NCBI GenBank assembly: GCA_031459875.1
Contig: JAVKHQ010000003.1
Coordinates: 1-64,000, forward strand
Reading direction: 5' to 3'
Length of the DNA stretch: 64,000 nt
DNA from: Candidatus Fervidifonticultor sextus
Lineage (GTDB): Bacteria; Sysuimicrobiota; Sysuimicrobiia; Sysuimicrobiales; Humicultoraceae
Below, piece after piece: positions 1-64,000 of this stretch. Each line of letters begins with the position of its first letter. Positions within the stretch are counted from its first letter, which is position 1. Both the position numbers and the translations under genes were made by a program. The notes under the pieces are model-generated. The model was not told the origin of the DNA and did not search any database. It saw only the letters and a program-made list of their open reading frames with translations.

Positions 1-242
1 TACAGCGCCATCAGCTCAACGACGTGGCGTGGCCGACCTCGCCCCATGCCCAGGGCCCTGAGGATGGTGGTAATTTGCTCCCAGAGGTGGCGGGTGCTAG
101 GATACAGGCGGGACACCACGAGGGATCACCCTCCCCGACGTCTGCTCTGTGCGTCACACAAAGCCTTCGTCGGGTGGTGTCCCAACTCTTTTTCAGGTCA
201 GCGCTTCAGGCCGTTCCTGGAGCCCGTGCGTAACTCCTGTCA
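1..242 (-). mobile_element. Probable left end of an insertion sequence, with the 5' end of a putative transposase gene (GTG at 119, running off the window edge)
   Basis: Minus-strand ORF MVSRLYPSTRHLWEQITTILRALGMGRGRPRHVVELMALY... has a good SD (GGGGAGGG). The segment replaces the N-terminus of the adjacent PPOX gene, with the junction near 239-244 (minus strand CTGACAGGAGTTACGCAC). No catalytic residues are visible in the window. Confidence 0.45.
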
Positions 243-481
243 GGAACATGGAAGCCAATCCGCACGTGAGCCTCAGCATCGTCGATCCTGGGAACATGTA
301 CCGCTACGTGCAGATCCGTGGCGAGGCGATCAGGTTCGACCCCCACAACGGCGCGCGGGACATCGACCGCCTGTCCATGCGCTACACCGGCAAGCCCTAC
401 CCGTACCCCGACGGCCAGCGGCCGGAAGACCGGGTGTCCGTCCTCATCACGCCCCGCTCCGTGAGCGGCTGGCGCGGCTAG
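239..481 (+). pseudogene. C-terminal part of a PPOX-class (F420-dependent, pyridoxamine 5'-phosphate oxidase-like) oxidoreductase, 5'-truncated
   Basis: VRNMEANPHVSLSIVDPGNMYRYVQIRGEA...IDRLSMRYTGKPYP...RVSVLITP matches the PPOX family C-terminal half; the upstream in-frame sequence is unrelated. Confidence 0.75.
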
Positions 482-1295
482 CGCCGCGGCGTCCGGGCCG
501 CGGCCCCAGGCGGCCGGCCAGCCACCGGCGCAGTTCGCGCAGGTCGCGGACGGTCAGGTCCGGCCTGGGGCCGCGACGCAGGGCCGGCCGCACGCCGGCA
601 ACGCCGCTTTGCACCAGGATCGCAAACAGGCCGGCGGCCCGGCCCGCCGCCATGTCGGTCGAGAGCTGATCGCCGACCATGGCCGCCTCGTGTGGGCGCG
701 CCCCGATGCGCGCGGCGGCCTCGCGGAGCAGGAGGGGACGGGGTTTGCCCACCACGACTGCGCGCCGTCCGGAGGCGTACTGGAGCGCTGCGACGATCGC
801 CCCGGAGCCCGGGATGACGCGGTCGGGCATGGGGAGCAACGGATCGGGGTTCGCGGCCACAAAGGCCGCGCCGGCCACGAGGGCCTGCACCGCTGCGGCG
901 AGCTTGCGGTAGGTCAACCGGCGGTCCAGGCCCACGACGACGGCGGCGACCTGGTCCCACGCGGGGACGAAGCCTGCGCGGGCGATCGTCCGGCGGAACG
1001 CGGGTTCTCCGATGACGAGGACGCGCGACCCGGGCGGCAGCGTCTTGCGCAGGTACGCGGCTGCGGCCTCGGCGGCGGTGACGATCCGCCGGGCGTGGGC
1101 GCGGATGCCCATGGCGGCCAGGTGGCGGACGTACTGCCGCGGGGTCCGGGTGGTGTTGTTGGTCACCATCGCGTAAGGGATGCCACGCCGGTCCAGGTCC
1201 GCCAGGAGGTCCCGGGCCCCGGGCAGCGGTCGGTCGCCCCGGTACAGCACGCCGTCCATGTCGAACAGGAACGCACGGAAAGTGCGGCGGGTCAC
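447..1295 (-). CDS. HAD-IIA family hydrolase (NagD-like phosphatase)
   Basis: Motifs FDMDGVLY, TNN, GKP and MVGDQLSTDM; start taken as GTG at 1295. Confidence 0.9.
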   Translation of the reverse strand: MTRRTFRAFLFDMDGVLYRGDRPLPGARDLLADLDRRGIPYAMVTNNTTRTPRQYVRHLAAMGIRAHARRIVTAAEAAAAYLRKTLPPGSRVLVIGEPAFRRTIARAGFVPAWDQVAAVVVGLDRRLTYRKLAAAVQALVAGAAFVAANPDPLLPMPDRVIPGSGAIVAALQYASGRRAVVVGKPRPLLLREAAARIGARPHEAAMVGDQLSTDMAAGRAAGLFAILVQSGVAGVRPALRRGPRPDLTVRDLRELRRWLAGRLGPRPGRRGASRASRSRSGA

Positions 1296-1591
1296 GCCAT
1301 CGTCTTCTGTGCCTGGCCCACGACACCCTCCCGATGCCCGCGGCCGTGCGGGGCGAACGGTGTCGCTGGGAGGCACGGAGCGAGGATGGCGCCTGCGCCC
1401 CACCGGGGATCCAAGGGTGGCGCTGGCGCGGTCGCCGCGGGCGGCCGCCGACGAGGGAATCTCCCGGGGGCCACAGGGTGCCTCGTGATGGCTCCGTCAT
1501 TCGAGCAGGAGGAGAGCGTCTGGAGGACTAATTATGGCGTCAGATTTCCGCCCAAAGTTCAGACTCCATACATCGAGGGAGGGATGACCGT

Positions 1592-2770
1592 ATGCCTCAG
1601 TCGCAGACGACGCACGCGGCTGTCCGCCCGACCACCTATCCCACCCGACATTCCCGCAATAGCAAGTCCCGCCGTGAGTTCCTCAAGACCGCCGTCGCCG
1701 GCGCTGCTGCGGCGACGATCGGCTTCTCCTATGTCAAGCGCGTCACCGCCCAGCCGGCTGTCGTCTGGAAGATGCAGTCCGGCTGGCCGGCGCGCGAGTA
1801 CTTCCACGAGTCGGCGGTGGCGCTGGCCAACAAGATCAACGAGATGTCGGCCGGCCGCATCCGGATCGACCTGCTCCCAGCCGGTGCCGTGGTGGGGGCA
1901 TTCGGGATCATTGATGCCGTGGACAAGGGGCTGCTGGACGCTGGCCACGCGGTGGGCGTCTATGCCTACGCCAAGAGCCCCGCGACGAGCCTGTTCGGGA
2001 CCGGTCCGTCGTTTGGGATGGACGCCATCGATGTGCTGTCGTGGTTCTACTACGGCGGCGGCTTCGAGCTGTACCAGGACCTGCTACAGAACAAACTCAA
2101 ACTCAACGTCGTGAACTTCCTGTTCGGCCCCATGCCGACCCAGCCCCTGGGCTGGTTCCGGGTCCCGGTGCTCAAGCCCGAACAGCTCAAGGGCACCAAG
2201 TACCGGACCGTGGGGCTGTCGGCGGAGCTCTTTGCGGAGCTGGGGGCCTCAGTGGTCATCCTCCCGGGCGGCGAGATCATTCCGGCGCTGGAGCGCGGCG
2301 TGATCGACGCCGCGGAGTTCAACAACCCCTCCTCCGACAAGGCCCTGGGCTTCCCCGATGTTCGGAAGGTCTACATGCTGGGCAGCTTCCACCAGCCGGT
2401 GGAGAGCCTCGAGGTGGAGATCAACAAGGCGAAGTGGGACGCCCTGCCGCCGGACCTCAAGGCCATCGTCCGGTATGCCATCTACGCGGAGGGGGCCGAC
2501 TTCCACTACCGGACCATCGCCCGCAACAGCGCCGACCTGGAGGAATTGGAGAAGCAGCGCGGCGTGCGGGTCTTCGTGACGCCCCCCGAGGTCCTGCGGG
2601 CGCAGCTGGCGGCCTGGGACAAGATCATCGAGAAGCACTCCAAGGCCGACCCGACCTTCGCCCGGATCGTCAACAGCCAGCGGGCCTGGGCCCGGCGGGT
2701 GGTGAGCTGGAAGCTGCGGACCTACGTGGACAACCGCATCGCCTGGGACCACTACTTCAAGGGCAAGTGA
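1592..2770 (+). CDS. dctP: TRAP transporter substrate-binding protein (DctP/TakP-like), Tat-exported
   Basis: Tat motif SRREFLK; WKMQSGW, GGEIIPALERGVIDAAEF; SD GAGGGAGG. Confidence 0.9.
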   Translation: MPQSQTTHAAVRPTTYPTRHSRNSKSRREFLKTAVAGAAAATIGFSYVKRVTAQPAVVWKMQSGWPAREYFHESAVALANKINEMSAGRIRIDLLPAGAVVGAFGIIDAVDKGLLDAGHAVGVYAYAKSPATSLFGTGPSFGMDAIDVLSWFYYGGGFELYQDLLQNKLKLNVVNFLFGPMPTQPLGWFRVPVLKPEQLKGTKYRTVGLSAELFAELGASVVILPGGEIIPALERGVIDAAEFNNPSSDKALGFPDVRKVYMLGSFHQPVESLEVEINKAKWDALPPDLKAIVRYAIYAEGADFHYRTIARNSADLEELEKQRGVRVFVTPPEVLRAQLAAWDKIIEKHSKADPTFARIVNSQRAWARRVVSWKLRTYVDNRIAWDHYFKGK

Positions 2771-2801
2771 CGGTGAGGAGCTAGGCTTGCCCGCAGACGA
2801 C

Positions 2802-2841
2802 GTCAGGGCGCCCGAGGAGTCCTCGCTCGGAGCGCCCTGAC
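2802..2841 (+). other. Intergenic stem-loop between dctP and dctQ (mRNA-stabilising or attenuating hairpin)
   Basis: Perfect 10-bp inverted repeat GTCAGGGCGC...GCGCCCTGAC; no U-tract. Confidence 0.5.
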
Positions 2842-2880
2842 TGTCGCATCGGCACAGGCGGGCCGTCCAGGAGCGCGGCC

Positions 2881-3447
2881 ATGCGACGGGTCATCAGGGG
2901 CATCGACCGGATCAGCGAGACCGTGGGGAAGGCCTTCGCCTGGCTGGCGGTGGCCATGACGCTGGCCATGTCGTTCGAGGTGGTCTCCCGCTACGTCTTC
3001 GACCGGCCCACCACCTGGGCGTTTGACGCCAGTTACATGATGTACGGAGCCTACTTCATGATGGGCTCGGCCTACACCCTGTCCAGGAACGCCCACGTGC
3101 GCGGCGACATCTTCTACCGCAACTTCACCCCCCGCACCCAGGCGCTCATCGACCTGGTCCTGTTCATCGTCGTCTTCTTCCCGGCGATGACCGCGTTTGT
3201 GGTCATCGGGTGGGACTTCTTCCTGCACTCGTTCCGCATCCGCGAGACCTCGCCGCTGAGCCCCTACGCGACCCCAGTCTGGCCCCTCAAGGGGGCCATC
3301 CCCGCCGGCGCCGGGCTGTTGTTGTTGCAGGGGGTGGCCCAGGTCCTCCGCTGCGTCATCGCCATCCGGACCGGGCAGTGGCCCGACCATGAGGAGCACG
3401 GTCTGGAGGAAGCCGAAGCCCTGGAACCGCCCGAGGTGTCAGCGTGA
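2881..3447 (+). CDS. dctQ: TRAP transporter small permease
   Basis: Four TM segments; EVVSRYVFDRPTTWA and HVRGDIFY motifs. Confidence 0.9.
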   Translation: MRRVIRGIDRISETVGKAFAWLAVAMTLAMSFEVVSRYVFDRPTTWAFDASYMMYGAYFMMGSAYTLSRNAHVRGDIFYRNFTPRTQALIDLVLFIVVFFPAMTAFVVIGWDFFLHSFRIRETSPLSPYATPVWPLKGAIPAGAGLLLLQGVAQVLRCVIAIRTGQWPDHEEHGLEEAEALEPPEVSA

Positions 3448-4763
3448 GCCCGGAGGCCCTCGGCATCCTCCAGCTGGTCCTCCTGACCGCGGCCATCTTC
3501 ATCGGCTTCCCCACCGCCTTCACCCTCATGGCGCTGGGTTTCGTCTTCGGCTACCTGGGGTTTGGCCACCTCGTCTTCGACTTGATGGTGCAGCGGGCAT
3601 TCTTCGTGATGACCAACGACGTCCTCATCTCCATCGCCCTGTTCATCTACATGGGCTATGTCCTGGAGCGCTCCGGCATCCTGGACCGGCTGTTCAGGAC
3701 CATCCTGATCCTGGCCGGGTCGCTGCGGGGCTCGCTGGCGCTGGCCACCGTGATCACCTGCACCATCTTCGCCATGGCCACCGGGATTATCGGGGCCTCC
3801 GTGACCATCATGGGGCTGCTGGCGCTGCCACCGATGCTGCGGCTGGGCTACGACAAGCGCCTGGCCTCGGGATCCATCGCCGCCGGGGGCACCCTGGGCA
3901 TCCTCATCCCGCCCAGCGTGCTGCTCATCCTCTATGCGGCCAACGCCGGTGAATCCATCGTCCGGCTGTACATGGCGGCCTTCGTGCCGGGGTTCCTGCT
4001 GGCCGCGCTCTACGTCGTCTACGTCGCGCTGATGGCGTGGTGGCGGCCCGAGATGGGGCCGCCCCTGCCGCCGGAGGAACGGGCCTTCCCCACCCGGCAG
4101 AAGGTCGGGATGCTGCTCACCGGCCTGCTGCCCATCTCCGTCCTCATCCTGACGGTGCTGGGGTCCATCGTGGCTGGCCTGGCGACTCCCACCGAGGCGG
4201 CCGGCGTCGGGGCGCTGGGCGCCATGGTGCTCAGCGCGGCCTACCGACAGCTGACCTGGGAAAACCTCAAGGCCGCGGTGTTCCAGGCCATCCGGACCTC
4301 CAGCATGGTCCTGACCCTTCTGGTGGGATCGGCCATCTTCTCGGCGGTCTTCGCCCGGCTGGGGGGATCCCGGATCATCGAGGACGCCATCGTAGGGCTC
4401 GGGCTCACTCCCCACCAGTTCATCTGGCTGATGATGGTGGTCATCTTCCTGCTGGGTTGGCCCCTGGAGTGGACGGAGATCATCATCATCTTCATGCCGC
4501 TGTTCTGGCCGATCGCCCAGAAGTACGGCATCGACCCCATCTGGCTGGGGGTGCTGGTGGCCATCAACCTGCAGACGGCGTTCTTGAGCCCGCCGGTGGC
4601 GATGGCGGCCTTCTACATCAAGGGGGTGGCGCCCAGAGACGTCCTGCTGAAGGACATCTGGTGGGGGATGGTACCCTTCATGGGCCTCCAGGTGGTGGCG
4701 CTGCTGCTCGTGTACTTCTTCCCGCAACTGGCGCTGTGGCTGCCCAAGCTCGTCTACCGATAG
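3444..4763 (+). CDS. dctM: TRAP transporter large permease
   Basis: Highly hydrophobic; GGTLGILIPPS, ATPTEAA and FLSPP motifs; overlaps the dctQ stop. Confidence 0.92.
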   Translation: MSPEALGILQLVLLTAAIFIGFPTAFTLMALGFVFGYLGFGHLVFDLMVQRAFFVMTNDVLISIALFIYMGYVLERSGILDRLFRTILILAGSLRGSLALATVITCTIFAMATGIIGASVTIMGLLALPPMLRLGYDKRLASGSIAAGGTLGILIPPSVLLILYAANAGESIVRLYMAAFVPGFLLAALYVVYVALMAWWRPEMGPPLPPEERAFPTRQKVGMLLTGLLPISVLILTVLGSIVAGLATPTEAAGVGALGAMVLSAAYRQLTWENLKAAVFQAIRTSSMVLTLLVGSAIFSAVFARLGGSRIIEDAIVGLGLTPHQFIWLMMVVIFLLGWPLEWTEIIIIFMPLFWPIAQKYGIDPIWLGVLVAINLQTAFLSPPVAMAAFYIKGVAPRDVLLKDIWWGMVPFMGLQVVALLLVYFFPQLALWLPKLVYR

Positions 4764-4767
4764 TGGC

Positions 4768-6225
4768 CTACATCCCGATCGAGACCGACTTCACCTCCAT
4801 ATACTCCTCGATCCCTTGACGGCCGCCCTCCCGGCCCAGTCCGCTCTCCTTGAAGCCCCCAAACGGGATCTCGTGGGTGTAGCCGCTGGCGTCGTTGACG
4901 CCGACCATCCCGTACTCCAGCGCTTCGGCGACCCGGATCGCCCGCCGGAGGTCCGTGGTGTAGCAATAGGCCGCCAGGCCAAACGTCGTCTGGTTCGCCC
5001 GCTCGATCACCTCGGCTTCGTCCCGGAAGGTCATCACCGGCGCCACAGGTCCGAAGATCTCCTCCCTGGCCACCGCCATCTCCTCGCGGACGTTCATCAG
5101 CACGGTGGGGGCGTAGAAGAGCCCGCGGCTGAGGACTCCCTCGGTCAGCCGGCGGCCGCCCGCGGCCACGGACGCGCCCTCGGTCACCGCGCGCTTTACC
5201 AGGCCGTCCACCTTCTCCAGGATCTCCGCGTTGATCAACGGGCCGATCTGGGCGCCCGGCTCGAACCCCGGCGCGACCTTCAGGGCGAAGACGCGGTCGA
5301 GGAATTTCGGGATGAAACCATTGGCGACGCTCTCCTGCACGTAGAGCCGGTTCGCGCAGATGCACGACTGGCCCGCCACGCGCAGGAACTTGATGGCAAC
5401 CGCGCCGTCGGCCGCGGCGTCCAGGTCGGCGTCGTCGAAGACGATAAACGGGGCATTCCCGCCCAGTTCGAAGGAGACGCGCTTGAGGTGCGCGGCGGCC
5501 CCCGCCATCAGCCGCTTGCCCACCTCGGTCGAGCCGGTGAACGCGATCTTGCGCACGGCGGGATGGTCCAAAAACGCCTGACCGACCTCCCCGGAGCGGC
5601 GGCTGGTGATCACGTTGAACACGCCGGGCGGCAGCCCGGCCTCCTCGCCGATGCGGGCCAGGGCCAGCGCGGTCAGCGGCGTGGCGCTGGCCGGTTTGAG
5701 GACCACCGTGCACCCGGCGGCCAGGGCCGGGGCGATCTTGCGGGTGACCATGGTCGCAGGAAAGTTCCAGGGCGTGATGGCGGCTACGACGCCGATCGGT
5801 TGGCGCATGACCCAGAGGCGCTTACCGGCAACAGGCGGCGGCACGATCTCACCGTAGACGCGGCGGGCCTCCTCGGCAAACCAGCCGAAGTAGCCAGCGG
5901 CAAAAGCCACCTCGCGGCGGGCCTCCTCGAAGGGTTTGCCGTTCTCCTGGGTGACCAGGCGGGCGAGGTCGTCCCGCCGCTCCGTCATTCCCTCGAAGAG
6001 GCGGCGCAGGATCCGGCCCCGCTCCACCGCCGGCGTGGCGGCCCACGACCGGAAGGCCCGGGCGGCGGCGTCGACGGCCTGCCAGACGTCCTCGCGGCCG
6101 GCATCCGGCAGGTCCGCCAGCACCTCCGCGGTGGCGGGATCGACGACCCGCATCGTCTGCCCGCTGGCAGCGTCCACCCAGGCGCCGCCGATGTACATCC
6201 TGGAGCGTTCGCCAACCAGGCTCAT
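4768..6225 (-). CDS. gabD: NAD(P)-dependent succinate-semialdehyde dehydrogenase-like aldehyde dehydrogenase
   Basis: ITPWNFP, FTGSTEVG, ELGGNAP, catalytic GQSC, EEIFGP and PFGGFKESG; ATG at 6225 with SD GAGGAGGGG. Confidence 0.85.
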   Translation of the reverse strand: MSLVGERSRMYIGGAWVDAASGQTMRVVDPATAEVLADLPDAGREDVWQAVDAAARAFRSWAATPAVERGRILRRLFEGMTERRDDLARLVTQENGKPFEEARREVAFAAGYFGWFAEEARRVYGEIVPPPVAGKRLWVMRQPIGVVAAITPWNFPATMVTRKIAPALAAGCTVVLKPASATPLTALALARIGEEAGLPPGVFNVITSRRSGEVGQAFLDHPAVRKIAFTGSTEVGKRLMAGAAAHLKRVSFELGGNAPFIVFDDADLDAAADGAVAIKFLRVAGQSCICANRLYVQESVANGFIPKFLDRVFALKVAPGFEPGAQIGPLINAEILEKVDGLVKRAVTEGASVAAGGRRLTEGVLSRGLFYAPTVLMNVREEMAVAREEIFGPVAPVMTFRDEAEVIERANQTTFGLAAYCYTTDLRRAIRVAEALEYGMVGVNDASGYTHEIPFGGFKESGLGREGGRQGIEEYMEVKSVSIGM

Positions 6226-6483
6226 CCGTCTCCCCTCCTCGCCGGGTGGTGTATCGGCGTCCTTTCGATTCGGGCAGACCGTCCCCCTGCCCGCCCCAAC
6301 CACATGGCCGGCCGTGGGCCCCTGAGGCGTCCAGGAAAGGCGCCGGCGCCACGCGAAATCACCGGGTCATGACGCGGGGAGAAGGACGGGGTTCTCCGGG
6401 GGTGGGCTGATGGGCGCACGGACCGGGCAGCAGTTCGTGATCTGTCGGGAGTCGCTCGAGGACGGCCGCGCGGCGGGACAGCC

Positions 6484-7062
6484 GTGACCGATCCGTCGCC
6501 GGCGCCCGACTCGCATGCCTTCCGGCGGACGATCGGCCTGTTCGCCACGGGCGTTTCGGTGGTGGCGCTGCAGACGCCCGACGGCGTCGCTGGCATGACG
6601 GCCAACGCCATCTGCTCGGTCTCCCTGGAACCCCTGTTGGTGCTGGTCTGCGTGGACCGCAAGGCCCGGTTGGCCCGCGACCTCGGGGTCGGCCGGCCGT
6701 TCTCGATCAACATCCTCCGGGAGGACCAGGAAGTGCTTTCCCGCTACTTTGGCGGAGGGTGGCACGACCTGCCGCCGCCCGAGTTCCGCTTCGAAGACTG
6801 GGACGGCACGCCCCGGCTGGTCGGCGCGCTGGCGTCGATCCGGTGCGCCGTGGATCGCCTGCACGACGGCGGCGATCACTGGATTGTCCTCGGGCGGGTG
6901 GTGGGCCTCTTCGAGGCGTCCGGGCCCTCCCACCCGCTTATCTTCTATGCGGGGCGATATCGGCGCCTGGCGCCGCCGCCCGTCCCGGCCGCACCGCCGG
7001 AGCGGTGGGGGCCGGATGGGGTGGCCACCTCCGGCGAGGACCGGGGGGCACCGCGCGAATGA
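6484..7062 (+). CDS. Flavin reductase family protein
   Basis: FRRTIGLFATGVSVV, SVSLEPLLVLVC, GGDHWIVLGRV and PLIFYAGRY. Confidence 0.9.
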   Translation: MTDPSPAPDSHAFRRTIGLFATGVSVVALQTPDGVAGMTANAICSVSLEPLLVLVCVDRKARLARDLGVGRPFSINILREDQEVLSRYFGGGWHDLPPPEFRFEDWDGTPRLVGALASIRCAVDRLHDGGDHWIVLGRVVGLFEASGPSHPLIFYAGRYRRLAPPPVPAAPPERWGPDGVATSGEDRGAPRE

Positions 7063-7250
7063 CCGCTCCCCCCTGATGACCTGCGGCCGGCCGCTGTTCG
7101 CGACCCTCCGCAGAAGAGGAGCCCCGGCCGACAGCGACTGGGGCTCACGGTTCCGTTCAGTGCGGCTCCGTCGGACCGGGGGCCGCGCACCAGCCTACGT
7201 CCTCCGGCGCCGTCGGCCAGAGGCACGACCCCCGGTCCGGCTCTTGTCCT

Positions 7251-7451
7251 CTACAGCACGGGCAGGAGTCCTGCGGTCCTCCCGGATCGGGCGTGGTGCC
7301 ATGCGGCCTCCATGACCTGGTCCAGGTCCGACAGCATGGGGCCGTAGACAGCCACGACCGTTCCCCTGGGATCGAGCAGGGTCAGGCCGTCCTCCTGCTC
7401 CACGACCTCGTAGCCTTCGGGAAGCCCCGGAAGTACGATCGACCAGCCCAT
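7251..7451 (-). CDS. Small hypothetical protein (66 aa), divergent from the peptide/regulator pair
   Basis: Globular-looking sequence LPEGYEVVEQEDGLTLLDPRGTVVAVY; GC-rich third codon positions; SD GGAG before the ATG. Confidence 0.6.
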   Translation of the reverse strand: MGWSIVLPGLPEGYEVVEQEDGLTLLDPRGTVVAVYGPMLSDLDQVMEAAWHHARSGRTAGLLPVL

Positions 7452-7774
7452 GGAACGCTCCGGCTCGGCGTCCTGGCCGGCGCCTTGCCCAACACGTTAT
7501 GCGTTAGAGGTTCCCCGCTCGAGGCCCGACCCCTTCCGTCCCCATCCGGTAGCGAGGCCAGATGGGTGCCTTCAGCGGACGATCTTCGGCCGACTTCATT
7601 CAGGCTGAAGTTTCGAACCCAGAGGAGGAGGAACTTCACCCGTCGGCGTCGAACTCCCTAACTATCTCCGGGGAGAACCGTTCGGGTTCACGCCCTTCAT
7701 CCCGCCATCACCGGCCCTGCCTGGAGACCCGGGGAGATCCCGGGAGCCGTCTCGTTTTAAGGAGGGGATCCACC

Positions 7775-7897
7775 GTGAGAAAGGCCATTGCGATCGCCTT
7801 CGCCGCGCTCCTCATGCTGTCCGGCGCACCGGCGACCCCAAGCCAGCCGGCGCCGACCGTGGTCGCGGATCACGGTGGCGGCGAAGCGTTCGGCTAG
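7775..7897 (+). CDS. 40-aa secreted pro-peptide, candidate signalling peptide precursor
   Basis: Strong SD AAGGAGG then GTG; MRK-AIAIAFAALLMLSG-APA (Sec signal with A-X-A site) followed by TPSQPAPTVVA-DHGGGEAFG. Confidence 0.75.
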   Translation: MRKAIAIAFAALLMLSGAPATPSQPAPTVVADHGGGEAFG

Positions 7898-7959
7898 GCA
7901 CGACAGGATCTCACCGGCTCTAAGCCGATTGCCCTGGTCGTCGTGGGGGAGGGATATTT

Positions 7960-9252
7960 GTGACGCTTGGCGAGCGCATCCGCCAGGCCCGGAAGAGCCG
8001 CGGCATCACGCAGCGGGCCTTAGCTGGCGGAGATCTGTCCGAGAGTTTCATCAGCATGCTGGAGCACGACAGGGTGCGGCCGTCGCTGGAGACGCTCCGG
8101 GTCCTCGCCGGACGCCTCGGGCTGCCGCTGGCCGAGTTGCTCGACGCCGAGCCGCCGCCCAGCCGGCAGGTCAGGGTCAAGATCGACCTGGGCAACGCGC
8201 TGCTGCGCCAGCACCGGTTCACCGAGGCCATGGAGGCGTTCCAGGAGGCGGAGCGCCGCCTCGCCCCGGGGTCTCCGCTGGAGGCCGTCTTTCGGGTCAC
8301 CATCGGGCTGGGCCAGGCGCTGACGGGCCTGAGCCACTTCGATCTGGCCGAGCAGCATCTGGCCAAGGGCGAAGCCCTGGCGGAAGCCCTCGGGCGGCCG
8401 GACCTGATCGCCCGGGTGGCGAGCGCCGCCGGGCTCCTCTCCCTCCGGAAGCGCGATCTCCCGGCTGCCCGGGATGCCTTCACCCGGGCGCTGGCCGCCA
8501 TCCGGTCCGCAGACCCTGTGGACGCCGAATTCGAGGGGAGGATCCTGATCAACCTCGGTCGCACCTACTCCGACCTGGGGCTGCCGGCGCAGGCGCTCCA
8601 CTGCCTCGAGAGCGCCAGAGCGCGGCTCGAGCCGCTCCACGACCTTGGAGCGCTCGGGCTTTTGCACTTCAACCTGGGCGTGGCCTACGAGCGGCAGCGA
8701 GCCTTCGAGGTGGCCCGGGCCCACCTGGAGAAGGCGGCGGTGCTGTTCGAGGCGCAGGAGAACCTGGGCCTGCTGGCCACCGCGAAGCGGAGCCTGGGGA
8801 TCCTCCTGGTCAACCGGGGGCAGCCCCGCGAAGGAGCCGACCTGCTGGAGCAGAGCATGAGGGTGGCCGTCAGTCTCGCCGACGACCTGGGCCGTGCCCA
8901 GACCCTCACCGAACTCGCGCGCGCCTCGCTGCTGGTGGGGGATCTGGATGCAGCCCGCCGTCAGGCCGAGGAGGCGATCCGCCTGGCCGTCAAACTTCAG
9001 AACCCCACCGAGGCCGCGCGGGCCGAGACGATCATGGCCGCCATCTGCCATCGCGAAGGCCGGTTGGACGAGGCCGCCAACCGGTACGCCTACGCGCTGG
9101 AGCAGTTCGAGCGTCTCCATGCGGCGGGCGAGGTCGCCCGCGTCAGCCGCGAGTACGGGTTCCTGCTCCTGGAACGGGGCGAGGAGGGCAGGGCGGCCCG
9201 CCTGTTCGCCAGGGCGTTCCGCGCCCAGGACGAGGCGGTCGCCGCGCGGTAG
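7960..9252 (+). CDS. XRE-family HTH + TPR-repeat transcriptional regulator (RRNPP-like architecture)
   Basis: N-terminal LGERIRQARKSRGITQRALA...FISMLE...PSLETL HTH, then about 8 TPR-like helical repeats (LINLGRTY, HFNLGVAY). Confidence 0.9.
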   Translation: MTLGERIRQARKSRGITQRALAGGDLSESFISMLEHDRVRPSLETLRVLAGRLGLPLAELLDAEPPPSRQVRVKIDLGNALLRQHRFTEAMEAFQEAERRLAPGSPLEAVFRVTIGLGQALTGLSHFDLAEQHLAKGEALAEALGRPDLIARVASAAGLLSLRKRDLPAARDAFTRALAAIRSADPVDAEFEGRILINLGRTYSDLGLPAQALHCLESARARLEPLHDLGALGLLHFNLGVAYERQRAFEVARAHLEKAAVLFEAQENLGLLATAKRSLGILLVNRGQPREGADLLEQSMRVAVSLADDLGRAQTLTELARASLLVGDLDAARRQAEEAIRLAVKLQNPTEAARAETIMAAICHREGRLDEAANRYAYALEQFERLHAAGEVARVSREYGFLLLERGEEGRAARLFARAFRAQDEAVAAR

Positions 9253-9399
9253 GGACATCGGGCTGCCGGAACCTGTGAAGCAGCCTCCTCAAGGTTGTCT
9301 GAGGTTGCCCTGGCTGCCAAGGGAGGCGAGAGGGGGCTCCACGAGCGCGCATCAGGCGCAATCCGGCCACCGGGGAAGAACTCCCCGTGCCCCATGCCA

Positions 9400-10144
9400 C
9401 GGTCCACAGTGACCACCGATGCCTGCGGCCGATTCTGCGTGTACGTTCCCCGATGGGACGTGGACTGGATCCTGCGCTGGCAGCGCGAGCGCGTCTGCTT
9501 CCCCGATATCTCCGTCAGGCCCTCGATTCGCGATCTGCTGGAGGGCCTCCGGGAGCTGCCCCCGGTCCGCCGGGGAATCTCGCCGATCCGCCGTGATGGG
9601 CCTGTCGTGGCCCCTCTATCGGGTGGTCGACGGCCTGCTGCAGGTCATGTGGACCTCTGCCGACGGCGCCGGGTGGTATCCGGTGCTCGCCGATGCCGAC
9701 GGGTGGTTCTCGCCCCACCTGTTGGTGGAGTGGCCTACCGGGCAGTACGCGAACGGCCTCTACTCCCTGGAGGTCGATCTCGGCAACGTCGCCAAGGCGG
9801 TCATCAGCATCTCGGCGGCGGTCAGGTTCCGCATCGACAAGGCGTCGGCAACCCACCTGCGCTCGGTGACGCTCAGCGGCGGCGGATGCGGCGGGGGCGC
9901 GCCCGTGCTGGTTTCCGCGCTCAGCACCGTGCAGCACTGGCATACGGGCCCTGCCGACAACAGCGTGGGGAACACCGCGGTCTTTGCCCTCTCGGGCGGA
10001 GCGCCCCAAGGCGTCCACCTGCTCGCGTCGGGCCGGGCCTTCAACCCCTCCGGGGGTGACGGGGGCCATCTGGCCGACTGGAACTACGATCCGGTCTACG
10101 CGTACGTGGTCCCGATGCTCCCGGTGGCCGTTGTGAACGCATGA
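9400..10144 (+). pseudogene. Remnant of a larger hypothetical protein (two frames, no start, apparent internal deletions)
   Basis: Protein-like segment TVTTDACGRFCVYVPRWDVDWILRWQRERVCFPD in one frame, and GWYPVLADADGW...HWHTGPADNSV...GRAFNPSGGDGGHLADWNYD in another. Confidence 0.55.
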
Positions 10145-10277
10145 AGCGGGTGTCCGCCTGACCGCCGGCAGCACGGCGAGGTCCGTGACGCAGTGTCCGA
10201 TCCGCTCTTCACGGCTCGGGCAACCGGGGCATCTCCGGGCGCGACGATCCGGTAGACTGAAAGTCAGGGGGTAGACG

Positions 10278-11156
10278 ATGCCTCGGATCGTCCCCGACCA
10301 CTGGATGCCACCTGCCGGCATGCAGCGGGTCGTCACGCACTGGACCGGCGGCCTGCACCATGCCAGTCAGCCGGACCGCGAGCACTACCACATCCTGGTC
10401 GAGGGCGACGGTCGCCTCGTGCGGGGCGATCATCCCATTGACGACAACGCTAGCACCGCAGATCAGGACTATGCCGCCCACACCTTCCGGCTCAACACAG
10501 GCAGCATCGGCATCGCGGTCTGCTGCATGGCCGGCGCCATGATGAGTCCGTTCCGTCCGGGTCAGTTCCCCATGACCCGGGAACAGTACGAGGCCCTGGC
10601 GCTGGCGGTCGCCGACCTCTGCGAGCGCTACGATATCGCCGTGACCCCGCAGACCGTGCTGGGCCACGGGGAGGTGGAGGCCATCCTCGGGATCCATCAG
10701 GCCGGCAAGTGGGATCCCCTGGTGCTGCCGTGGGACCCCGCGACCTGGGATGTCAGGCGGACGGGGCGGCAGGTCGGCGACGCGTTCCGGCGGCGCGTCG
10801 GGGAGATGCTGGGCGTTGCGGATCCTGTAGCGCCGGCGGCAGAACCACGGGCGCCGGTCACGGTGATCGTGGACGGCCAGCGGGTCTCGGACGAGGGGAT
10901 CATCCTGGACGCCGGATCGTGGGTGCCGCTGCGGCCGATCGCCGACGCGTTCCACTGGACGGTCCTCCGCATCGGCCAGCGCTCGGCGAGGATTCGTGCG
11001 GACCAGCGCGAGTTCGATGTCACCGCGACCATCAGGGGCGACCGGGGCTACGTCCGGATCACGGAGCTGTCCGCGGCGCTGGGATGGAGCGCGCCGGCCT
11101 GGGATCCGGCGCGCCGAACGGTGCGGATCGCCACCACGTCGGCCGGCGGCGGGTAG
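10278..11156 (+). CDS. N-acetylmuramoyl-L-alanine amidase (Amidase_2/PGRP fold) with C-terminal copper-amine-oxidase-N-like (stalk) domain
   Basis: Zn-amidase motifs HWT, YHILVEGDG, AAHT, NTGSIGI, VLGHGE, KWDP; C-terminal SWVPLRPIADAF and WDPARRTVRI. Confidence 0.85.
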   Translation: MPRIVPDHWMPPAGMQRVVTHWTGGLHHASQPDREHYHILVEGDGRLVRGDHPIDDNASTADQDYAAHTFRLNTGSIGIAVCCMAGAMMSPFRPGQFPMTREQYEALALAVADLCERYDIAVTPQTVLGHGEVEAILGIHQAGKWDPLVLPWDPATWDVRRTGRQVGDAFRRRVGEMLGVADPVAPAAEPRAPVTVIVDGQRVSDEGIILDAGSWVPLRPIADAFHWTVLRIGQRSARIRADQREFDVTATIRGDRGYVRITELSAALGWSAPAWDPARRTVRIATTSAGGG

Positions 11157-11167
11157 GAGGCGGCGGC

Positions 11168-11551
11168 ATGCACCGGCTCCGTGATCGCCTGGGTCTCACC
11201 GTATTCTACGACGGCGCCTGTGCGCTCTGCGTCCGCACCGTCGGATGGCTGGCCCGGATCGACCTGCTGTCGTTGATCCGGTACGAAGACTTCCGGGAAT
11301 CCGGGGTCGTGGAGCGCGCTGGCGTCGACCCCCGTGCGGCGGAGTGCCGGATCCAGTGTGTGACGGCGTCGGGGGCGCGCCGCGAGGGGATCGACGTCGC
11401 CATTCACGTGGCCCTGCGCCTCCCGCCGCTGTGGCCGCTTGTCCCGTGGCTGGCGGCGGCCAGGCTGATCGGTGGGCAGCGGGCCTACGACGCCATCGCG
11501 ACGCGCCGGCCTACGCCAGCAGGTTCACGGGCCAGGTGCCACCAGGGGTGA
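11168..11551 (+). CDS. DCC-family thiol-disulfide oxidoreductase (DUF393-like)
   Basis: VFYDGACALC (DxxCxxC) near the N-terminus; AYDAIATRR near the C-terminus; SD AGGAGG. Confidence 0.85.
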   Translation: MHRLRDRLGLTVFYDGACALCVRTVGWLARIDLLSLIRYEDFRESGVVERAGVDPRAAECRIQCVTASGARREGIDVAIHVALRLPPLWPLVPWLAAARLIGGQRAYDAIATRRPTPAGSRARCHQG

Positions 11552-12659
11552 CCTCCCCCGGCGCACCCGTGGCGGTGAGGCTGGCGGCTTCGCTGGCCGC
11601 CTGCGCCGCCAGGCCGGAATCGCCGGCGGCCTGGGCCGCGCGGCCCAGCGCCAGCAGCGTCTCGCGCTCGGCCTGTTGGTCGCCTCCCTGTCGGGACAGG
11701 GCGAGGGCCCGCCGCAGCGGCTCAATCGCCTCTCGGGCGGCGCCGCGTTCCAGCAGCAGGGTCCCCAGGCTGGCTTCGACCTCGAAGCGGGCTTGGCAGT
11801 CGGAGTCGCCTGCAATGGCCGCGTGGGCCGCCCGCAGGTGCTCGAGCGCCTCGTCGGCGGACCCGTCCAGCCGGCACGCGAGCGCCAGACGGACCAGCGC
11901 GCGGACCCTGAGCGCCTCCAGACGGCTCCGTTCGGCGATGCGGACGGCCGACCGCAGGCGCCGTCGGGCCTGCCGGAGATCTCCGGCCAGGATCGCGGTG
12001 GAAGCCAGACCCAGGTACGCCTGCGCCGCCAGGTCCGGATGACGTGCGGCCTTTCGCACCCGCCCGAGCGTCTGGCGGAAGATGGCGGCCGCCGTCGGGA
12101 GGTCGCGACGGTGCAGCGCGAGCCGGCCGGACGCGAGGGCCGCGCGGGTCTGCAGGCGGAGGCCGAAGCGCGCCGCGATGGCCTCGGCGGCGCGGATCGC
12201 ATCCGCGGCGCCGTCTTCGTCCCCTGAGGCGAGATCGAGGTCGGCCAGCAGCAGGGAGGCCTCCGCCGTCTGGAGGTCGGCGCCGGCCTGCCGGGCGACC
12301 TCAAGGGCGAGGGTGACCGCGCGGCGCGCCGCGTCGAGGCGACGGGTCCGCATGGCCTCCTGCGCCCACGCCAGCAGGCCCTCCAGGGTGGCCAGGTGCT
12401 GGTCGCTGGCGTCGCCGGCCATGGTGGAGAGGCTCATGTGCAGCCGTCGGCCGAGGAAGCGCAGCGTGTCCAACGACGGATCGGCGTATCCGCCTTCCAG
12501 TTGGCTGATGAAGCTCTTGGTGTACTCGGGTCCGGCGAGTTCTGCCTGAGTCAGGTCGAGCTCGCGCCGGCGCCGACGGATGCGCTGGCCCACCGGTGCC
12601 TCTTCGGGCGATGTGTGCCGACGGGAGGGATGGCGTCCCATGCGGGGCTTCACTCCCAC
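11511..12659 (-). CDS. Second XRE-HTH + TPR-repeat regulator (start may be 12641 or 12593)
   Basis: VGQRIRRRRRELDLTQAELA...SFISQLE...PSLDTL HTH followed by Ala/Leu-rich TPR-like repeats. Confidence 0.85.
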   Translation of the reverse strand: MGVKPRMGRHPSRRHTSPEEAPVGQRIRRRRRELDLTQAELAGPEYTKSFISQLEGGYADPSLDTLRFLGRRLHMSLSTMAGDASDQHLATLEGLLAWAQEAMRTRRLDAARRAVTLALEVARQAGADLQTAEASLLLADLDLASGDEDGAADAIRAAEAIAARFGLRLQTRAALASGRLALHRRDLPTAAAIFRQTLGRVRKAARHPDLAAQAYLGLASTAILAGDLRQARRRLRSAVRIAERSRLEALRVRALVRLALACRLDGSADEALEHLRAAHAAIAGDSDCQARFEVEASLGTLLLERGAAREAIEPLRRALALSRQGGDQQAERETLLALGRAAQAAGDSGLAAQAASEAASLTATGAPGEVTPGGTWPVNLLA

Positions 12660-12755
12660 TACTACCGGGAAGTCGGCCGTCGGGCAAGGGGTTCGGCGGA
12701 GGGGATCGGCCGGCCTCCTCGAGCGTCGAGGTCCCGTCTGTCTCCATCCGTCGCC

Positions 12756-12784
12756 TTGACACCCGCCGGAGCGTCTGGTATGCG
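12756..12784 (+). promoter_or_regulatory. Putative sigma70 promoter of hom
   Basis: TTGACA-17 bp-TATGCG with a TG extended -10. Confidence 0.5.
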
Positions 12785-12808
12785 TGGGGCATCATCGCGG
12801 AGGTGCCG

Positions 12809-14092
12809 ATGCCAGACGTCTGTCGCGTGGGACTGCTGGGGCTGGGGACCGTCGGCGGGGCCGTGGCCCAGGTGCTCCTGGCGCGCCGGGAGGCGATCAG
12901 CGCGCGTGCCGGCGTGCCCGTGGTCCTCCACCGCATCGCCGTGGCCCATCCTGACCGCGCCCGCTCGGTGGCGTTGCCCGACGGGCTGGTGGGCGGCGAC
13001 GCGAGGCTGGTGGTTGAGGATCCCGAGGTGGATGTGGTCGTCGAGGTCATCGGCGGCATCGAGCCCGCGCGCACCTACATCCTGGGGGCGCTGACGCGCG
13101 GCAAGGCGGTGGTGACCGCCAACAAGCAACTGATGGCCTCGCGCGGCGAGGAACTGCTGGCAGAGGCGGCACGGGCCGGGGCAGACCTGTTCTACGAGGC
13201 CAGCGTGGGCGGCGGCATCCCGGTCATCAAGACCATCGCCGAGGCGCTGGCGGCCAACACCATCCGGCAGATCGTGGGAATCCTCAACGGGACGACGAAC
13301 TACATCCTGACGCGCATGTCCCACGACGGGATGGGATTCGCCGAGGCGCTGGTCGCCGCCCAGCAGCGGGGATTCGCCGAGAGCGATCCCACCGACGACA
13401 TCGACGGCCACGACGCGGCCGCCAAACTGGCGATCCTGGCCCAGGCGGCGTTCGGCGCGCGCGTGGCCGGCGAGGACGTCTACCGCGAGGGCATCGGCGG
13501 GATCGGCCACCGTGACATCGCCTATGCCCGGGAGTTGGGCTATGTGGTGAAACTGCTGGGCATCGCGCAGGCGACCGACGGCGGCATCGAAGCGCGGGTG
13601 CACCCCGCCCTGCTGCCGGCGTCCCACCCGCTGGCCGCGGTCTGTGACGAACTGAACGCGGTGATGATCGAGGGCGACCCGGTGGGCCCGATCGTCCTGC
13701 AGGGCCGCGGCGCGGGAGGCGGCCCCACCGCCAGCGCGGTGGTGGGGGACGTGATCGACGCCGCCCGCAACCTGCGCAGCGGGGCCAGGGGCCGGGTGCG
13801 GCACGAGCGGTTCGAGGCGCGGCCGATCCGGGAGATCTCCGAGATCGTGGTGCCTTACTGCGTGTTCCTCGAGGTCGTAGACCGGCCCGGCGTGTTCGCC
13901 CGGGTGGCCGCGGCTTTTGGCGACGAGCAGGTGAGCATCGCCTCCATCGTACAGAAGAGCCGGGGCGTGACCGCCGACGTGGTGCTGGTCACCCACGAGG
14001 CCCAGGAAGCCGCCATGCAGCGCGTCCTGGCGCGGTTGCGGGCGCTTGCGGAGGTCACATCCATCCACACGGTGCTGCGCATCGCCGCGTAG
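12809..14092 (+). CDS. hom: Homoserine dehydrogenase with C-terminal ACT domain
   Basis: GLLGLGTVG, VVTANK, YEASVGGGIP, GILNGTTNYIL, GAGGGPTASAV and ACT DRPGVF; SD GGAGGT. Confidence 0.96.
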   Translation: MPDVCRVGLLGLGTVGGAVAQVLLARREAISARAGVPVVLHRIAVAHPDRARSVALPDGLVGGDARLVVEDPEVDVVVEVIGGIEPARTYILGALTRGKAVVTANKQLMASRGEELLAEAARAGADLFYEASVGGGIPVIKTIAEALAANTIRQIVGILNGTTNYILTRMSHDGMGFAEALVAAQQRGFAESDPTDDIDGHDAAAKLAILAQAAFGARVAGEDVYREGIGGIGHRDIAYARELGYVVKLLGIAQATDGGIEARVHPALLPASHPLAAVCDELNAVMIEGDPVGPIVLQGRGAGGGPTASAVVGDVIDAARNLRSGARGRVRHERFEARPIREISEIVVPYCVFLEVVDRPGVFARVAAAFGDEQVSIASIVQKSRGVTADVVLVTHEAQEAAMQRVLARLRALAEVTSIHTVLRIAA

Positions 14093-14207
14093 CGTGCCGT
14101 CGCCTCCGCGCCTATCCTGAGGCGGCTGGGCAGCCTACCATCCTCATGACCGGTAGGACCCGGCCGCTGACCGCGGCCGGACGCGAAACGCGAGGGGGGA
14201 GAAGATC

Positions 14208-15473
14208 ATGACAACGCGCCTGCTGACGGCCGCCGCCATCATGGCGGTGCTGGTGATAGTGCTCCCGGGACACGCGCAGACGCCCATCACCATCACGTGG
14301 AGCACCCTGGCCACAGGCGGCCCCGTAGTCTCAGACGTCTACCGGGCGCTCGCCCAACAGTTCGAGCGGCAGAATCCCGGGATTCGGGTCAACCTCCAGA
14401 TCCAGCCGGGCACCTCCGGTGAACAGTACAACCGGTACGTCACGCTGTTTGCGGCCAAAGATCCATCTGTAGATGTGATCTCCATCGACGTCATCTGGCC
14501 CGCGCCCATGGTGGCCGCCGGCTGGCTGGCCCCGCTGGACCAGTGGTTCACCAGAGAGCGACAGGACCAGTTCCTGCCAGGCGCGATCCGGGCCAACACC
14601 ATCGGTGGGAAGATCTACGGCGTGCCGTGGTACACCGACGCCGGCCTGCTCTACTATCGCAAAGACCTGCTCGAGAAACACGGCGCCCAGGTGCCCACCA
14701 CGTGGGACGAGCTGATCGCCACGGCCCGGCGGATCCTCCAGGCCGAGAATAACCCGCAGCTCGGCGGGTTCCTCTTTCAGGGCGCCCGCATCGAGGCCCT
14801 GGCCAACTTCTTCTTCGAGGTCCTCTGGAGCAACGGCGGCGACATCCTCGACGCCAGCGGCAAGGTGATCCTGGACAACGGCAAGGGGCTTGCGGCCCTG
14901 AACTTCATGCTGGACTTGGTGCGGCGGCACCGCGTCACGCCGCCCGGCGTGACCACGCTACCCACCGACGACACGCGGGCCGCGTTCCAGGACGGCCGGT
15001 TCGTCTTCCTCCGCAACTGGACCTACGCCTACGCCCTATTCCAGGGCGAGGGATCAAAGGTCGCGGGCAAGGTGGGCATCGCGCCTCTGCCCAGAGGGTC
15101 CGCGGGCAGCGCGTCCACCCTCGGCGGGTGGCAGCTGGCCGTGAGCAACTTCTCCCGCAACAAAGAGAGTGCGTACCGGTTCGTGGAGTTCATGACAGGG
15201 CCGGTAGCCGAAAAGAGCATGGCACTCCAGCTCAGCACGGTGCCGACCCGAAAGGACACCTTCGAGGATCCGGTGGTCAAGCAGAAGGCCCCGCACTACC
15301 CCGACATGCTGAAGGTGGCCCTCAACGCGCGGCCGCGGCCGCAGATCCCCGACTATCCGCGCCTGTCGAGCATCGTGCAGACCAACCTCCACGCGGCGCT
15401 CACCAACCAGATCAGCGCCGAGGAGGCGATCACCCGCATGACGCGCGAGATCAGGTCCCTGCTCGGCCAGTAG
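14208..15473 (+). CDS. Carbohydrate ABC transporter substrate-binding protein
   Basis: Signal peptide; DVIW, YGVPWYTDAGLLYYRKDLL, RNWTY and TLGGWQLAV (trehalose/maltose-binding-like). Confidence 0.9.
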   Translation: MTTRLLTAAAIMAVLVIVLPGHAQTPITITWSTLATGGPVVSDVYRALAQQFERQNPGIRVNLQIQPGTSGEQYNRYVTLFAAKDPSVDVISIDVIWPAPMVAAGWLAPLDQWFTRERQDQFLPGAIRANTIGGKIYGVPWYTDAGLLYYRKDLLEKHGAQVPTTWDELIATARRILQAENNPQLGGFLFQGARIEALANFFFEVLWSNGGDILDASGKVILDNGKGLAALNFMLDLVRRHRVTPPGVTTLPTDDTRAAFQDGRFVFLRNWTYAYALFQGEGSKVAGKVGIAPLPRGSAGSASTLGGWQLAVSNFSRNKESAYRFVEFMTGPVAEKSMALQLSTVPTRKDTFEDPVVKQKAPHYPDMLKVALNARPRPQIPDYPRLSSIVQTNLHAALTNQISAEEAITRMTREIRSLLGQ

Positions 15474-15488
15474 CAGCGGGAGCGGCGC

Positions 15489-16427
15489 GTGACCGCGCCC
15501 TCGCTGGTCCGATCCGGAGCGGGATCGCGGGTCCTCCGCCGGTGGATGAGCGGCCAGCTGACGCAAGGTGAGCTGGCCGCGATGCTCATTCTGCCGTGCT
15601 TGCTCTTCCTGGCGGTCTTCGCCGTCTACCCCATCGTCAACGCGGTGTGGACTGCGCTTCACACCCTGCGCCTGGATCAGCCGCATCTGGGCACACCGTT
15701 CGTGGGGCTGCACAACTTCGCCAAGGCCCTGGGCGACCCGGATGCGTGGCACGCCATCCGGGTGACCTTCCTCTACACCGGAGTCACGGTGGCCGCCCAG
15801 TTCGCGCTGGGCCTGGCCGTGGCCCTGATCATCCACCCCATGGGGCGGGGCAGGGGGTTCGTGCGGGCCGCGGCTCTGCTGCCCTGGACCATGGCGCCGG
15901 TGCTGGCCGGGCAGATGTGGAGGTGGTTGTTCAACGACCAGGCCGGCGTGGCCAACGACCTGCTGAACCGCCTGGGGTTGATCAGCGGCCAGATCATCTG
16001 GCTCGGGGTACCGGCTCTGGCGTTCTTTGCGGTGACCGTGGCCGCCACGTGGGGCGCGGCGTCGTACATGGCGCTTATCCTGCTGGCCGGCCTGCAGGGC
16101 ATTCCCGACGAGCTCTACGAAGCTGCCAGCCTGGACGGCGCCTCGCCCCTCCGATCGTTCCTCGCGGTGACGCTTCCGCTCCTGCGTCCTGCCGTCATGG
16201 TCTCCCTGGTGCTCCGCACCCTGGGCGCCCTGCAGGCCCTGGATCTGCCGTTCGCCATGACGGGCGGCGGCCCAGGCAACGCCACGGAGACGTTCGCGCT
16301 CTTCATCTACAAGAACACCTTCCAGTTCCTGGACTTCGGGTACGGGGCCGCACTCTCGGTGATCCTGGTCGTCATCGCGCTGGCCTTGGCCGGCACGTAC
16401 TACCGCGTGCTGGCCCCGCGGGACTAG
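15489..16427 (+). CDS. Carbohydrate ABC transporter permease
   Basis: EAA loop LYEAASLDGA; six TM segments. Confidence 0.92.
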   Translation: MTAPSLVRSGAGSRVLRRWMSGQLTQGELAAMLILPCLLFLAVFAVYPIVNAVWTALHTLRLDQPHLGTPFVGLHNFAKALGDPDAWHAIRVTFLYTGVTVAAQFALGLAVALIIHPMGRGRGFVRAAALLPWTMAPVLAGQMWRWLFNDQAGVANDLLNRLGLISGQIIWLGVPALAFFAVTVAATWGAASYMALILLAGLQGIPDELYEAASLDGASPLRSFLAVTLPLLRPAVMVSLVLRTLGALQALDLPFAMTGGGPGNATETFALFIYKNTFQFLDFGYGAALSVILVVIALALAGTYYRVLAPRD

Positions 16428-16429
16428 CC

Positions 16430-17263
16430 ATGGCGGGCCGACGGCGCCTCGTGGGGATCGGGCACTGGCTGCTGATCGGCCTGGTCGTGGCGTGGTCGCT
16501 GGCGCCGTACGCCTGGACCCTGTTCACGTCGTTCAAGACCGAGCGCGAGCTCTACCAGTTCCCGGTGACCTACTTGCCGCACCGGCCGACACTGATCAAC
16601 TACGCGCAGGTCTTCACCCAGAACCCGTTCGGCCGTTTCCTGCTCAACAGCGCCATCGTCACGGTGACCTCAACGGTGCTGTGCCTGTTCATCGCATCCC
16701 TGGCCGCCTATGCGTTCGCACGGCTCCAGTTCCGCGGCCGCGAGGTGTTGCTGGTGGGCCTGCTAGTGGTGGCCATGGTGCCGCTCATCACGGTGATCGT
16801 GCCTCTCTACATCCTGGTACGCAACCTGGGTCTGCTCAACTCATATGCCGGACTCATTGCGCCGTACGTCACGTACTCCCTGCCGGTGGCGATCTTCATC
16901 CTCGCGGCGTTCTTCCGGGAGATCCCTCACGAACTCGAGGAAGCCGCGCTCATCGACGGCTGCACGCGGCTGAACACCCTGTGGCGGATCATCGCGCCGC
17001 TGGCGACGCCCGGGTTGATCACGGCCGGGATCATCGTGTTCGTCTACACCTGGAACGAGTTCCTGGTGGCGCTCACGTTGACCAGTACCACCGAAGTCCG
17101 CACGATCACCGTGGGGATCGCGCTCTACCGCGGCGAATTCACCTTCCCGTGGGGTGTGATCTCCGCCGCGGTGATGCTGGCGACGATCCCGATCATGACC
17201 TTGATCCTATTGGGCCAGCGCCTGGTGATCCGGGGACTGACAGCCGGCGCGGTCAAGGGTTAG
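16430..17263 (+). CDS. Carbohydrate ABC transporter permease
   Basis: ELEEAALIDG, WNEF, and C-terminal GLTAGAVKG. Confidence 0.92.
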   Translation: MAGRRRLVGIGHWLLIGLVVAWSLAPYAWTLFTSFKTERELYQFPVTYLPHRPTLINYAQVFTQNPFGRFLLNSAIVTVTSTVLCLFIASLAAYAFARLQFRGREVLLVGLLVVAMVPLITVIVPLYILVRNLGLLNSYAGLIAPYVTYSLPVAIFILAAFFREIPHELEEAALIDGCTRLNTLWRIIAPLATPGLITAGIIVFVYTWNEFLVALTLTSTTEVRTITVGIALYRGEFTFPWGVISAAVMLATIPIMTLILLGQRLVIRGLTAGAVKG

Positions 17264-17322
17264 GCGTGGGGATCCCACAGGCACCGGACGGATGGCCGGG
17301 GGCCTCCCGGGCCCCAGTGCGC

Positions 17323-18672
17323 ATGGGGCTGGTGCCCATCGTACGGCCGCTGTTCCGCGGTGCGCACATGGGCCTGGTGATCTCGAGTTGCAATGCCCTG
17401 GCCAGCCTGGCCGCGCCCCTGGGGTTCGAGCTGGCGTACGTCGCCAACCCGGTCACCGACGCCACCGAAGCCCAGGCAAGGGCCCGCGAGCTGCAGGCAC
17501 GGCGGAGCGCGGGAACCCTGGACCTGCTGATGGTCGAGCACGTCACCTTCGCCACCGGCGATCTGGTTGCCCCGTTCCTGGAGCTGGCGATGCCCCTGGG
17601 CCTCTGGGCCCTGCCCGAGGCCACCACGGAGGGCCCGCTGCCGCAGAACGCCCTGTGCGGACTCAATCTCAGCCTTAGCCTGCTCACGCCGCGGACGCTG
17701 CCCGTGAAGTGGTTCTACGGCGAGGCGGCAGACGCGCAGTTCCAGACGCGGCTTCGCGTGACCATCCAGGCGCTCCGGGGCGTCAGGGCCGTACGGGAGG
17801 GCCGCCTGCTCTGGGTCGGCGGGACCGCGCCCGGGTTCTACCGCCTGGAATCGCTGCCCGATCTGCCTCTACGGATCGACCGCCTGCCGCTGGAGGCGGC
17901 GTTCGATGCGCTGCGCCAGGTGGACGCGGCGCAGATCGAGGAACGGCTGGGCACCTGCCACGAGCCCACGGCCATGGGGCGTGAAGAGCTGCGCGCCATG
18001 GTCAGGCTCGAGATCGCCCTGGAACGGCTGGCCCGGGGCTACGACGGCGTCGCGCTGCGCTGCTGGCCCGAGCTCCCCGAGCGGGCGGGCAGCATGGCCT
18101 GCGCGCCGTATGGCCGCCTGGCCGACCGCGGGTGTCACTTCGCGTGCGAAGGCGACATGGCGGGGCTGGTCTCGATGCTGGCCACCGCCGCCGTCACCGA
18201 CCGACCAGCGGTGCTCCTCGATCTCTCTCGCAAGGACGACGACGCCCTGCTCTTCTGGCACTGCGGTAACGCGGCGCGAGCGTGGGCGGCCGGTGGCGAG
18301 ACCCGTCTCGGCCCGCACTTCAATCGGGGTCTTCCCGCCGTGCGCCAGATGCGCCTGGAGCCTGGCCCGACCAGCGGCCTGCGCTTCCTCGAGCACCGCC
18401 GGGCCGCGGTCTACGCCGGCCGCGTACTCGAACGTTCAGACGGCTACGACGGCGTCTTCGGCTGGATGGGAGAGCTGCGATGGGCCGGCCTCGCCGTCAC
18501 CGCGGGAGGGTTCCTCGCCAGCGTGCTCAACCACCGGCTGCCGCACCATCTGGTCTGGGGCAGAGGAGATGCTGAGGCCGCGCTGCTGGAATTGTGCCAG
18601 TGGCTCGGGCACGAACCACTGGCCCCCGACCCGGAGATCACCGTGCTGAGGTGGCCCGCCCGTGGACGTTGA
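17323..18672 (+). CDS. L-fucose/L-arabinose isomerase-like protein (start uncertain, 17266-17323)
   Basis: RCWPE, ACEGD, FWHCGN and HHL motifs typical of FucI/AraA-like proteins. Confidence 0.7.
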   Translation: MGLVPIVRPLFRGAHMGLVISSCNALASLAAPLGFELAYVANPVTDATEAQARARELQARRSAGTLDLLMVEHVTFATGDLVAPFLELAMPLGLWALPEATTEGPLPQNALCGLNLSLSLLTPRTLPVKWFYGEAADAQFQTRLRVTIQALRGVRAVREGRLLWVGGTAPGFYRLESLPDLPLRIDRLPLEAAFDALRQVDAAQIEERLGTCHEPTAMGREELRAMVRLEIALERLARGYDGVALRCWPELPERAGSMACAPYGRLADRGCHFACEGDMAGLVSMLATAAVTDRPAVLLDLSRKDDDALLFWHCGNAARAWAAGGETRLGPHFNRGLPAVRQMRLEPGPTSGLRFLEHRRAAVYAGRVLERSDGYDGVFGWMGELRWAGLAVTAGGFLASVLNHRLPHHLVWGRGDAEAALLELCQWLGHEPLAPDPEITVLRWPARGR

Positions 18673-20830
18673 CCTCAATGGGCTCCGCCCGCTGGAGGAC
18701 CTCTCGCTGCGGTCGGCGGCTGCGGCCAGCGCGCAGCTCACCACCGAGGCCGCCGCGCTGGCGGCCGAGTGCTACGCGCCCGGCACCTTCCGGCTCCGGT
18801 TCGCCGCCAGCCCGGACCAGGCGGGACCAGACTACGGACTCCTGAGCGCGAAACCGTCCCCTCCAGCGCAGGCACGGTTCGAGGTCGATGCAGGCGTCTT
18901 CCGCCTGACGGCCGGGGAGGTGTCGCTGGAGTTGATCCCGCGGCCGGTCCGGCTGCGGCTGGTGCGCGGCGGCAGCACGCTGCTCGAATCCACCGGCGAC
19001 GGGCACATCCGCGGCGGCCTACGCATCCCGGCGCTCGCCACGGAGACTGGAGGCGAGGCCTGGTGGATGGCGCTCGGCCTTAGCAGCTGCGAGCCGGTCT
19101 ACGGCCTGGGCGAAAAGTTCGGCCCCCTGAACCGCCGCAGCCAGTTGATCGTCTCGTGGAATGAAGACGCGCTGGGCACGAACACCGAGCGGTCCTACAA
19201 GAACGCGCCGTTTGCCTGGAGCCCGAAGGGCTGGGGTGTGTTCGTCCACACCACGGCCCGCGTCGTGCACGGCGTCGGCTATCCGCAGTGGTCGCAGCGG
19301 AGCTACATCGTGCGCGTGGCGGACCCGGTGCTGGACGTGTTCCTGGTGACCGGCGCGTCGCCGGCGGAGATCCTCGAGCGCTACACCCACCTGGTCGGCC
19401 GGCCGCCGCTACTTCCCCGGTGGAGTTACGGCGTGTGGATGTCGCGGTGCTACTATCGCACAGCCGATGAGGCCATGGAGGCCGCGCGCGGGCTGCGAGA
19501 GCGTCGTATCCCCGCTGACGTGCTCGTGCTTGACGGCCGGGCGTGGTTGAAAGTCGAGACCCGATTCGCGTTTGAATGGGACCGCCAGAGATATCCCGAT
19601 CCCGCGGCGTTCGCCCGGCAGCTCCGGGCCCTGAACTTCCGGCTGTGCGTGTGGGAGTATCCGTACGTCTCGGTGCACCATCCGCTCTTCTCAGAACTGG
19701 CGAAGAAGGGCTACCTGCTGCGCACCGGCCAGGGAGACCCCTATGTCTACCAGTGGGACCCGGGACCGTTCGGCGAACTCCTCACCCCGCTGCCGCCCAG
19801 CGGCATGGTGGACTTCACCAACCCCGAGGCCTACGCATGGTACCGGGACGCCCACCAACAGCTCTTCGCGCATGGCGTGGACGTCATCAAGACCGACTTC
19901 GGGGAGCAGGTCCCCGTTGATGCCCTGGCCGCCAACGGCGATGGCGGTGCACGGCTGCACAACGCGTATCCCCTGCTCTACAACCGCTGCGTGTTCGAGG
20001 CGACTGCGAAGCATGCTCCGGGCGGCGCGCTCGTCTGGGGCCGGTCGGGCTGGGCCGGGAGCCAGCGCTACCCCATCCAGTGGGGCGGTGATCCGCAGGC
20101 CGATTGGGAGGGCCTCGCCGCCAGCATCCGCGGCGGGCTCTCGTGGGGCGCCTCGGGCGTCCCGTTCTACAGCCACGACATCGGTGGGTTCTATCACATC
20201 ACGCCCGGCGCCATGCCCGATACCGAGCTCTATATCCGCTGGACGCAGGCCGGCGTCATGGCATCCCACACCCGCTTTCACGGCACCAGCCCGCGGGAGC
20301 CGTGGCACTACGGCCAGGCGGCCGAAGACATCGTGCGCCGCTGGCTCGAGTGGCGGTACCGCCTGATCCCGTACCTGGAGGCGTGCGCATTCGAGGCGCA
20401 CCGCACCGGATTGCCGGTGATGCGGGCGATGCCCATCGCCATGCCCGACGATCCGGCGTCGTGGGCGTTCGAGCACCAGTACCTGCTCGGGCCGTCGCTG
20501 CTGGTGGCGCCGGTCATCGAACCCGGCGGGGTGGTGCACCTCTACTTGCCCGCTGGCGGATGGTGCGATCTCAACAACGGCCAGTGGTTCGAGGGACCGG
20601 CGGTGCTGGAACGCGCCGTGCCGCTGGACAAGATGCCGGTCTACGGCCGCGAGGGACACATGTTGCCCCTGGGCCCGGTCGTCCAGCATACGGGCGAGCT
20701 GGGTGAGGGCGTTCAGCTCGAGGAGCTGTGGCTCTTTGGGACGCCGCAGGTGGGGGTAGCGTGGCCCGACCTGGGCATCGAGCCGGACCTGCGCGGGGTG
20801 CCTCCAGGCGTGCGCGTCCGGCGCTGGTAG
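18662..20830 (+). CDS. GH31 glycoside hydrolase, alpha-xylosidase (YicI)-like
   Basis: YGLGE, nucleophile motif KTDFGE, WGGD, SHDIGGF, HTRFHG and PVMRAM. Confidence 0.9.
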   Translation: MDVDLNGLRPLEDLSLRSAAAASAQLTTEAAALAAECYAPGTFRLRFAASPDQAGPDYGLLSAKPSPPAQARFEVDAGVFRLTAGEVSLELIPRPVRLRLVRGGSTLLESTGDGHIRGGLRIPALATETGGEAWWMALGLSSCEPVYGLGEKFGPLNRRSQLIVSWNEDALGTNTERSYKNAPFAWSPKGWGVFVHTTARVVHGVGYPQWSQRSYIVRVADPVLDVFLVTGASPAEILERYTHLVGRPPLLPRWSYGVWMSRCYYRTADEAMEAARGLRERRIPADVLVLDGRAWLKVETRFAFEWDRQRYPDPAAFARQLRALNFRLCVWEYPYVSVHHPLFSELAKKGYLLRTGQGDPYVYQWDPGPFGELLTPLPPSGMVDFTNPEAYAWYRDAHQQLFAHGVDVIKTDFGEQVPVDALAANGDGGARLHNAYPLLYNRCVFEATAKHAPGGALVWGRSGWAGSQRYPIQWGGDPQADWEGLAASIRGGLSWGASGVPFYSHDIGGFYHITPGAMPDTELYIRWTQAGVMASHTRFHGTSPREPWHYGQAAEDIVRRWLEWRYRLIPYLEACAFEAHRTGLPVMRAMPIAMPDDPASWAFEHQYLLGPSLLVAPVIEPGGVVHLYLPAGGWCDLNNGQWFEGPAVLERAVPLDKMPVYGREGHMLPLGPVVQHTGELGEGVQLEELWLFGTPQVGVAWPDLGIEPDLRGVPPGVRVRRW

Positions 20831-20870
20831 TGCGGCGCGCTGACCAGCATCAGGCAGGGGTTGCCGGCGC

Positions 20871-22026
20871 TCAGGCCGCCTGGAGAGCCTCGATCAATGC
20901 GTCGATGTCCTCGGGCGCATTGTACAGATGGGGTGACACCCGAATCCCGTAGGGACGCAGCGCGGTGATCACGTCCCTCTGCAAGAGATGGGCGCGCAGC
21001 GCCTCATCGCGCTTGAGGTCGCCCGTCGTGAAGCTCAGGATGGCCGAGCGCGTCTGTGGCCCCAGGGACGACGTGACGGTGAACCCGAGCCGCCGCCGCC
21101 CGGCGATCAACCGGTCCAGCAGTGCCACCACGTGGGGGTGGATGCGCTCCACGCCGGCCTCGACCAGCAGCCCCAGCGACTGCTCCAGGACCACCTGCGC
21201 CGTCGTGCAGTCGCCGCCGACCTGGTAGCGCATCGCGTCCTCTTTCCAGACCAGGGCGGGACGATCCATCAGCGACGTACAGACGCTCTCCTGCCCGGCC
21301 CGATCCGGCACCAGGGCGGGCATCGCGTCCCGCCGAACGTAGAAGACCGCCGCCCCGGGAATGCCCATCAGCTACTTGTAGCACCCGGCCACGAGCACGT
21401 CGGCCTGCATCTGTTGCACGTCCACCGGGGTGGCGCCCAGGCTCTGGATCGCATCCACAACGAGCAGGATGCCGCAGGACCGACAGATCTGTCCCAGTCG
21501 CCCCACATCCACCAAGTGCCCCGAGGCCCACTGAACGTGGCTGATGGACACGGCGCGGGTGCGGCCGTCGATCGCGGCGCACAGTGCGTCCATGTCCACG
21601 TGTCCCAACGGCGCAGGCACAAGGCGCGCCTCGACGCCGCGGGGGGCCAGGTTTAGCCACGGGTAGACCACCCCGGGATACTCGCAACTCCGGCAGGACC
21701 ACATTGTCGCCCGGCCGCCAGTCTATGGCGTTGGCCGCAATGGCGACCCCGTCACAGGTCGACGGCACGAAAGTGATCTCTGAGAGGTCGGCGTTGATGG
21801 TCGCTGCCACCAGCCGGCGCAGCGGGCCGCAGTCGTAGTCCTCGGCATTGGCCTTGTAGCGCAGGTGCTTACGTTGGGCGCGGGCGGCATAGGCCGCCAG
21901 CGCCTGGGCAGATCGGGCCGGCAGCGGCGAGGAGCCGGCATGGTTAAGGAAGGCACACTCGGCGGCGAGAGGAAATTCCCGGGACCGAAGGTGCTGGAGG
22001 TCAATGTCTGGCGAGATGGTCGTCAC
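20871..22026 (-). pseudogene. Class V aminotransferase / cysteine desulfurase-like pseudogene
   Basis: FLNHAGSSP, VDAIQSLG and GCYK-LMG motifs; extra base at about 21684 shifts the frame; TAG at 21372-21374 replaces the expected Trp after the PLP lysine. Confidence 0.85.
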
Positions 22027-22044
22027 AGTATCACCCCTATCCGC

Positions 22045-24300
22045 TTATCTGCTGCGGCGAGGTACCCAGGCCAGCCCGAGCGCGCGCACAGTAACGCCGG
22101 CGCGCCTGGGCCTCACGACCACGGTTTCCAGTGGCTCGCTGGCGGGATCGAAGGCGCCGATGGCGTTGTCGGTTTCGGCAGTGATCTGCGCCCCGAGCTC
22201 GGCGAGTTGCTGGCGAAGTGCGTCGACGGTCTCCTGTGCCCGTCGCACGTCTTGTGCCGCTTTGTACGACCGGCTGGCTCCACGGGCCGTGGTGGTCGCG
22301 CGCCCCAGCGTGCCCGCGGTCGCCGCCCGGCGGCCCATCAACGCCCCAAGCAGGGTCGCGCCCACCGAGATCGCAGTCTGGATCTGCTGCTGGACCTGGA
22401 GTTTCTCCCGCTCGACGGCCTCCTGAGCCCGCCTCAGGCGCTCCGACTCCACGGGCCGAGACGTTTCCCCGACGGCGGATGGCGGTACAGCTGCAGCGAC
22501 TGCGCCTGGAGCAGCCACCGCGCGAACTCCTTGCCCACACCTCGTAGCTCCTGGGCCTGGCGGCCGGTGGCGGGAGGTCGCCAAAGGCGCCGGCTGCGTT
22601 GGCTCGGTGTGCAACTCCTGCACGCCGAATCCGGCCGTCTGAGCGGCGGCCCAGTCCACCGCCACGACGCCACGCTGGATCGGTGCCAGGGCCACGAACT
22701 CCCGGACCAGATAGACCTCGAGCTTGGGGTCGTGGAACCGCACCTGGGCGGCGCCCAGCAGCATCGGCTCATATCGAATGAGCCCGGACCCCTCTGTCGG
22801 GACGAAGTATTGCGGAATGTCCGGCGGCAGCAGGGGACGGACAAGGCCTGCAGCCAGGGGCGTCGGGGGAGTCGTGGCTGCCGGCTCCGCAGCGGCGGCG
22901 GTCACGGCGGACGGAGGGGCCGGTACGGCCGCCGGCGCGGGTGCGCTGGCCATCGCGGCAGCCTGAAACGCGGATCGCAGTGGATCCATCGGGCGCTTGA
23001 TCTGGTCCTGGGTGAGCGGACCCCGCAGATACGACATCGCCCACCGCGTCTGGAAGACAACGGGCGCGGACCCGTGCACGTTGTGGAGCAGGAAGATGCG
23101 GCTCCCCAATCCTGAGAGCAGCGCGCCCATGCGGGCCCGGTCGAACGTCCCGCCGGCGGTGGCGACTGCTCCCTCCAGGCCTTCCAGGACGCGGGCCTTG
23201 TCGCGTTCCGTCTGCAACCGACCGAGAAACCACGTACCGGCGTTGGCGAGGCCCTTGTAGTCCAGATCGACCGGATTCTGCGTAGCCAGCACCACGCCCA
23301 GTCCAAAGGCCCGGGCCTGCTTGAGGAGGGCCAGCAGGGGCGGCTTCGACGGAGGGTTGGCCACCGGGGGGAAGAACCCGAGGATTTCGTCCATGTAGAG
23401 CACCGCCCGCAGGCTGGTGGTACCCGATTGTCCGCGGACCCACCCGCGCACCTGATGAGCAGCAGCGAGACGAAAAACATGCGCTCGGCATCGGTCAGAT
23501 GGGCAATCGAAAAGATGGCAACGCGGGGCTTGCCGGCCGGCGTGTACAGGAACCGGCCCACGTCCATCGGCTCGCCCTCGGTCCAGGCGGTGAAGTCCGG
23601 CGAGGCCAGCAAGTTGTTGAGGCGGATCGCGAGTTCGAACCGGTGCGCGGACGGATAGAACGTCTCCAGGTCCAACACGCCCACCCGCTGTACCGGCGGG
23701 TTCTGAATCTGATGGATCAGGCTGGCCAGGTCGAGATCCGCGCCAGCTCGCCAGGCCGCATCGAGGATCGTGGAGATCAGGATGTGTTCACGACTCCGCA
23801 GCGGATCCGACTTCACGCCCACCAACGCCAGCAGACCCGTCGCCGTACCGCTGACTCGGTCGGCCAGCGCCTCCCGATCCTCCCGCACCGCAGGCGGCGG
23901 GGCCTGGAGTGAGCTGAGGACCGAGACCGGGATACCCGCGGTGCTGCCGGGGGGTGTAGATGACGAACTCGGCCGCCTCCCGCAGGCGTCGGATGGGGCC
24001 ACCGTCCTGTCCCCATCCGGCCAACCCCTCCGCCCACATGGCGGCCTGCTGCCTGGCGAACTCCACAGGCGCGAGGTTGGCCGCACGGGCGTCGTCCTCG
24101 TCGATCCATGGCAGGAAGTCTTCGGGACGCAGGTCGGGAAACGCGAGCAGCAGGTTGCCGAGATCGCCTCTGGGGTCGATGGCGATGGCCGGTACACCGT
24201 CCAGCGCCGCCTCCTCTAACAGCGCGAGGCGCAGGCCGGTCTTGCCAGGTAGAACACGCCCAGCCCCTCGAAGGCGTGCGGCGCAGCGGGTCGGGGTGCA
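22045..24300 (-). pseudogene. HerA/FtsK-like P-loop ATPase pseudogene
   Basis: Segments [28 protein letters not shown] and [12 protein letters not shown] lie in three frames; Walker A is truncated to KTG; at least six lesions. Confidence 0.85.
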
Positions 24301-24359
24301 GCTCCCTCCGTCTGGCGCAGCTGGCGGCGACGTGTCGGCACCGTTGGCCCTCCCGATGA

Positions 24360-24803
24360 CTATGACGACAACTGAGACGTGCAGTGCAGGCAGCGCCTGG
24401 CCACCAGCGGAATGCTCATCCCGCACTGGGGGCACTCCTTGGCTGAGGGCGCGGCAACCGGGGCCTCGCGCCTGAAGCGGTTGGTGATCCTGACCACCTG
24501 GAAGACGGCGAACGCGACGATCAGGAAGTTGACGACCGCATTGAGAAACGCCCCGTACGCGATCACCGCAGCGCGGGCTTCCCTGGCGGCCTTGAGGCTG
24601 GGGTAGGTCTGACCCGAGAGGTTGACGAACAGGTTGGAGAAGTCGACCCTGCCGAGGACCAGCCCGACGGGCGGCATGACGATGTCGCTGACGAACGAGT
24701 TGACAATGGCGCCAAATGCTGCGCCGATAATGATGCCCACCGCGAGATCTACCACACTCCCTCGCAGGGCGAACCCTTGAACATTTTCCACACGGTCGCT
24801 CAC
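24360..24803 (-). pseudogene. mscL: Large-conductance mechanosensitive channel with C-terminal CxxC-CxxC tail, probably frameshifted near the 5' end
   Basis: FALRGSVVDLAVGIIIGAAFGAIVNS and YGAFLNAVVNFLIVAF; the SD-supported GTG at 24793 (MWKMFK) is one base out of frame with the body. Confidence 0.7.
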
Positions 24804-24972
24804 CTCCTGGCGATGGCGCCGTCGCCATCGTGCTTCGCCCCGCCACGGGTCGTCCCCCTACAGGTGCCGGGCCGGATGATCACGTATTACATTCTTCGGT
24901 AACGGGGGCGTTTCCGCAGCTGCAGACGCGGGTTGGTGCAGGAATTCTCAGGAGCCGTATGGCGGACCCGGC

Positions 24973-25671
24973 GTGAACACCATCGCAATGATCACTGTGG
25001 GACAGGCGCCGCGCGACGACCTGGTGCCGCACATGGCGCAGGTCTTCAGCCGCAACGTGACCATCTGGCAGGCGGGGGTGCTCGACGGGCTTTCACAGGA
25101 GGCCATGGCCGACCTCGCGCCCGACCCGGGAGAGGTGGGCATCGTCGCCCGGTTGCTGGACGGTTCCCATGTCCTGCTCTCCCACGGAAAGATCCTGCCC
25201 AGGGTGCAGGTGTTGGTCGACCGCGCGGTGGCGCAGGGTGCCGGGCTCATCGTCATCCTCTGCGGCGCCGACTGGTCGGCGCTGCGCTCGTCCACGCTGA
25301 TCGTCAACCCTGGCAAGGTCTTTCCGGCCGTCGTCTCGGCCCTGGCCTCGGGGTGGAGGCTCGGGGTGATCAAACCTTCGCCAGGACAGATCCAGCAGGC
25401 CCGCAGGCAGTTTGCCGAGCGCGGCATCCAGGCCGTGGTCACAGCGGCATCGCCGTACACGGGCGAGCAGCGCCTGCGGGATGTCCGCGCGGCGGCCGAG
25501 GAGCTCCGGGCCGCGGGTGTGGACCTGGTCTGGATGACCTGTGTGGGGATGGACGAAGCGATGCGCGCCGTCGTGCGGGAGGTTACCGGCAAACCGGTCA
25601 TCCTGGCCCGCACGATTCTCGCTCGCATCATCGACGAGTTCCTGGCCGCGGAACGGGTGCCGGTCCCATAG
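24973..25671 (+). CDS. AroM family protein
   Basis: ITVGQAPRDD, RLLDGS, ASPY and MTCVGM resemble the AroM family signatures. Confidence 0.8.
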   Translation: MNTIAMITVGQAPRDDLVPHMAQVFSRNVTIWQAGVLDGLSQEAMADLAPDPGEVGIVARLLDGSHVLLSHGKILPRVQVLVDRAVAQGAGLIVILCGADWSALRSSTLIVNPGKVFPAVVSALASGWRLGVIKPSPGQIQQARRQFAERGIQAVVTAASPYTGEQRLRDVRAAAEELRAAGVDLVWMTCVGMDEAMRAVVREVTGKPVILARTILARIIDEFLAAERVPVP

Positions 25672-25730
25672 CCGTGCTCCAGTTGTTTAATCCTTGATGC
25701 CGTCTCATACACCATTGAGGAGGATTGTGA

Positions 25731-27545
25731 ATGGCCATCGCACGCAGGGCATCGTCGTTCGAAGAGCGCCTGCGCCGCGCTGTGTCCGTGCGGCGCCTGC
25801 GGGCGCACCTGGAGAAGTTCTCGACGTTGCACCGCGAGGCCGGCAGCCCCGACGAGCGCGCCGCTGTGGACTATATCGCCGAGACCCTGCGGGCCGACGG
25901 CGTTGAGGTGACAATCCACGAGTTTCGCGGGTTCGTGAGCCTGCCGCGGGACGCGTCGTTGGACGTGCTGACGCCCGACCCGATGAGCATCCCCTGCCGG
26001 CCCAGGTCGTTTGGGGCCAACACGCCGCCCGGCGGGCTGGAGGGCGAGCTGGTCTTTGCTGGCTCGCTGGAGGAAGACCGCAGCACGATGATCTTTGCCC
26101 GCACCGGCGACGACCGCGACTACGACGGTATCGACGCCCGCGGCAAGATCGTGCTGGGCACGGCCGGCGGCCCCGACGGCGTCAAACGCGCATCCGACCA
26201 TGGCGCCATCGCCTACATTCACATGTGGCCCTCGGGCGAAGACGCCATTCACGAGATGATCGTCACCAGTATCTGGGGCACGCCGACACCCGAGTCCATC
26301 GGCCGGCTGCCCAGGATCCCGGCGCTCTCCATCAAGAAGGCCGACGGCCAACGGCTACGGACGATGATGGCCCGGGGCCCGGTGCGCGTGCGCATCCACG
26401 CCAGGGCCGAGACCGGCTGGCGCACGCTGCCCCTGGCCGTAGCAGACATCAGAGGCGCGGAACCCGAGTTCCTGCTGGTGGGCGCCCACATTGACTCGTG
26501 GTACGAGGGCGTCACCGACAATGCCACGGGCGACGCGTGCCTGCTGGAGATGGCGCGGGTACTGCACACCCAGCGCGGCAGGCTACGCCGCGGCGTGCGC
26601 TTCGCTTGGTGGCCGGGCCACTCCCACGGCCGGTACGCCGGCTCGACCTGGTATGCCGACCACGCCTTCGACGACCTGCGGCGGTACGCGCTGGGCTATC
26701 TCAACATCGACTCTCCCGGCGTGCGCGAGACCGCCATCTTCGACTGCCGCTACAACATGGGCGAAGTCGAGGATTTGATGAAGCGCACCGTGCCCGAGGT
26801 CACCGGGCAATCACCCAACATCCGCCGCCCCTTCAAGGCTGGCGACCAGTCGTTCTGGGGCATCGGGCTCCCCTCGCTGGGCGCCTTTCGCATGCTGCCC
26901 CTCGATCACCCCGAGCGGGCCACGGTGGGCGGATCGGGCGCCGGCTGGTGGTGGCATACGCCCGCGGACACGCTGGAGCGGGCCGATCCGGCCATCCTGG
27001 CCAGCGACACACAGCTCTATCTCACCATTGCGGCCCGGGTGGTCATGCCGCCGGTGCTGCCGTTCAACTTCGTACCGACCGCCCGGGACTTCTCCACCCT
27101 GCTCGTCGAGCTGCGCGAGGCGGCTGGCGGCGGAGGGGTGTCGCTCGACGATCTGGTTGGGAGAGCGCAGCGCTTCGAGGAACTGGCCGAACGGCTCGAG
27201 CGGGCCCGCGCGGCACTGGCCGACGCCGCCGGGGAACGCAAGCCAGGCCGCCGGGCGAGCCAGCAGATCGCGCGCCTCAACCGGGGCCTGATGGCACTGT
27301 CGCGCATGCTGAACCCGGTCCTCTACACGGTGGAGGGTCCCTACGACCACGACCCGGCGCTCCAGGTTCCCATGCTACCCGGGCTTCAGGGGGTGAGAAG
27401 ACTGGCTGCCCTCGACCCTGACTCGGACGAATACGGCTTCCTGCGGACGCGCCTGGTGCGGGAGCGCAACCGGGTCGCTGACGCGCTGGCCAGCGCCGCC
27501 GACCACGTGGGGTGGCTGCTCGCGCAGAGCGGCGTCCCGGCGTGA
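25731..27545 (+). CDS. M28 family metallopeptidase with PA domain
   Basis: PA region (DARGKIVL, IPALSI), GAHIDSW, DNATG, NIDSPG and WWHT; SD GAGAGG. Confidence 0.85.
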   Translation: MAIARRASSFEERLRRAVSVRRLRAHLEKFSTLHREAGSPDERAAVDYIAETLRADGVEVTIHEFRGFVSLPRDASLDVLTPDPMSIPCRPRSFGANTPPGGLEGELVFAGSLEEDRSTMIFARTGDDRDYDGIDARGKIVLGTAGGPDGVKRASDHGAIAYIHMWPSGEDAIHEMIVTSIWGTPTPESIGRLPRIPALSIKKADGQRLRTMMARGPVRVRIHARAETGWRTLPLAVADIRGAEPEFLLVGAHIDSWYEGVTDNATGDACLLEMARVLHTQRGRLRRGVRFAWWPGHSHGRYAGSTWYADHAFDDLRRYALGYLNIDSPGVRETAIFDCRYNMGEVEDLMKRTVPEVTGQSPNIRRPFKAGDQSFWGIGLPSLGAFRMLPLDHPERATVGGSGAGWWWHTPADTLERADPAILASDTQLYLTIAARVVMPPVLPFNFVPTARDFSTLLVELREAAGGGGVSLDDLVGRAQRFEELAERLERARAALADAAGERKPGRRASQQIARLNRGLMALSRMLNPVLYTVEGPYDHDPALQVPMLPGLQGVRRLAALDPDSDEYGFLRTRLVRERNRVADALASAADHVGWLLAQSGVPA

Positions 27546-27555
27546 GGCTTCGGGC

Positions 27556-28668
27556 ATGGACGAAAGCCGCCTCATCGCCCACGCCCGGGCCCGCCTCATC
27601 GAGCGGCCGGCGTCCAGTCGTTTGACCACCTCGTATGGCGAAGCGCCGGCGGTGCGGCCGCACGTCATCGTGGAGATCGCCACCGCCGGCGGACTTCGGG
27701 GGTTGGGAGAAGCATCTCCTCTACCGGAATTCACCGGCGAGACGGCTGGCAGCGTGCTGTTCGCGCTGAACCAGACGTACCTGGCACCCCTGGTGGGGCG
27801 CGACCCCACGCCCATCGGGGCCATCATGGCTGACCTGGATCGCGCGCTGCCGGGCAACCCCTCGGCGAAGGCTGCGGTGGACATGGCACTGCACGACCTG
27901 GTCGGAAAGCTGCTGGGCGTGCCCGTGGCCACATTGCTGGGCGGCGCGCGCCGGCCGTCCGTGCGACTGGCGCGCGCTGTCGGCATCGGCACCGTGGCCG
28001 AGACCGTGGCCGCAGCCGAACGGTTCGTCGCGGCCGGATTCGGCACCATCAAGATGAAGGTCGGCCAGAATCCCCGCGCCGACGTGGAGCGGGTGCGGGC
28101 CGTGCGGGTCGCAGTCGGCCCGGACGTACAGATCCGCATTGACGGCAACCAGGGCTACGATCCGGCTACAGCCGTCGCCGTGCTCCGGAAGCTCGAATCA
28201 TGCGACCTCGAGTACATCGAGCAGCCCGTCCCGGCGTGGGATCACGCGGGCATGGCATTTGTGCGGCGCGCCACCGGCGTGCGGGTGCTGGCCGATGAGG
28301 CCCTCCACTCCCCTCAAGATGCGCTCACCCTGATTCGGGATGAAGCGGCCGACCTCTTCGCCCTCAAGTTTGTGAAGACGGCAGGCCTGACCCGCGCGCG
28401 GGAGATCGCGGCCATGGCGGATGCAGCCGGCATCGCCTGCGTGGTCATCAGCCCGTTCGAAACGCAGATCGGCGCCGCCGCCGGCCTGCACATGGCCCTG
28501 GCGCTGCCCGCCGGCCGTCACGCGCACGAGCTGACCGTCTTCGCCGCCCAGCCCGAGCTCGCCCGCACCGGCATCCGCCTGGAACGCGACACGTTGATCC
28601 CGGCGCCGCAGCCGGGGCTGGGGGTAGAGAGTATCACGGAGATCGAGCCCGCGGAGGCGGCCCGGTGA
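27556..28668 (+). CDS. Enolase-superfamily (MLE subgroup) racemase/epimerase
   Basis: KMKVG (KxK), DGNQG, EQP, ADE and LKFVK. Confidence 0.88.
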   Translation: MDESRLIAHARARLIERPASSRLTTSYGEAPAVRPHVIVEIATAGGLRGLGEASPLPEFTGETAGSVLFALNQTYLAPLVGRDPTPIGAIMADLDRALPGNPSAKAAVDMALHDLVGKLLGVPVATLLGGARRPSVRLARAVGIGTVAETVAAAERFVAAGFGTIKMKVGQNPRADVERVRAVRVAVGPDVQIRIDGNQGYDPATAVAVLRKLESCDLEYIEQPVPAWDHAGMAFVRRATGVRVLADEALHSPQDALTLIRDEAADLFALKFVKTAGLTRAREIAAMADAAGIACVVISPFETQIGAAAGLHMALALPAGRHAHELTVFAAQPELARTGIRLERDTLIPAPQPGLGVESITEIEPAEAAR

Positions 28669-29612
28669 GCCGGTATCTGCTGGTGCGAGTGTTACAGGGC
28701 GCAGCGCTGTTGTTCATCGTGAGCGCGGTGATCTTCCTGATCGTGCACAGCGCGCCCGGCGGCCCGGCCATCCTGAACAACCCGGACGTGGACCCGCAAA
28801 CCGCCCAGGCCATTGCCCGCGACCTGGGGCTGACCGATCCGGTGCCGGTGCAGTACGCGCGGTGGGTGGGGCGGGCCATCCGGGGCAACCTCGGCCGCTC
28901 GTATCAGCACCAGATCCCGGTGGTCGAGCTCATTGCCAACCGCATTCCCAATACGCTGATCCTGGCGGGGACGGCCCTGGCCCTGGCGGTGCTGGCGGCA
29001 ATCCCCCTGGGCGTCATCTCCGCCGTGCGGCGGTACTCGGCGGTGGACTACGTGGCCACCGTGGGCGCGTTCTTCGGCGTGTCCATCCCGACGTTCTGGC
29101 TCGGCATTATGTTCATCGTGCTCTTCTCGGTCACGTTGGGCTGGCTGCCGTCGGCGGGGATGCGGACGGCCGGCGTGGCGACCGGGGTGGGAGATCTGCT
29201 GCGTCACCTGATCATGCCCGCCGTGGTCCTCTCCACGTTCCCGCTGGCCCAGTTGATGCGCTACGCGCGGTCCAGCATGGTCGAGGTGCTGGGCCAGGAC
29301 TACGTCCGGACGGCGCAGGCCAAGGGTCTGGCCCCCGGGCGGGTGCTGGGCGTGCACGCGCTGCGCAACGCGTTGATCCCGGTGGTGACCGTCCTGGGCG
29401 TGATCATCCCGCGCCTGCTGTCCGGCGCGGTCATCACCGAGACCATCTTCGCCTGGCCCGGCCTGGGCCGGCTGGCGGTGGATGCGGCGGTCACACGCGA
29501 CTATCCGGTCATCATGGGGCTAACCATGACCACGGCCGTGCTGGTCATCGTCTGCAACCTGCTGACCGACGTGGCGTACGTGAGCCTCGATCCCAGGATC
29601 TCGCTGAGGTAG
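28665..29612 (+). CDS. Peptide/nickel ABC transporter permease (DppB-like)
   Basis: QYARW, SIPTFW, QDYVRTAQAKG, HALRNA and ETIFAWPGLG. Confidence 0.92.
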   Translation: MSRYLLVRVLQGAALLFIVSAVIFLIVHSAPGGPAILNNPDVDPQTAQAIARDLGLTDPVPVQYARWVGRAIRGNLGRSYQHQIPVVELIANRIPNTLILAGTALALAVLAAIPLGVISAVRRYSAVDYVATVGAFFGVSIPTFWLGIMFIVLFSVTLGWLPSAGMRTAGVATGVGDLLRHLIMPAVVLSTFPLAQLMRYARSSMVEVLGQDYVRTAQAKGLAPGRVLGVHALRNALIPVVTVLGVIIPRLLSGAVITETIFAWPGLGRLAVDAAVTRDYPVIMGLTMTTAVLVIVCNLLTDVAYVSLDPRISLR

Positions 29613-29615
29613 CCT

Positions 29616-30521
29616 ATGGCTCAGGACGCGATCTCGCCTGCCCTGTCGCCCCTGGCGGTGCCGCGCGGCCGCGGCGGCCTGGCGGTCTTTTGGAGCCGCT
29701 TCCGGCGCAACCGGCTGGCGGTGGCGGCCCTGAGCTTTCTTGTCGCCATCCACCTCGTAGCCCTTGCCGCCGACGCCCTGGCCCCGCACGACCCCGCGGC
29801 GCTGGATCTGCTTAACCAGTTCGCCGATTTCTCCCGCGAGCATCCCCTGGGGACCGACGAGGCCGGTCGTGACGTGCTCTCCCGGTTGATCGTCGGATCG
29901 CGCGTCTCGCTGGCGGTAGGGCTGCTGGCCATGCTGGTCTCGGTCGCCGTCGGCAGCGTGATCGGTGCGCTGGCGGGGTTCTACGGCCGCCTGACCGACG
30001 GGGTCTTGATGCGGGTCACCGACGGGATGTTGACCATCCCCACGTTCTTCCTGGCCCTCCTTGTCCTGGCGGCGTTCGGCTCGAGCCTGACCAACCTGAT
30101 CCTGGTCATCGGGCTCACGGGCTGGATGGTCGTGGCGCGCGTGGTACGGGCCGAAGTGTTGCGCACACTCCCGCAGGAGTTCGTGCTGGCGGCCCGGGCG
30201 GTGGGCTCCTCAGATGGCCGCCTGCTGGTCCGGCACGTGGTGCCCCAGGCCTGGGCGTCGGTCATTGTGGCGGCCACCCTGGGCGTGGCCCATGCGATCC
30301 TGGTGGAGTCGTCGCTCTCCTACCTGGGGCTCGGGGTCCAGCCCCCGACGCCGACCTGGGGCAACATGCTCTCGGGCGCGCAGCAGTATGTGTGGACGAA
30401 ACCTCACCTGGCCATCTATCCTGGGTTGCTGATCATGCTGTGCGTACTCGGCTACAATGTCGTGGGCGATGCCCTGCGGGATGCGCTTGACCCGAGGGCC
30501 AGCCGTGCCCGAATCGCGTAG
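29616..30521 (+). CDS. Peptide/nickel ABC transporter permease (DppC-like)
   Basis: HPLGTDEAGRDVLSR, ESSLSYLGLGVQPPTPTWG and GDALRDALDP. Confidence 0.92.
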   Translation: MAQDAISPALSPLAVPRGRGGLAVFWSRFRRNRLAVAALSFLVAIHLVALAADALAPHDPAALDLLNQFADFSREHPLGTDEAGRDVLSRLIVGSRVSLAVGLLAMLVSVAVGSVIGALAGFYGRLTDGVLMRVTDGMLTIPTFFLALLVLAAFGSSLTNLILVIGLTGWMVVARVVRAEVLRTLPQEFVLAARAVGSSDGRLLVRHVVPQAWASVIVAATLGVAHAILVESSLSYLGLGVQPPTPTWGNMLSGAQQYVWTKPHLAIYPGLLIMLCVLGYNVVGDALRDALDPRASRARIA

Positions 30522-30558
30522 GAGGCGCCTAGTGGCCAACCGTAAAGGGGGTGTGGAG

Positions 30559-32127
30559 ATGAGTCGAGCTCTGGTCTTCGTGCTGGTCGCCGTCCTGGCG
30601 GCCGCGGCGGTACCTGCCGGTGTACGCGCCGGCCCGGCGGGTGGGAACGTCCTGCGCCTGTCCATCAACGGGGATGTGACGATCAATCCCCTGACGTTCC
30701 CGCAGCAGTTGCCGACGACCCAGGTCATCAAGGTGCTGTTCAACACCCTGACCAAGTACAACCCCGGTGACCTCAAGGTGGTGCCCGACCTGGCCACCCT
30801 GTGGACGCCGGCGGAAGCAGGCCGCATCTGGATCTTCAAGCTGCGCCGGGGCGTCACCTGGCACGACGGTCGGCCGTTCACCGCTGCCGACGTGAAGTTC
30901 ACCTTCGACGCCATCGTAGACCCCCGCACCCGAGCGCTGTACCGCACCACGTTTACCGGCCTGCAGTCGGTCCAGGTCATCGACGACTATACGGTCCGGT
31001 TCGAGTTCGACCGCCCCTACCCGTCGCTGCCCATCGTGGTGGGTTTCAACATCCCCATCGTCCCCCGGCACTTGCTGGAGGGCAAAAACCTGGCCGAGAT
31101 GCCCGAGTTCATCCGCAACCCCGTCGGCACCGGCCCCTTCAAGTGGAAGGAGTACGTCGAGGGTTCGCACCTGACGCTGGAGGCTAACCCCAACTACTAC
31201 GCGGGCAGGCCGTCGCTGGACGCCGTGGTCATCAAGATCATCCCGGACATCAACACGGTGGTGGCGCAGCTGCGCACCGGTGAGCTCGATGTGGGTATCA
31301 TCGAGCCGGTCCACCTGGACAGCCTGCGCGGTCAGGGTCACCTGAGGTTCCAGACTACCGAGCTACCCAGCGCCTTCTACATCGCGCTCAACGCCACGCG
31401 CTGGCCGTTCGGCGACAGGCGGGTGCGCCAGGCGCTCATGTACGGACTCAACCGCCACCAGATCGTCGAGCGCATCCTGAAGGGCACGGCCAACCTGGCG
31501 ACCGGCCCCTACGCCAGGGCCTTCGGCAAGTACTACAATCCCAACCTCAAGCCCTATCCCTACGACGTTAACAGAGCCAAAGCGCTGCTGGCAGAGGCCG
31601 GGTTTCGACCCGGGGCCGGCGGCCTCCTCGAGCGGGACGGCCGCCCCCTCTCCTTTGAGCTGATGGTGGACAAGGGGAACCCCACGCGGGAACAGATCGC
31701 GCTGGTGGCCCAGCAGCAGTGGCGGCAGCTCGGTGCCGAGGTAAAGCTCAACGTGGTCGAGTGGTCGGTCTACATCCGCCGCGGCAACCAGCGGCCGGGT
31801 GACTACGATGCGCGCACCAGCTGGCGCATTACCTCGCCCGATCCGGACAAGACGCCCGAATACACCACCGGGGGCACGGTCAACCACTACATGTACTCCA
31901 ACCCCGAGGTGGACCGGCTGATGGCCGAGGCCAGAGCGACCTTCGATCCCACGCTGCGCCCCAGGCTTTACCACAAGATCCAGGAACTGATCTATGACGA
32001 CGTGCCGGTCCTGTGGATCTTCTACAATTCAGAGATCCTGGCCATCAACACGCGTGTGCAGGGGTTCCCGGCCCTTGGGCTGCGCGACGCGTTGACCTGG
32101 CTCAACCTGGTGTCCGTCGCGAAGTAG
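30559..32127 (+). CDS. Peptide ABC transporter substrate-binding protein (SBP family 5)
   Basis: Signal peptide; LRRGVTWHDG, TAADVKFT, PVGTGPF and RVRQAL. Confidence 0.92.
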   Translation: MSRALVFVLVAVLAAAAVPAGVRAGPAGGNVLRLSINGDVTINPLTFPQQLPTTQVIKVLFNTLTKYNPGDLKVVPDLATLWTPAEAGRIWIFKLRRGVTWHDGRPFTAADVKFTFDAIVDPRTRALYRTTFTGLQSVQVIDDYTVRFEFDRPYPSLPIVVGFNIPIVPRHLLEGKNLAEMPEFIRNPVGTGPFKWKEYVEGSHLTLEANPNYYAGRPSLDAVVIKIIPDINTVVAQLRTGELDVGIIEPVHLDSLRGQGHLRFQTTELPSAFYIALNATRWPFGDRRVRQALMYGLNRHQIVERILKGTANLATGPYARAFGKYYNPNLKPYPYDVNRAKALLAEAGFRPGAGGLLERDGRPLSFELMVDKGNPTREQIALVAQQQWRQLGAEVKLNVVEWSVYIRRGNQRPGDYDARTSWRITSPDPDKTPEYTTGGTVNHYMYSNPEVDRLMAEARATFDPTLRPRLYHKIQELIYDDVPVLWIFYNSEILAINTRVQGFPALGLRDALTWLNLVSVAK

Positions 32128-32338
32128 GGGGCGACAGCGCCACAGGACTTCCCCGTGCAACGGTGGCCGGAGGCCACCCCCGGCGGCCCAGAACGCGGGC
32201 GGGCGGGAGCATGCGATCGGAAGTCTGTTGGCAGGACCCTTAGCCTGGCGTGCGGGGAGCACAACATGGATGGATTCATTCTCATTTCCAATTCTTCAGC
32301 ATCCTGCTAGTCTAGGGCCGTCGGAGGAGACGATTCGC

Positions 32339-33397
32339 GTGGGACGTCCTGACTGGCGCGGGATCATCGAGGCCTACCGGGCCCTGCTGCCGGCTGTGGA
32401 CCGGATCGTGACGCTGCACGAGGGCGGCACGCCGCTGATTCCCTGCGAACGCCTGTCCCGACACCTGCACCGTCCGGTGTGGCTCAAGGTCGAGGGCAGC
32501 AACCCCACCGGCTCCTTCAAGGACCGGGGGATGACGGTGGCGGTCAGCCGGGCCGCGTCCGACGGCGCCCGCGGGGTGATCTGCGCGTCCACGGGCAACA
32601 CGGCGGCCTCCGCCGCGGCGTATGCGGCCCGCGCGGGGCTCCCCTGCTGGATCCTGCTCCCGGCGGGCGCCGTGGCGCGCGGCAAGCTGGCCCAGGCGGC
32701 CGTGCACGGCGCCCGGGTCATCGCCATCGACGGCGGCTTCGAGCAGGCCCTCGACCTGGTGCGCGCCATCGCCCGCGAGGGGGAGGTGGTGCTGGTGAAC
32801 TCGCTGAACCCCCTGCGGCTGGAGGGGCAGGCCACGGCCGCCTACGAGATCTGCGATGTGCTGGGCGGATCGCCGGCGGTCCTGGTACTGCCTGTGGGCA
32901 ACGGCGGCAACATCACGGCCTACTGGAAGGGGTTCCGGCGGTACCGCGAGGCCGGACGGATCAGCCGGCTCCCGCGGATCATCGGCGTCCAGGCCGCGGG
33001 GGCAAACCCGCTGCTGCGCGGCGTGCCGGTGGAGCGGCCGCGGACCGTGGCCTCGGCGATCCGCATCGGCCGGCCGGCCAATTGGGAGGCCGCCGTGGAC
33101 GCCGCGACGGGCTCCGGCGGACGGTTCGTCCAGGTGAGCGATGAGGAGATCCTGGCCGCCCAGAAGGCGCTGGCCCGCGAGGGGATCTTCGTCGAACCGG
33201 CCTCGGCCGCCGCGGCGGCTGCGACCGAGCGCCTGGATGCCGCAGAGCTCCCTGGCGGCGACGTGGTGTGCGTGCTGACCGGCCACGGCCTGAAGGACCC
33301 GGACGCGGTCGGATTCGAGGAACCGGCCCGGCAGCCGGCCTCGCTGGAGGCCGTGCGGGCGCTATTGGAACAGGAGGGACGGGTGGCGTGGGGTTGA
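32339..33397 (+). CDS. thrC: Threonine synthase
   Basis: [16 protein letters not shown] (PLP Lys), ASTGNT, PVGNGGN and TGHGLKD; SD GGAGGA. Confidence 0.95.
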
Positions 33398-34608
33398 TCG
33401 TGCAGAAGTACGGCGGGAGTTCGGTGGCCACGACGGATCGGCTCCTCCACGTGGCCCGGCGGGTGGCCGCCGCGCGCCAGGCCGGCCACGACATGGTCGT
33501 GGTCGTCTCGGCCCCGGGCGACATGACCGACGACCTCATCGCCCGGGCGAAGGAGATCACGCCGAATCCTCCGGCGCGCGAACTGGACATGCTTATGGCG
33601 GTCGGGGAACAGGTCTCCATCGCGCTGCTGTCGATGGCGCTGCAGCATCTGGGCCAGCCGGCGATCTCGCTGGTCGGCAGCCAGGTCCGCATCATCACCG
33701 ACGGCGTCCATACCAAGGCGCGCGTCCTCGAGGTGGACCGCCGTCGCCTCGACGAGGAGTTGGGGCGCGGTCGCATCGTGGTCGTCGCCGGCTTTCAGGG
33801 CGTGACACCCGACTTCGAGATCACGACCCTGGGCCGGGGCGGCTCCGACCTCTCCGCGGTCGCACTGGCCTCGGCACTGGGCGCGGAGGCCTGCGAGATC
33901 TACACCGATGTGCCCGGCGTCTTCACCGCCGATCCCCGCATCGTGCCCGAGGCACGGCAACTTGAGCGCCTCTCGTACGACGAGATGCTGGAACTGGCCA
34001 GCAGCGGCGCGGTGGTCCTGCAGACCCGGTCGGTCGAGTACGCGAAGGCGTACGGCGTGCGGCTGCACGTTCGCTCGACGTGGAGCGACGCCCCCGGCAC
34101 CATCGTGGAGGAGGTTGCAGACGTGGAACGGACCCGGCTCGTGACAGGCGTGGCCCACGACACCAACGTGGCGCGGATCACCATTCGAGACGTCCCGGAT
34201 ATCCCGGGCATCGCGCACCGCATCTTCTCGGCCCTCGCGAACCGCCACATCAACGTGGACATGATCGTCCAGACGGCCAGCCGGGGCGGGAAGGCCGACA
34301 TCTCGTTCACGGTCACCAAGGCCGACGCGGCCCTCGCGGCCCAGACCGTCCGGGAGGTGAGTCGGGAGATCGGCGGTGGGGAGGTGACGGCGGCCGAGGG
34401 GGTCGCGAAGGTCTCCGTGGTGGGGGCGGGCATGGCCAGCAACCCCGGGGTGGCCGCCGCGATGTTCGGCGCCCTGGCGGGCTGTGGGATCAACATCCAG
34501 ATGATCAGCACCTCGGAGATCAAGATCTCGTGCGTCATCCCGGCGGAGGACGTCCAGAAGGCGGTTCGGGCCATTCACCGGACCTTCAACCTCGATGCCC
34601 TGCGGTAG
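33388..34608 (+). CDS. lysC: Aspartate kinase
   Basis: [31 protein letters not shown] and two ACT domains (STSEIKIS). Confidence 0.95.
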
Positions 34609-34745
34609 GACCCGTGGCCCGGACCCCCTGGCGCTTGGGGATCCAGCAGGACTCGACCCCGGGGCCGCAGAAGAAAGGCGGGCGGCCCAAATGCGGCAGC
34701 GTCGTCCTCCGGCGACAACCGGCAGATGCTGGCAAGAGGTGAACT

Positions 34746-35591
34746 GTGCCGTCCTCGGGTCGTGACCTCCCCTCAAGAAACGGAAACGGCATCGACGGGC
34801 TGGCCCGGTCCTATGCTGCCACCCGGGACCCCAGGATTCGTGAGGAGCTCGTCCGCCGTCACCAGTGCCTGGTCCGCAGCATTGCCGCAGAGTACCGGCA
34901 CTCGGGCCATGACGACGACTTGGTCCAGGTGGGCTTCCTGGGCCTGCTGAACGCCATCGAGCACTTCGATCCGGCGCGAGGCACGCCGTTTGTGGCCTTC
35001 GCCCGTCACTTCGTCCGGGGTGAGATCCGACACTACCTGCGCGACTCCCACAACGTGATGCGGCGCCCCCGGTGGATGGATCGCGTCAACGGCCAGATCG
35101 AACAGGCCGTGGGGGACCACCTCGCCGAGTCGGGTCGCTATCCCGGTCTGGCGGAGCTGGCCGAGCGGCTCAACCTGGACGAGGCGTCGCTAGAGGAGAT
35201 CCTGAAGACGCGGGAGGTGGTGCGGACCCTCTCGCTGGACGCCGAGGATGAGGAGGGGCATCCCAAGGTCGACCTGCAGCGCGCGCCGCTCGAGGGCCGG
35301 TGGCTGACCCTGCCGCTGGAGGACCGCATGGTCCTCCTGGAGGCGCTGGAGGCCCTCAACCCGCTCCAGCGCACGGTGATCTTCTTCATCTATTTCACGG
35401 ACCTGACCCAGGCCGAAGCCGCCCAGCGGATCGGTATCTCGCAGAAGCACGTCTCGCGCGTGCTGGCCTCAGCCCTCCACCGGCTGCGCGAGTTGCTCGG
35501 CCCGGAGTCGCCCGCGCGTCCTCCGCGGACGCCCGCCGGTCCGCCGGCGCGCCCGGGGTCCCTGAAGTCCGCGTCGCGGACTTCAGGGTGA
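34746..35591 (+). CDS. SigB/SigF/SigG-family RNA polymerase sigma factor
   Basis: DDLVQVGFLGLLNAIEHFDP, GEIRHYLRD, SLD and region 4 TQAEAAQRIGISQKHVSR. Confidence 0.9.
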   Translation: MPSSGRDLPSRNGNGIDGLARSYAATRDPRIREELVRRHQCLVRSIAAEYRHSGHDDDLVQVGFLGLLNAIEHFDPARGTPFVAFARHFVRGEIRHYLRDSHNVMRRPRWMDRVNGQIEQAVGDHLAESGRYPGLAELAERLNLDEASLEEILKTREVVRTLSLDAEDEEGHPKVDLQRAPLEGRWLTLPLEDRMVLLEALEALNPLQRTVIFFIYFTDLTQAEAAQRIGISQKHVSRVLASALHRLRELLGPESPARPPRTPAGPPARPGSLKSASRTSG

Positions 35592-35593
35592 CC

Positions 35594-37546
35594 CTAGCCC
35601 TGCTCTTCCTCGTATCGCTGCTTCAGCCCCAAGACGACGGTCGGGTCAGCCAGGGTCGTGGTGTCCCCCAAAATCCGCCCTTCGGCGATGTCCCTGAGCA
35701 GTCGGCGCATGATCTTGCCGCTGCGGGTCTTGGGGAGTTCCGCGCTGAACAGGATGCGGTCGGGCTTGGCGATCGCGCCGATCTTCTCGGCGACATGCTG
35801 GCGCAGTTCGTCGGCCGTGGCATCGTCCGCCGTGCCCCCTTCCTTCAGGGTGACGAACGCGACCAGGGCCTGACCTTTGATGTCGTGGTGGACGCCGATG
35901 ACCGCCGCCTCGGCGACCTTGGGGTGGGAGACCAGCGCGCTCTCCACCTCCATGGTCCCGATGCGGTGGCCGGCCACGTTGATGACATCGTCCACGCGGC
36001 CCAGCAGCCAGAAGTACCCGTCCTCGTCGCATCGGGCGCCGTCGCCGGTGAAGTAGGCGCCGGGGATCCGGGACCAGTAGATCTGCCGGTAGCGCTCGGG
36101 ATCGCCGTAGATGCCGCGCAACATCGCCGGCCAGGGGCGGCGCACCACCAGGTATCCCCCGGTGTTGGGCGCCACCGGCACGCCGCGCTCGTCCACGACC
36201 GCGGCGTCGATGCCGGGAAACGGCAGGGTGGCCGACCCCGGCTTGAGGGTCACGATCCCCGGGAGCGGTGTGATGAGAATCATCCCCGTTTCCGTCTGCC
36301 ACCAGGTGTCGACGACCGGGACCCGATCACCGCCGATGTGTCGGCGGTACCACACCCAGGCCTCAGGGTTGATGGGCTCGCCGACGGTCCCCAGCAGCCG
36401 CAGCGACGACAGGTCATGGCGGGCCGGCCACTCGGTGCCCCACTTGATGAACGTCCGGATAGCGGTAGGCGCCGTGTAGAGAATGGTGACCCCGTAGCGC
36501 TCCACGATGGACCAGAACCGGTCCTTCTCCGGCCAGTCGGGCGTGCCCTCGTACATGACCACCGTGGCGCCGTTGGAAAGCGGCCCGTAGACGATGTAGG
36601 AGTGCCCGGTCACCCAGCCAATGTCGGCCGTACACCAGTAGACGTCGTCTTCCTTGAGGTCGAACACCCACTTGGCGGTCAGGTAGGTCCCCACCATGTA
36701 GCCGCCGGTGGTGTGGACGATCCCCTTGGGCTTCCCCGTGGTCCCGCTGGTGTAGAGGATGTAGAGGAGGTCCTCGCTGTCCATCTCCTCGGGCGGGCAG
36801 TCCAGACGCATGCCGTCCAGCGCTCGGTGCCACCACCGGTCGCGGCCCTCCACCATATGGATCGCCGCCGCCTCGCCGATGCGCCGCACCACCAGGACGT
36901 GCCGGACGGTCGGGGTCTGCTCCAGCGCGTGGTCCACGTTGCGCTTGAGCGGCACGATCTGGCCGCGGCGGTAGCCACCGTCGGCAGTGATGACCAGAGT
37001 GACCCGGGCGTCGTTGATGCGGTCGCGCAGGGCTTCGGCGGAGAACCCGCCGAAGACGACCGTGTGGACGGCCCCGATCCGGGCGCAGGCCAGCATGGCG
37101 ATGGGCAACTCGGGGATCATCGGCATGTAGATGGCCACCCGGTCGCCCCGCCGCACGCCCAGGGACAGCAGCGCGTTGGCGCACCGGTTGACCTCGCGCG
37201 CGAGGTCCCAGTAGGTCAGGACCCGTTGCTCGCCGGGCTCCCCCTCCCAGACGATGGCGGCCTTGTTGCGGCGCGCCCCGCGCAGGTGCCGGTCCAGGCA
37301 GTTGTAGGCGATGTTGGTCCGACCCCCGACGAACCATTTGGCGTCCGGCGGCGTCCACTCCAGGACGCGGTCCCAGCGCCGGAACCAATGCAGTTCCTCG
37401 GCGGCGGCTTCCCAGAACCGCTCGGGGTCGGCGCGCGCTCGCTCGTAGACCGACTCGTCGGCGACGTGCGCTTGGTTCCGGAAGGCCTCGGGCGGGCCGA
37501 AGGTCCGCCGTTCCTCAAGCAGCGAGTGGATCGGGCTGTCGGGCAT
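35594..37546 (-). CDS. acs: Acetyl-CoA synthetase (AMP-forming)
   Basis: [29 protein letters not shown] and [12 protein letters not shown]. Confidence 0.97.
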
Positions 37547-37694
37547 CTCGATCGTCCTCCCGGCTCAGAATGCTGCACATAGTTCAAGCCTCCCCCGGGG
37601 GACTCCTACAACGCCCGGCGCCAAGGAATACTCCCCGGCGGGCTCGAATCACGGGGCGGATTCCTGGGATGGTCTGTCCACGCCGCGGTGGTCG

Positions 37695-39512
37695 ATGACG
37701 ATGTCGAGAGGGGCTACCGCCCGCTCTGCCGTGCCCGCATCCATCCGCCGCCTGTCCCTGCTCGCCAGCGCATCCACCGGGCTGCTGCTGGTGGCCGGGG
37801 CGACGGTCAGTGCGACGGGTGCCGGCCTGGCGTGCCCTGACTGGCCGCTGTGCCGGGGGCGCCTGATCCCGCCTCTGGACCGGTTGGTGCTCATCGAGTA
37901 CGGCCACCGACTGCTGGCCTCCGCCGTGGGCGTCATGGTGCTGGCCCTCGTGGTCATGACATGGAGGCACCTGGGACCCTCCCCGCCGCTGCGGCGTCTG
38001 GCCGCGATCCTGGTGGGCCTGCTGGCCCTCCAGGTGGGCCTGGGAGGGGCCGCCGTCCTGTCGGCGCTGGTGCCCCTCGTGGTCAGCGCCCACCTGCTGG
38101 TCGCGATGTCGTTCCTGGCCCTGCTGGTGGCGTACAGCGTCCGGGTGCGCTGGGAGATCGATCCCGCTCTCAGGATGCCTGCGCCGCCTCGGGGGCTGCG
38201 CACGGCGGCGCGCCTGGCCCTGGCCGCCACGTTCCTCCAGGTGACGCTTGGCGGCGTGGTCAGCGCATTTGGAGCCGGTCTGGCGTGTCCGGACTTCCCG
38301 CTCTGCCAGGGCAGCCTGCTGCCTCCGCCGGAACCCCGTGCCGTCCTCCACACGGCGCACCGTCTGGCGGCCTTCGTGGTCGCCCTCCTCGTGGCGGCAG
38401 TCGCCGCGCGGGCTCGCGAGAGCCGGGACCGGACGATCCGCACGGCGGCCGCGGCCGCTGTGGCGCTGGTTATCGTGCAGGTGGGCCTCGGCGCGCTCAA
38501 CGTCTGGACGCGACTGGCCGTGCTGATCCGGGTGGCCCACCTTGGCGGGGGGGCGGCCCTGCTGGCGACCCTGGTGGTCCTCGTGGTCCGGGTCGGCCTG
38601 GCGGTCCGGGTGGGCCGGGTGGAGCCTGCAACGACCTCCCCCGCGGGGCTGCGCCCTGCTGTGGCCGACTACATCGCCCTGATGAAGCCCCGCATCATTG
38701 TGTTGCTGCTCCTCACGACCCTGACCGCCATGGTCGTCGCCGCCGGCGGCTGGGTCGGATGGGCGCTGGTGGTGGCCACGTTGCTGGGCGGGACCCTGGC
38801 GGCCGGCGCCGCCAACGCCATCAACTGCTACTGGGACCGCGATGTGGACGCCATCATGCTACGGACGCGCGGCCGGCCGATCCCGCAGCGCCGGATCGGC
38901 CCACGGCAGGCCCTGCGGTTCGGGGCGGCGCTGGCGCTGGCGTCGATCCTGGTCCTGGGGCTGGCGGTGAACTGGCTGAGCGCCGCGCTGGCCGGCCTGG
39001 GGATCGCCTACTACGTGGGGGTCTACACGATCTGGCTGAAGCGTACGACCCCGCAGAACATCGTGATCGGCGGGGCGGCGGGCGCGATCCCACCGCTCGT
39101 CGGGTGGGCGGCGGTGACCAACCAGGTGGGGATCCCGGCGATCGTGCTCTTCGCCATCGTCTTCCTGTGGACCCCTCCGCACTTCTGGGCGCTGGCGCTG
39201 AACCGCGCCGAGGACTATCGGGCGGCGCGCATCCCCATGCTCCCGGTGGTGCGCGGGGCTGCAGAGACGGTGCGCCAGATGGTCATCTACACCGTCGCGC
39301 TCGTGGCGGCCACGCTGCTGCTGGCCGGCGTCGGCGGCCTGGGGCCGATCTACACCGTCTCGGCGGTGGTGTTGGCCGTGCCCCTGGTGGTCCTGGTGCT
39401 CCGGCTGGCGCGGCAGGTCACGCCGGACGCGGCGTGGGCGCTGTTCGAGTATTCGATCCTCTACCTCGGCCTGTTGTTTACCTCCATGGCGGTGGATCGG
39501 CTGCTGGCCTGA
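37695..39512 (+). CDS. Fused heme A synthase (CtaA/COX15) - heme O synthase (CtaB/CyoE)
   Basis: N-terminal half ACPDWPLC, EYGHR, ACPDFPLC, HR; C-terminal half LMKPR, DRDVDAIMLRT, LKRTTPQNIVIGG and WTPPHFWAL. Confidence 0.92.
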   Translation: MTMSRGATARSAVPASIRRLSLLASASTGLLLVAGATVSATGAGLACPDWPLCRGRLIPPLDRLVLIEYGHRLLASAVGVMVLALVVMTWRHLGPSPPLRRLAAILVGLLALQVGLGGAAVLSALVPLVVSAHLLVAMSFLALLVAYSVRVRWEIDPALRMPAPPRGLRTAARLALAATFLQVTLGGVVSAFGAGLACPDFPLCQGSLLPPPEPRAVLHTAHRLAAFVVALLVAAVAARARESRDRTIRTAAAAAVALVIVQVGLGALNVWTRLAVLIRVAHLGGGAALLATLVVLVVRVGLAVRVGRVEPATTSPAGLRPAVADYIALMKPRIIVLLLLTTLTAMVVAAGGWVGWALVVATLLGGTLAAGAANAINCYWDRDVDAIMLRTRGRPIPQRRIGPRQALRFGAALALASILVLGLAVNWLSAALAGLGIAYYVGVYTIWLKRTTPQNIVIGGAAGAIPPLVGWAAVTNQVGIPAIVLFAIVFLWTPPHFWALALNRAEDYRAARIPMLPVVRGAAETVRQMVIYTVALVAATLLLAGVGGLGPIYTVSAVVLAVPLVVLVLRLARQVTPDAAWALFEYSILYLGLLFTSMAVDRLLA

Positions 39513-39623
39513 TGCCAATCCGGGGACGCGCAGGAGTCTTGGGGCCGGGGGCCTAATAACAGCCAGTCGAAACGGCGGGAAAGCGCCGCGGATTCCCGAT
39601 TGGCAGCACAGAGGGGACGGCGG

Positions 39624-40472
39624 ATGGCGAACGGGCCACCACGGGACAGCGCACGTACCACGGGTCTTTTGCTGGGAGGCCTCATCCTGGGGATGGTGGT
39701 CCTGGGTGGGGTCGCCCTCACCATCTACGCGCGAGGACGCTGGTGGCTGCCGCCGCTGGCCTCAGCGCACGGGGAGGCGATCGACCGGCTGTTCTACGCG
39801 ACGCTGGCGGTCACCGGCGTCGTCTTCGTCGGCGTCCACGTCTTGCTCGCCCTGTTCGTCATGCGCTACGCAGCGGCCGGCGAGGGGCGCGCTCTGTACT
39901 GGCCCGACCACCGGAGGCTGGAACTCACCTACACCATCGTTCCCGCCGTCGCCCTGGCCATCATGGTCGCCTTAAGCGGCGTGGTGTGGGCCAGGGTGCG
40001 CCTGACCGCGCCGCCGGCCGACAGCCTCGACGTAGACGTCCGCGCCGAGCAGTTTGCCTGGCTCGTCCGCTACCCCGGTCCGGACGGTCGCTTCGGCCGC
40101 ACAGACCCCCGGCGCATCGACCACCGGACCAACCCCATGGGACTGGATCCCTCCGACCCGGCGGCCGCCGATGACATCGTCTCCAGGGATCTGCACGCGG
40201 TGGTGGGGCGGCCGGTCCGGGTCCGGTTGCGGTCTACCGGGGTGATTCACAGCCTCTTCATCCCGGCGTTCCGTGTGAAGCAGGACGCAGTGCCGGGGGT
40301 GACGCTGGAGACCTGGTTCACCCCGACCCGGGAGGGGGAGTTCGAGATCGCCTGCGCTGAACTGTGCGGGCTGGGCCACTACGCCATGCGCAGCAAGGTG
40401 ATCGTGCAGTCCCAGCAGGCCTTCGACGCCTGGCTGGGGGAGCAGAAACCTTCTTTGGGGTCGGGCCAGTGA
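39624..40472 (+). CDS. ctaC: Cytochrome c oxidase subunit II
   Basis: CuA ligands VIHS and CAELCGLGHYAM; N-terminal TM helices. Confidence 0.93.
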   Translation: MANGPPRDSARTTGLLLGGLILGMVVLGGVALTIYARGRWWLPPLASAHGEAIDRLFYATLAVTGVVFVGVHVLLALFVMRYAAAGEGRALYWPDHRRLELTYTIVPAVALAIMVALSGVVWARVRLTAPPADSLDVDVRAEQFAWLVRYPGPDGRFGRTDPRRIDHRTNPMGLDPSDPAAADDIVSRDLHAVVGRPVRVRLRSTGVIHSLFIPAFRVKQDAVPGVTLETWFTPTREGEFEIACAELCGLGHYAMRSKVIVQSQQAFDAWLGEQKPSLGSGQ

Positions 40473-40504
40473 GCGGCGGAGCAGAACAGGAGGGGCAGAA
40501 GGGC

Positions 40505-42499
40505 ATGCCGCATGGTGGGGCACAGATGCGTGACCGGCACGGCCGGCCAATCGGCCCGGGCGCCCGCGTGCGCAGCGGGGAGGACCTGGGGACCGTCGGC
40601 CGCCTGGAACCTGAGTACGGGACCCTCACCATCATTGTCGAGGGGCGGACCGGCAAGAGCGAGAAGATGGTCCGCGCCTCTGCGGTGGAGGTGATCGAGG
40701 AGGCGCCCCCGCCCCAGGCGCATCCCGCGACCCACGAGCACGAACTCGGCTTCGTCCAGCGCTACATCTTCAGCCAGGATCACAAGATCATCGGCATCCA
40801 GTATCTGTTCACGTCGCTGCTCATGGCGGCGGTGGGCGGGGTCCTGGCCATGCTAATCCGGATGCAGCTCGGCTGGCCGGGGACCAAGTGGGGTCTGGCG
40901 GCCGCGCTGTTCCCCGGGGGGTTCGCCGGCGGCCAGATGAAGCCGGACTTCTACCTGGCCGTGGTGACCATGCACGGGACGATCATGATCTTCTTCGTGC
41001 TCACCACGATCCTCTCGGGCGGGTTCGGCAACTTCCTGATCCCGCTGCAGATCGGCGCCCGCGACATGGCCTTCCCCTGGCTGAACATGATGTCGTACTG
41101 GCTCCTGGTCCCCGCCGTCATCGTGCTGCTGGCCTCGTTCTTCGTCTCCGGCGGGGCCGCCGGCGGGGGATGGACGGCCTACCCGCCGCTGTCGGCGATC
41201 CCGGCTGCGGCGCCCGGGTCGGGGCTGGGCCAGACGCTGTGGTTGATCGCCCTGGCGATTCTCATCGTGGCGTTGCTCTTCGGGTCGCTAAACTACATCA
41301 CCACCGTCCTCCAGCTGCGGACCCGCGGCATGTCCATGATGCGGCTGCCGCTGACCATCTGGGGGCTGTTTGTCACCGCGATCTTGATGCTGCTGTCGTT
41401 TCCCGTCCTCTTCGCGGCCGCCATCATGTTGCTGTTCGACCGCCTCGCCGGGACCAGCTTCTTCGTCCCCAGCGGGGTGTGGGTCGGCGGCCGGGTCCTG
41501 GAGCACGCCGGCGGCAACCCCCTGCTCTGGCAGCACCTGTTCTGGTTCCTCGGGCACCCGGAGGTGTACGTGCTGATCCTGCCGGCCATGGGCATGGTCT
41601 CGGACATCATGAGCGCCCACGGCCGGAAGCCGATCTTCGGCTACCACTTCATGGTGGGATCGATCGTCGCCATCGGCCTGTTGAGCTTCCTGGTGTGGGG
41701 GCACCACATGTACACCAGCGGGATGCACCCGCTGGTGGCCATGGGCTTCATGACCACGACGCTGGCGATCGCGGTCCCCTCGGCGGTCAAGACCTTCAAC
41801 TGGCTGGCCACGCTGTGGCGGGCGCGCATCCACTTCACCGCGGCGATGCTGTTTGCGATCGGCTTCGTCTCCCTCTTCGTCACCGGCGGGCTGACCGGCG
41901 TCTTTTTGGCCCAGCCGCCGGTGGACATCTACATGCAGGACACGTTCTTCGTCGTGGCCCACTTCCACTTCGTGATGGCCAGCGCCTCGCTGTTCGGCGT
42001 CTTCGCCGGCATCTACCACTGGTTCCCGAAGATGTTTGGCCGCATGATGCACGAGGGGCTGGGCAAGATCCACTTCTGGCTATCGTTCGTCGGCATCTAC
42101 GCCACGTTTTTCCCGATGCACTTTTTGGGTTTCGCCGGGGCGCCGCGCCGGTACTACGCCGTCAGCCCGTTCGAGTTCTTGCGAGACCTCCAACCGCTCA
42201 ACGTCTTCGTCTCCCTGGCGGCGTTCGGCTTGGGGGCGGCCCAACTCCTCTTCGCGGCCAACTTCGTCTACAGCCTGTTCCGCGGCAGGCGGGCGGAGCG
42301 CAATCCGTGGCGCGCCACCACTCTGGAGTGGGAGGCACCGTCGCCCCCGCCCCACGGCAACTGGGGAGAGACGCTCCCGGTCGTCCACCGCTGGGCCTAC
42401 GACTACAGCGTCCCCGGCGTGGTTGAGGACTATCTGCCCCAGACCGCCGCGGCGCCTGTGCCGGCCGGGACATCAGGCGGTGGAGGCGATAGCGCGTGA
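40505..42499 (+). CDS. ctaD: Cytochrome c oxidase subunit I (A1 type) with N-terminal extra domain; start may be 40469
   Basis: DHKIIG, HGTIM, GHPEVY, WGHHM, AHFH and PRR. Confidence 0.95.
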   Translation: MPHGGAQMRDRHGRPIGPGARVRSGEDLGTVGRLEPEYGTLTIIVEGRTGKSEKMVRASAVEVIEEAPPPQAHPATHEHELGFVQRYIFSQDHKIIGIQYLFTSLLMAAVGGVLAMLIRMQLGWPGTKWGLAAALFPGGFAGGQMKPDFYLAVVTMHGTIMIFFVLTTILSGGFGNFLIPLQIGARDMAFPWLNMMSYWLLVPAVIVLLASFFVSGGAAGGGWTAYPPLSAIPAAAPGSGLGQTLWLIALAILIVALLFGSLNYITTVLQLRTRGMSMMRLPLTIWGLFVTAILMLLSFPVLFAAAIMLLFDRLAGTSFFVPSGVWVGGRVLEHAGGNPLLWQHLFWFLGHPEVYVLILPAMGMVSDIMSAHGRKPIFGYHFMVGSIVAIGLLSFLVWGHHMYTSGMHPLVAMGFMTTTLAIAVPSAVKTFNWLATLWRARIHFTAAMLFAIGFVSLFVTGGLTGVFLAQPPVDIYMQDTFFVVAHFHFVMASASLFGVFAGIYHWFPKMFGRMMHEGLGKIHFWLSFVGIYATFFPMHFLGFAGAPRRYYAVSPFEFLRDLQPLNVFVSLAAFGLGAAQLLFAANFVYSLFRGRRAERNPWRATTLEWEAPSPPPHGNWGETLPVVHRWAYDYSVPGVVEDYLPQTAAAPVPAGTSGGGGDSA

Positions 42500-43155
42500 C
42501 CTCCGGCGTCCCCACGCTGGAGCGGCTCCGGGCGCGGCCCGAGCAGGGTCCGCCGGTGGCTCCGCCCGCAGGTCGGGATGGCGGCGGAGGAGGGGGCGGC
42601 GGCGGGGGACGTCCCGGTGCGGCCCCTCTCAGCACGACCATCACCGGGGTGTGGCTGCTGGTGGGCGCGGCAGCGATCCTCTTCGCCGCGTTCACCAGCA
42701 CACTGCTCGTGCGGCGGGCCGAAGCCGACTGGCAGGTGGGACCGATGCCGCCCGTGCTGTGGGCGACAACGGCGCTCCTGTTGGGAAGCAGCGCCACGCT
42801 GGAGTGGACGCGCCGCCTCGCCAGGCTCGGTCGGGGAAGCGCGGCCCGGTGGGGTCTGGCTGCGACCCTGGGGCTGGGGGTGGTCTTCCTGGCCGGCCAG
42901 TGGGCCGCATGGCGGCAGATGGCCGCCTCCGGCCTCCACATGGCCAGCGGTGCGCACAGCGCCTTCTTCTACCTGCTCACCGGCACGCACGGCCTCCACG
43001 TGGCCGGAGGGATCGCGGCGCTGGGCTGGGCGCTCTGGAAGGTCAGGTGGACGGTTCCGGGTCGGGCCGTCGCGGCCGTGGCGCCCGCGGCCGTCTACTG
43101 GCACTTCGTGGACGTCCTCTGGCTGTACGTGTGGCTTGTGCTGTTCTGGACGTAG
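42496..43155 (+). CDS. Cytochrome c oxidase subunit III-like
   Basis: FFYLLTGTHGLHV and YWHFVDVLW. Confidence 0.9.
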   Translation: MTSGVPTLERLRARPEQGPPVAPPAGRDGGGGGGGGGGRPGAAPLSTTITGVWLLVGAAAILFAAFTSTLLVRRAEADWQVGPMPPVLWATTALLLGSSATLEWTRRLARLGRGSAARWGLAATLGLGVVFLAGQWAAWRQMAASGLHMASGAHSAFFYLLTGTHGLHVAGGIAALGWALWKVRWTVPGRAVAAVAPAAVYWHFVDVLWLYVWLVLFWT

Positions 43156-43175
43156 ACGCGAAGGAGGGGATTCCC

Positions 43176-43796
43176 ACGGCGGCAGAAGCGGCGAGCCAGG
43201 ACCACGTGCTGGCCTCAGACTGGGGCGGCGGGCGGTCGCCCTTTGGGGTGGGCTGGCCCAAACTGATGATGTGGCTGTTCCTGATCCAGGACACCCTGAC
43301 GTTCGCCGGCCTGCTGACCGGCTATGGCGTCATCCGGCTGTCGCTGGGCCGCTGGCCGGTCCAGGGCGAGGTCTTCAACCTGTACCTGGTGGGGTTCATG
43401 ACCTTCATCCTCATCTGCAGCAGCGCCACCATGGCTGTGGCGGTGGCCGCCGCGCGGCGCGGGGAGGGGGCGACCGTCATCCGGTTCCTGCTGCTCACCG
43501 TGCTCGGGGGCCTGGCCTTCCTGGGGATGCAGGCCTATGAGTGGACCCACGTCATCGGCGAGGGCGCGCGCCTGTTCACCAATCCGTGGGGCGTCCCGCT
43601 GTTCTCGGCGAGCTTCTTTATCATCACCGGGTTCCACGGCGCGCACGTGAGTGCGGGGGTCATCTACCTGCTGATTACCGCGCGGCGCTGGGCGCGGGGA
43701 AGGATCCAGCCCGAGAGCGTGGAGATCGCCGGGCTGTACTGGCACTTCGTAGACCTGGTCTGGGTCTTCATCTTCACCCTGCTGTACCTGTTGTGA
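43176..43796 (+). CDS. Second cytochrome c oxidase subunit III-like protein (start ACG at 43176 or GTG at 43206)
   Basis: KLMMWLFL, TFILICSS, FFIITGFHGAHV and YWHFVDLVW. Confidence 0.9.
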   Translation, partial: TAAEAASQDHVLASDWGGGRSPFGVGWPKLMMWLFLIQDTLTFAGLLTGYGVIRLSLGRWPVQGEVFNLYLVGFMTFILICSSATMAVAVAAARRGEGATVIRFLLLTVLGGLAFLGMQAYEWTHVIGEGARLFTNPWGVPLFSASFFIITGFHGAHVSAGVIYLLITARRWARGRIQPESVEIAGLYWHFVDLVWVFIFTLLYLL

Positions 43797-43809
43797 GGGG
43801 AGGGGCACC

Positions 43810-44106
43810 GTGAGGCAGACGGAGCATCCCGGCGGCTACCGGATCTACGTCGTCACCTGGTTCTGGCTGTTCGTCATCACGGTCCTGGAGGTAGGCATCG
43901 TGCTGGTGCATGTGCCCAAGGTGCTGCTCGCCCTCTCGCTGGTGGCGATGGCGCTGATGAAGGCGGCGCTCATCGTCGCCTACTTCATGCACCTGCGCTA
44001 CGAGCGGCTCAACCTGATCTACGCGGTGGTCACCCCGCTGTTCCTCGGCGTCATCCTGTTCTTCGCCCTGGTGCCCGACGCCTTGCGGACGCTGTCCCTC
44101 CGCTAG
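43810..44106 (+). CDS. Cytochrome c oxidase subunit IV family protein
   Basis: ITVLEV and KAALIVAYFMHLRYE; three TM segments. Confidence 0.88.
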   Translation: MRQTEHPGGYRIYVVTWFWLFVITVLEVGIVLVHVPKVLLALSLVAMALMKAALIVAYFMHLRYERLNLIYAVVTPLFLGVILFFALVPDALRTLSLR

Positions 44107-44149
44107 CCGGCGGGACCCCGGCGCGTCGGGCGGCCGCGCGGGAGGACCC

Positions 44150-44578
44150 ATGGTTCCGCTGGGCTGGCTGCCCTCGGTCAACGCCGCCCTGAACGCCGCG
44201 TCCGCGGCCTTGCTGGTGGCGGCCTTCCGCGCCGTCCGCCGCGGCCAGATCGGCCGGCACCACACCCTGATGCTCGCGGCGCTGGCCACCTCCGCGCTGT
44301 TCCTGGTCTCGTACCTGTACTACCATGCGCACGCCGGGGCGACCCGCTTTGCCGGAACCGGGTGGATCCGGCCGGCCTACTTCGCCCTCCTGGGGACCCA
44401 CACCGTGCTGGCGGCGGCGGTCCTGCCGCTGGTGGTGATCACCCTGGTTCGGGCGCTGCGCGGCCAGTTTTCGCGTCACCGGCGCATCGCGCGCGTGACC
44501 CTGCCGCTGTGGTGGTACGTCTCCTTCAGCGGCGTCATCGTCTACCTCATGCTCTACCATCTGGTTCCCTCGCGCTAG
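44150..44578 (+). CDS. DUF420 family membrane protein (oxidase-associated)
   Basis: LPSVNAALN, FLVSYLYYH, HRRIAR and WWYVSFSGVIVY. Confidence 0.88.
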   Translation: MVPLGWLPSVNAALNAASAALLVAAFRAVRRGQIGRHHTLMLAALATSALFLVSYLYYHAHAGATRFAGTGWIRPAYFALLGTHTVLAAAVLPLVVITLVRALRGQFSRHRRIARVTLPLWWYVSFSGVIVYLMLYHLVPSR

Positions 44579-44612
44579 GAGCGTGTCCGACGGCGGTGCC
44601 GTCTGATACACT

Positions 44613-45206
44613 GTGGGCGGTATGCGCGTTCGGCTCGCGGTGCGCAGCCCGCTGCTGCGCGAGGGGTTCCGGCGTCTGCTCGAAGAGGATCCCGCCTTCG
44701 AGGTCGTCGCCGAGGAGGCGGGCCACACCGACGTGGAGGTCCACCTGTTCGGGATCCCGGGCGAGGGCGGTCTCGCAGACCTGCGGTCGGCGCTGAACGC
44801 CGCGCCGGTGCTGGCGGTGGGACCTTCCGAGCCGGGGCTGGTCGCGGCGTTGCACTACGGAGCCCGGGGCTGCCTCCCCCTGGGGGCGACACCCGATGAG
44901 CTGCGCGCCGCCGTGGCGGCGCTGGCTTCGGGCGAGGGCTACATTCACCCTTCGGTCGCCGACGCCGTGCTCACCGACCTGCGCAGGCCCCGGGGCGGGC
45001 CGACCTCCCAGGCGCTCACCGAGCGCGAGCGGGAGATCCTGGTGCTGCTCTGCGAGGGCTACACCAACCGGGCCATTGCCGACCGGCTGCACCTGAGCGT
45101 CCGCACCGTGGAATCCCACCGTGCGAACCTCATGGCCAAACTCGACGCCGACGCCCTGCCGGACCTGGTGTTCGCCGCCATCCGCATGGGGCTGATCGAG
45201 CCCTAG
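44613..45206 (+). CDS. NarL/LuxR-type regulator with degenerate receiver domain
   Basis: C-terminal LTEREREIL...IADRLHLSVRTVESHRANLMAKL; the receiver-like N-terminus lacks the acidic residues. Confidence 0.88.
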   Translation: MGGMRVRLAVRSPLLREGFRRLLEEDPAFEVVAEEAGHTDVEVHLFGIPGEGGLADLRSALNAAPVLAVGPSEPGLVAALHYGARGCLPLGATPDELRAAVAALASGEGYIHPSVADAVLTDLRRPRGGPTSQALTEREREILVLLCEGYTNRAIADRLHLSVRTVESHRANLMAKLDADALPDLVFAAIRMGLIEP

Positions 45207-45400
45207 AGCCCGCGCTGTCCGGCGCCAACACCCCGTCCGAACAGGGCACCCTGGGGTCCTCTTCGTAGTTCCCGCAGGGTTCCATCCGGTCTGTACCTGA
45301 GGGCAAGACCCGGTGACCACCCGATGTGGGACGTCCATCTCCCTCTCTACACTGAGGGCGCGCTGCGGCGTCCCCGCCCGGCGCAGGGGTGGAGAGGGGT

Positions 45401-45676
45401 ATGCTCATTCGACGCGAGCACCGAGCAGTGCTCAGCGAACAGCGCCGGGCGGCCGGACAGGCCGTGCACCGCGACGCGCTGGCGGCCGAGCGCTCCAGGC
45501 GCCAATGGGAGCGGGTCCGTCTGGCACTGGCCCGATCCGGCCATCGCGCCGTGCTCCGGGCAGAGCGGGATCAACTCCATGCCGCCCGTCGGGAGCATAA
45601 GCGGGCCCTGCAGCAGAACCGGTGGCTGCTGGCCCTGGCCGAATTGCTGGAGGCGCGGAGGGGACGGGCAGCGTAG
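45401..45676 (+). CDS. Small Arg/Ala-rich helical hypothetical protein (91 aa)
   Basis: SD GGAGAGGGG before the ATG; fills the intergenic gap; helical composition. Confidence 0.55.
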   Translation: MLIRREHRAVLSEQRRAAGQAVHRDALAAERSRRQWERVRLALARSGHRAVLRAERDQLHAARREHKRALQQNRWLLALAELLEARRGRAA

Positions 45677-45704
45677 CCACCCCAGGCAGGCGCGGCACGC
45701 TGCG

Positions 45705-45736
45705 TTGAGCGCGCCCGCAGCACCAGTGTACACTGG
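45705..45736 (+). promoter_or_regulatory. Putative sigma70 promoter overlapped by a perfect 14-bp palindrome
   Basis: TTGAGC-18 bp-TACACT; CCAGTGTACACTGG at 45723-45736. Confidence 0.5.
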
Positions 45737-45766
45737 GGACGAGGCCGAAGCCTCGTCCCTTTCTGC

Positions 45767-46690
45767 ATGGGGGCAGGAGAAGCGCGGGTGCGGGCCATTG
45801 AGGTCGTCAGGGCGTTCTTCGAGCGGGCGGGTGAGCCGGCGGCGGTGTATCTGTACGGCCGCTACGGGAGCGGGCCGAGTTATCCCGACACCGACATCGA
45901 GCTGGGCCTGGTGTTTCCCGAAGGCGTCGGCGAGGACGAGATCCAGGACTACCTCGAACGCATCTCCGATGCGGGACCGCTGGGGGGAGAGCCCGGGATC
46001 CTGATGCCGTTCGCCCTGAATACCCACATCCCCCCGGTCGTCCACGAGATCCTGGTGGGCGGATCGCTGCTCGTGGACAACGACCCGCGCGTCCGGATCG
46101 CCTTCGTGGAGCAGGCGAGGCGGCGGATTGAGTCGGCGCGCCCCAGCCTGCTCGAGGACGCCCGCGAGGCGATCATGCAGGCCAGGGCGCTGGGGCTCGC
46201 CATGACCACCGCGCAGGGGTACGTCCTCCCCCAGCCGCCCCGCTACCTCGACCCGGTCCGGATCGGCTGGCGACTGAGCCGGATCCTGGCGTCGGTGGCC
46301 GTGCTGGAGGCGACCACCCGGGAGATGGAAGCCGCCTCCCGCGATCCGGACCGCCTCGGCCAGGTCATCGGATGGTTCAGCAACGCGGCCGGGGCGGCGA
46401 CCGGGATCGCCAAGGCCATGCTCAACATCTTCGAGATGGAGCGGCCGCCCCGGCGGTGGCAGGTGTTCATCCCGATCGCCGATGCCGGCCTGATCCCCAT
46501 GGACCTGGCCCTGGCGTTGGGCTCGCTCGTCGAACTCCGCTGGCAGTTGATGGGCACCGGAGGCCTGATCACGGCCGACCGCATCCTGATGGGCATTCGC
46601 GGCGGACTGCCGCACCTGGTGGCGTTCGCGCGTCAGGCCGCCTGGTACTGCGAGGTCCCTGCGGGTCCTGGTGAGGTGAAGGTGCACTGA
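45767..46690 (+). CDS. Fusion of a minimal nucleotidyltransferase (MntA-like) and a HEPN/DUF86 (HepT-like) domain, both with altered catalytic motifs
   Basis: AVYLYGRYGSGPSYPDTDIELGL (canonical LFGS...DSDID); HEILVGGSLL; C-terminal helical domain ...ADAGLIPMDLALALGSLVELRWQLMG (canonical RNxLVH). Confidence 0.7.
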   Translation: MGAGEARVRAIEVVRAFFERAGEPAAVYLYGRYGSGPSYPDTDIELGLVFPEGVGEDEIQDYLERISDAGPLGGEPGILMPFALNTHIPPVVHEILVGGSLLVDNDPRVRIAFVEQARRRIESARPSLLEDAREAIMQARALGLAMTTAQGYVLPQPPRYLDPVRIGWRLSRILASVAVLEATTREMEAASRDPDRLGQVIGWFSNAAGAATGIAKAMLNIFEMERPPRRWQVFIPIADAGLIPMDLALALGSLVELRWQLMGTGGLITADRILMGIRGGLPHLVAFARQAAWYCEVPAGPGEVKVH

Positions 46691-46737
46691 CGCCCGGCGG
46701 CGAAGGGCCTGCGGGGCGATCGGGGAAGGAGGGGGCT

Positions 46738-47019
46738 GTGGCCGGATCGGTAACCGTCGAGGTTGTGCCGACCCCCAACGTGAACGCGCTGAAGTTCGTG
46801 GTCAACCGGCGGCTGACCGAGGGGCGCAGTCAGACGTACCGGTCGGCCGAGGAGGCCGACCGGCATCCCCTGGCCGCGGGGCTGTTCGCCATACCGGGCG
46901 TCGTTCAGGTCTTTCTGTTGAACGATTTCGTGACCGTCACGCGCGATCCCCAGGCTGCCTGGGAAGAGATCGTGCCGTCCGCCGAGGCCGCCATCCGGGC
47001 GTACCTGGAAACGCCATGA
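46738..47019 (+). CDS. Stand-alone Nfu/NifU N-terminal domain protein
   Basis: PTPNVNALKF, PLAAGLFAIPGV and DFVTVTR...W. Confidence 0.88.
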   Translation: MAGSVTVEVVPTPNVNALKFVVNRRLTEGRSQTYRSAEEADRHPLAAGLFAIPGVVQVFLLNDFVTVTRDPQAAWEEIVPSAEAAIRAYLETP

Positions 47020-47040
47020 ACAGGAACAGGAGGGATCGTC

Positions 47041-47520
47041 GTGGAACTACGGCCGTTTGAGGTCGTCGCGGCGTGCGAACTGCGCAGCCTGCCCACCGGG
47101 CAGGACATCGCAGACCTGACCGCGCGCCTGGAGCGCGCGCGCGCCAAGGTGGCGGCTGTGGTCAGCGCCACACCCCAGCCGCCAGCTATCTATCGGAATC
47201 TCGCCTACGTGCTCGAGACCCGATGTGTCGCCTGGGCGAACACGGCGGAGGAGGCCGCGGATCTGGTCAGGCGCCTCCTGGACGAGGCCGGGGTACCCTG
47301 CCGCAGCGTGTATCGCTCGGGCCGGGCTCTCGCCCCCACCGACGTTCCGCGTCCAGAGGCTCCGGCGTCGCACCCCCGCAGCCGGAGGACGCGAGCCCCT
47401 GCTCGGGTTCCGGCAGCGAAAGGCCGGGCCCGCGCCGCCCGCGTCAGGGTCCAGGGCAAGGCCGCCTCCCGGGGCACCAGGAGGGGAGCCTCCGCCAGGA
47501 AGGCCGGCAGCCGCCGGTAG
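47041..47520 (+). CDS. Hypothetical protein with basic low-complexity C-terminal tail
   Basis: SD AGGAGG; globular-looking first about 95 aa, then an R/K/A-rich tail. Confidence 0.6.
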   Translation: MELRPFEVVAACELRSLPTGQDIADLTARLERARAKVAAVVSATPQPPAIYRNLAYVLETRCVAWANTAEEAADLVRRLLDEAGVPCRSVYRSGRALAPTDVPRPEAPASHPRSRRTRAPARVPAAKGRARAARVRVQGKAASRGTRRGASARKAGSRR

Positions 47521-47555
47521 ACGCAAGTCGGCCGGCGGAGATCAGCCCGACCGAT

Positions 47556-48794
47556 TCACCGGGCCTCCGGCCCCTGCGTCACCAGCCACACCGGATTCTC
47601 CAGCAGCCGCCGCACTTCCGCCAGGAAGCGGGAGGCTTCGGCTCCGTCCGTGACGCGGTGGTCGGTCGCCAGCGTGGCGTGCATGATCGTCGCGGCGACA
47701 ACCTGCCCGTCCCGCACCACCGGCTGCGGCTTGGCCGCGCCCACCGCCAGGATCGCGGCCTGGGGCGGGTTGATGATGGCGGCAAACATGTCCACGTCGT
47801 AGGGCCCCAGGTTGCTTACGGTGAACGTGCCGTTGATCAGGTCGTCCGGCCGCAGGCGGCCGTTGCGGGCGCGCTCGATGACCGCCCTGGCCTCCGCGGC
47901 GATCTGCCACAGGGGCTTGCGGTCGCAGTGGTACAGCGTGGGGACCAGCAGGCCGTCGGGCACCGGCACTGCGATGCTGATGTTGATCTCGCCGGGGTAG
48001 TGCAGCACGCCTTCAACGTAGGACGCGTTGAGGGTGGGGAACTTGACCAGGGCCAGCGCGGCGGCCTTCACGACCATGTCGTTGACCGAGACCTTGTGGG
48101 CGTCGTCGAGCCCCTCGTTGAGTTGCCGACGGAGCGCCATCGCGGCGTCCATGGCCACCGCCATCGTGACGTAGAAGTGGGGGACGTGCTGCTTGCTCTC
48201 GGTCATGCGCCGCGCGATCGTCTGCCGCATGCGGGACAGCGGGACCTGGCGGGCGGCGGCCTCGGTCGCCCGCGGCCCGGGCGCGGCCGCAGGCTTCCTT
48301 CCCGCCAGGTACGCCTCGACGTCTTCCTTCGTGATGCGACCGTCCGGTCCGGTCCCGGTGATGGCAGCCAGCGGGACGCCGTGCTCCGCGGCCAGCCGGC
48401 GGGCCAGCGGCGACGCGCGCACGGCGCCGGCTCCGCCCGCGACGCCCGCCTGCGCCCGCTCGGCGGGCGACGTCGTCTTCGCCGCCGGAGCGGTCGCCGT
48501 CGGGCCGGCCGCCGACGGGGCTGGCGGTGGGGACGCCGCCAGCTGCCAGACGGCCTCACCCTCCCGCGCGATGACCGCGATCGGCGCGCCGACGGGAGCC
48601 ACGGCCCCGGGCCCCACCAGGATCCGCGCCAGGGTCCCGTCCCACTCCGCCTCGAGGTCCACGTTGACCTTGTCGGTCTCGATCTCGGCGATGGGCTCGC
48701 CCTGCCTGACGCGTTCCCCCTCCTGCTTCATCCACCGAAGGACCCTGCCCTCGGTCATCGCGTCGCCCATTTTCGGCATGATGACGTCAGGCAC
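47556..48794 (-). CDS. pdhC: 2-oxoacid (pyruvate) dehydrogenase E2, dihydrolipoamide acyltransferase
   Basis: Lipoyl motif ETDKV; E3-binding ASPLARRLA...GTGPDGRITKEDV; catalytic DHRVTDG. Confidence 0.92.
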   Translation of the reverse strand: MPDVIMPKMGDAMTEGRVLRWMKQEGERVRQGEPIAEIETDKVNVDLEAEWDGTLARILVGPGAVAPVGAPIAVIAREGEAVWQLAASPPPAPSAAGPTATAPAAKTTSPAERAQAGVAGGAGAVRASPLARRLAAEHGVPLAAITGTGPDGRITKEDVEAYLAGRKPAAAPGPRATEAAARQVPLSRMRQTIARRMTESKQHVPHFYVTMAVAMDAAMALRRQLNEGLDDAHKVSVNDMVVKAAALALVKFPTLNASYVEGVLHYPGEINISIAVPVPDGLLVPTLYHCDRKPLWQIAAEARAVIERARNGRLRPDDLINGTFTVSNLGPYDVDMFAAIINPPQAAILAVGAAKPQPVVRDGQVVAATIMHATLATDHRVTDGAEASRFLAEVRRLLENPVWLVTQGPEAR

Positions 48795-49812
48795 GGGCGG
48801 TCCCCCCATCCGACGGCCGCAGTCCGGGCCCGGTGCGGTAGAGCGCCCGGCGGGCCGCCTCCACGATGTCCTCGGCGTGGGGGAGCGCCAGCAGTTCCAG
48901 GTTGCGCGCGTAGGGCATGGGGACATCGGCGCCGGTGACGCGTTCCACCGGTGCGTCCAGCAGGTCGAAGGCCCCTTCCGTGATGGATGCGGCGATCTCG
49001 GCGGCGGCGCCGTAGGGGCGCCACTGTTCCTGCACGACCACCGCGCGGTGCGTGCGGCGGGCCGACTCCACCAGGGTCCGCGTGTCCAGCGGCCGCAGCG
49101 TCCGCGGATTGATGACCTCGGCCTCGATGCCGTCGTCCCGGGCCAGACGATCGGCCGCCTCCAGGGCCACTCCCAGCATGCGGCTGAAGGCCACGATGGT
49201 CACGTCGCGGCCCCGCCGCACGATCTCGGCCTGGCCGAACGGCAGCGCGAACTCCCCGTCGGGCACCTCTCCCTTCTGGCTGTAGAGGGCGGCGTGCTCG
49301 AGGAAGATCACCGGGTCCCTCCCGCGCATCGCCGTGCGCAGGAGCCCCTTGGCCTCCGCGGGCGTGGCGGGCACGGCCACCTTGAGGCCGGGCACATGGG
49401 CGTAGAACGCCTCGACGCTCTGCGAATGCTGGGCCGACAGTTGCACGCCGGCGCCGTTGGGGCCCCGGATCACCAGGGGCACGTCCACCTGGCCGCCGGA
49501 GAAGTACCGGACCTTGGCCGCGTTGTTGACGATCTGGTCGAAGGCCAGCAGCGAGAAATTCCAGGTCATCACCTCGACGACCGGCCGCAGGCCCAGCATG
49601 GCCATGCCGATGGCCGCGCCCACGAAGCCCAACTCCGAGATGGGGGTGTCGATCACACGCCGGGGCCCGTAGCGGGCAAGCAGGTCCGCGGTCACGCGGA
49701 AGGTCCCCTGGTACTGGCCGATGTCCTCGCCCAGCAGGACCACCGAAGGATCGCGGTCCATCTCCTCGATGAGCGTGGAGCGGATCGCGTCGCGGTAGGA
49801 AAGCTCGGCCAT
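48787..49812 (-). CDS. pdhB: Pyruvate dehydrogenase E1 beta subunit
   Basis: GEDIG, DTPISE, FDQIVNNAAK and AQHSQ. Confidence 0.93.
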   Translation of the reverse strand: MAELSYRDAIRSTLIEEMDRDPSVVLLGEDIGQYQGTFRVTADLLARYGPRRVIDTPISELGFVGAAIGMAMLGLRPVVEVMTWNFSLLAFDQIVNNAAKVRYFSGGQVDVPLVIRGPNGAGVQLSAQHSQSVEAFYAHVPGLKVAVPATPAEAKGLLRTAMRGRDPVIFLEHAALYSQKGEVPDGEFALPFGQAEIVRRGRDVTIVAFSRMLGVALEAADRLARDDGIEAEVINPRTLRPLDTRTLVESARRTHRAVVVQEQWRPYGAAAEIAASITEGAFDLLDAPVERVTGADVPMPYARNLELLALPHAEDIVEAARRALYRTGPGLRPSDGGTARA

Positions 49813-49814
49813 CC

Positions 49815-50876
49815 CTATGGCTCGTCCGCGTACACGTCGGTGTAGAGCGCCTCTGGCGGCGGCGGGTCGCTCCGCTCGGCGAACTCCACTGCCTCCTGCA
49901 CGACCTGCTCGGCTTCTTCGTGGATCGTCGCGACCTTGGCATCGTCCAGCAGCCCGGCTTCGCGCAGGCGGCGCTCGAGCAGCACGATCGGGTCCCTAAG
50001 ACGCACCCGCTCGACTTCTTCCTTCGTGCGGTAGGGCTGGAAGACGTCCGCGGCGCCGTGGCCCGAGAACCGGTAGGTCACCGCCTCCACCGCCCGGGGC
50101 CGCCCGCTGGCGCGCACCTCTGCGATCACCCGGGCGGCGGCCTGCCGGACGGCAACGAAGTCCATCCCGTCGAGCCGCTCGGCGGGGATCGCGTACTGGG
50201 CGAAGCGCGAGGCCAGGTCGGTCACGGCCGATGACCGGGCCACGGAGGTGCCCATCGCGTACTCGTTGTTCTCGACGACGACGACCAGCGGACACAGCCC
50301 CTCGGCCCCCCACAGGCCGGCCATGTTGAGGGCCTCGTGGAAGGCGCCGCCGTTCATCGCACCGTCGCCCATGAAGCACAGGCAGACCCGATCGGTGCCC
50401 TGGTAGCGCACCGCATAGGCCGCGCCCACCGCCAGCGGGATGTGCCCCCCGACGATGCCATAGCCGCCGTAGAACCCGCGGCCGACGTCGAACAGGTGCA
50501 TGGAGCCGCCCTTGCCACGCGCCAGGCCCGTCACCTTGCCGAACAGTTCAGCCATCACCGTACCGGGGGACGCCCCCCGGAAGAGGGCCTGGGCGTGGTC
50601 GCGGTAGGCCGTGAAGAAGATGTCGTCCTCCCGCAGTTCCGCCAGGAATCCCGCCCCGACGGCCTCCTGGCCAGAGTAGACGTGGAGGTAGCCACCAATC
50701 TTGCCCCGTCGGAAGGCGCGCTCGGTCTCTTCTTCGAACCGCCTGGCGATGACCATCTGCCGGTACCAGAAGACGGCCGACGCCAGATCGGCGGGCTGAC
50801 GGGGGCTCGTGGCGACGGCGGGTCCGGAAGACGTCGCGTCCTTCACCGGGTCGGTCTTGGGCGTGCGCTCAACCAT
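49815..50876 (-). CDS. pdhA: Pyruvate dehydrogenase E1 alpha subunit
   Basis: GKIGGYLH, YRDH, GKGGSMH, TPP motif GDGA...ENN, and TYRFSGH. Confidence 0.93.
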   Translation of the reverse strand: MVERTPKTDPVKDATSSGPAVATSPRQPADLASAVFWYRQMVIARRFEEETERAFRRGKIGGYLHVYSGQEAVGAGFLAELREDDIFFTAYRDHAQALFRGASPGTVMAELFGKVTGLARGKGGSMHLFDVGRGFYGGYGIVGGHIPLAVGAAYAVRYQGTDRVCLCFMGDGAMNGGAFHEALNMAGLWGAEGLCPLVVVVENNEYAMGTSVARSSAVTDLASRFAQYAIPAERLDGMDFVAVRQAAARVIAEVRASGRPRAVEAVTYRFSGHGAADVFQPYRTKEEVERVRLRDPIVLLERRLREAGLLDDAKVATIHEEAEQVVQEAVEFAERSDPPPPEALYTDVYADEP

Positions 50877-50982
50877 GCCGCTGATCACTCCCCGACTCGG
50901 GCGCACTCCTTTTACTATACCAGATGAGTTCAACGGGCACGCGTGGGGACCCCGCCCTCCCGCGTGTCCGGTCCGTGGCCGA

Positions 50983-51012
50983 TTGCGGGCCGGACGGACG
51001 CCCGGCTATAAT
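50983..51012 (+). promoter_or_regulatory. Putative sigma70 promoter of the deaminase gene
   Basis: TTGCGG-18 bp-TATAAT. Confidence 0.55.
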
Positions 51013-51033
51013 GGCACCACACCGGGGACTGTT

Positions 51034-52071
51034 GTGGTCGACTCGATTCCATCTTCCTTCATCGACGGGCTCCCGAAGGTCGAACTTCACCTCCATCTGG
51101 AAACGTCGCTGCGTCTGCGCCGCCTCCTGGAGCGAGACGGCCAGAGCGGCCTGTCCCCGGGGCCGGCGCATCTCGTCGCCGATCCCTCCCTGTTCTCCGG
51201 GTACGACCGGCTCCGGCGCCTGCGCTATGCCGGACGGGCCACCCGGATCGCAGACAGCGCCTACTCGCGGGCCAACATCGCCGCGATCACCGCCGAACTC
51301 CTCACCGAGGTCGCCGCGCAGGGGGTCCGGCACGTGGAGATTCGCGTTGGTGGGCGGCGGGGATTCGCGCTGCTCGGCGTCCGAGGCATGCTGGAGGCGA
51401 TGGCGGAGGGCGCGGCCTCGGTGGCGCATCCGGGCCTCAGTTGGGGGTTTGTCATCACGCTGGTCCGCGAGCGGGGCCCGGAAGAGGCCGACCGCCTGGT
51501 GGCCGAAGCGGCGGCCTGCCGGGACTGTGGCATAGTCGGCGTGGACCTGGCGGGCGACGAGGAGAACTATCCGCCGGCGCTCTACGCGGCGGCCATCGGG
51601 CGCGCCCGCGACGCCGGGCTGGGGATTACCGTCCACGCGGGTGAGTTCGCCGGGCCGGCCGGCATCTGGAGCGCCGTCTACCACCTCGGCGCCACGAGGA
51701 TCGGCCACGGCATCCGCGCGGTCGAGGACCCGCACCTGCTGGACCGCCTGCGCACCCGGGGGGTGACGCTGGAACTCTGCCCGACCAGCAACGTCCGGCT
51801 GGGCCTCGTCCCCGGGCTGAACGCGCACCCGATCAAGGCCCTCCTGGCCGCCGGCGTCCCGGTGACGGTGAACAGCGACGACCCGCTGCTGCTGGGGACG
51901 ACGCTGACCCGGGAACTGGACGCCGTGGCCCGCGCGCACCGGCTGGCCCCCGGTGGCGTCGTGGAGCTGTTGGTGGCGGCGGCCAGGGCCGCGTTCCTCC
52001 CCCCTGAGGCGAGGGTGGCCCTGGAACGGCAGATCCACGCGGCCCTGCTGCCGGCGGGAGGGCCGGCGTGA
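51034..52071 (+). CDS. add: Adenosine/adenine deaminase family protein
   Basis: LPKVELHLHLE, DLAGDE, HAGE, RIGHG, CPTSN and NSDDP. Confidence 0.88.
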   Translation: MVDSIPSSFIDGLPKVELHLHLETSLRLRRLLERDGQSGLSPGPAHLVADPSLFSGYDRLRRLRYAGRATRIADSAYSRANIAAITAELLTEVAAQGVRHVEIRVGGRRGFALLGVRGMLEAMAEGAASVAHPGLSWGFVITLVRERGPEEADRLVAEAAACRDCGIVGVDLAGDEENYPPALYAAAIGRARDAGLGITVHAGEFAGPAGIWSAVYHLGATRIGHGIRAVEDPHLLDRLRTRGVTLELCPTSNVRLGLVPGLNAHPIKALLAAGVPVTVNSDDPLLLGTTLTRELDAVARAHRLAPGGVVELLVAAARAAFLPPEARVALERQIHAALLPAGGPA

Positions 52072-52083
52072 TGCGCGGGTTCC

Positions 52084-52112
52084 TTGATTTCTTGAGTCAT
52101 TTACTCTAGAAT
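52084..52112 (+). promoter_or_regulatory. suf operon sigma70 promoter with overlapping inverted-repeat operator
   Basis: TTGATT-17 bp-TAGAAT; TTCTTGAGT-N5-ACTCTAGAA (8 of 9 arm positions match). Confidence 0.75.
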
Positions 52113-52177
52113 TGCCCTGGAACATTTCACGCGGCACAGGCCGGCGGGCCGGCCGCGGCACGGTTCGGAGGCGGTGG

Positions 52178-53008
52178 ATGGCAGACCTGGAAATCCGAGA
52201 TCTCCACGTGCAGGTTGAGGACAAGGTCATCCTCAAGGGGGTCAACCTGCAGCTCTCCAGGGGAGAGATTCATGCCGTCATGGGACCCAACGGGTCGGGC
52301 AAGAGCACGCTGGCCAACGTGCTCATGGGGAACCCCTTCTATCAGGTGGCGAGGGGGGACGTCCTCTACAAGGGAGAGGACCTGCTGGCCATGACGCCGG
52401 ACGAGCGGGCGCGCAAGGGTCTGTTTATCGCCTTCCAGTATCCGGTGAGCATCCCCGGCGTGACCATGGCCAGCTTCCTGCGCACCGCGGTGTCGGCGCG
52501 CCGCGGCTACGAGCACGAGCTCATGCCGGCGGGCGAGTTCCAGAAGCTGCTGCGCGCGAAGATCGAGGCCCTCAAGATCGATCCGTCGATCGCCGGCCGG
52601 TACGTGAACGAGGGGTTCTCCGGCGGCGAGAAGAAGCGGGCCGAGATCCTTCAGATGGCGCTGTTGGAGCCCGAGATCGCCATCATGGACGAAACCGACT
52701 CCGGGCTGGACATCGACTCGGTCAAGATCGTGGCCGACGGCATCATGGACATGTTCACGGAGGCCAGGGGTCAGATGGGCGTGATGGTCATCACCCACTA
52801 CTCGCGCATCCTGCAGTTCCTGCGGCCCCACCATGTGCACATCATGTACGACGGACGGATCGTCGTCTCGGGCGGCCCCGAACTGGCCGAGGAACTGGAG
52901 CAGCACGGATACGAGGGGATCAGGCGGCAGTTTGAGGTCATTGCCGCCGAAGTCGAGGCCTCGGGCGCGGTCCGGCGGGCCGGCAAGGTCTTCTGGGTCG
53001 TGCACTGA
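52178..53008 (+). CDS. sufC: Fe-S cluster assembly ATPase
   Basis: MGPNGSGKST, AFQYP, NEGFSGGEKKR, DETDSGLDID and ITHY. Confidence 0.97.
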   Translation: MADLEIRDLHVQVEDKVILKGVNLQLSRGEIHAVMGPNGSGKSTLANVLMGNPFYQVARGDVLYKGEDLLAMTPDERARKGLFIAFQYPVSIPGVTMASFLRTAVSARRGYEHELMPAGEFQKLLRAKIEALKIDPSIAGRYVNEGFSGGEKKRAEILQMALLEPEIAIMDETDSGLDIDSVKIVADGIMDMFTEARGQMGVMVITHYSRILQFLRPHHVHIMYDGRIVVSGGPELAEELEQHGYEGIRRQFEVIAAEVEASGAVRRAGKVFWVVH

Positions 53009-53038
53009 AGAGGCCCACATCGGGCTAGGGGAGCGAGC

Positions 53039-54445
53039 ATGGCGACGACGAGTCCGCTGGGCATCGATCTCGACCACTACAAGTGGGGGTTCCGCGACCC
53101 CGAGCGCTACGTGTTCAAGGCCCGCAAAGGCCTGGATCGGGAGATCGTGGAGGAGATCTCCCACATGAAGAGCGAGCCCGACTGGATGCGGGCGATCCGC
53201 CTCCATGCGCTGGAGCATTTCCTGAAGCGGCCCACCCCGAAGTGGGGCGCCAACCTGGATCAGATCGACTTCAACGACATCTACTACTACCTCAAACCTA
53301 CCGACGGGAAGGGGCGCACCTGGGACGACGTGCCTGCAGACATCAAGCGCACCTTCGACCGCCTGGGCATCCCCGAGGCCGAGAAGAAGTTCCTGGCGGG
53401 GGTGGGGGCGCAGTACGAGAGCGAGAGCGTCTACCACAACCTCAAGGAGGAATGGGAGCGGCTCGGGGTCATCTTCCTGGACACGGACTCGGCCCTGCGG
53501 GAGCACCCCGACATCGTGCGGGAGTACTTCGGCACGGTGGTGCCGCCGGAGGACAACAAGCTCGCCGCGCTCAATACCGCCGTCTGGTCCGGGGGTTCCT
53601 TCGTCTACGTCCCCGAGGGCGTGAAGGTCGACATCCCGCTGCAGGCGTACTTCCGCATCAACGCCGAGAAGGCCGGCCAGTTCGAGCGGACGCTGATCAT
53701 CTGCGAGCCCGGCTCCTACGTCCACTACGTGGAGGGGTGCACGGCGCCCATCTACACCACCGACTCGCTGCACTCCGCGGTGGTGGAGATCATCGTGAAG
53801 GAGGGCGCCCGCTGCCGGTACACGACGATCCAGAACTGGTCCAAGAACGTCTACAACCTGGTGACCAAGCGGGCGGTGGCCTACCGGGACGCGACTATGG
53901 AGTGGGTGGACGGGAATCTGGGCTCGAAGGTCACCATGAAGTACCCCAGCGTCTACATGGTCGAGCCCGGCGCCAGGGCCGAGATCCTCTCGGTGGCGTT
54001 CGCCGGCGCTGGCCAGCACCAGGACCCGGGGGGCAAGGTCATCCACGCCGCGCCCTACACCCAGTCCAGCGTGGTGAGCAAGTCCATCGCCAAGGACGGC
54101 GGCCGGGCGGGGTACCGCGGGCTGGTGAAGGTCTACCCGGGCGCCCGGGGCAGCCGGTGCGCCGTGCGGTGCGACGCCTTGATTCTGGATGAACGCAGCC
54201 GTTCCGACACCTATCCCTACATGGAGATCGACGAGCAGGACGTCTCCATCACCCATGAGGCCACGGTGTCCAAGGTCTCCGACGAGCAGCTCTTCTACCT
54301 GATGAGCCGTGGCATCAAGGAAGACGAAGCGATGAACATGATCGTCCGCGGCTTCATCGAGCCCATCGTCAAGGAACTGCCACTGGAGTACGCGGTGGAG
54401 CTCAACCGGCTCATCGCCCTCGAGATGGAGGGCTCCGTCGGCTGA
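53039..54445 (+). CDS. sufB: Fe-S cluster assembly protein SufB
   Basis: [31 protein letters not shown] and HEATVSK. Confidence 0.97.
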
Positions 54446-54459
54446 AGGGCCAGGGACCC

Positions 54460-55794
54460 GTGGGCCAGCACCTCACAGCGACGGCGGCTCCCCTGGCCTT
54501 CTCCCGCAGCGCCGTCCAGCGCCGGAGCGAGGCGCTGGGCGAGCCGGCCTGGGCCCTCCAGCGGCGTCTGAAGGCCTGGGAGGCCTTCGAGCGCCTGCCG
54601 GCGCCGTCGGTGACCCACCCGGAGGAGTGGCGCCGGACCGACATCAGCGGGCTGGAGCTGGGCATGCTGACCCTGCCCGCCGATGGTCCCGTCGAATCCC
54701 CTCCGGCGTTCTTCGGGCCGGTCGCCCGCGAGGGGGCGGAGCGAGGTGGCCTGCTGACCTTCCTGGACGGCCGGCCGGTCGTCGACGGCGGGCGGCTCGG
54801 GGAGGAGGCCGCGCGGGCAGGCGTGCTCTTCACCGATCTGGCATCAGCGGTCCGGGCAGAGCCCGACCTGGTGCGGGACCACCTCTTCAGCCTGGCTCCT
54901 CCGGACGAGCACCGCTTCCGCGCGCTGCATGCGGCGCTGTACTCAGGCGGGACCTTCCTCTATGTGCCGCGCGGCGTGGAGGTCGCGCTCCCGCTGGTTA
55001 CCCAGGCGTGGCTCGGGACGCCCGCGGGCGCCGTCTTCCCGCACACCCTGGTCGTTGCCGACGAGGGCAGCGCGGTGACCCTGGTCGAACTGTTCGGGTC
55101 GTACCCTGAGGGCCCACGCGCGCTGGCCTCCGGCGTCGTCGAGTTGTTCCTCCGCGACGGGGCGCAGGTCCGGTACATGCTGGTGCAGGAGTGGGGCGCT
55201 CCCGTCTGGGAGGTCGGCAGCCTGATCCGCGCGCGACTGGGCCGCGATGCCTCCCTGCGCAGCCTGGTGGCGGCGCTGGGGGGCGGGCTGGTCAAGCTCG
55301 ACGTGGAGTCTCACCTGGAGGGCCCGGGCGCATCGTCGGAGATGCTGGGTCTGTACTTCGGGGCTGACCGCCAGCACATCGACGTCCACACGTTGCAGGA
55401 GCATCGGGCGCCGCACACCACCAGCGACCTCCTCTACCGGGGCGCCGTGAAGGATGCGGCGCGGTCGGTGTTCGCCGGGCTGATCCGCGTCCACCACGGC
55501 GCCCAGAAGACCAACGCCTTCCAGGCCAACCGCAACCTGATCCTCTCCGAGGGCGCGCGGGCGGACTCCATCCCCAAACTGGAGATCATGGCCAACGACC
55601 TGCGCTGCACCCACGGCTCGGCGACCAGCCGCCTGGACGAGGAGCACATCTTCTACCTCATGAGCCGGGGGCTGACCCGCCAGCAGGCCACGTTCATGAT
55701 CGTCGAGGGGTTCTTCGCCGACCTCTTCGATCGGACCCCGATCCCGCGGCTCCGCGGGTACCTGCAGGCGCGGGTCGCCGAGAAGATGATTTGA
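54460..55794 (+). CDS. sufD: Fe-S cluster assembly protein SufD
   Basis: EEWRRTD, AQKTNAFQ, IPKLEI, CTHGS and FYLMSRG. Confidence 0.95.
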   Translation: MGQHLTATAAPLAFSRSAVQRRSEALGEPAWALQRRLKAWEAFERLPAPSVTHPEEWRRTDISGLELGMLTLPADGPVESPPAFFGPVAREGAERGGLLTFLDGRPVVDGGRLGEEAARAGVLFTDLASAVRAEPDLVRDHLFSLAPPDEHRFRALHAALYSGGTFLYVPRGVEVALPLVTQAWLGTPAGAVFPHTLVVADEGSAVTLVELFGSYPEGPRALASGVVELFLRDGAQVRYMLVQEWGAPVWEVGSLIRARLGRDASLRSLVAALGGGLVKLDVESHLEGPGASSEMLGLYFGADRQHIDVHTLQEHRAPHTTSDLLYRGAVKDAARSVFAGLIRVHHGAQKTNAFQANRNLILSEGARADSIPKLEIMANDLRCTHGSATSRLDEEHIFYLMSRGLTRQQATFMIVEGFFADLFDRTPIPRLRGYLQARVAEKMI

Positions 55795-55795
55795 G

Positions 55796-56140
55796 ATGGG
55801 CGAGTTCACCAAGGTGGCCACCCTCGACCAGGTCCCCCCGGGGACCGCGAAGCAGGTGGTGGTGGACGGCCGCAAGATCGCCATCGTCAACGCCCGGGGC
55901 ACCGTCTATGCCATCGACGACACCTGTACCCATGAGGAGGAGTCGCTGGCCGAGGGTCCTGTGGTCGGCGAGATCATCGTCTGCCCCAAGCACGGCTCGC
56001 GCTTCCACGTCCCGACCGGCCGGGTCCTCTCCCTGCCGGCGGTCCGGCCGGTCAACACGTATCCGGTGAAGGTCGTCGGCGACGACATCCTGCTGCTGCC
56101 GGAACCCAGGCCGGGCCAGGGGATGCCGCACAAACGCTAG
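55796..56140 (+). CDS. Rieske-type [2Fe-2S] ferredoxin
   Basis: CTH...CPKH Rieske ligands. Confidence 0.92.
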   Translation: MGEFTKVATLDQVPPGTAKQVVVDGRKIAIVNARGTVYAIDDTCTHEEESLAEGPVVGEIIVCPKHGSRFHVPTGRVLSLPAVRPVNTYPVKVVGDDILLLPEPRPGQGMPHKR

Positions 56141-56151
56141 GAGGAGCCACG

Positions 56152-57405
56152 ATGACGTTGGGCGAGCGGGTCCGCGGAGATTTCCCCCTGCTGCAGCGTC
56201 CCATGAACGGGAAGCGGCTGGTCTACCTCGACAGCGCGGTGACCTCGCAGAAGCCCCGGGAGGTCATCGACGCGCTCCGACACTACTACGAGACGTACAA
56301 CGCCAACATCCACCGCGGAATCTACCGCATCGCCGAGGAAGCCACCGCGCGGTTCGAGGAAGCCCGGGCGAAGGTCGCGGCCTTCCTGGGCGCCGCCCGG
56401 CCGGAGGAGATCGTCTTCACCCGCGGGACCACCGAGGCCCTCAACCTGGTGGCGGCGACCTGGGGCCGCACGCGCGTGGGGCCCGGGGACGAGATCCTGC
56501 TCACCGAGATGGAACACCACAGCAACATCGTCCCCTGGCAGCTGGTCGCGGCCGAGCGTGGCGCCGCCCTCCGGTACATCCCGGTGACCGACGAGGGCCG
56601 GCTGGACCTGGCGGCCCTCGACCGGCTGCTCACGGAGCGGACGAAGATCGTCGCGCTGACCCACCAGTCCAACGTGCTCGGCACCGTCAACCCGGTCCGC
56701 CTCATCGCCGACCGGGCCCACGCGGTGGGCGCCCACGTGGTCGTGGACGCCGCGCAGAGCGTGCCCCATCAGCCCGTCAACGTGGGGGCGCTGGGCGCCG
56801 ACTTCCTGGCGTTCTCGGGGCACAAGATGCTGGGCCCCACCGGCACCGGCGGGCTGTGGGCCCGCTACGACCTGCTGGAGGCGATGCCGCCCTACCACGG
56901 CGGCGGCGAGATGATCGTGCTGGTGGAACTCGACCGCTCCACCTACAAAGACCCGCCGCACAAGTTCGAGGCCGGGACGCCCAACATCGCCGACGAGATT
57001 GTGCTGGGGGTCGCGGTGGACTACCTGCGCCGGATCGGGATGGAGGCCATCGCCGCCTACGAGCACGAGTTGACCGCCTACGCCCTGGAGCGGCTGCGGG
57101 AGGTCCCGGGCCTGCGCATCATCGGTCCGCAGGTGGCCGCGGATCGGGGCGGAGCGATCAGCTTCACGATGGACGTCGCGCACCCCCACGACATCGCCCA
57201 GGTCCTCGATCAGGAGGGCATTGCGGTCCGGGCCGGGCACCACTGCGCCCAGCCGCTGCACCGACGGTTCGGGGTTGCCGCCACGGCGCGCGCGAGCGTC
57301 TACCTCTACAATACGCGTGAGGATATCGACGCGCTGGTGGAGGGGTTGCACGGGGTCCGGCGCCTGTTTGTCCGCTCACCTCACCCGGTCGCAGACCCCG
57401 GCTAG
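56152..57405 (+). CDS. sufS: Cysteine desulfurase SufS
   Basis: YLDSAVTSQKP, EHHSN, SGHKM and RAGHHCAQP. Confidence 0.96.
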   Translation: MTLGERVRGDFPLLQRPMNGKRLVYLDSAVTSQKPREVIDALRHYYETYNANIHRGIYRIAEEATARFEEARAKVAAFLGAARPEEIVFTRGTTEALNLVAATWGRTRVGPGDEILLTEMEHHSNIVPWQLVAAERGAALRYIPVTDEGRLDLAALDRLLTERTKIVALTHQSNVLGTVNPVRLIADRAHAVGAHVVVDAAQSVPHQPVNVGALGADFLAFSGHKMLGPTGTGGLWARYDLLEAMPPYHGGGEMIVLVELDRSTYKDPPHKFEAGTPNIADEIVLGVAVDYLRRIGMEAIAAYEHELTAYALERLREVPGLRIIGPQVAADRGGAISFTMDVAHPHDIAQVLDQEGIAVRAGHHCAQPLHRRFGVAATARASVYLYNTREDIDALVEGLHGVRRLFVRSPHPVADPG

Positions 57406-57470
57406 CCGCGCCTCCCCGCCCCATCCGGCAGGGGGGCGGGGGCGGCGTCTCGAATCAGGCGGGGACACCG

Positions 57471-57932
57471 ATGGCCCTCGACGACCTCTACCGTGAGGTC
57501 ATTCTCGACCATTACGCCCACCCCCGCAACCGGGGCCGCCTGGAACCCAGTGACATTGCCGTCGAAGGCGCCAATCCCCTCTGCGGCGACGAACTGGCGC
57601 TGTTCGTGCGCCTGGAGGGGGATCGGGTGGGGGACGTGCGCTTCGAAGGCCGCGGCTGTTCCATCAGCCAGGCGTCCGCCTCCATGATGACCGACGCCAT
57701 CAAGGGCAAGACGCTGGAGGAGGTCCGCGCGCTCATCGGGGCCTTCAAGGGCATGATGCACGGCCAGGAGCCTGAGGTCGACCTGGGCGACCTGGTCGCC
57801 CTGCAGGGTGTCCGCCGGTTCCCGGTCCGGATCAAGTGCGCGACCCTGGCGTGGGTGGCCCTGGAGCAAGGCCTGGAGGATCGCCGCGCCGGACGGGCGC
57901 CGTCGGTGGCCAGCACTGAGACCGATGGGTGA
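57471..57932 (+). CDS. sufU: SufU / NifU-like sulfur acceptor
   Basis: LYREVILDHY, NPLCGD, GCSISQASAS and RIKCATL. Confidence 0.95.
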   Translation: MALDDLYREVILDHYAHPRNRGRLEPSDIAVEGANPLCGDELALFVRLEGDRVGDVRFEGRGCSISQASASMMTDAIKGKTLEEVRALIGAFKGMMHGQEPEVDLGDLVALQGVRRFPVRIKCATLAWVALEQGLEDRRAGRAPSVASTETDG

Positions 57933-59853
57933 TCCCCCGGCGCCGCGGCTGCCTGCCCTCCTCCTGCTCACGTTCCTCGGAGCGTCGGTGGCGGCGTTTG
58001 GGATCATGTACCTGGCCCCCATGGAACCGGCGCGGTTCATGCTGGGATTCCGGCAGGGGGTGCGCGAAGACCAGATCCTCCGGCTGCGGGAATGGTACGG
58101 GATGGACCGCCCCAAGGCCGTCCAGTACCTGCGCTGGATGGGGCGGGTCGTGCGGGGGGACTTCGGGGCGTCGCTGGCGACCCGCCGGGATATCGCGCCC
58201 GAGGTGGCGCGACGCATCCCGTGGTCGGCGCTCCTGATCGTGCCGGCGGCGCTGCTGGCGTGGGGACTGGCCGTGCCGCTGGCGGTCGTTTCAGCGGGGC
58301 AGGGGGCGCTGGCCCGCGCCGGCCGCGCGCTGACCACGCTGGGGCTGATCACGCCCACGTTCCTGGTGGCGTCCCTGTTCGTCTACCTCTTTGCGGTGCG
58401 GTGGTCCTGGGTCCCCATCCTGCCGCCGTTCGATCTCAACCTCCTGGCTCCGGCGCTGTGGGTCGGCGTCTTGCTGCCGGCCGTGAGCCTGGCGTTGCCG
58501 GTGGCCGCGGTCCTGGCCGGCGAGATGCGCGGCCGCGTGGAGGCGGCCCTCCAGGCGCCGTTTGTCACCGCCGCCCGCGCCAGGGGCGTCCCCGAGCGCC
58601 GCGTGGTCTGGCGCCACGCTGCTGGAGCCGGGGCAGCGGCGGTCCTGGCGCAGCCGCTGCCGGTCATCGGCCTCCTGGTCTCGGGGATGCTCGTGGTCGA
58701 GGAGATCTTCAACTGGCCCGGGATCGGTCGGGTCTTCATGCGGGCGGTGGCGGTGCGCGACGTGCCGGTGTTGCAGGCCATCCTGCTCGTCCTGGCCGCA
58801 GGGGTGCTGATGCTGGAGGGGGTCATCCGCGCCGGAGGCCGGCAGCGGATGGGACACCGGGCGACGGTCCCAGACGGCGCGGCTCCGACCGGGCGGCCGG
58901 AGGCGGTGAGCGCTCCCGGCCTCCACACCCGCCTGGCGGTGGCCCTGGCGGGAGCGCTGGTCGTGGGGATGGTCGCCGCCCCGGTGTTGGTCCGGTTCCC
59001 ACCCGACCAGGTCCACCTGGACGAGATCCAGCTGCCGCCGTCGGCCCGCCACTGGCTTGGGACCGATTCGTCCGGCCGCGACCTGTTCAGCCGATTGCTG
59101 TACGCCGGCCACGTGTCCCTGGGGATTTCCGCCGCCGCCGCGGTGGCCGCCGTCCTGGCCAGCCTGCTGCTGTCCCTCCACACGTCGTGGCGGTGGCCGT
59201 GGCGGTGGTCGTGGGACAGGCAGGCCTTGGTGGCCTGGGCCGCGCGGTCCCTGACCGCCATTCCCACCCTGGCGCTGGCCATCTCGGCGATCGCCATCGC
59301 CGGCCGCGCCCCCCTGCAGATCGCCGCGGTCTTCACTGTGCTGGGCATCGCTTCGACGGCCGGACGGATCAGCGCGCTCCAGGCTGCGGGCCGCAGATGG
59401 ACGTTCGTGGAGGCGGCCGCGGTCTGTGGCGCGGCGCCGTCCCGGGTCGCCGAGCGGCACCTGCTCCCCCATCTGGCGCGGCCGCTGGGGGCGGCCGCCG
59501 CCAGCCTCGTCCCGGGATTCCTGATCCTGGAGGCCACCCTGGGCTTCCTGGGGTTCAGCGTGACCCCGACGATGCCGAGCTGGGGGACGCTGCTGTGGCG
59601 ATCCCGCGAAGCCCTCCACCGAGGGGACTGGTGGCTGATTGTCTTCCCCTGGCTCTTCGTCGCAGGGGCCGCGTGGGCGTTCGGCGTACTCGCGGCGTGG
59701 CTCGGCGCCCCCGGCCCGCCGACCTACGTCAGGCCGGCGAAGAGGGCGCTGGGGTCCGAGTGGGGCCAGGCAGCCACCGCGCGCGGCCGCATCGTTCCGG
59801 TGACCTCGGCGCGGCCAGCCGTCCCCGCCGGCCGCGGCCCAGCGCCCCGGTAG
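57925..59853 (+). CDS. Fused DppB-DppC-type ABC transporter permease
   Basis: N-terminal half QYLRW, TAARARG, EEIFNWPGIG; C-terminal half HWLGTDSSGRD, EATLGFLG and PSWG. Confidence 0.85.
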   Translation: MGDPPAPRLPALLLLTFLGASVAAFGIMYLAPMEPARFMLGFRQGVREDQILRLREWYGMDRPKAVQYLRWMGRVVRGDFGASLATRRDIAPEVARRIPWSALLIVPAALLAWGLAVPLAVVSAGQGALARAGRALTTLGLITPTFLVASLFVYLFAVRWSWVPILPPFDLNLLAPALWVGVLLPAVSLALPVAAVLAGEMRGRVEAALQAPFVTAARARGVPERRVVWRHAAGAGAAAVLAQPLPVIGLLVSGMLVVEEIFNWPGIGRVFMRAVAVRDVPVLQAILLVLAAGVLMLEGVIRAGGRQRMGHRATVPDGAAPTGRPEAVSAPGLHTRLAVALAGALVVGMVAAPVLVRFPPDQVHLDEIQLPPSARHWLGTDSSGRDLFSRLLYAGHVSLGISAAAAVAAVLASLLLSLHTSWRWPWRWSWDRQALVAWAARSLTAIPTLALAISAIAIAGRAPLQIAAVFTVLGIASTAGRISALQAAGRRWTFVEAAAVCGAAPSRVAERHLLPHLARPLGAAAASLVPGFLILEATLGFLGFSVTPTMPSWGTLLWRSREALHRGDWWLIVFPWLFVAGAAWAFGVLAAWLGAPGPPTYVRPAKRALGSEWGQAATARGRIVPVTSARPAVPAGRGPAPR

Positions 59854-59885
59854 CCGTGGCACACCACCCGGCCAGTGGGGGTCTG

Positions 59886-60851
59886 CTAGCCCGCCTTCCG
59901 GCTGACGGCGCGGCGCGCGGCCGCGGCGATCGCCGATGAGGTCAGACCGTACTTCTCCATCAGGGCCCTGGGGGTCCCCGATTCCCCGAAGCAGTCCTGG
60001 ATGCCCACCCGTTCCACCGGGACCGGGTGGTGCGCAGCCACGGTCTCGCACACCGCCCCGCCCAGCCCTCCCAGCACGGTGTGCTCCTCCGCGGTGACGA
60101 TTGCCCCGGTCTCGCGGGCCGCGGCGACGATGGCCGCTTCATCCAGCGGCTTGATGGTGGCGCAGTTGAGCACCCGGGCCTCGATGCCTTCGGCGGCCAG
60201 CGTCTCCGCCGCGGCCAGCGCCTCGGCCACCATGATGCCGCAGGCGATGAGGGCCACATCGGTCCCCTCGCGGAGCACCCGCGCGGCCCCCAGGACGAAC
60301 CGGTACGCCTCATCGAGGATGAGCGGTGCGGCGGCGCGGCCCAGGCGCACGTAGACCGGGCCGGGGAACCCGGCGATCGCCCGGATGACCTGGCGGGTCT
60401 CGGTGGCATCGGCCGGCACGATGACCGTCATGTTGGCCAGCGCCCGCATCATCGCCAGTTCCTCGATGGCCTGGGCGCTCATGCCGTCTTCGCCCACCGT
60501 GATGCCGCCGTGGGTGCTGACGAGTTTCACGTTCAGCCGCGGCTGGGCCACCAGGACCCGGATCTGGTCGTAGCAGCGTCCGGGCGAGAAGACCGCAAAA
60601 GAACTCACAAAGGGGATCCTGCCGCAGGCCGCCAGCCCGGCGGCCACACCGATCATGTTCTGCTCGGCGATCCCGCACTCGATGAAGCGGTCGGGAAAGG
60701 CCGCCGCGAACGCCTCCAGGCGGTTGGAATCCCGCAGGTCGCCGGTGAGGGCCACGACCTGCGGATGGTCCCGGGCGACCTCGACCAGCGCCTCGCCGTA
60801 GGCATCGCGGGTCGCCTTCATCCCCCTCGTGGCGATGGTCGGTGCCGCCAT
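59886..60851 (-). CDS. Transketolase, C-terminal subunit
   Basis: ATRDAYG, GIAEQNM, GEDG and EEH. Confidence 0.93.
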   Translation of the reverse strand: MAAPTIATRGMKATRDAYGEALVEVARDHPQVVALTGDLRDSNRLEAFAAAFPDRFIECGIAEQNMIGVAAGLAACGRIPFVSSFAVFSPGRCYDQIRVLVAQPRLNVKLVSTHGGITVGEDGMSAQAIEELAMMRALANMTVIVPADATETRQVIRAIAGFPGPVYVRLGRAAAPLILDEAYRFVLGAARVLREGTDVALIACGIMVAEALAAAETLAAEGIEARVLNCATIKPLDEAAIVAAARETGAIVTAEEHTVLGGLGGAVCETVAAHHPVPVERVGIQDCFGESGTPRALMEKYGLTSSAIAAAARRAVSRKAG

Positions 60852-60854
60852 GGC

Positions 60855-61694
60855 CTACCCCTTGGGCGCGGCGCCGTCGAGTTCAGCGAGCGCCCGCGCC
60901 AGTTCGCCCTTGGTCAGCGCCTTGCCGTGGAAGCCCACGACGCCCTCGATGAACGAGACGCCCTTGCCCTTCACGGTGCGCGCGATGATCACCTGCGGCC
61001 GGCCCACGACGGTGCGCGCCCGTTCCAGGGCCCCCACGATGGCGGCCATGTCGTGCCCGTCGATCTCGCAGACGTCCCAGTTGAAGGCACGCCACTTGTC
61101 GGCCAGGGGGTCCAGCCGCAGGCGCTCTTCGGTCGGGCCGGTCTGTTGCAGGCCATTGCGGTCCACGATGGCGGTCAGGTTGTCCAGGCCGTAGTGCGCC
61201 GCAAAGAGCGCGCCCTCCCAGATCGAGCCCTCCTGCGACTCGCCGTCGCCCAGCATGGCGTAGACGCGGTATCCCCGGCCGTCCTGCTTGCCGGCCAGCG
61301 CCATGCCGATGGCCGCCGAGAAGCCCATCCCCAGCGACCCCGTGGAGACCTCCACCCCCGGCGTGCGGGTCATGTCGGGGTGGCCCTGGAGGATGCTGTT
61401 GATCTCGCGCAGCGTCCACAGGTGCTGCGGGTCGAAGTAGCCGCAAGCGGCCAGCACGACGTACCACGCCGGGCAGGCGTGGCCCTTGCTGAGCACGAAG
61501 CGGTCCCGGTCCGGCCAGGTCGGGTTCTTCGGGTCGTGGCGCAGGTGGTGGAAGTAGAGGGCGGTGATGATGTCGATGGCCGACAGCGAGCCGCCGGGGT
61601 GGCCGGAGCCGGCCCTGGTGATGACCTGGAGGATGGTCTTCCGGAACTCCCGGGCGCGCGCCTCGAGCGCGCGGACGTCGACAGGCCCCTGCAT
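60855..61694 (-). CDS. Transketolase, N-terminal subunit
   Basis: SGHPGGSLS, DRFVLSKGHA, LQGHP, GDGESQEG and TVKGKG. Confidence 0.94.
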   Translation of the reverse strand: MQGPVDVRALEARAREFRKTILQVITRAGSGHPGGSLSAIDIITALYFHHLRHDPKNPTWPDRDRFVLSKGHACPAWYVVLAACGYFDPQHLWTLREINSILQGHPDMTRTPGVEVSTGSLGMGFSAAIGMALAGKQDGRGYRVYAMLGDGESQEGSIWEGALFAAHYGLDNLTAIVDRNGLQQTGPTEERLRLDPLADKWRAFNWDVCEIDGHDMAAIVGALERARTVVGRPQVIIARTVKGKGVSFIEGVVGFHGKALTKGELARALAELDGAAPKG

Positions 61695-61865
61695 GACAGC
61701 TGCTCCTCGAGGGTGTGATCGACCCCTGGAGGCTTCTGTACCGGTTCCCCGCGCCCCTGCCGCGGCGCGGGAACCTGACGGCGCGGTGTCGGCAGCAGGA
61801 CGACGGAGGCAGCGGCGCGTAGTGGCGCTATGGGGTTCCTGCACTGCCGCGGAGACCTAGGACCC

Positions 61866-62882
61866 GTGGGGACGGACGTGCCGGAGATCGTGGCGCTCGG
61901 AGAACCGATGGCGGAGTTCGCGGCCGTGGAGCGCGGCCGCCTCAGCACGGTGGCGACGTTCCGGCGGGGGTTCGGGGGCGACACCTCCAATTTCGTCGTC
62001 GCCGCCGCCCGGCTGGGCGCCAGGTGCGGGTACATCACGCGCCTGGGCGGTGACGAGTTCGGCCGAGCCTTCCTCGACCTCTGGCATCGCGAAGGCATTG
62101 ATACCTCCCACGTGGTGGTCGAGCCTGACGGCTTCACCGGCGTCTACTTCACGGCCCTGGCCGAGGACGGCTCGCACAGCTTCACCTACTACCGTGCCGG
62201 CTCGGCGGCCAGCCGGCTCGGTCCCGCGGACATCCCGGCGGACTACGTGGCCACCGCGCGCGTCGTACACACGAGCGGGATCACACTGGCCATCTCCGAG
62301 TCCGCCCGGGCAGCGGCGGAGGCCATGATCGAGGCCGCCCGCAGCTGCGGCGTCATGGTCAGCTTCGATGCGAACGTACGGCCGCGGCTGCTGGACCTGA
62401 GGCGGCTGGGCCCCATCGTCGAAGAGACGATGGTCAACGCCGACCTGGTGTTCCTGAGCGCAGAGGATGCGGACCACCTCTACGGCCCGCTTCACCCGGC
62501 GCGCGTGGTCGAGCGCGTGCTGGCCGGCAGCGCCCGCATCGTCGCCCTCAAGCTGGGCGCCGACGGCTGCCTGGTGGCGGGCGCCGACGGCTCCCGGTGG
62601 GCGGTGCCGTCCTGGCCCGTCGAGCCGGTGGATGCCACCGGCGCTGGCGACGCCTTCGACGCGGCGTTCGTCGTCCACTGGCTGCGCGGCGCACCCCCGG
62701 AGGAGGCGGCCCGCTTCGCCAACGCCGTGGGGGCGCTGGTGGCCAGCGGCCTCGGCGCCGTAGACCCCATCCCGACCCAAAGCCAGGTTGAAGCGTTCAT
62801 GGAGGGCGCGAGGGCAGCGCCGCGGCACGCCGCCGGGCCTCTCGGCGGCACCGGCCGGGCGCGGGGAGGAGGCAGGACGTAA
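61866..62882 (+). CDS. PfkB-family sugar kinase (KDG kinase-like)
   Basis: GGDTSN, YYRAGSAAS, FDANVR and DATGAGDAF. Confidence 0.9.
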   Translation: MGTDVPEIVALGEPMAEFAAVERGRLSTVATFRRGFGGDTSNFVVAAARLGARCGYITRLGGDEFGRAFLDLWHREGIDTSHVVVEPDGFTGVYFTALAEDGSHSFTYYRAGSAASRLGPADIPADYVATARVVHTSGITLAISESARAAAEAMIEAARSCGVMVSFDANVRPRLLDLRRLGPIVEETMVNADLVFLSAEDADHLYGPLHPARVVERVLAGSARIVALKLGADGCLVAGADGSRWAVPSWPVEPVDATGAGDAFDAAFVVHWLRGAPPEEAARFANAVGALVASGLGAVDPIPTQSQVEAFMEGARAAPRHAAGPLGGTGRARGGGRT

Positions 62883-62908
62883 ATCACTCGGTTGCGAGAG
62901 GAGAAGCG

Positions 62909-63877
62909 ATGAGGGCGATCCGCGTGCACGAATTCGGCGGCCCGGAGGTACTCCGCTTCGAGGACCTCCCCGACCCCCAGCCGGGGCCCGGACAGGTCCT
63001 CATCCGCCTGGAGGCCATCGGCGTCAACTTCATCGACATTTATTTCCGTACCGGGACCTACCCGGTGCGGCTGCCGTTCGTGCCCGGTGAGGAGGGGGCC
63101 GGGATCGTCCTGGCGGTCGGGCCCGGGGTGACCGCCTGCGGGCCGGGCGATCGCGTCGGCTTCACGCTGGGCCGGGGCGCCTATGCCGAGCAGGCCGCGG
63201 TCGCCGAGGCGCGGGTGGTCAAGTTGCCGCATGGCATCGACGCCCAGACCGCGGCTGCCGCCATGCTGCAGGGGATCACCGCGCACTACCTGACGCATGC
63301 GACCTACTCGCTGCGTGCTGGCGATTGGGCGCTGGTCCATGCGGCGGCCGGCGGGGTGGGCCTGCTGCTCGTGCAGATGGCGAAGCGCCTGGGCGCCACG
63401 GTGATCGCCACGGTGGGCAGCCAGGCCAAGGTCGCGCTGGCCCGCGAGGCCGGCGCCGACCACGTGATCGTCTACACCGAGCAGGACTTCGAGGAAGAGA
63501 CCAGGCGCCTGACGGGCGGCCGGGGCGTGGACGTCGTCTATGATTCGGTGGGCAAGACGACCTTCGAGAAGGGATTGAACGTGCTGCGCCCCCGCGGGGT
63601 GTTCGTGCTCTTCGGCCAGGCCAGCGGGCCGGTCCCGGCGATCGACCCGCAGGTCCTCAACGCCAAGGGCTCGCTCTTTCTCACGCGGCCGGGATTCGGC
63701 CACTACACCGCGACGCGCCACGAACTGGAGCAGCGCACCGGAGACGTCTTCCGGATGATCCAGGACGGTGCCCTCAAGGTGCGGGTGGACCGGCGCCTGC
63801 CGCTGGCGCAGGCGGCCGACGCGCACCGCGCGCTGGAGAGCCGGCAGACGATGGGGAAGGTCCTCCTGATTCCCTAG
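62909..63877 (+). CDS. qor: NADPH:quinone oxidoreductase (zeta-crystallin family)
   Basis: GVNFIDIYFRTG, TAHYL, HAAAGGVG, YDSVG and KGSLFLTRP. Confidence 0.93.
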   Translation: MRAIRVHEFGGPEVLRFEDLPDPQPGPGQVLIRLEAIGVNFIDIYFRTGTYPVRLPFVPGEEGAGIVLAVGPGVTACGPGDRVGFTLGRGAYAEQAAVAEARVVKLPHGIDAQTAAAAMLQGITAHYLTHATYSLRAGDWALVHAAAGGVGLLLVQMAKRLGATVIATVGSQAKVALAREAGADHVIVYTEQDFEEETRRLTGGRGVDVVYDSVGKTTFEKGLNVLRPRGVFVLFGQASGPVPAIDPQVLNAKGSLFLTRPGFGHYTATRHELEQRTGDVFRMIQDGALKVRVDRRLPLAQAADAHRALESRQTMGKVLLIP

Positions 63878-63931
63878 CGCAGCGCGGCGTGTGCATCGGC
63901 GGGACTGGTGGGACGGCAGTTTTCACCACGT

Positions 63932-63960
63932 TTGACGCTCCATGGGGACGGTGCTACGAT
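63932..63960 (+). promoter_or_regulatory. Sigma70 promoter for a gene at or beyond the window edge
   Basis: TTGACG-17 bp-TACGAT with a TGn extended -10. Confidence 0.7.
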
Positions 63961-64000
63961 CAACAGGAGCGTATCCGCAGGGGTGACGGGTGGCGCGCAT

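Follow-up and report, generated by a model that had tools for sequence, protein, structure and literature searches.

Can a short exported peptide and a sensor-type regulator encoded beside it constitute a signalling pair in a bacterium outside the Bacillota? This question is raised by two adjacent genes in a 64,000-nt stretch of DNA (positions 1 to 64,000 of contig JAVKHQ010000003.1, hereafter the window) from Candidatus Fervidifonticultor sextus, a member of an uncultured phylum of hot springs and soils that is rich in chemoautotrophs and carries outer-membrane genes. To our knowledge, peptide cell-to-cell signalling of this kind has so far been described only in Bacillus-type bacteria, and a large published census searched Firmicutes and viruses only. 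The signature used by RRNPP_detector, in the portion of its description consulted here, combines a propeptide of 10-100 aa with a Sec/SPI signal, a receptor of 250-500 aa with TPRs, and adjacency of the two genes (PMC10075063). We consider it probable that the two genes constitute a peptide-signalling cassette operating in the manner of the Bacillota RRNPP systems, among which NprR-NprX is the nearest analogue. If this is true, the known range of peptide communication is widened, how peptides get out of a diderm cell and back into it becomes a question, and short peptides without modification, whose sequences the DNA gives directly, become testable ligands for organisms that resist cultivation.

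The propeptide gene (7775..7897, + strand) comprises 40 codons plus stop, with a GTG start and a TAG end, and the Shine-Dalgarno sequence AAGGAGG (7759..7765, +) lies nine bases 5' of the GTG. A first-pass annotation of the window had singled out this 123-bp ORF, which ORF lists contain only as the tail of a longer frame; we confirm the reading and identify the longer frame as a 111-aa ORF at 7562-7897. The product can be divided into MRKAIAIAFAALLMLSGAPA / TPSQPAPTVVA / DHGGGEAFG. Residues 1-20 (7775..7834, +), which begin with MRK, are predicted from the sequence to be a Sec signal peptide: they include two basic residues, a hydrophobic core 12 residues long and an A-P-A site. The same layout of basic n-region, hydrophobic core and A-x-A recurs in all propeptide orthologues examined, whose ORFs likewise have SD-like motifs on their 5' side. 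The 430-aa HTH-TPR protein that the annotation had placed 62 bp downstream is indeed encoded at 7960..9252 (+), and its estimate of roughly 70% GC agrees with the genome value of 70.1%. The propeptide (40 aa) and the receptor (430 aa, with TPRs) thus fall within the size ranges of the RRNPP signature, and the 62-bp gap between the genes (7898-7959, same strand) corresponds to its adjacency (PMC10075063, same portion), an arrangement that is conserved; the host lies outside the published taxonomic range of Bacillota or their mobile elements.

Spurious ORFs are abundant in high-GC DNA, and the small ORF could be a chance frame in GC-rich intergenic DNA. The occurrence of such ORFs beside receptor relatives was recorded with a crude filter that asked for K/R close to the N-terminus, at least 11 hydrophobic residues in a row and an SD-like motif. 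Signal peptide and SD were detected upstream in 48 of 66 loci, counts here and below being non-independent because most loci come from related MAGs. Among relatives of at least 43% identity 37 of 39 loci pass, and the two misses, L025 (with upstream DNA of only 207 nt) and L047, contain the mini-ORF on inspection, which brings the figure to 39/39. The same filter was passed by 47/63 upstream stretches in sense and 0/63 in antisense orientation, and downstream by 3/64 and 0/64, respectively; since the upstream-sense rate is far above that of the antisense and downstream controls, the mini-ORF occurs beyond chance. At identities of 39% or less, an upstream peptide gene is absent in 13 of 27 loci, in eight of which a tRNA-like stretch takes its place. 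Paralogue groups at 28-33% identity pass in 14 of 20 cases, 13 of them credible and each with its own, often duplicated motif (AGDTWPGGG x2, APELPGEN x2, AGDIGPGS x2). A further cassette is encoded on contig C51 of the host genome itself, and the C-terminus of its peptide reads VAGGDDADGG; no peptide genes were seen beside two of the genome's four own paralogues, those on C1 and at 11511-12659. A tblastn search of 72,556 plasmids (E 1e-10) returned no receptor homologues. The coupling of mini-gene and receptor extends across a phylum, and the check proposed by the first-pass annotation, namely that regulator homologues be preceded by small signal-peptide ORFs with co-varying C-termini, gave a positive result, the C-termini varying with receptor clade.

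These C-termini consist of short tandem units in one to about 10 copies, in propeptides of 36 to 110 aa and, in a few multi-repeat forms, more. The units include GHGDGELL, GHGGGELL, GRGDMDSF, PAGDDNG and others, and change with the receptor clade. The back-to-back arrangement GHGGAELL-GHGGAELL-GHGGGELL sets the unit length as an 8-mer, and in L052 and L053 the units run as contiguous 8-mers. In the present propeptide, DHGGGEAFG (7868..7894, +) is a single, divergent copy that aligns with the units of relatives and is the candidate signal. The earlier proposal of (A)DHGGGEAFG or a sub-fragment as the mature signal is refined here, the repeats of relatives pointing to a likely octapeptide rather than the nonamer, (D/G)HG(G/D)GE(A/L)(F/L). 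The first Gly of 39 units, taken from 13 loci, is encoded by GGG 10, GGA 4, GGC 12 and GGT 13 times, and the His, Leu and other Gly codons of the units vary synonymously too; because this codon variation is synonymous, selection acts on the peptide sequence. Indels in the peptide ORF among close loci are whole repeat units. The mini-gene is genuine, and the sequence of its peptide is subject to selection. With start, SD and frame conserved in all of the close loci, whole-unit indels, synonymous variation and empty control strands (0/63), the reading as a chance frame is effectively refuted, and we assign it a negligible probability.

Repeated units invite two other explanations. Some RiPP precursors have repeated cores behind a leader, and the mini-ORF could be such a precursor with the HTH-TPR protein as its pathway regulator; the leader, however, resembles an ordinary Sec signal peptide, and there is no conserved gene for a modifying enzyme beside the pair, so that we regard this origin as very unlikely. 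Alternatively, the secreted peptide could have an extracytoplasmic task of its own, e.g. metal binding via units rich in His, Asp and Glu, with the HTH-TPR protein as a regulator that responds to another ligand. Units such as GHGDGE and GHGGGE do combine His with acidic residues. If the propeptide were cut behind the conserved Ala, His would become the second residue, which is a known arrangement for binding Cu(II) or Ni(II), and more copies would mean higher capacity. By contrast, the units of paralogous cassettes are free of His (AGDTWPGGG, APELPGEN, PAGDDNGGS), there is no conserved metal transporter or chaperone beside the pair, and the change of the unit with receptor clade would be left unexplained. 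We judge this alternative to be quite unlikely and retain the reading of the units as signals for the adjacent receptor.

The receptor combines an XRE-type HTH (residues 3-60) with nine TPRs (residues 67-429). Its lineage-specific changes T157A, F159L, G273A, V275A, L300M and D348N are candidates for determining specificity. Pfam recognises HTH_3 at residues 7-60 (E 1.4e-9) and TPR_12, TPR_2 and TPR_1 (E 1e-25 to 1e-12, with TPR_12 at 9.5e-26), while no curated family threshold is reached beyond such generic HTH and TPR models, which, as to membership of an already described family, is in favour of the first-pass proposal. The AF2 model (pLDDT 93.6) has an HTH and 18 TPR helices in nine helix pairs, i.e. 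the modelled fold is an HTH followed by a TPR superhelix. In VIA-align searches with this model, eight Rap, NprR, AimR or PlcR entries stand within the best 27 rows, and RapI shares first place with eukaryotic LGN/Pins TPR proteins (Z 31.4, 30.3), which also head the Foldseek list. Similarly, the best 60 matches of a profile search against the PDB include a single HTH+TPR protein, PlcR (E 4.7e-13, residues 2-267 versus 6-271), and generic and designed TPRs far outscore it. The match of the modelled fold to Rap, NprR, AimR and PlcR is thus not specific. The annotation had also invoked Asn residues in the TPR helices as peptide contacts. The motifs LINLG and HFNLG do occur, but an Asn in this place is part of the general TPR consensus, and we have set the argument for peptide binding aside because it is generic to TPRs. 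When the receptor alignment was co-folded with the 40-aa propeptide, the score was 0.01 and the mark 0.32, values that count neither way on binding.

Comparison with the known systems suggests a variant of an established type. NprR shares with the present receptor an N-terminal XRE-type HTH followed by nine TPRs, a length of about 420-430 aa and a structural match over 341 residues (NprR-NprX 4gpk, Z 25.5), and the NprX propeptide, of about 40 aa, Sec-type and with its signal in the C-terminal part, follows the plan predicted here. Unlike in NprR-NprX, where the peptide gene lies downstream, it is located upstream of the receptor here; moreover, the present pair has no detectable sequence-family membership, its host is a non-Bacillota with LPS and outer-membrane genes, and the unit is tandemly repeated in relatives. 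PlcR is similar in its profile match and in an alignment across HTH and TPRs (PlcR-PapR 2qfc, Z 20.4), and PlcR-PapR likewise relies on a palindromic operator, with autoregulation of the peptide. PlcR has, however, five TPRs and 285 aa, papR lies downstream, and the PlcR operator is unrelated in sequence to the present palindrome. Structurally, the TPR domain matches Rap best (RapI 4i1a, Z 31.4, 353 aligned residues, rmsd 3.9; Rap-phi105 with peptide, Z 29.4). Phr-phi105 and Phr-phi3T are propeptides with identical or pseudo-repeated pheromone units that are cut by extracellular proteases, according to the section consulted (PMC11343458), and thereby resemble the propeptides with repeated units in relatives of the present pair. 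Rap, by contrast, is devoid of an HTH and acts on response regulators, its Phr gene lies downstream, and Rap-Phr is found in Bacillota and their phages. AimR shares the HTH and a TPR-like superhelix (Z 22.1 and 20.4). In likeness to the mechanism proposed here, AimP is a Sec-exported propeptide with a C-terminal hexapeptide that is imported by Opp. AimR-AimP is found on phages and mobile elements with aimP downstream of the receptor, whereas the present cassette is chromosomal with conserved housekeeping flanks and has its peptide gene upstream.

Upstream of the cassette lie three related boxes. Box 1, CTTCAG (7570..7575, +), is a direct copy of a half-site, of which TTCAG is conserved in alignments of 15 and 13 loci. 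It is followed by the inverted repeat ACTTCA-N7-TGAAGT (7593..7611), a candidate operator for a dimeric HTH, and by GGAACTTCA-N9-GTCGAA (7630..7653, +), which combines a third half-site copy with an invariant box (CGTCGAA, 7647-7653); both parts have invariant columns in the same alignments, and this is possibly the promoter region. The exact palindrome occurs a single time in the 3.05-Mb genome. At the equivalent place, TTCA-N7-TGAA is found in 13/15 loci of clade A, 4/7 of clade B and 7/16 of clade C, and in none of the loci of 39% identity or less, while all clade-A (15/15) and clade-B (7/7) loci have GGAACTT 34-35 nt 3' of the inverted repeat. A conserved, genome-unique palindrome is thus situated upstream of the operon. 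A search relaxed to one mismatch per half-site gave 12 genome matches, four of them in non-coding DNA; as the latter makes up 27.5% of the genome by a crude mask, this is no intergenic enrichment. Neither the exact nor the relaxed palindrome search revealed a second operator site in the genome, and consequently no regulon was identified. GGAACTTCA occurs 34 times in the genome, mostly within genes; one similar intergenic site is located on contig C17, 5' of a small membrane protein gene. Scans of 7200-9500 for sigma-70 promoters and intrinsic terminators gave 0 and 0 hits, and an ECF-type promoter was rejected, the 12-nt spacing in GGAAC...CGTC being too short in comparison with ECF promoters. 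RNA structure in the conserved leader found no support (RNAalifold -2.24 kcal/mol, six pairs, zero compensatory change or covariation), and an Rfam search yielded nothing relevant.

How would such a cassette operate in this cell? In the mechanism that we favour, Sec would export the 40-aa product and the signal peptide would be removed, after which proteases may free the C-terminal unit of about eight residues, here DHGGGEAF(G). One of the many Opp/Dpp-type transporters could take the peptide up again; the genome has capacity for this, its 42 SBP_bac_5 matches including one within an Opp-like operon of the window, at 28665-32127. The peptide would then bind to the concave face of the nine-TPR domain of the adjacent cytoplasmic regulator and alter its occupancy of ACTTCA-N7-TGAAGT and the related boxes; activation of transcription, and thus positive feedback, is a guess, and the sign of regulation, like an action of the signal between cells, is presumed.

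The envelope bears on this last point. The first-pass annotation had counted a Bacillota host against its proposal, and the host is a non-Bacillota, the closest named record, at 97% identity, being Ca. Fervidifonticultor of Ca. Sysuimicrobiota (CSP1-3). The host genome encodes LpxC (282 bits) and Omp85/BamA (115 bits); LpxC is present in 86 of 94 genomes of the phylum, a tally that takes in the unpublished G016 and G024. Because of LpxC and Omp85, a Sec-exported peptide would first enter the periplasm, and diffusion from cell to cell is therefore uncertain. The receptor might accordingly bind a private, periplasm-confined signal instead of a quorum signal, with the producer re-importing its own units in a loop that reports its own secretion, periplasmic proteolysis or peptide uptake. 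Besides the envelope genes, the size of the unit (roughly 800 Da, near or above the usual porin limit) and the many periplasmic-type peptide-binding proteins speak for such confinement. Units specific to clades and paralogues, however, are what selection for discrimination between producers gives, and amplification to about 10 unit copies fits a raised external concentration, so that we consider the private loop unlikely. We return to the reading as RRNPP-like signalling, since the gene for an exported peptide and a sensor-type regulator stay paired across an outer-membrane phylum, a pattern that resembles Bacillus-type signalling. A broader possibility, to which we give somewhat less than even weight, is that TPR-receptor signalling of the RRNPP kind is widespread and diversifying in other Bacillati/Terrabacteria, through the outer membrane or in a periplasm-to-cytoplasm loop, with several distinct peptide 'languages' per genome and tandem-unit propeptides. 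A defined unit, a cognate receptor and a candidate operator make in-vitro tests feasible without growing the organism.

The genes surrounding the cassette vary between genomes; here they encode a flavin reductase, a 66-aa ORF, an amidase, a second HTH-TPR protein and a homoserine dehydrogenase. The divergent 66-aa ORF (7251..7451, -; GC3 0.84) shares the regulatory region and is a possible target. It matched no Pfam or NCBIfam family, and tblastn placed it upstream of the cassette in eight loci, which were judged from matching identities and mirrored coordinates to be duplicates of four other genomes. The second HTH-TPR gene (11511..12659, -) is convergent and encodes a paralogue of 382 aa, recognised by Pfam and 30% identical to the receptor, that is retained downstream of the cassette in many loci of family f1.

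The propeptide gene, as read from the sequence, runs on the forward strand from a GTG at 7775 to a stop ending at 7897 (40 codons) and carries a Shine-Dalgarno motif, AAGGAGG, at 7759-7765; in the mechanical ORF list this frame is visible only as the last part of a 111-aa ORF that begins at 7562. In the product, MRKAIAIAFAALLMLSGAPA-TPSQPAPTVVA-DHGGGEAFG, two basic residues precede a hydrophobic core of 12 residues and an A-P-A site; a spacer rich in Pro and Thr then leads to the polar tail. The receptor gene (7960-9252, forward strand, 430 aa) lies 62 bases 3' of the propeptide ORF, and its start is preceded by GGGGGAGGG. Receptor residues 7-60 match the Pfam model HTH_3 and the protein matches several TPR models (TPR_12, E 9.5e-26); no NCBIfam model reaches its cut-off. 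In an AlphaFold2 model based on an alignment of 34 relatives (mean pLDDT 93.6), a five-helix HTH is joined by a short linker to 18 helices, i.e. nine TPRs.

Receptor relatives (E 1e-20 or better in a whole-genome search) occur in 77 of the 94 genomes of the phylum, a tally that takes in the unpublished G016 and G024, and in 27 of 31 genera, with up to four copies per genome; at this cut-off none was found in the 12 genomes of family f5. The first-pass annotation had proposed a peptide-first pair of the quorum-sensing type, and small signal-peptide ORFs indeed precede the regulator's homologues. The 650 nt 5' of the receptor were scanned at 66 loci (those of G016 and G024 and one fragment being left out) for ORFs 18-150 codons long that combine K/R near the N-terminus with a hydrophobic run of 11 residues or more and an SD-like motif, and such an ORF was found at 48 of them. 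With the filter unchanged, and restricted to loci offering 400 nt or more, the upstream sense strand gave 47/63 and the upstream antisense strand 0/63, compared with 3/64 and 0/64 for downstream sense and antisense. Grouped by identity to the window's receptor, the ORF is present at 15/16 loci (69-97%), 6/7 (48-50%), 16/16 (43-48%) and 11/27 (39% or less). The two misses in the first two groups, L025 and L047, possess a propeptide ORF on inspection: L025 encodes five SAGHGDGGV units despite having only 207 nt of upstream DNA, and L047 misses the filter solely on the SD pattern. At three loci of 38-39% identity (L073, L074, L077) the filter passes are joined by long ORFs that hold between six and about ten units, and 13 loci at 39% or less are without a signal-peptide ORF in the 650 nt scanned and inspected. 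Directly 5' of eight receptors without peptide ORF, 31-38% identical to the window's (L066, L067, L069, L070, L072, L087, L089, L090), there is a conserved tRNA-like stretch, its likeness being judged from the three-frame translation, which could represent a mobile-element insertion context. Among paralogue groups at 28-33% identity, 14 of 20 further loci match the filter, 13 of them credibly. In genome G007 (L015/L033) an orthologous receptor gene has one in-frame TAG and the peptide gene is intact, with two GHGDIEALGGW units; possible explanations are decay of the receptor, a strain that is 'signal-only', or an error in the assembly.

Following the signal peptide, the propeptides carry a short unit that is present once or repeated up to about ten times, and these C-termini change with the receptor clade. 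The unit is (A)GHGDGELL in the closest clade, with spacers such as NGGGW, AGRGDMDSF or AGHPDADFF at ~50% receptor identity, (A)GHGGGELL, frequently at the extreme C-terminus, at 43-48%, and P(A/Q)GDDNG(P)G at 35-39%. Units of the paralogue groups differ strongly (AGDTWPGGG, APELPGEN, AGDIGPGS, AGDVGPGDS, GDDPPDSD) and are often duplicated within one propeptide. The unit is taken to be an octapeptide because in L052 and L053 copies run on without spacer (GHGGAELL-GHGGAELL-GHGGGELL). Three loci of genomes G070 and G069 (L073, L074, L076) encode about nine to ten PAGDDNGGS-type units; G069 has two receptor genes at a distance of 9 kb, only one of which is accompanied by the long repeat gene. Across 39 units from 13 loci the amino acids are kept and the codons vary at the DNA level, with the first Gly encoded by GGG 10, GGA 4, GGC 12 and GGT 13 times, His by CAC 30 and CAT 6 times, and Leu by four codons, counts that are not independent events because the loci come from related MAGs. 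This synonymous variation, together with indels of whole units, shows selection on the encoded peptide sequence. In the window the unit, DHGGGEAF(G), stands as one divergent copy that has H-G-G-G-E in common with the GHGGGELL type, although its receptor groups with the GHGDGELL clade. The shift from LL to AF at the end of the unit coincides with changes in the receptor: at 15 positions this receptor and its 97% identical twin depart from the residue that 11 or more of 12 other close receptors have. Several of these positions, those of F159L, G273A, V275A, L300M and D348N, are conserved phylum-wide, and the changes are candidates, nothing more, for specificity determinants.

An alignment of 15 upstream regions revealed a series of boxes, invariant in sequence, that lie roughly 120-200 nt ahead of the peptide gene's start, namely CTTCAG (7570-7575), the inverted repeat ACTTCA-N7-TGAAGT (7593-7611), AGGAACTTCA (7629-7638) and CGTCGAA (7647-7653). 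Since RNAalifold yielded six invariant pairs and zero compensatory changes, we read these boxes as putative protein-binding DNA, and the 11-bp spacing of the half-sites would fit a dimeric HTH. TTCA-N7-TGAA stands at the equivalent place in 13/15 closest-clade loci, 4/7 at ~50% identity, 7/16 at 43-48% and 0/27 at 39% or less, and GGAACTT follows the inverted repeat by 34-35 nt in every locus of the first two groups (15/15 and 7/7). In the whole genome the exact palindrome has a single occurrence, and no regulon emerged because no second operator site was found there. A site resembling the third box, AGGAGGAACTTCACC-N8-TTCGAA, lies on contig C17 (~8129, reverse strand), about 70 nt 5' of a small membrane protein gene, and is the sole other intergenic site of this kind seen. 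Neither a sigma-70 consensus nor a terminator nor an Rfam family turned up in scans of the cassette region.

The operational signature of RRNPP systems, as worded in the census paper (PMC10075063), has five elements: a propeptide that is small and has a Sec signal, a receptor that measures 250-500 aa and contains TPRs, and adjacency of the two. The cassette shows the signature, its Sec signal being a prediction made by eye from the sequence. In structural alignments of the receptor model, the TPR domain matches RapI best (Z 31.4, 353 residues, rmsd 3.9), tied with the eukaryotic LGN TPR domain (Z 31.4; Pins 30.3), followed by peptide-bound Rap-phi105 (29.4), pLS20 Rap (26.3), RapH (25.7), NprR-NprX (25.5 over 341 residues), AimR (22.1 and 20.4) and PlcR-PapR (20.4, spanning HTH and TPRs). 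Foldseek places LGN/Pins on top and Rap proteins at E ~1e-7. The receptor-family profile matches PlcR over residues 2-267 (E 4.7e-13), with generic and designed TPRs scoring far higher, and for the HTH alone DdrO-type XRE domains are closest, PlcR and ComR standing further down the list. The cassette would thus probably function in the manner of RRNPP systems, among which NprR-NprX comes closest in architecture; the comparisons neither establish nor rule out a shared ancestry with the Bacillota families. Unlike the systems of Bacillota, the cassette has its peptide gene upstream of the receptor on the same strand, tandem octapeptide units in its family, a candidate operator of its own, and a host in another phylum with outer-membrane genes. 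Repeated units inside one propeptide, as in the cassette's relatives, have a precedent in Rap-Phr (PMC11343458).

RRNPP-type systems are placed in Bacillota by PMC10075063 and PMC12700828, the former being a census of 7,974 Firmicutes and 47,982 viral genomes only, and papers on RRNPPA evolution and a 2026 review describe them for Bacillota, Firmicutes or Gram-positive bacteria. Judged by titles and abstract beginnings, no paper of the RRNPP literature searched that touches on phyla deals with a system outside Bacillota, and neither does any that mentions Gram-negative bacteria and the outer membrane; 'quorum' and the outer membrane are both absent from the main text of the two CSP1-3 genomics papers. 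HTH+TPR look-alike clusters in the ESM Atlas, mainly from Dormibacterota, Actinomycetota, Chloroflexota and Sysuimicrobiota, stand as leads.

The window corresponds to contig C23 in a genome of 3.05 Mb (67 contigs, 96% complete, 70.1% G+C), and its receptor is 97% identical to that of the closest named record, a MAG of Candidatus Fervidifonticultor. The host therefore falls outside Bacillota, since NCBI assigns this genus to Ca. Sysuimicrobiota, a phylum of the kingdom Bacillati previously called CSP1-3. The genome encodes LpxC (C5:2031-2831, 282 bits) and an Omp85/BamA-type protein (C34:4285-5169, 115 bits), both above curated cut-offs, and LpxC is present in 86 of the 94 genomes of the phylum, G016 and G024 included; among the high-quality genomes the figure is 51 of 54. 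An outer membrane with LPS is accordingly most likely for this lineage, and the genes for lipid A synthesis and a BamA-type protein are there even though NCBI's placement of the phylum is in Bacillati. A peptide of ~800 Da may either cross this membrane and act as a quorum signal or remain periplasmic as a self-report. The genome has an unusually large peptide-uptake repertoire for its 3 Mb (42 SBP_bac_5 matches), and the window itself contains an Opp/Dpp-like operon with one SBP_bac_5 gene (28665-32127) beside an M28 peptidase and an AroM-like gene.

A second complete cassette lies on contig C51, where a 44-aa signal-peptide ORF ending in VAGGDDADGG (~2753-2887) is separated by 191 nt from a receptor gene (3079-4341) whose product is 29% identical to the window's. 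The HTH-TPR paralogue at 11511-12659 (reverse strand, 30% identical to the receptor, convergent with it) stands just upstream of a homoserine dehydrogenase gene and is kept downstream of the cassette in many family-f1 loci; neither it nor a paralogue on contig C1 has a peptide gene beside it, and the one at 11511-12659 is possibly an orphan receptor able to sense either the cassette's peptide or a foreign one. A divergent 66-aa ORF of no known family (7251-7451, reverse strand), with tblastn matches in eight loci, taken as duplicates of four other genomes of the family, has its regulatory region in common with the cassette and could be its regulated output. Downstream, a poorly conserved 241-aa ORF of no family (9419-10144, forward strand) is followed by an Amidase_2 gene (10278-11156, forward strand), whose product has a weak C-terminal Cu_amine_oxidN1-like match (E 2e-4; 21.6 bits, below the 24.2-bit cut-off) and which several other genomes also have downstream of their cassette.

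Follow-up and report, generated by a model that had tools for sequence, protein, structure and literature searches.

Features of the locus

The window, a 64,000 nucleotide stretch of DNA, belongs to a member of the phylum CSP1-3/Sysuimicrobiota. An open reading frame on its forward strand (45767-46690) runs for 307 codons without interruption, contains the motifs YGRY...DTDIE and RWQLMG, and has a G+C content of about 0.70, the same as its flanks. The frame is as open as the initial annotation described it, and the motifs are as quoted there. However, the more likely start is GTG 45788, giving a protein of 300 aa, rather than ATG 45767 (307 aa), because a GGAG (45776-45779) lies 9 nt 5' of this GTG and because 57 of the 63 genome-derived orthologues have a length of 299-300 aa when counted from the equivalent position. 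Residues are numbered here in the 300 aa form, i.e. the numbering of the 307 aa frame minus 7. The parts of the gene and its surroundings are listed in Table 1.

Table 1. Features of the fused mntA-hepT-derived gene and its immediate surroundings
Feature	Position in the window	Strand	Basis
Candidate sigma70-type promoter, TTGAGC-18 nt-TACACT	45705..45734	+	Upstream comparison of 63 orthologues
CDS, fused MntA-HepT-derived protein, probably 300 aa (307 aa from ATG 45767)	45788..46690	+	Orthologue lengths, GGAG
MNT (MntA-like) domain, residues 1-99, strongly acidic	45788..46084	+	Predicted structure, Z 10.9 to 6m6v_A; charge count
Remodelled NTase motif, G24-R25-x8-D34-T35-D36-I37-E38 (canonical GSx10DxD)	45857..45901	+	Residue counts, n=160
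M73, place of the third catalytic Asp (MntA D71)	46004..46006	+	Residue counts
Long helix, residues 100-134 (MntA C-terminal helix), into linker; R133 invariant	46085..46189	+	AlphaFold2 model, alignment
HEPN (HepT/DUF86-like) domain, residues 155-287	46250..46648	+	Structural match, alignment
Dead RNase motif, R251-WQLM-G256-T-G258 (HepT R97...H102-x-Y104)	46538..46561	+	Gap-free structural match and residue counts
Flexible tail with a [L/V/I]-His-stop end, a candidate Lon degron	46649..46690	+	pLDDT, alignment
Stand-alone Nfu_N gene, conserved downstream neighbour	46738..47019	+	Pfam match, synteny

Fold and fusion

All profile matches of the protein were under the curated cut-offs, both in Pfam (Polbeta, E 0.0025; HepT-like, E 0.29) and in NCBIfam (MntA, E 0.0011; HepT, E 0.0057). 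Their order, an MntA half followed by a HepT half, is the one stated earlier. At E<=0.01, the MntA profile was matched by 41 and the HepT profile by 30 of 43 family members. The AlphaFold2 model of the protein has a pLDDT of 90.9 and a pTM of 0.90; Foldseek alone returned no match to it at E<=0.001. Structural alignment of the predicted HEPN half with HepT (5yep_B) gave Z 17.0 and an rmsd of 1.7 Å over 133 aligned residues, with residues 155-287 pairing with HepT 1-133 without gaps. For the predicted MNT half and MntA (6m6v_A) the values were Z 10.9 and 2.9 Å over 115 aligned residues. The alignment of a profile of the 43 members with eight fused MNT-HEPN proteins whose motifs are intact runs from end to end (99.7%, 281 columns). 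From the fold matches and the end-to-end alignment it follows that both halves descend from a HepT/MntA-type module. The MNT-HEPN fusion claimed in the initial annotation is thus borne out, with the NTase and the HEPN fold each matched structurally.

Distribution, inheritance and selection

The fusion gene was matched in 88 of 94 genomes of the phylum (53 of 54 high-quality genomes), full-length in 86, where it forms one ORF and not two adjacent genes. It is single-copy; second matches were obtained in four genomes, all of them weak (E>=3.8e-5). By comparison, SufC was found in 79 of the 94 genomes (E<=1e-60) and Lon in 85 (53 of 54 high-quality). The six genomes without a match do not demonstrate true gene loss: four are also without nfu-N, and two have nfu-N at a contig edge. 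Ordinary HepT genes are patchy in the phylum, where a genome has between 0 and 6 matches; 47 of the 94 genomes have a HepT-like match that passes the cut-off, in four cases the fusion gene itself. In family f3, HepT is present in 3 of 22 genomes, versus 20 of 22 for the fusion gene.

In a quick maximum-likelihood gene tree built from 63 members, six changes are needed to place the seven family labels, the minimum number (mean of shuffled labels, 30.9). The median dN/dS (Nei-Gojobori) was 0.107 and the maximum 0.37, as calculated from the 43 of 1,953 pairs with more than 85% identity, which are not independent of one another; both halves are constrained. Neither the 72,556 plasmids nor the 50,697 phages searched by tblastn contained a match. 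When 1.84 billion representatives were searched with a profile, nine matches reached E<=1e-10, consisting of one full-length family representative, fragments of the family and one ordinary MntA. Below these nine, ordinary MntA-like proteins were found, with eight motif-intact fusions among the best 150. Named family members are assigned to Armatimonadota, 'bacterium' or Sysuimicrobiota, and a search for shorter forms yielded four proteins of 98-159 aa, one of them labelled partial. On the basis of the 94 phylum genomes and the representative-protein search, the family looks confined to Sysuimicrobiota.

The fusion gene is a vertically inherited core gene of Sysuimicrobiota. The domestication proposed in the initial annotation is upheld by its phylum-wide single copy, the family-congruent tree and purifying selection; its orthologues are neither sporadic nor drifting neutrally. 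Contigs from one RNA run of relatives overlap parts of the gene, an overlap that cannot show transcription.

Nucleotidyltransferase half

Residues were counted in 160 distinct family sequences, i.e. 43 genome-derived sequences plus the best 120 of 259 matches, with duplicates removed. They were compared with 138 canonical MNTs that fit the motif pattern, out of 140 taken from the profile search. The Ser that follows the Gly of the canonical motif is present in 135 of the 138 canonical MNTs versus 3 of the 160 family sequences, in which position 25 is R, Q, T, K, A, S or H. The second carboxylate is Asp in 137 of 138 canonical MNTs and Glu in 160/160 of the family (Asp 0/160). As third carboxylate, D or E is found in 111 of the 138 canonical MNTs and in none of the 160 family sequences, where position 73 is Met (147) or Leu (13) and no D or E occurs anywhere in residues 71-76. 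The replacement of GS by GR and of SDID by TDIE noted for the window copy is present; the Thr at position 35 is trivial (S in 81 and T in 78 of 160), and the loss of the third Asp at M73, absent from that note, is more telling. MntA no longer AMPylates when GS or DxD is changed, and its second Mg is bound by D71 (PMC7641770). A D-x-E pair by itself is not fatal, E52 being the wild-type residue of ANT(4') (PDB titles 'E52D mutant of ANT-4'); D-x-E is also the form present in kanamycin nucleotidyltransferase.

G24, D34, D36, E38, H80 and E87 are invariant in 160/160. E87 aligns with the adenosine-binding Q85 of MntA, and G24, S/T35, D36, E38 and E87 coincide in the alignment with ATP/Mg contacts of MntA. 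Since these motif losses are accompanied by invariant residues, the site is, judged from its residue pattern, remodelled under selection, neither drifting nor abandoned. The mean net charge of the MNT domain is -11.1 in the family versus -3.1 in canonical MNTs; an acidic MNT half that has lost the phosphate-binding Ser argues against tight ATP binding. The MNT half is probably not a two-metal transferase.

HEPN half

In the structural pairing, R251 corresponds to R97 of HepT, G256 to H102 and G258 to Y104. R251 is invariant in 160/160, while none of the 160 sequences has a His in residues 252-258 or a Tyr in 252-262. The RNase His and the AMP-acceptor Tyr are gone, and of the RX4HXY motif of HepT/MntA only the Arg remains in the family. 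RWQLMG in place of RxxxxH and the missing Tyr, both reported for the window copy, are therefore features of all family sequences counted. The further claim that both active sites are eroded holds for the RNase site and needs qualification for the NTase site, where D34, D36, E38, H80 and E87 are kept.

Invariant residues of the HEPN half are D155, R158, W161, R162, R165, N199, G202, G206 and K209, followed by R219, R222, R223, W224, E249, R251, W252 and R265. The canonical polar face of helix 2, ER..Q...E...D...H, is replaced by G195, S198, G202, G206 and A210, and no acidic residue is among the listed variants at helix-2 positions 195, 198, 199, 202 and 206. In the Legionella HEPN, helix 2 builds the RNase dimer and bears an alternative Mg site (PMC11586414); a site of that type is also removed from the family, because these positions are without acidic residues. 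HepT contacts adenosine through N7, R59 and D103 in the AMP-PNP complex (PMC7641770). W161 aligns with N7, and the places of R59 and D103 are variable in the family. In addition to the terminal His, 32 other residues are invariant in the folded body of the protein.

Predicted homodimer

The homodimer prediction, in which ATP and Mg were included and which listed no contacts to either ligand, reached a score of 0.58 compared with 0.14 for the best of three controls, a score that may partly reflect likeness because HEPN dimers are already solved. Of 30 solved pairs, 20 attained the mark for a homodimer, as did 1 of 23 single chains. Between runs at least 87% of the contacts recur, with a pLDDT of at least 87. 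The predicted interface is formed by residues 224, 237-253 and 265-275 and includes the invariant W224, L242, E249 and R265. It differs in its helices (237-253, 265-275) from the alpha1/alpha2/Y-loop interface that is used by the active Legionella HEPN RNase dimer (PMC11586414). The prediction supports the formation of a homodimer.

C-terminal tail

The last residue is His in 160/160 and the preceding one is L, V or I in 160/160; positions 293-298 vary. At the third-last position K (76), R (42), T (19), W (8), H (7), P (5) and L (3) were counted. Residues 297-300 have a pLDDT below 50. Both His codons and all three stop codons are used at the C-terminus of the family, and selection thus acts on the residue. 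C-terminal His is under-represented in the host genome (36 of 2,818 script-called genes, 0.62x), and across the genome [LVI]H endings show no enrichment (7 of the 36 His endings; internal rate, 0.23). Invariant last residues are also found in some other neighbours, e.g. SufB.

A terminal His is the main determinant of one class of Lon degrons (PMC11986505, PMC10665427). The fusion tail fits the features of such a degron in its terminal His, the hydrophobic residue before it and its exposed position, and Lon is encoded in 85 of the 94 genomes, in the host genome on a different contig from the fusion gene. The Yersinia consensus has L or I two residues before the terminal His, a position at which the listed natural degrons vary (PMC11986505); the fusion tail lacks this residue, having mostly K, R or T. 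By analogy with the known degrons, the tail likely sets the half-life of the protein via Lon turnover.

Conserved His endings were also observed in unrelated proteins of the phylum. The SufC protein encoded at 52178-53008 (+) is extended at its C-terminus by about 28 aa with the ending AGKVFWVxH, the terminal His being present in 42 of 42 distinct phylum sequences; usual SufC proteins are not known to have it. A DUF151/bifunctional-nuclease protein (L119:298-828 = G000:C25:12697-13227), picked because the host copy ends VH, is present in 60 of 61 sampled genomes and ends in His in 28/28 sequences (30 loci, minus one off-contig and one duplicate).

Genomic context and upstream region

The fusion gene and nfu-N are both present in 82 genomes. 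In 71 of these they share a contig, within 18 kb of each other in 71/71, and in 61 genomes nfu-N lies on the same strand at most 3.5 kb downstream. The sufCB genes follow in families f1, f2, f4 and f6; cox and pdh are near the fusion gene only in f1 loci. Of the housekeeping neighbours named in the initial annotation (cox, nfu, pdh, suf), nfu-N is thus conserved, suf more loosely, and a functional link to cox or pdh was rejected. Intervening and upstream genes are variable (PknB, a sigma54 regulator with rpoN, LysR, gltB, histidine kinases), and the neighbours point to no single pathway. The conserved gene order is ancestral and may not reflect functional linkage. The stand-alone Nfu_N protein is cysteine-free, has 93 aa and occurs in 84 of the 94 genomes.

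Both boxes of the candidate promoter are kept in 15 of 63 orthologues. A -10-like hexamer was found within 65 nt upstream in 49 of the 63 by a pattern chosen after inspection (shuffled mean, 6.4; maximum, 14), and in 18 orthologues it is located 5-8 nt before the start. These upstream patterns suggest that the fusion gene is transcribed from a housekeeping promoter of its own, often as a leaderless message. The hexamers that many orthologues have 5-9 nt ahead of the start codon suggest that leaderless mRNAs are common in the phylum. A promoter and terminator scan of the region returned nothing, the candidate promoter being under the scan threshold.

Comparison with known systems

The family shares both folds with the type VII toxin-antitoxin HepT/MntA of S. 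oneidensis (SO_3166/SO_3165, PMC7641770) and keeps the equivalents of G27, S38, D39 and R97. HepT/MntA are encoded by two genes, however, and the equivalents of S28, D41 (to Glu), D71, H102 and Y104 are changed in essentially all family members. FhepTA of Shewanella (PMC13000451), also a type VII toxin-antitoxin, is, like the family, one MNT-then-HEPN polypeptide of similar length. In FhepTA both GSx10DxD and RxxxxHxY are retained, the protein AMPylates itself and its HEPN half is toxic; it resides on mobile elements and is mainly monomeric, whereas in the family none of the motifs is intact, the gene is a single-copy core gene with a His-ended tail and the protein is predicted to be dimeric. 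In the Lon degrons of SulA, Y2853, Smg and LarA, too, an unstructured tail ends in a His that is preceded by a hydrophobic residue (PMC11986505, PMC10665427); these articles describe them for Proteobacteria, and the third-last residue differs as given above. That domesticated MNT-HEPN modules with a dead HEPN are a source of regulatory enzymes has already been proposed (PMC3710099).

KNTase/ANT(4'), AadA and GlnD/GlnE resemble the family in combining an NTase with an RNase-dead HEPN-type bundle and in their housekeeping-like retention, and D-x-E is as in KNTase. They are active transferases with distant HEPN bundles, whereas the halves of the family are closest to MntA and HepT. These domesticated enzymes have a third carboxylate on the strand after DxD/E, which the family is without (residues 71-76, n=160). 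In MAB21L1 and MiD51 the NTase fold lacks part of the carboxylate triad and is thought to bind, not transfer, nucleotide; both are eukaryotic and of unrelated architecture, and the likeness is one of analogy only.

No description of the family was found among the papers listed by searches of the open literature. The main text of PMC11604079 has no occurrence of toxin, HEPN or nucleotidyltransferase.

Interpretation

The preferred reading, to which a probability of about 0.45 is given, is that the MntA-HepT fusion is a non-toxic, non-catalytic ligand-binding regulator, a core protein that is turned over by Lon and is predicted to form a dimer. An MntA antitoxin and a HepT toxin are fused in it, and the residues for RNA cleavage and self-AMPylation are lost. 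The MNT pocket may hold one metal ion, probably together with a nucleotide, and would be unable to place the catalytic metal. The surface of the HEPN half, rich in Arg and Trp, would bind RNA or another phosphate-rich ligand, and the MntA helix, locked onto the glycine-lined HEPN helix, would freeze the neutralised state. The tail would set the protein half-life, with Lon turnover proceeding through the terminal His. The domestication is real and well supported; the function is a proposal drawn from the sequences. [quoted passage not shown]

The invariant D34, D36, E38, E87 and E249 would also be expected of an active enzyme, which is a counter-point to reading the protein as a pseudoenzyme. 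The main alternative, a retargeted, active nucleotidyltransferase of the KNTase/GlnE kind, with substrate binding by the dead HEPN half and with D34, E87 or E249 as third carboxylate, is considered somewhat unlikely. D36 and E38 are at the canonical spacing, D-x-E works in ANT(4') (PDB titles), E249 is placed within the predicted dimer interface, and MNT-fused HEPN domains are typically without RNase residues and serve active transferases (PMC3710099). This reading has to accommodate three MntA catalytic features altered together (Ser 3/160, second Asp 0/160, third carboxylate 0/160) and a very acidic MNT domain, and none of the whole-chain structural matches to KNTase (Z 7.5), AadA (Z 6.6) and GlnE (Z 6.6), with an rmsd of 4.7-4.9 Å, is outstanding. 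It is improbable that the main role is to activate Lon allosterically or to serve it as an adaptor, in the manner of LarA or HspQ, the MNT-HEPN body being a sensor or scaffold. The window copy does end V-K-V-H, comparable to V86-x-V88-H89 of LarA (PMC10665427), and Lon is as widespread as the fusion gene, but 32 other residues are invariant in the folded body, lon is on another contig, and the His endings of SufC and the DUF151 protein suit a general degron better.

A decoy for active toxin-antitoxin systems, as suggested in the initial annotation, is weakened by the patchiness of HepT, which passes the cut-off in no more than 47 of 94 genomes, in four of them through the fusion gene, and is far behind the fusion gene in f3. 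Canonical HepT/MntA pairs and intact fused copies do occur in the phylum, with one pair in the host genome, but glycines have replaced the helix face through which the Legionella HEPN builds its RNase dimer; a trans-acting antitoxin that poisons incoming HepT by dead heterodimers is thus quite improbable. Also weighed was a rewired RNase, with His300 or H80 supplying the catalytic His beside R251, perhaps in RNA processing: R251 does not vary, no His other than H80 and H300 is conserved, and HEPN proteins with a conserved His elsewhere exist (PMC3710099). This reading is strongly doubted, because the tail has a pLDDT below 50, the unrelated SufC and DUF151 proteins share the His ending, and the predicted dimer uses residues 237-253 and 265-275, not the active Legionella interface. 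Least of all is a still addictive or defensive toxin-antitoxin module like FhepTA to be expected: all defining catalytic motifs fail, and the gene is single-copy, vertically inherited and absent from the plasmids and phages searched, against which stand the end-to-end homology with intact fused MNT-HEPN proteins and weak matches of 13 of 43 members to the PADLOC candidate profile PDC-S09.

Toxin-antitoxin genes are normally mobile and patchy, and domestication has usually been argued from old, distant cases such as GlnE and KNTase. In the present family the two halves can still be recognised as MntA and HepT, relatives that are intact occur in the same genomes, and the gene is conserved like lon or sufC. 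It offers a direct before and after comparison of the residues that were dropped, those newly fixed and the present role. Being single-copy, the fusion gene is a candidate signature of a phylum that is abundant and uncultured; its tail, by analogy, points to a terminal-His proteolysis signal outside Proteobacteria.

Other observations

The host genome has a canonical two-gene mntA-hepT pair at L082:1047-1884 (G000:C1) with intact GSx10DxD and RNRLAHEY. Among 14 canonical HepT loci retrieved, seven are fusions with intact RNxxxHxY. Motif-intact, FhepTA-like fused genes are scattered in the phylum (loci L151, L152, L154, L157 and L160-L162), most of them with a shortened spacing between GS and DxD and none ending in His. 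The protein as a stand-in for a missing CCA-adding enzyme was rejected, the host genome having a PF01743 gene.

In several f3 genomes (L043-L048, L071-L073) the fusion gene and nfu-N are set apart by a partly inverted block of about 11-18 kb in which histidine kinase, LuxR, HTH-TPR and cold-shock genes lie; two f3 genomes keep the two genes adjacent. Two ORFs of the window, 45389-45676 (+, 95 aa) and 47041-47520 (+, 159 aa), have no Pfam match; each has relatives in a few other genomes of the phylum. Directly after the candidate -10 box, which itself lies inside the palindrome CCAGTGTACACTGG, a perfect 10-bp inverted repeat, GGGACGAGGC-CGAA-GCCTCGTCCC, is located at 45736-45759. It may serve as an operator, form a 5' stem-loop or terminate the upstream gene, and similar hairpins are found in a few f1 relatives only.
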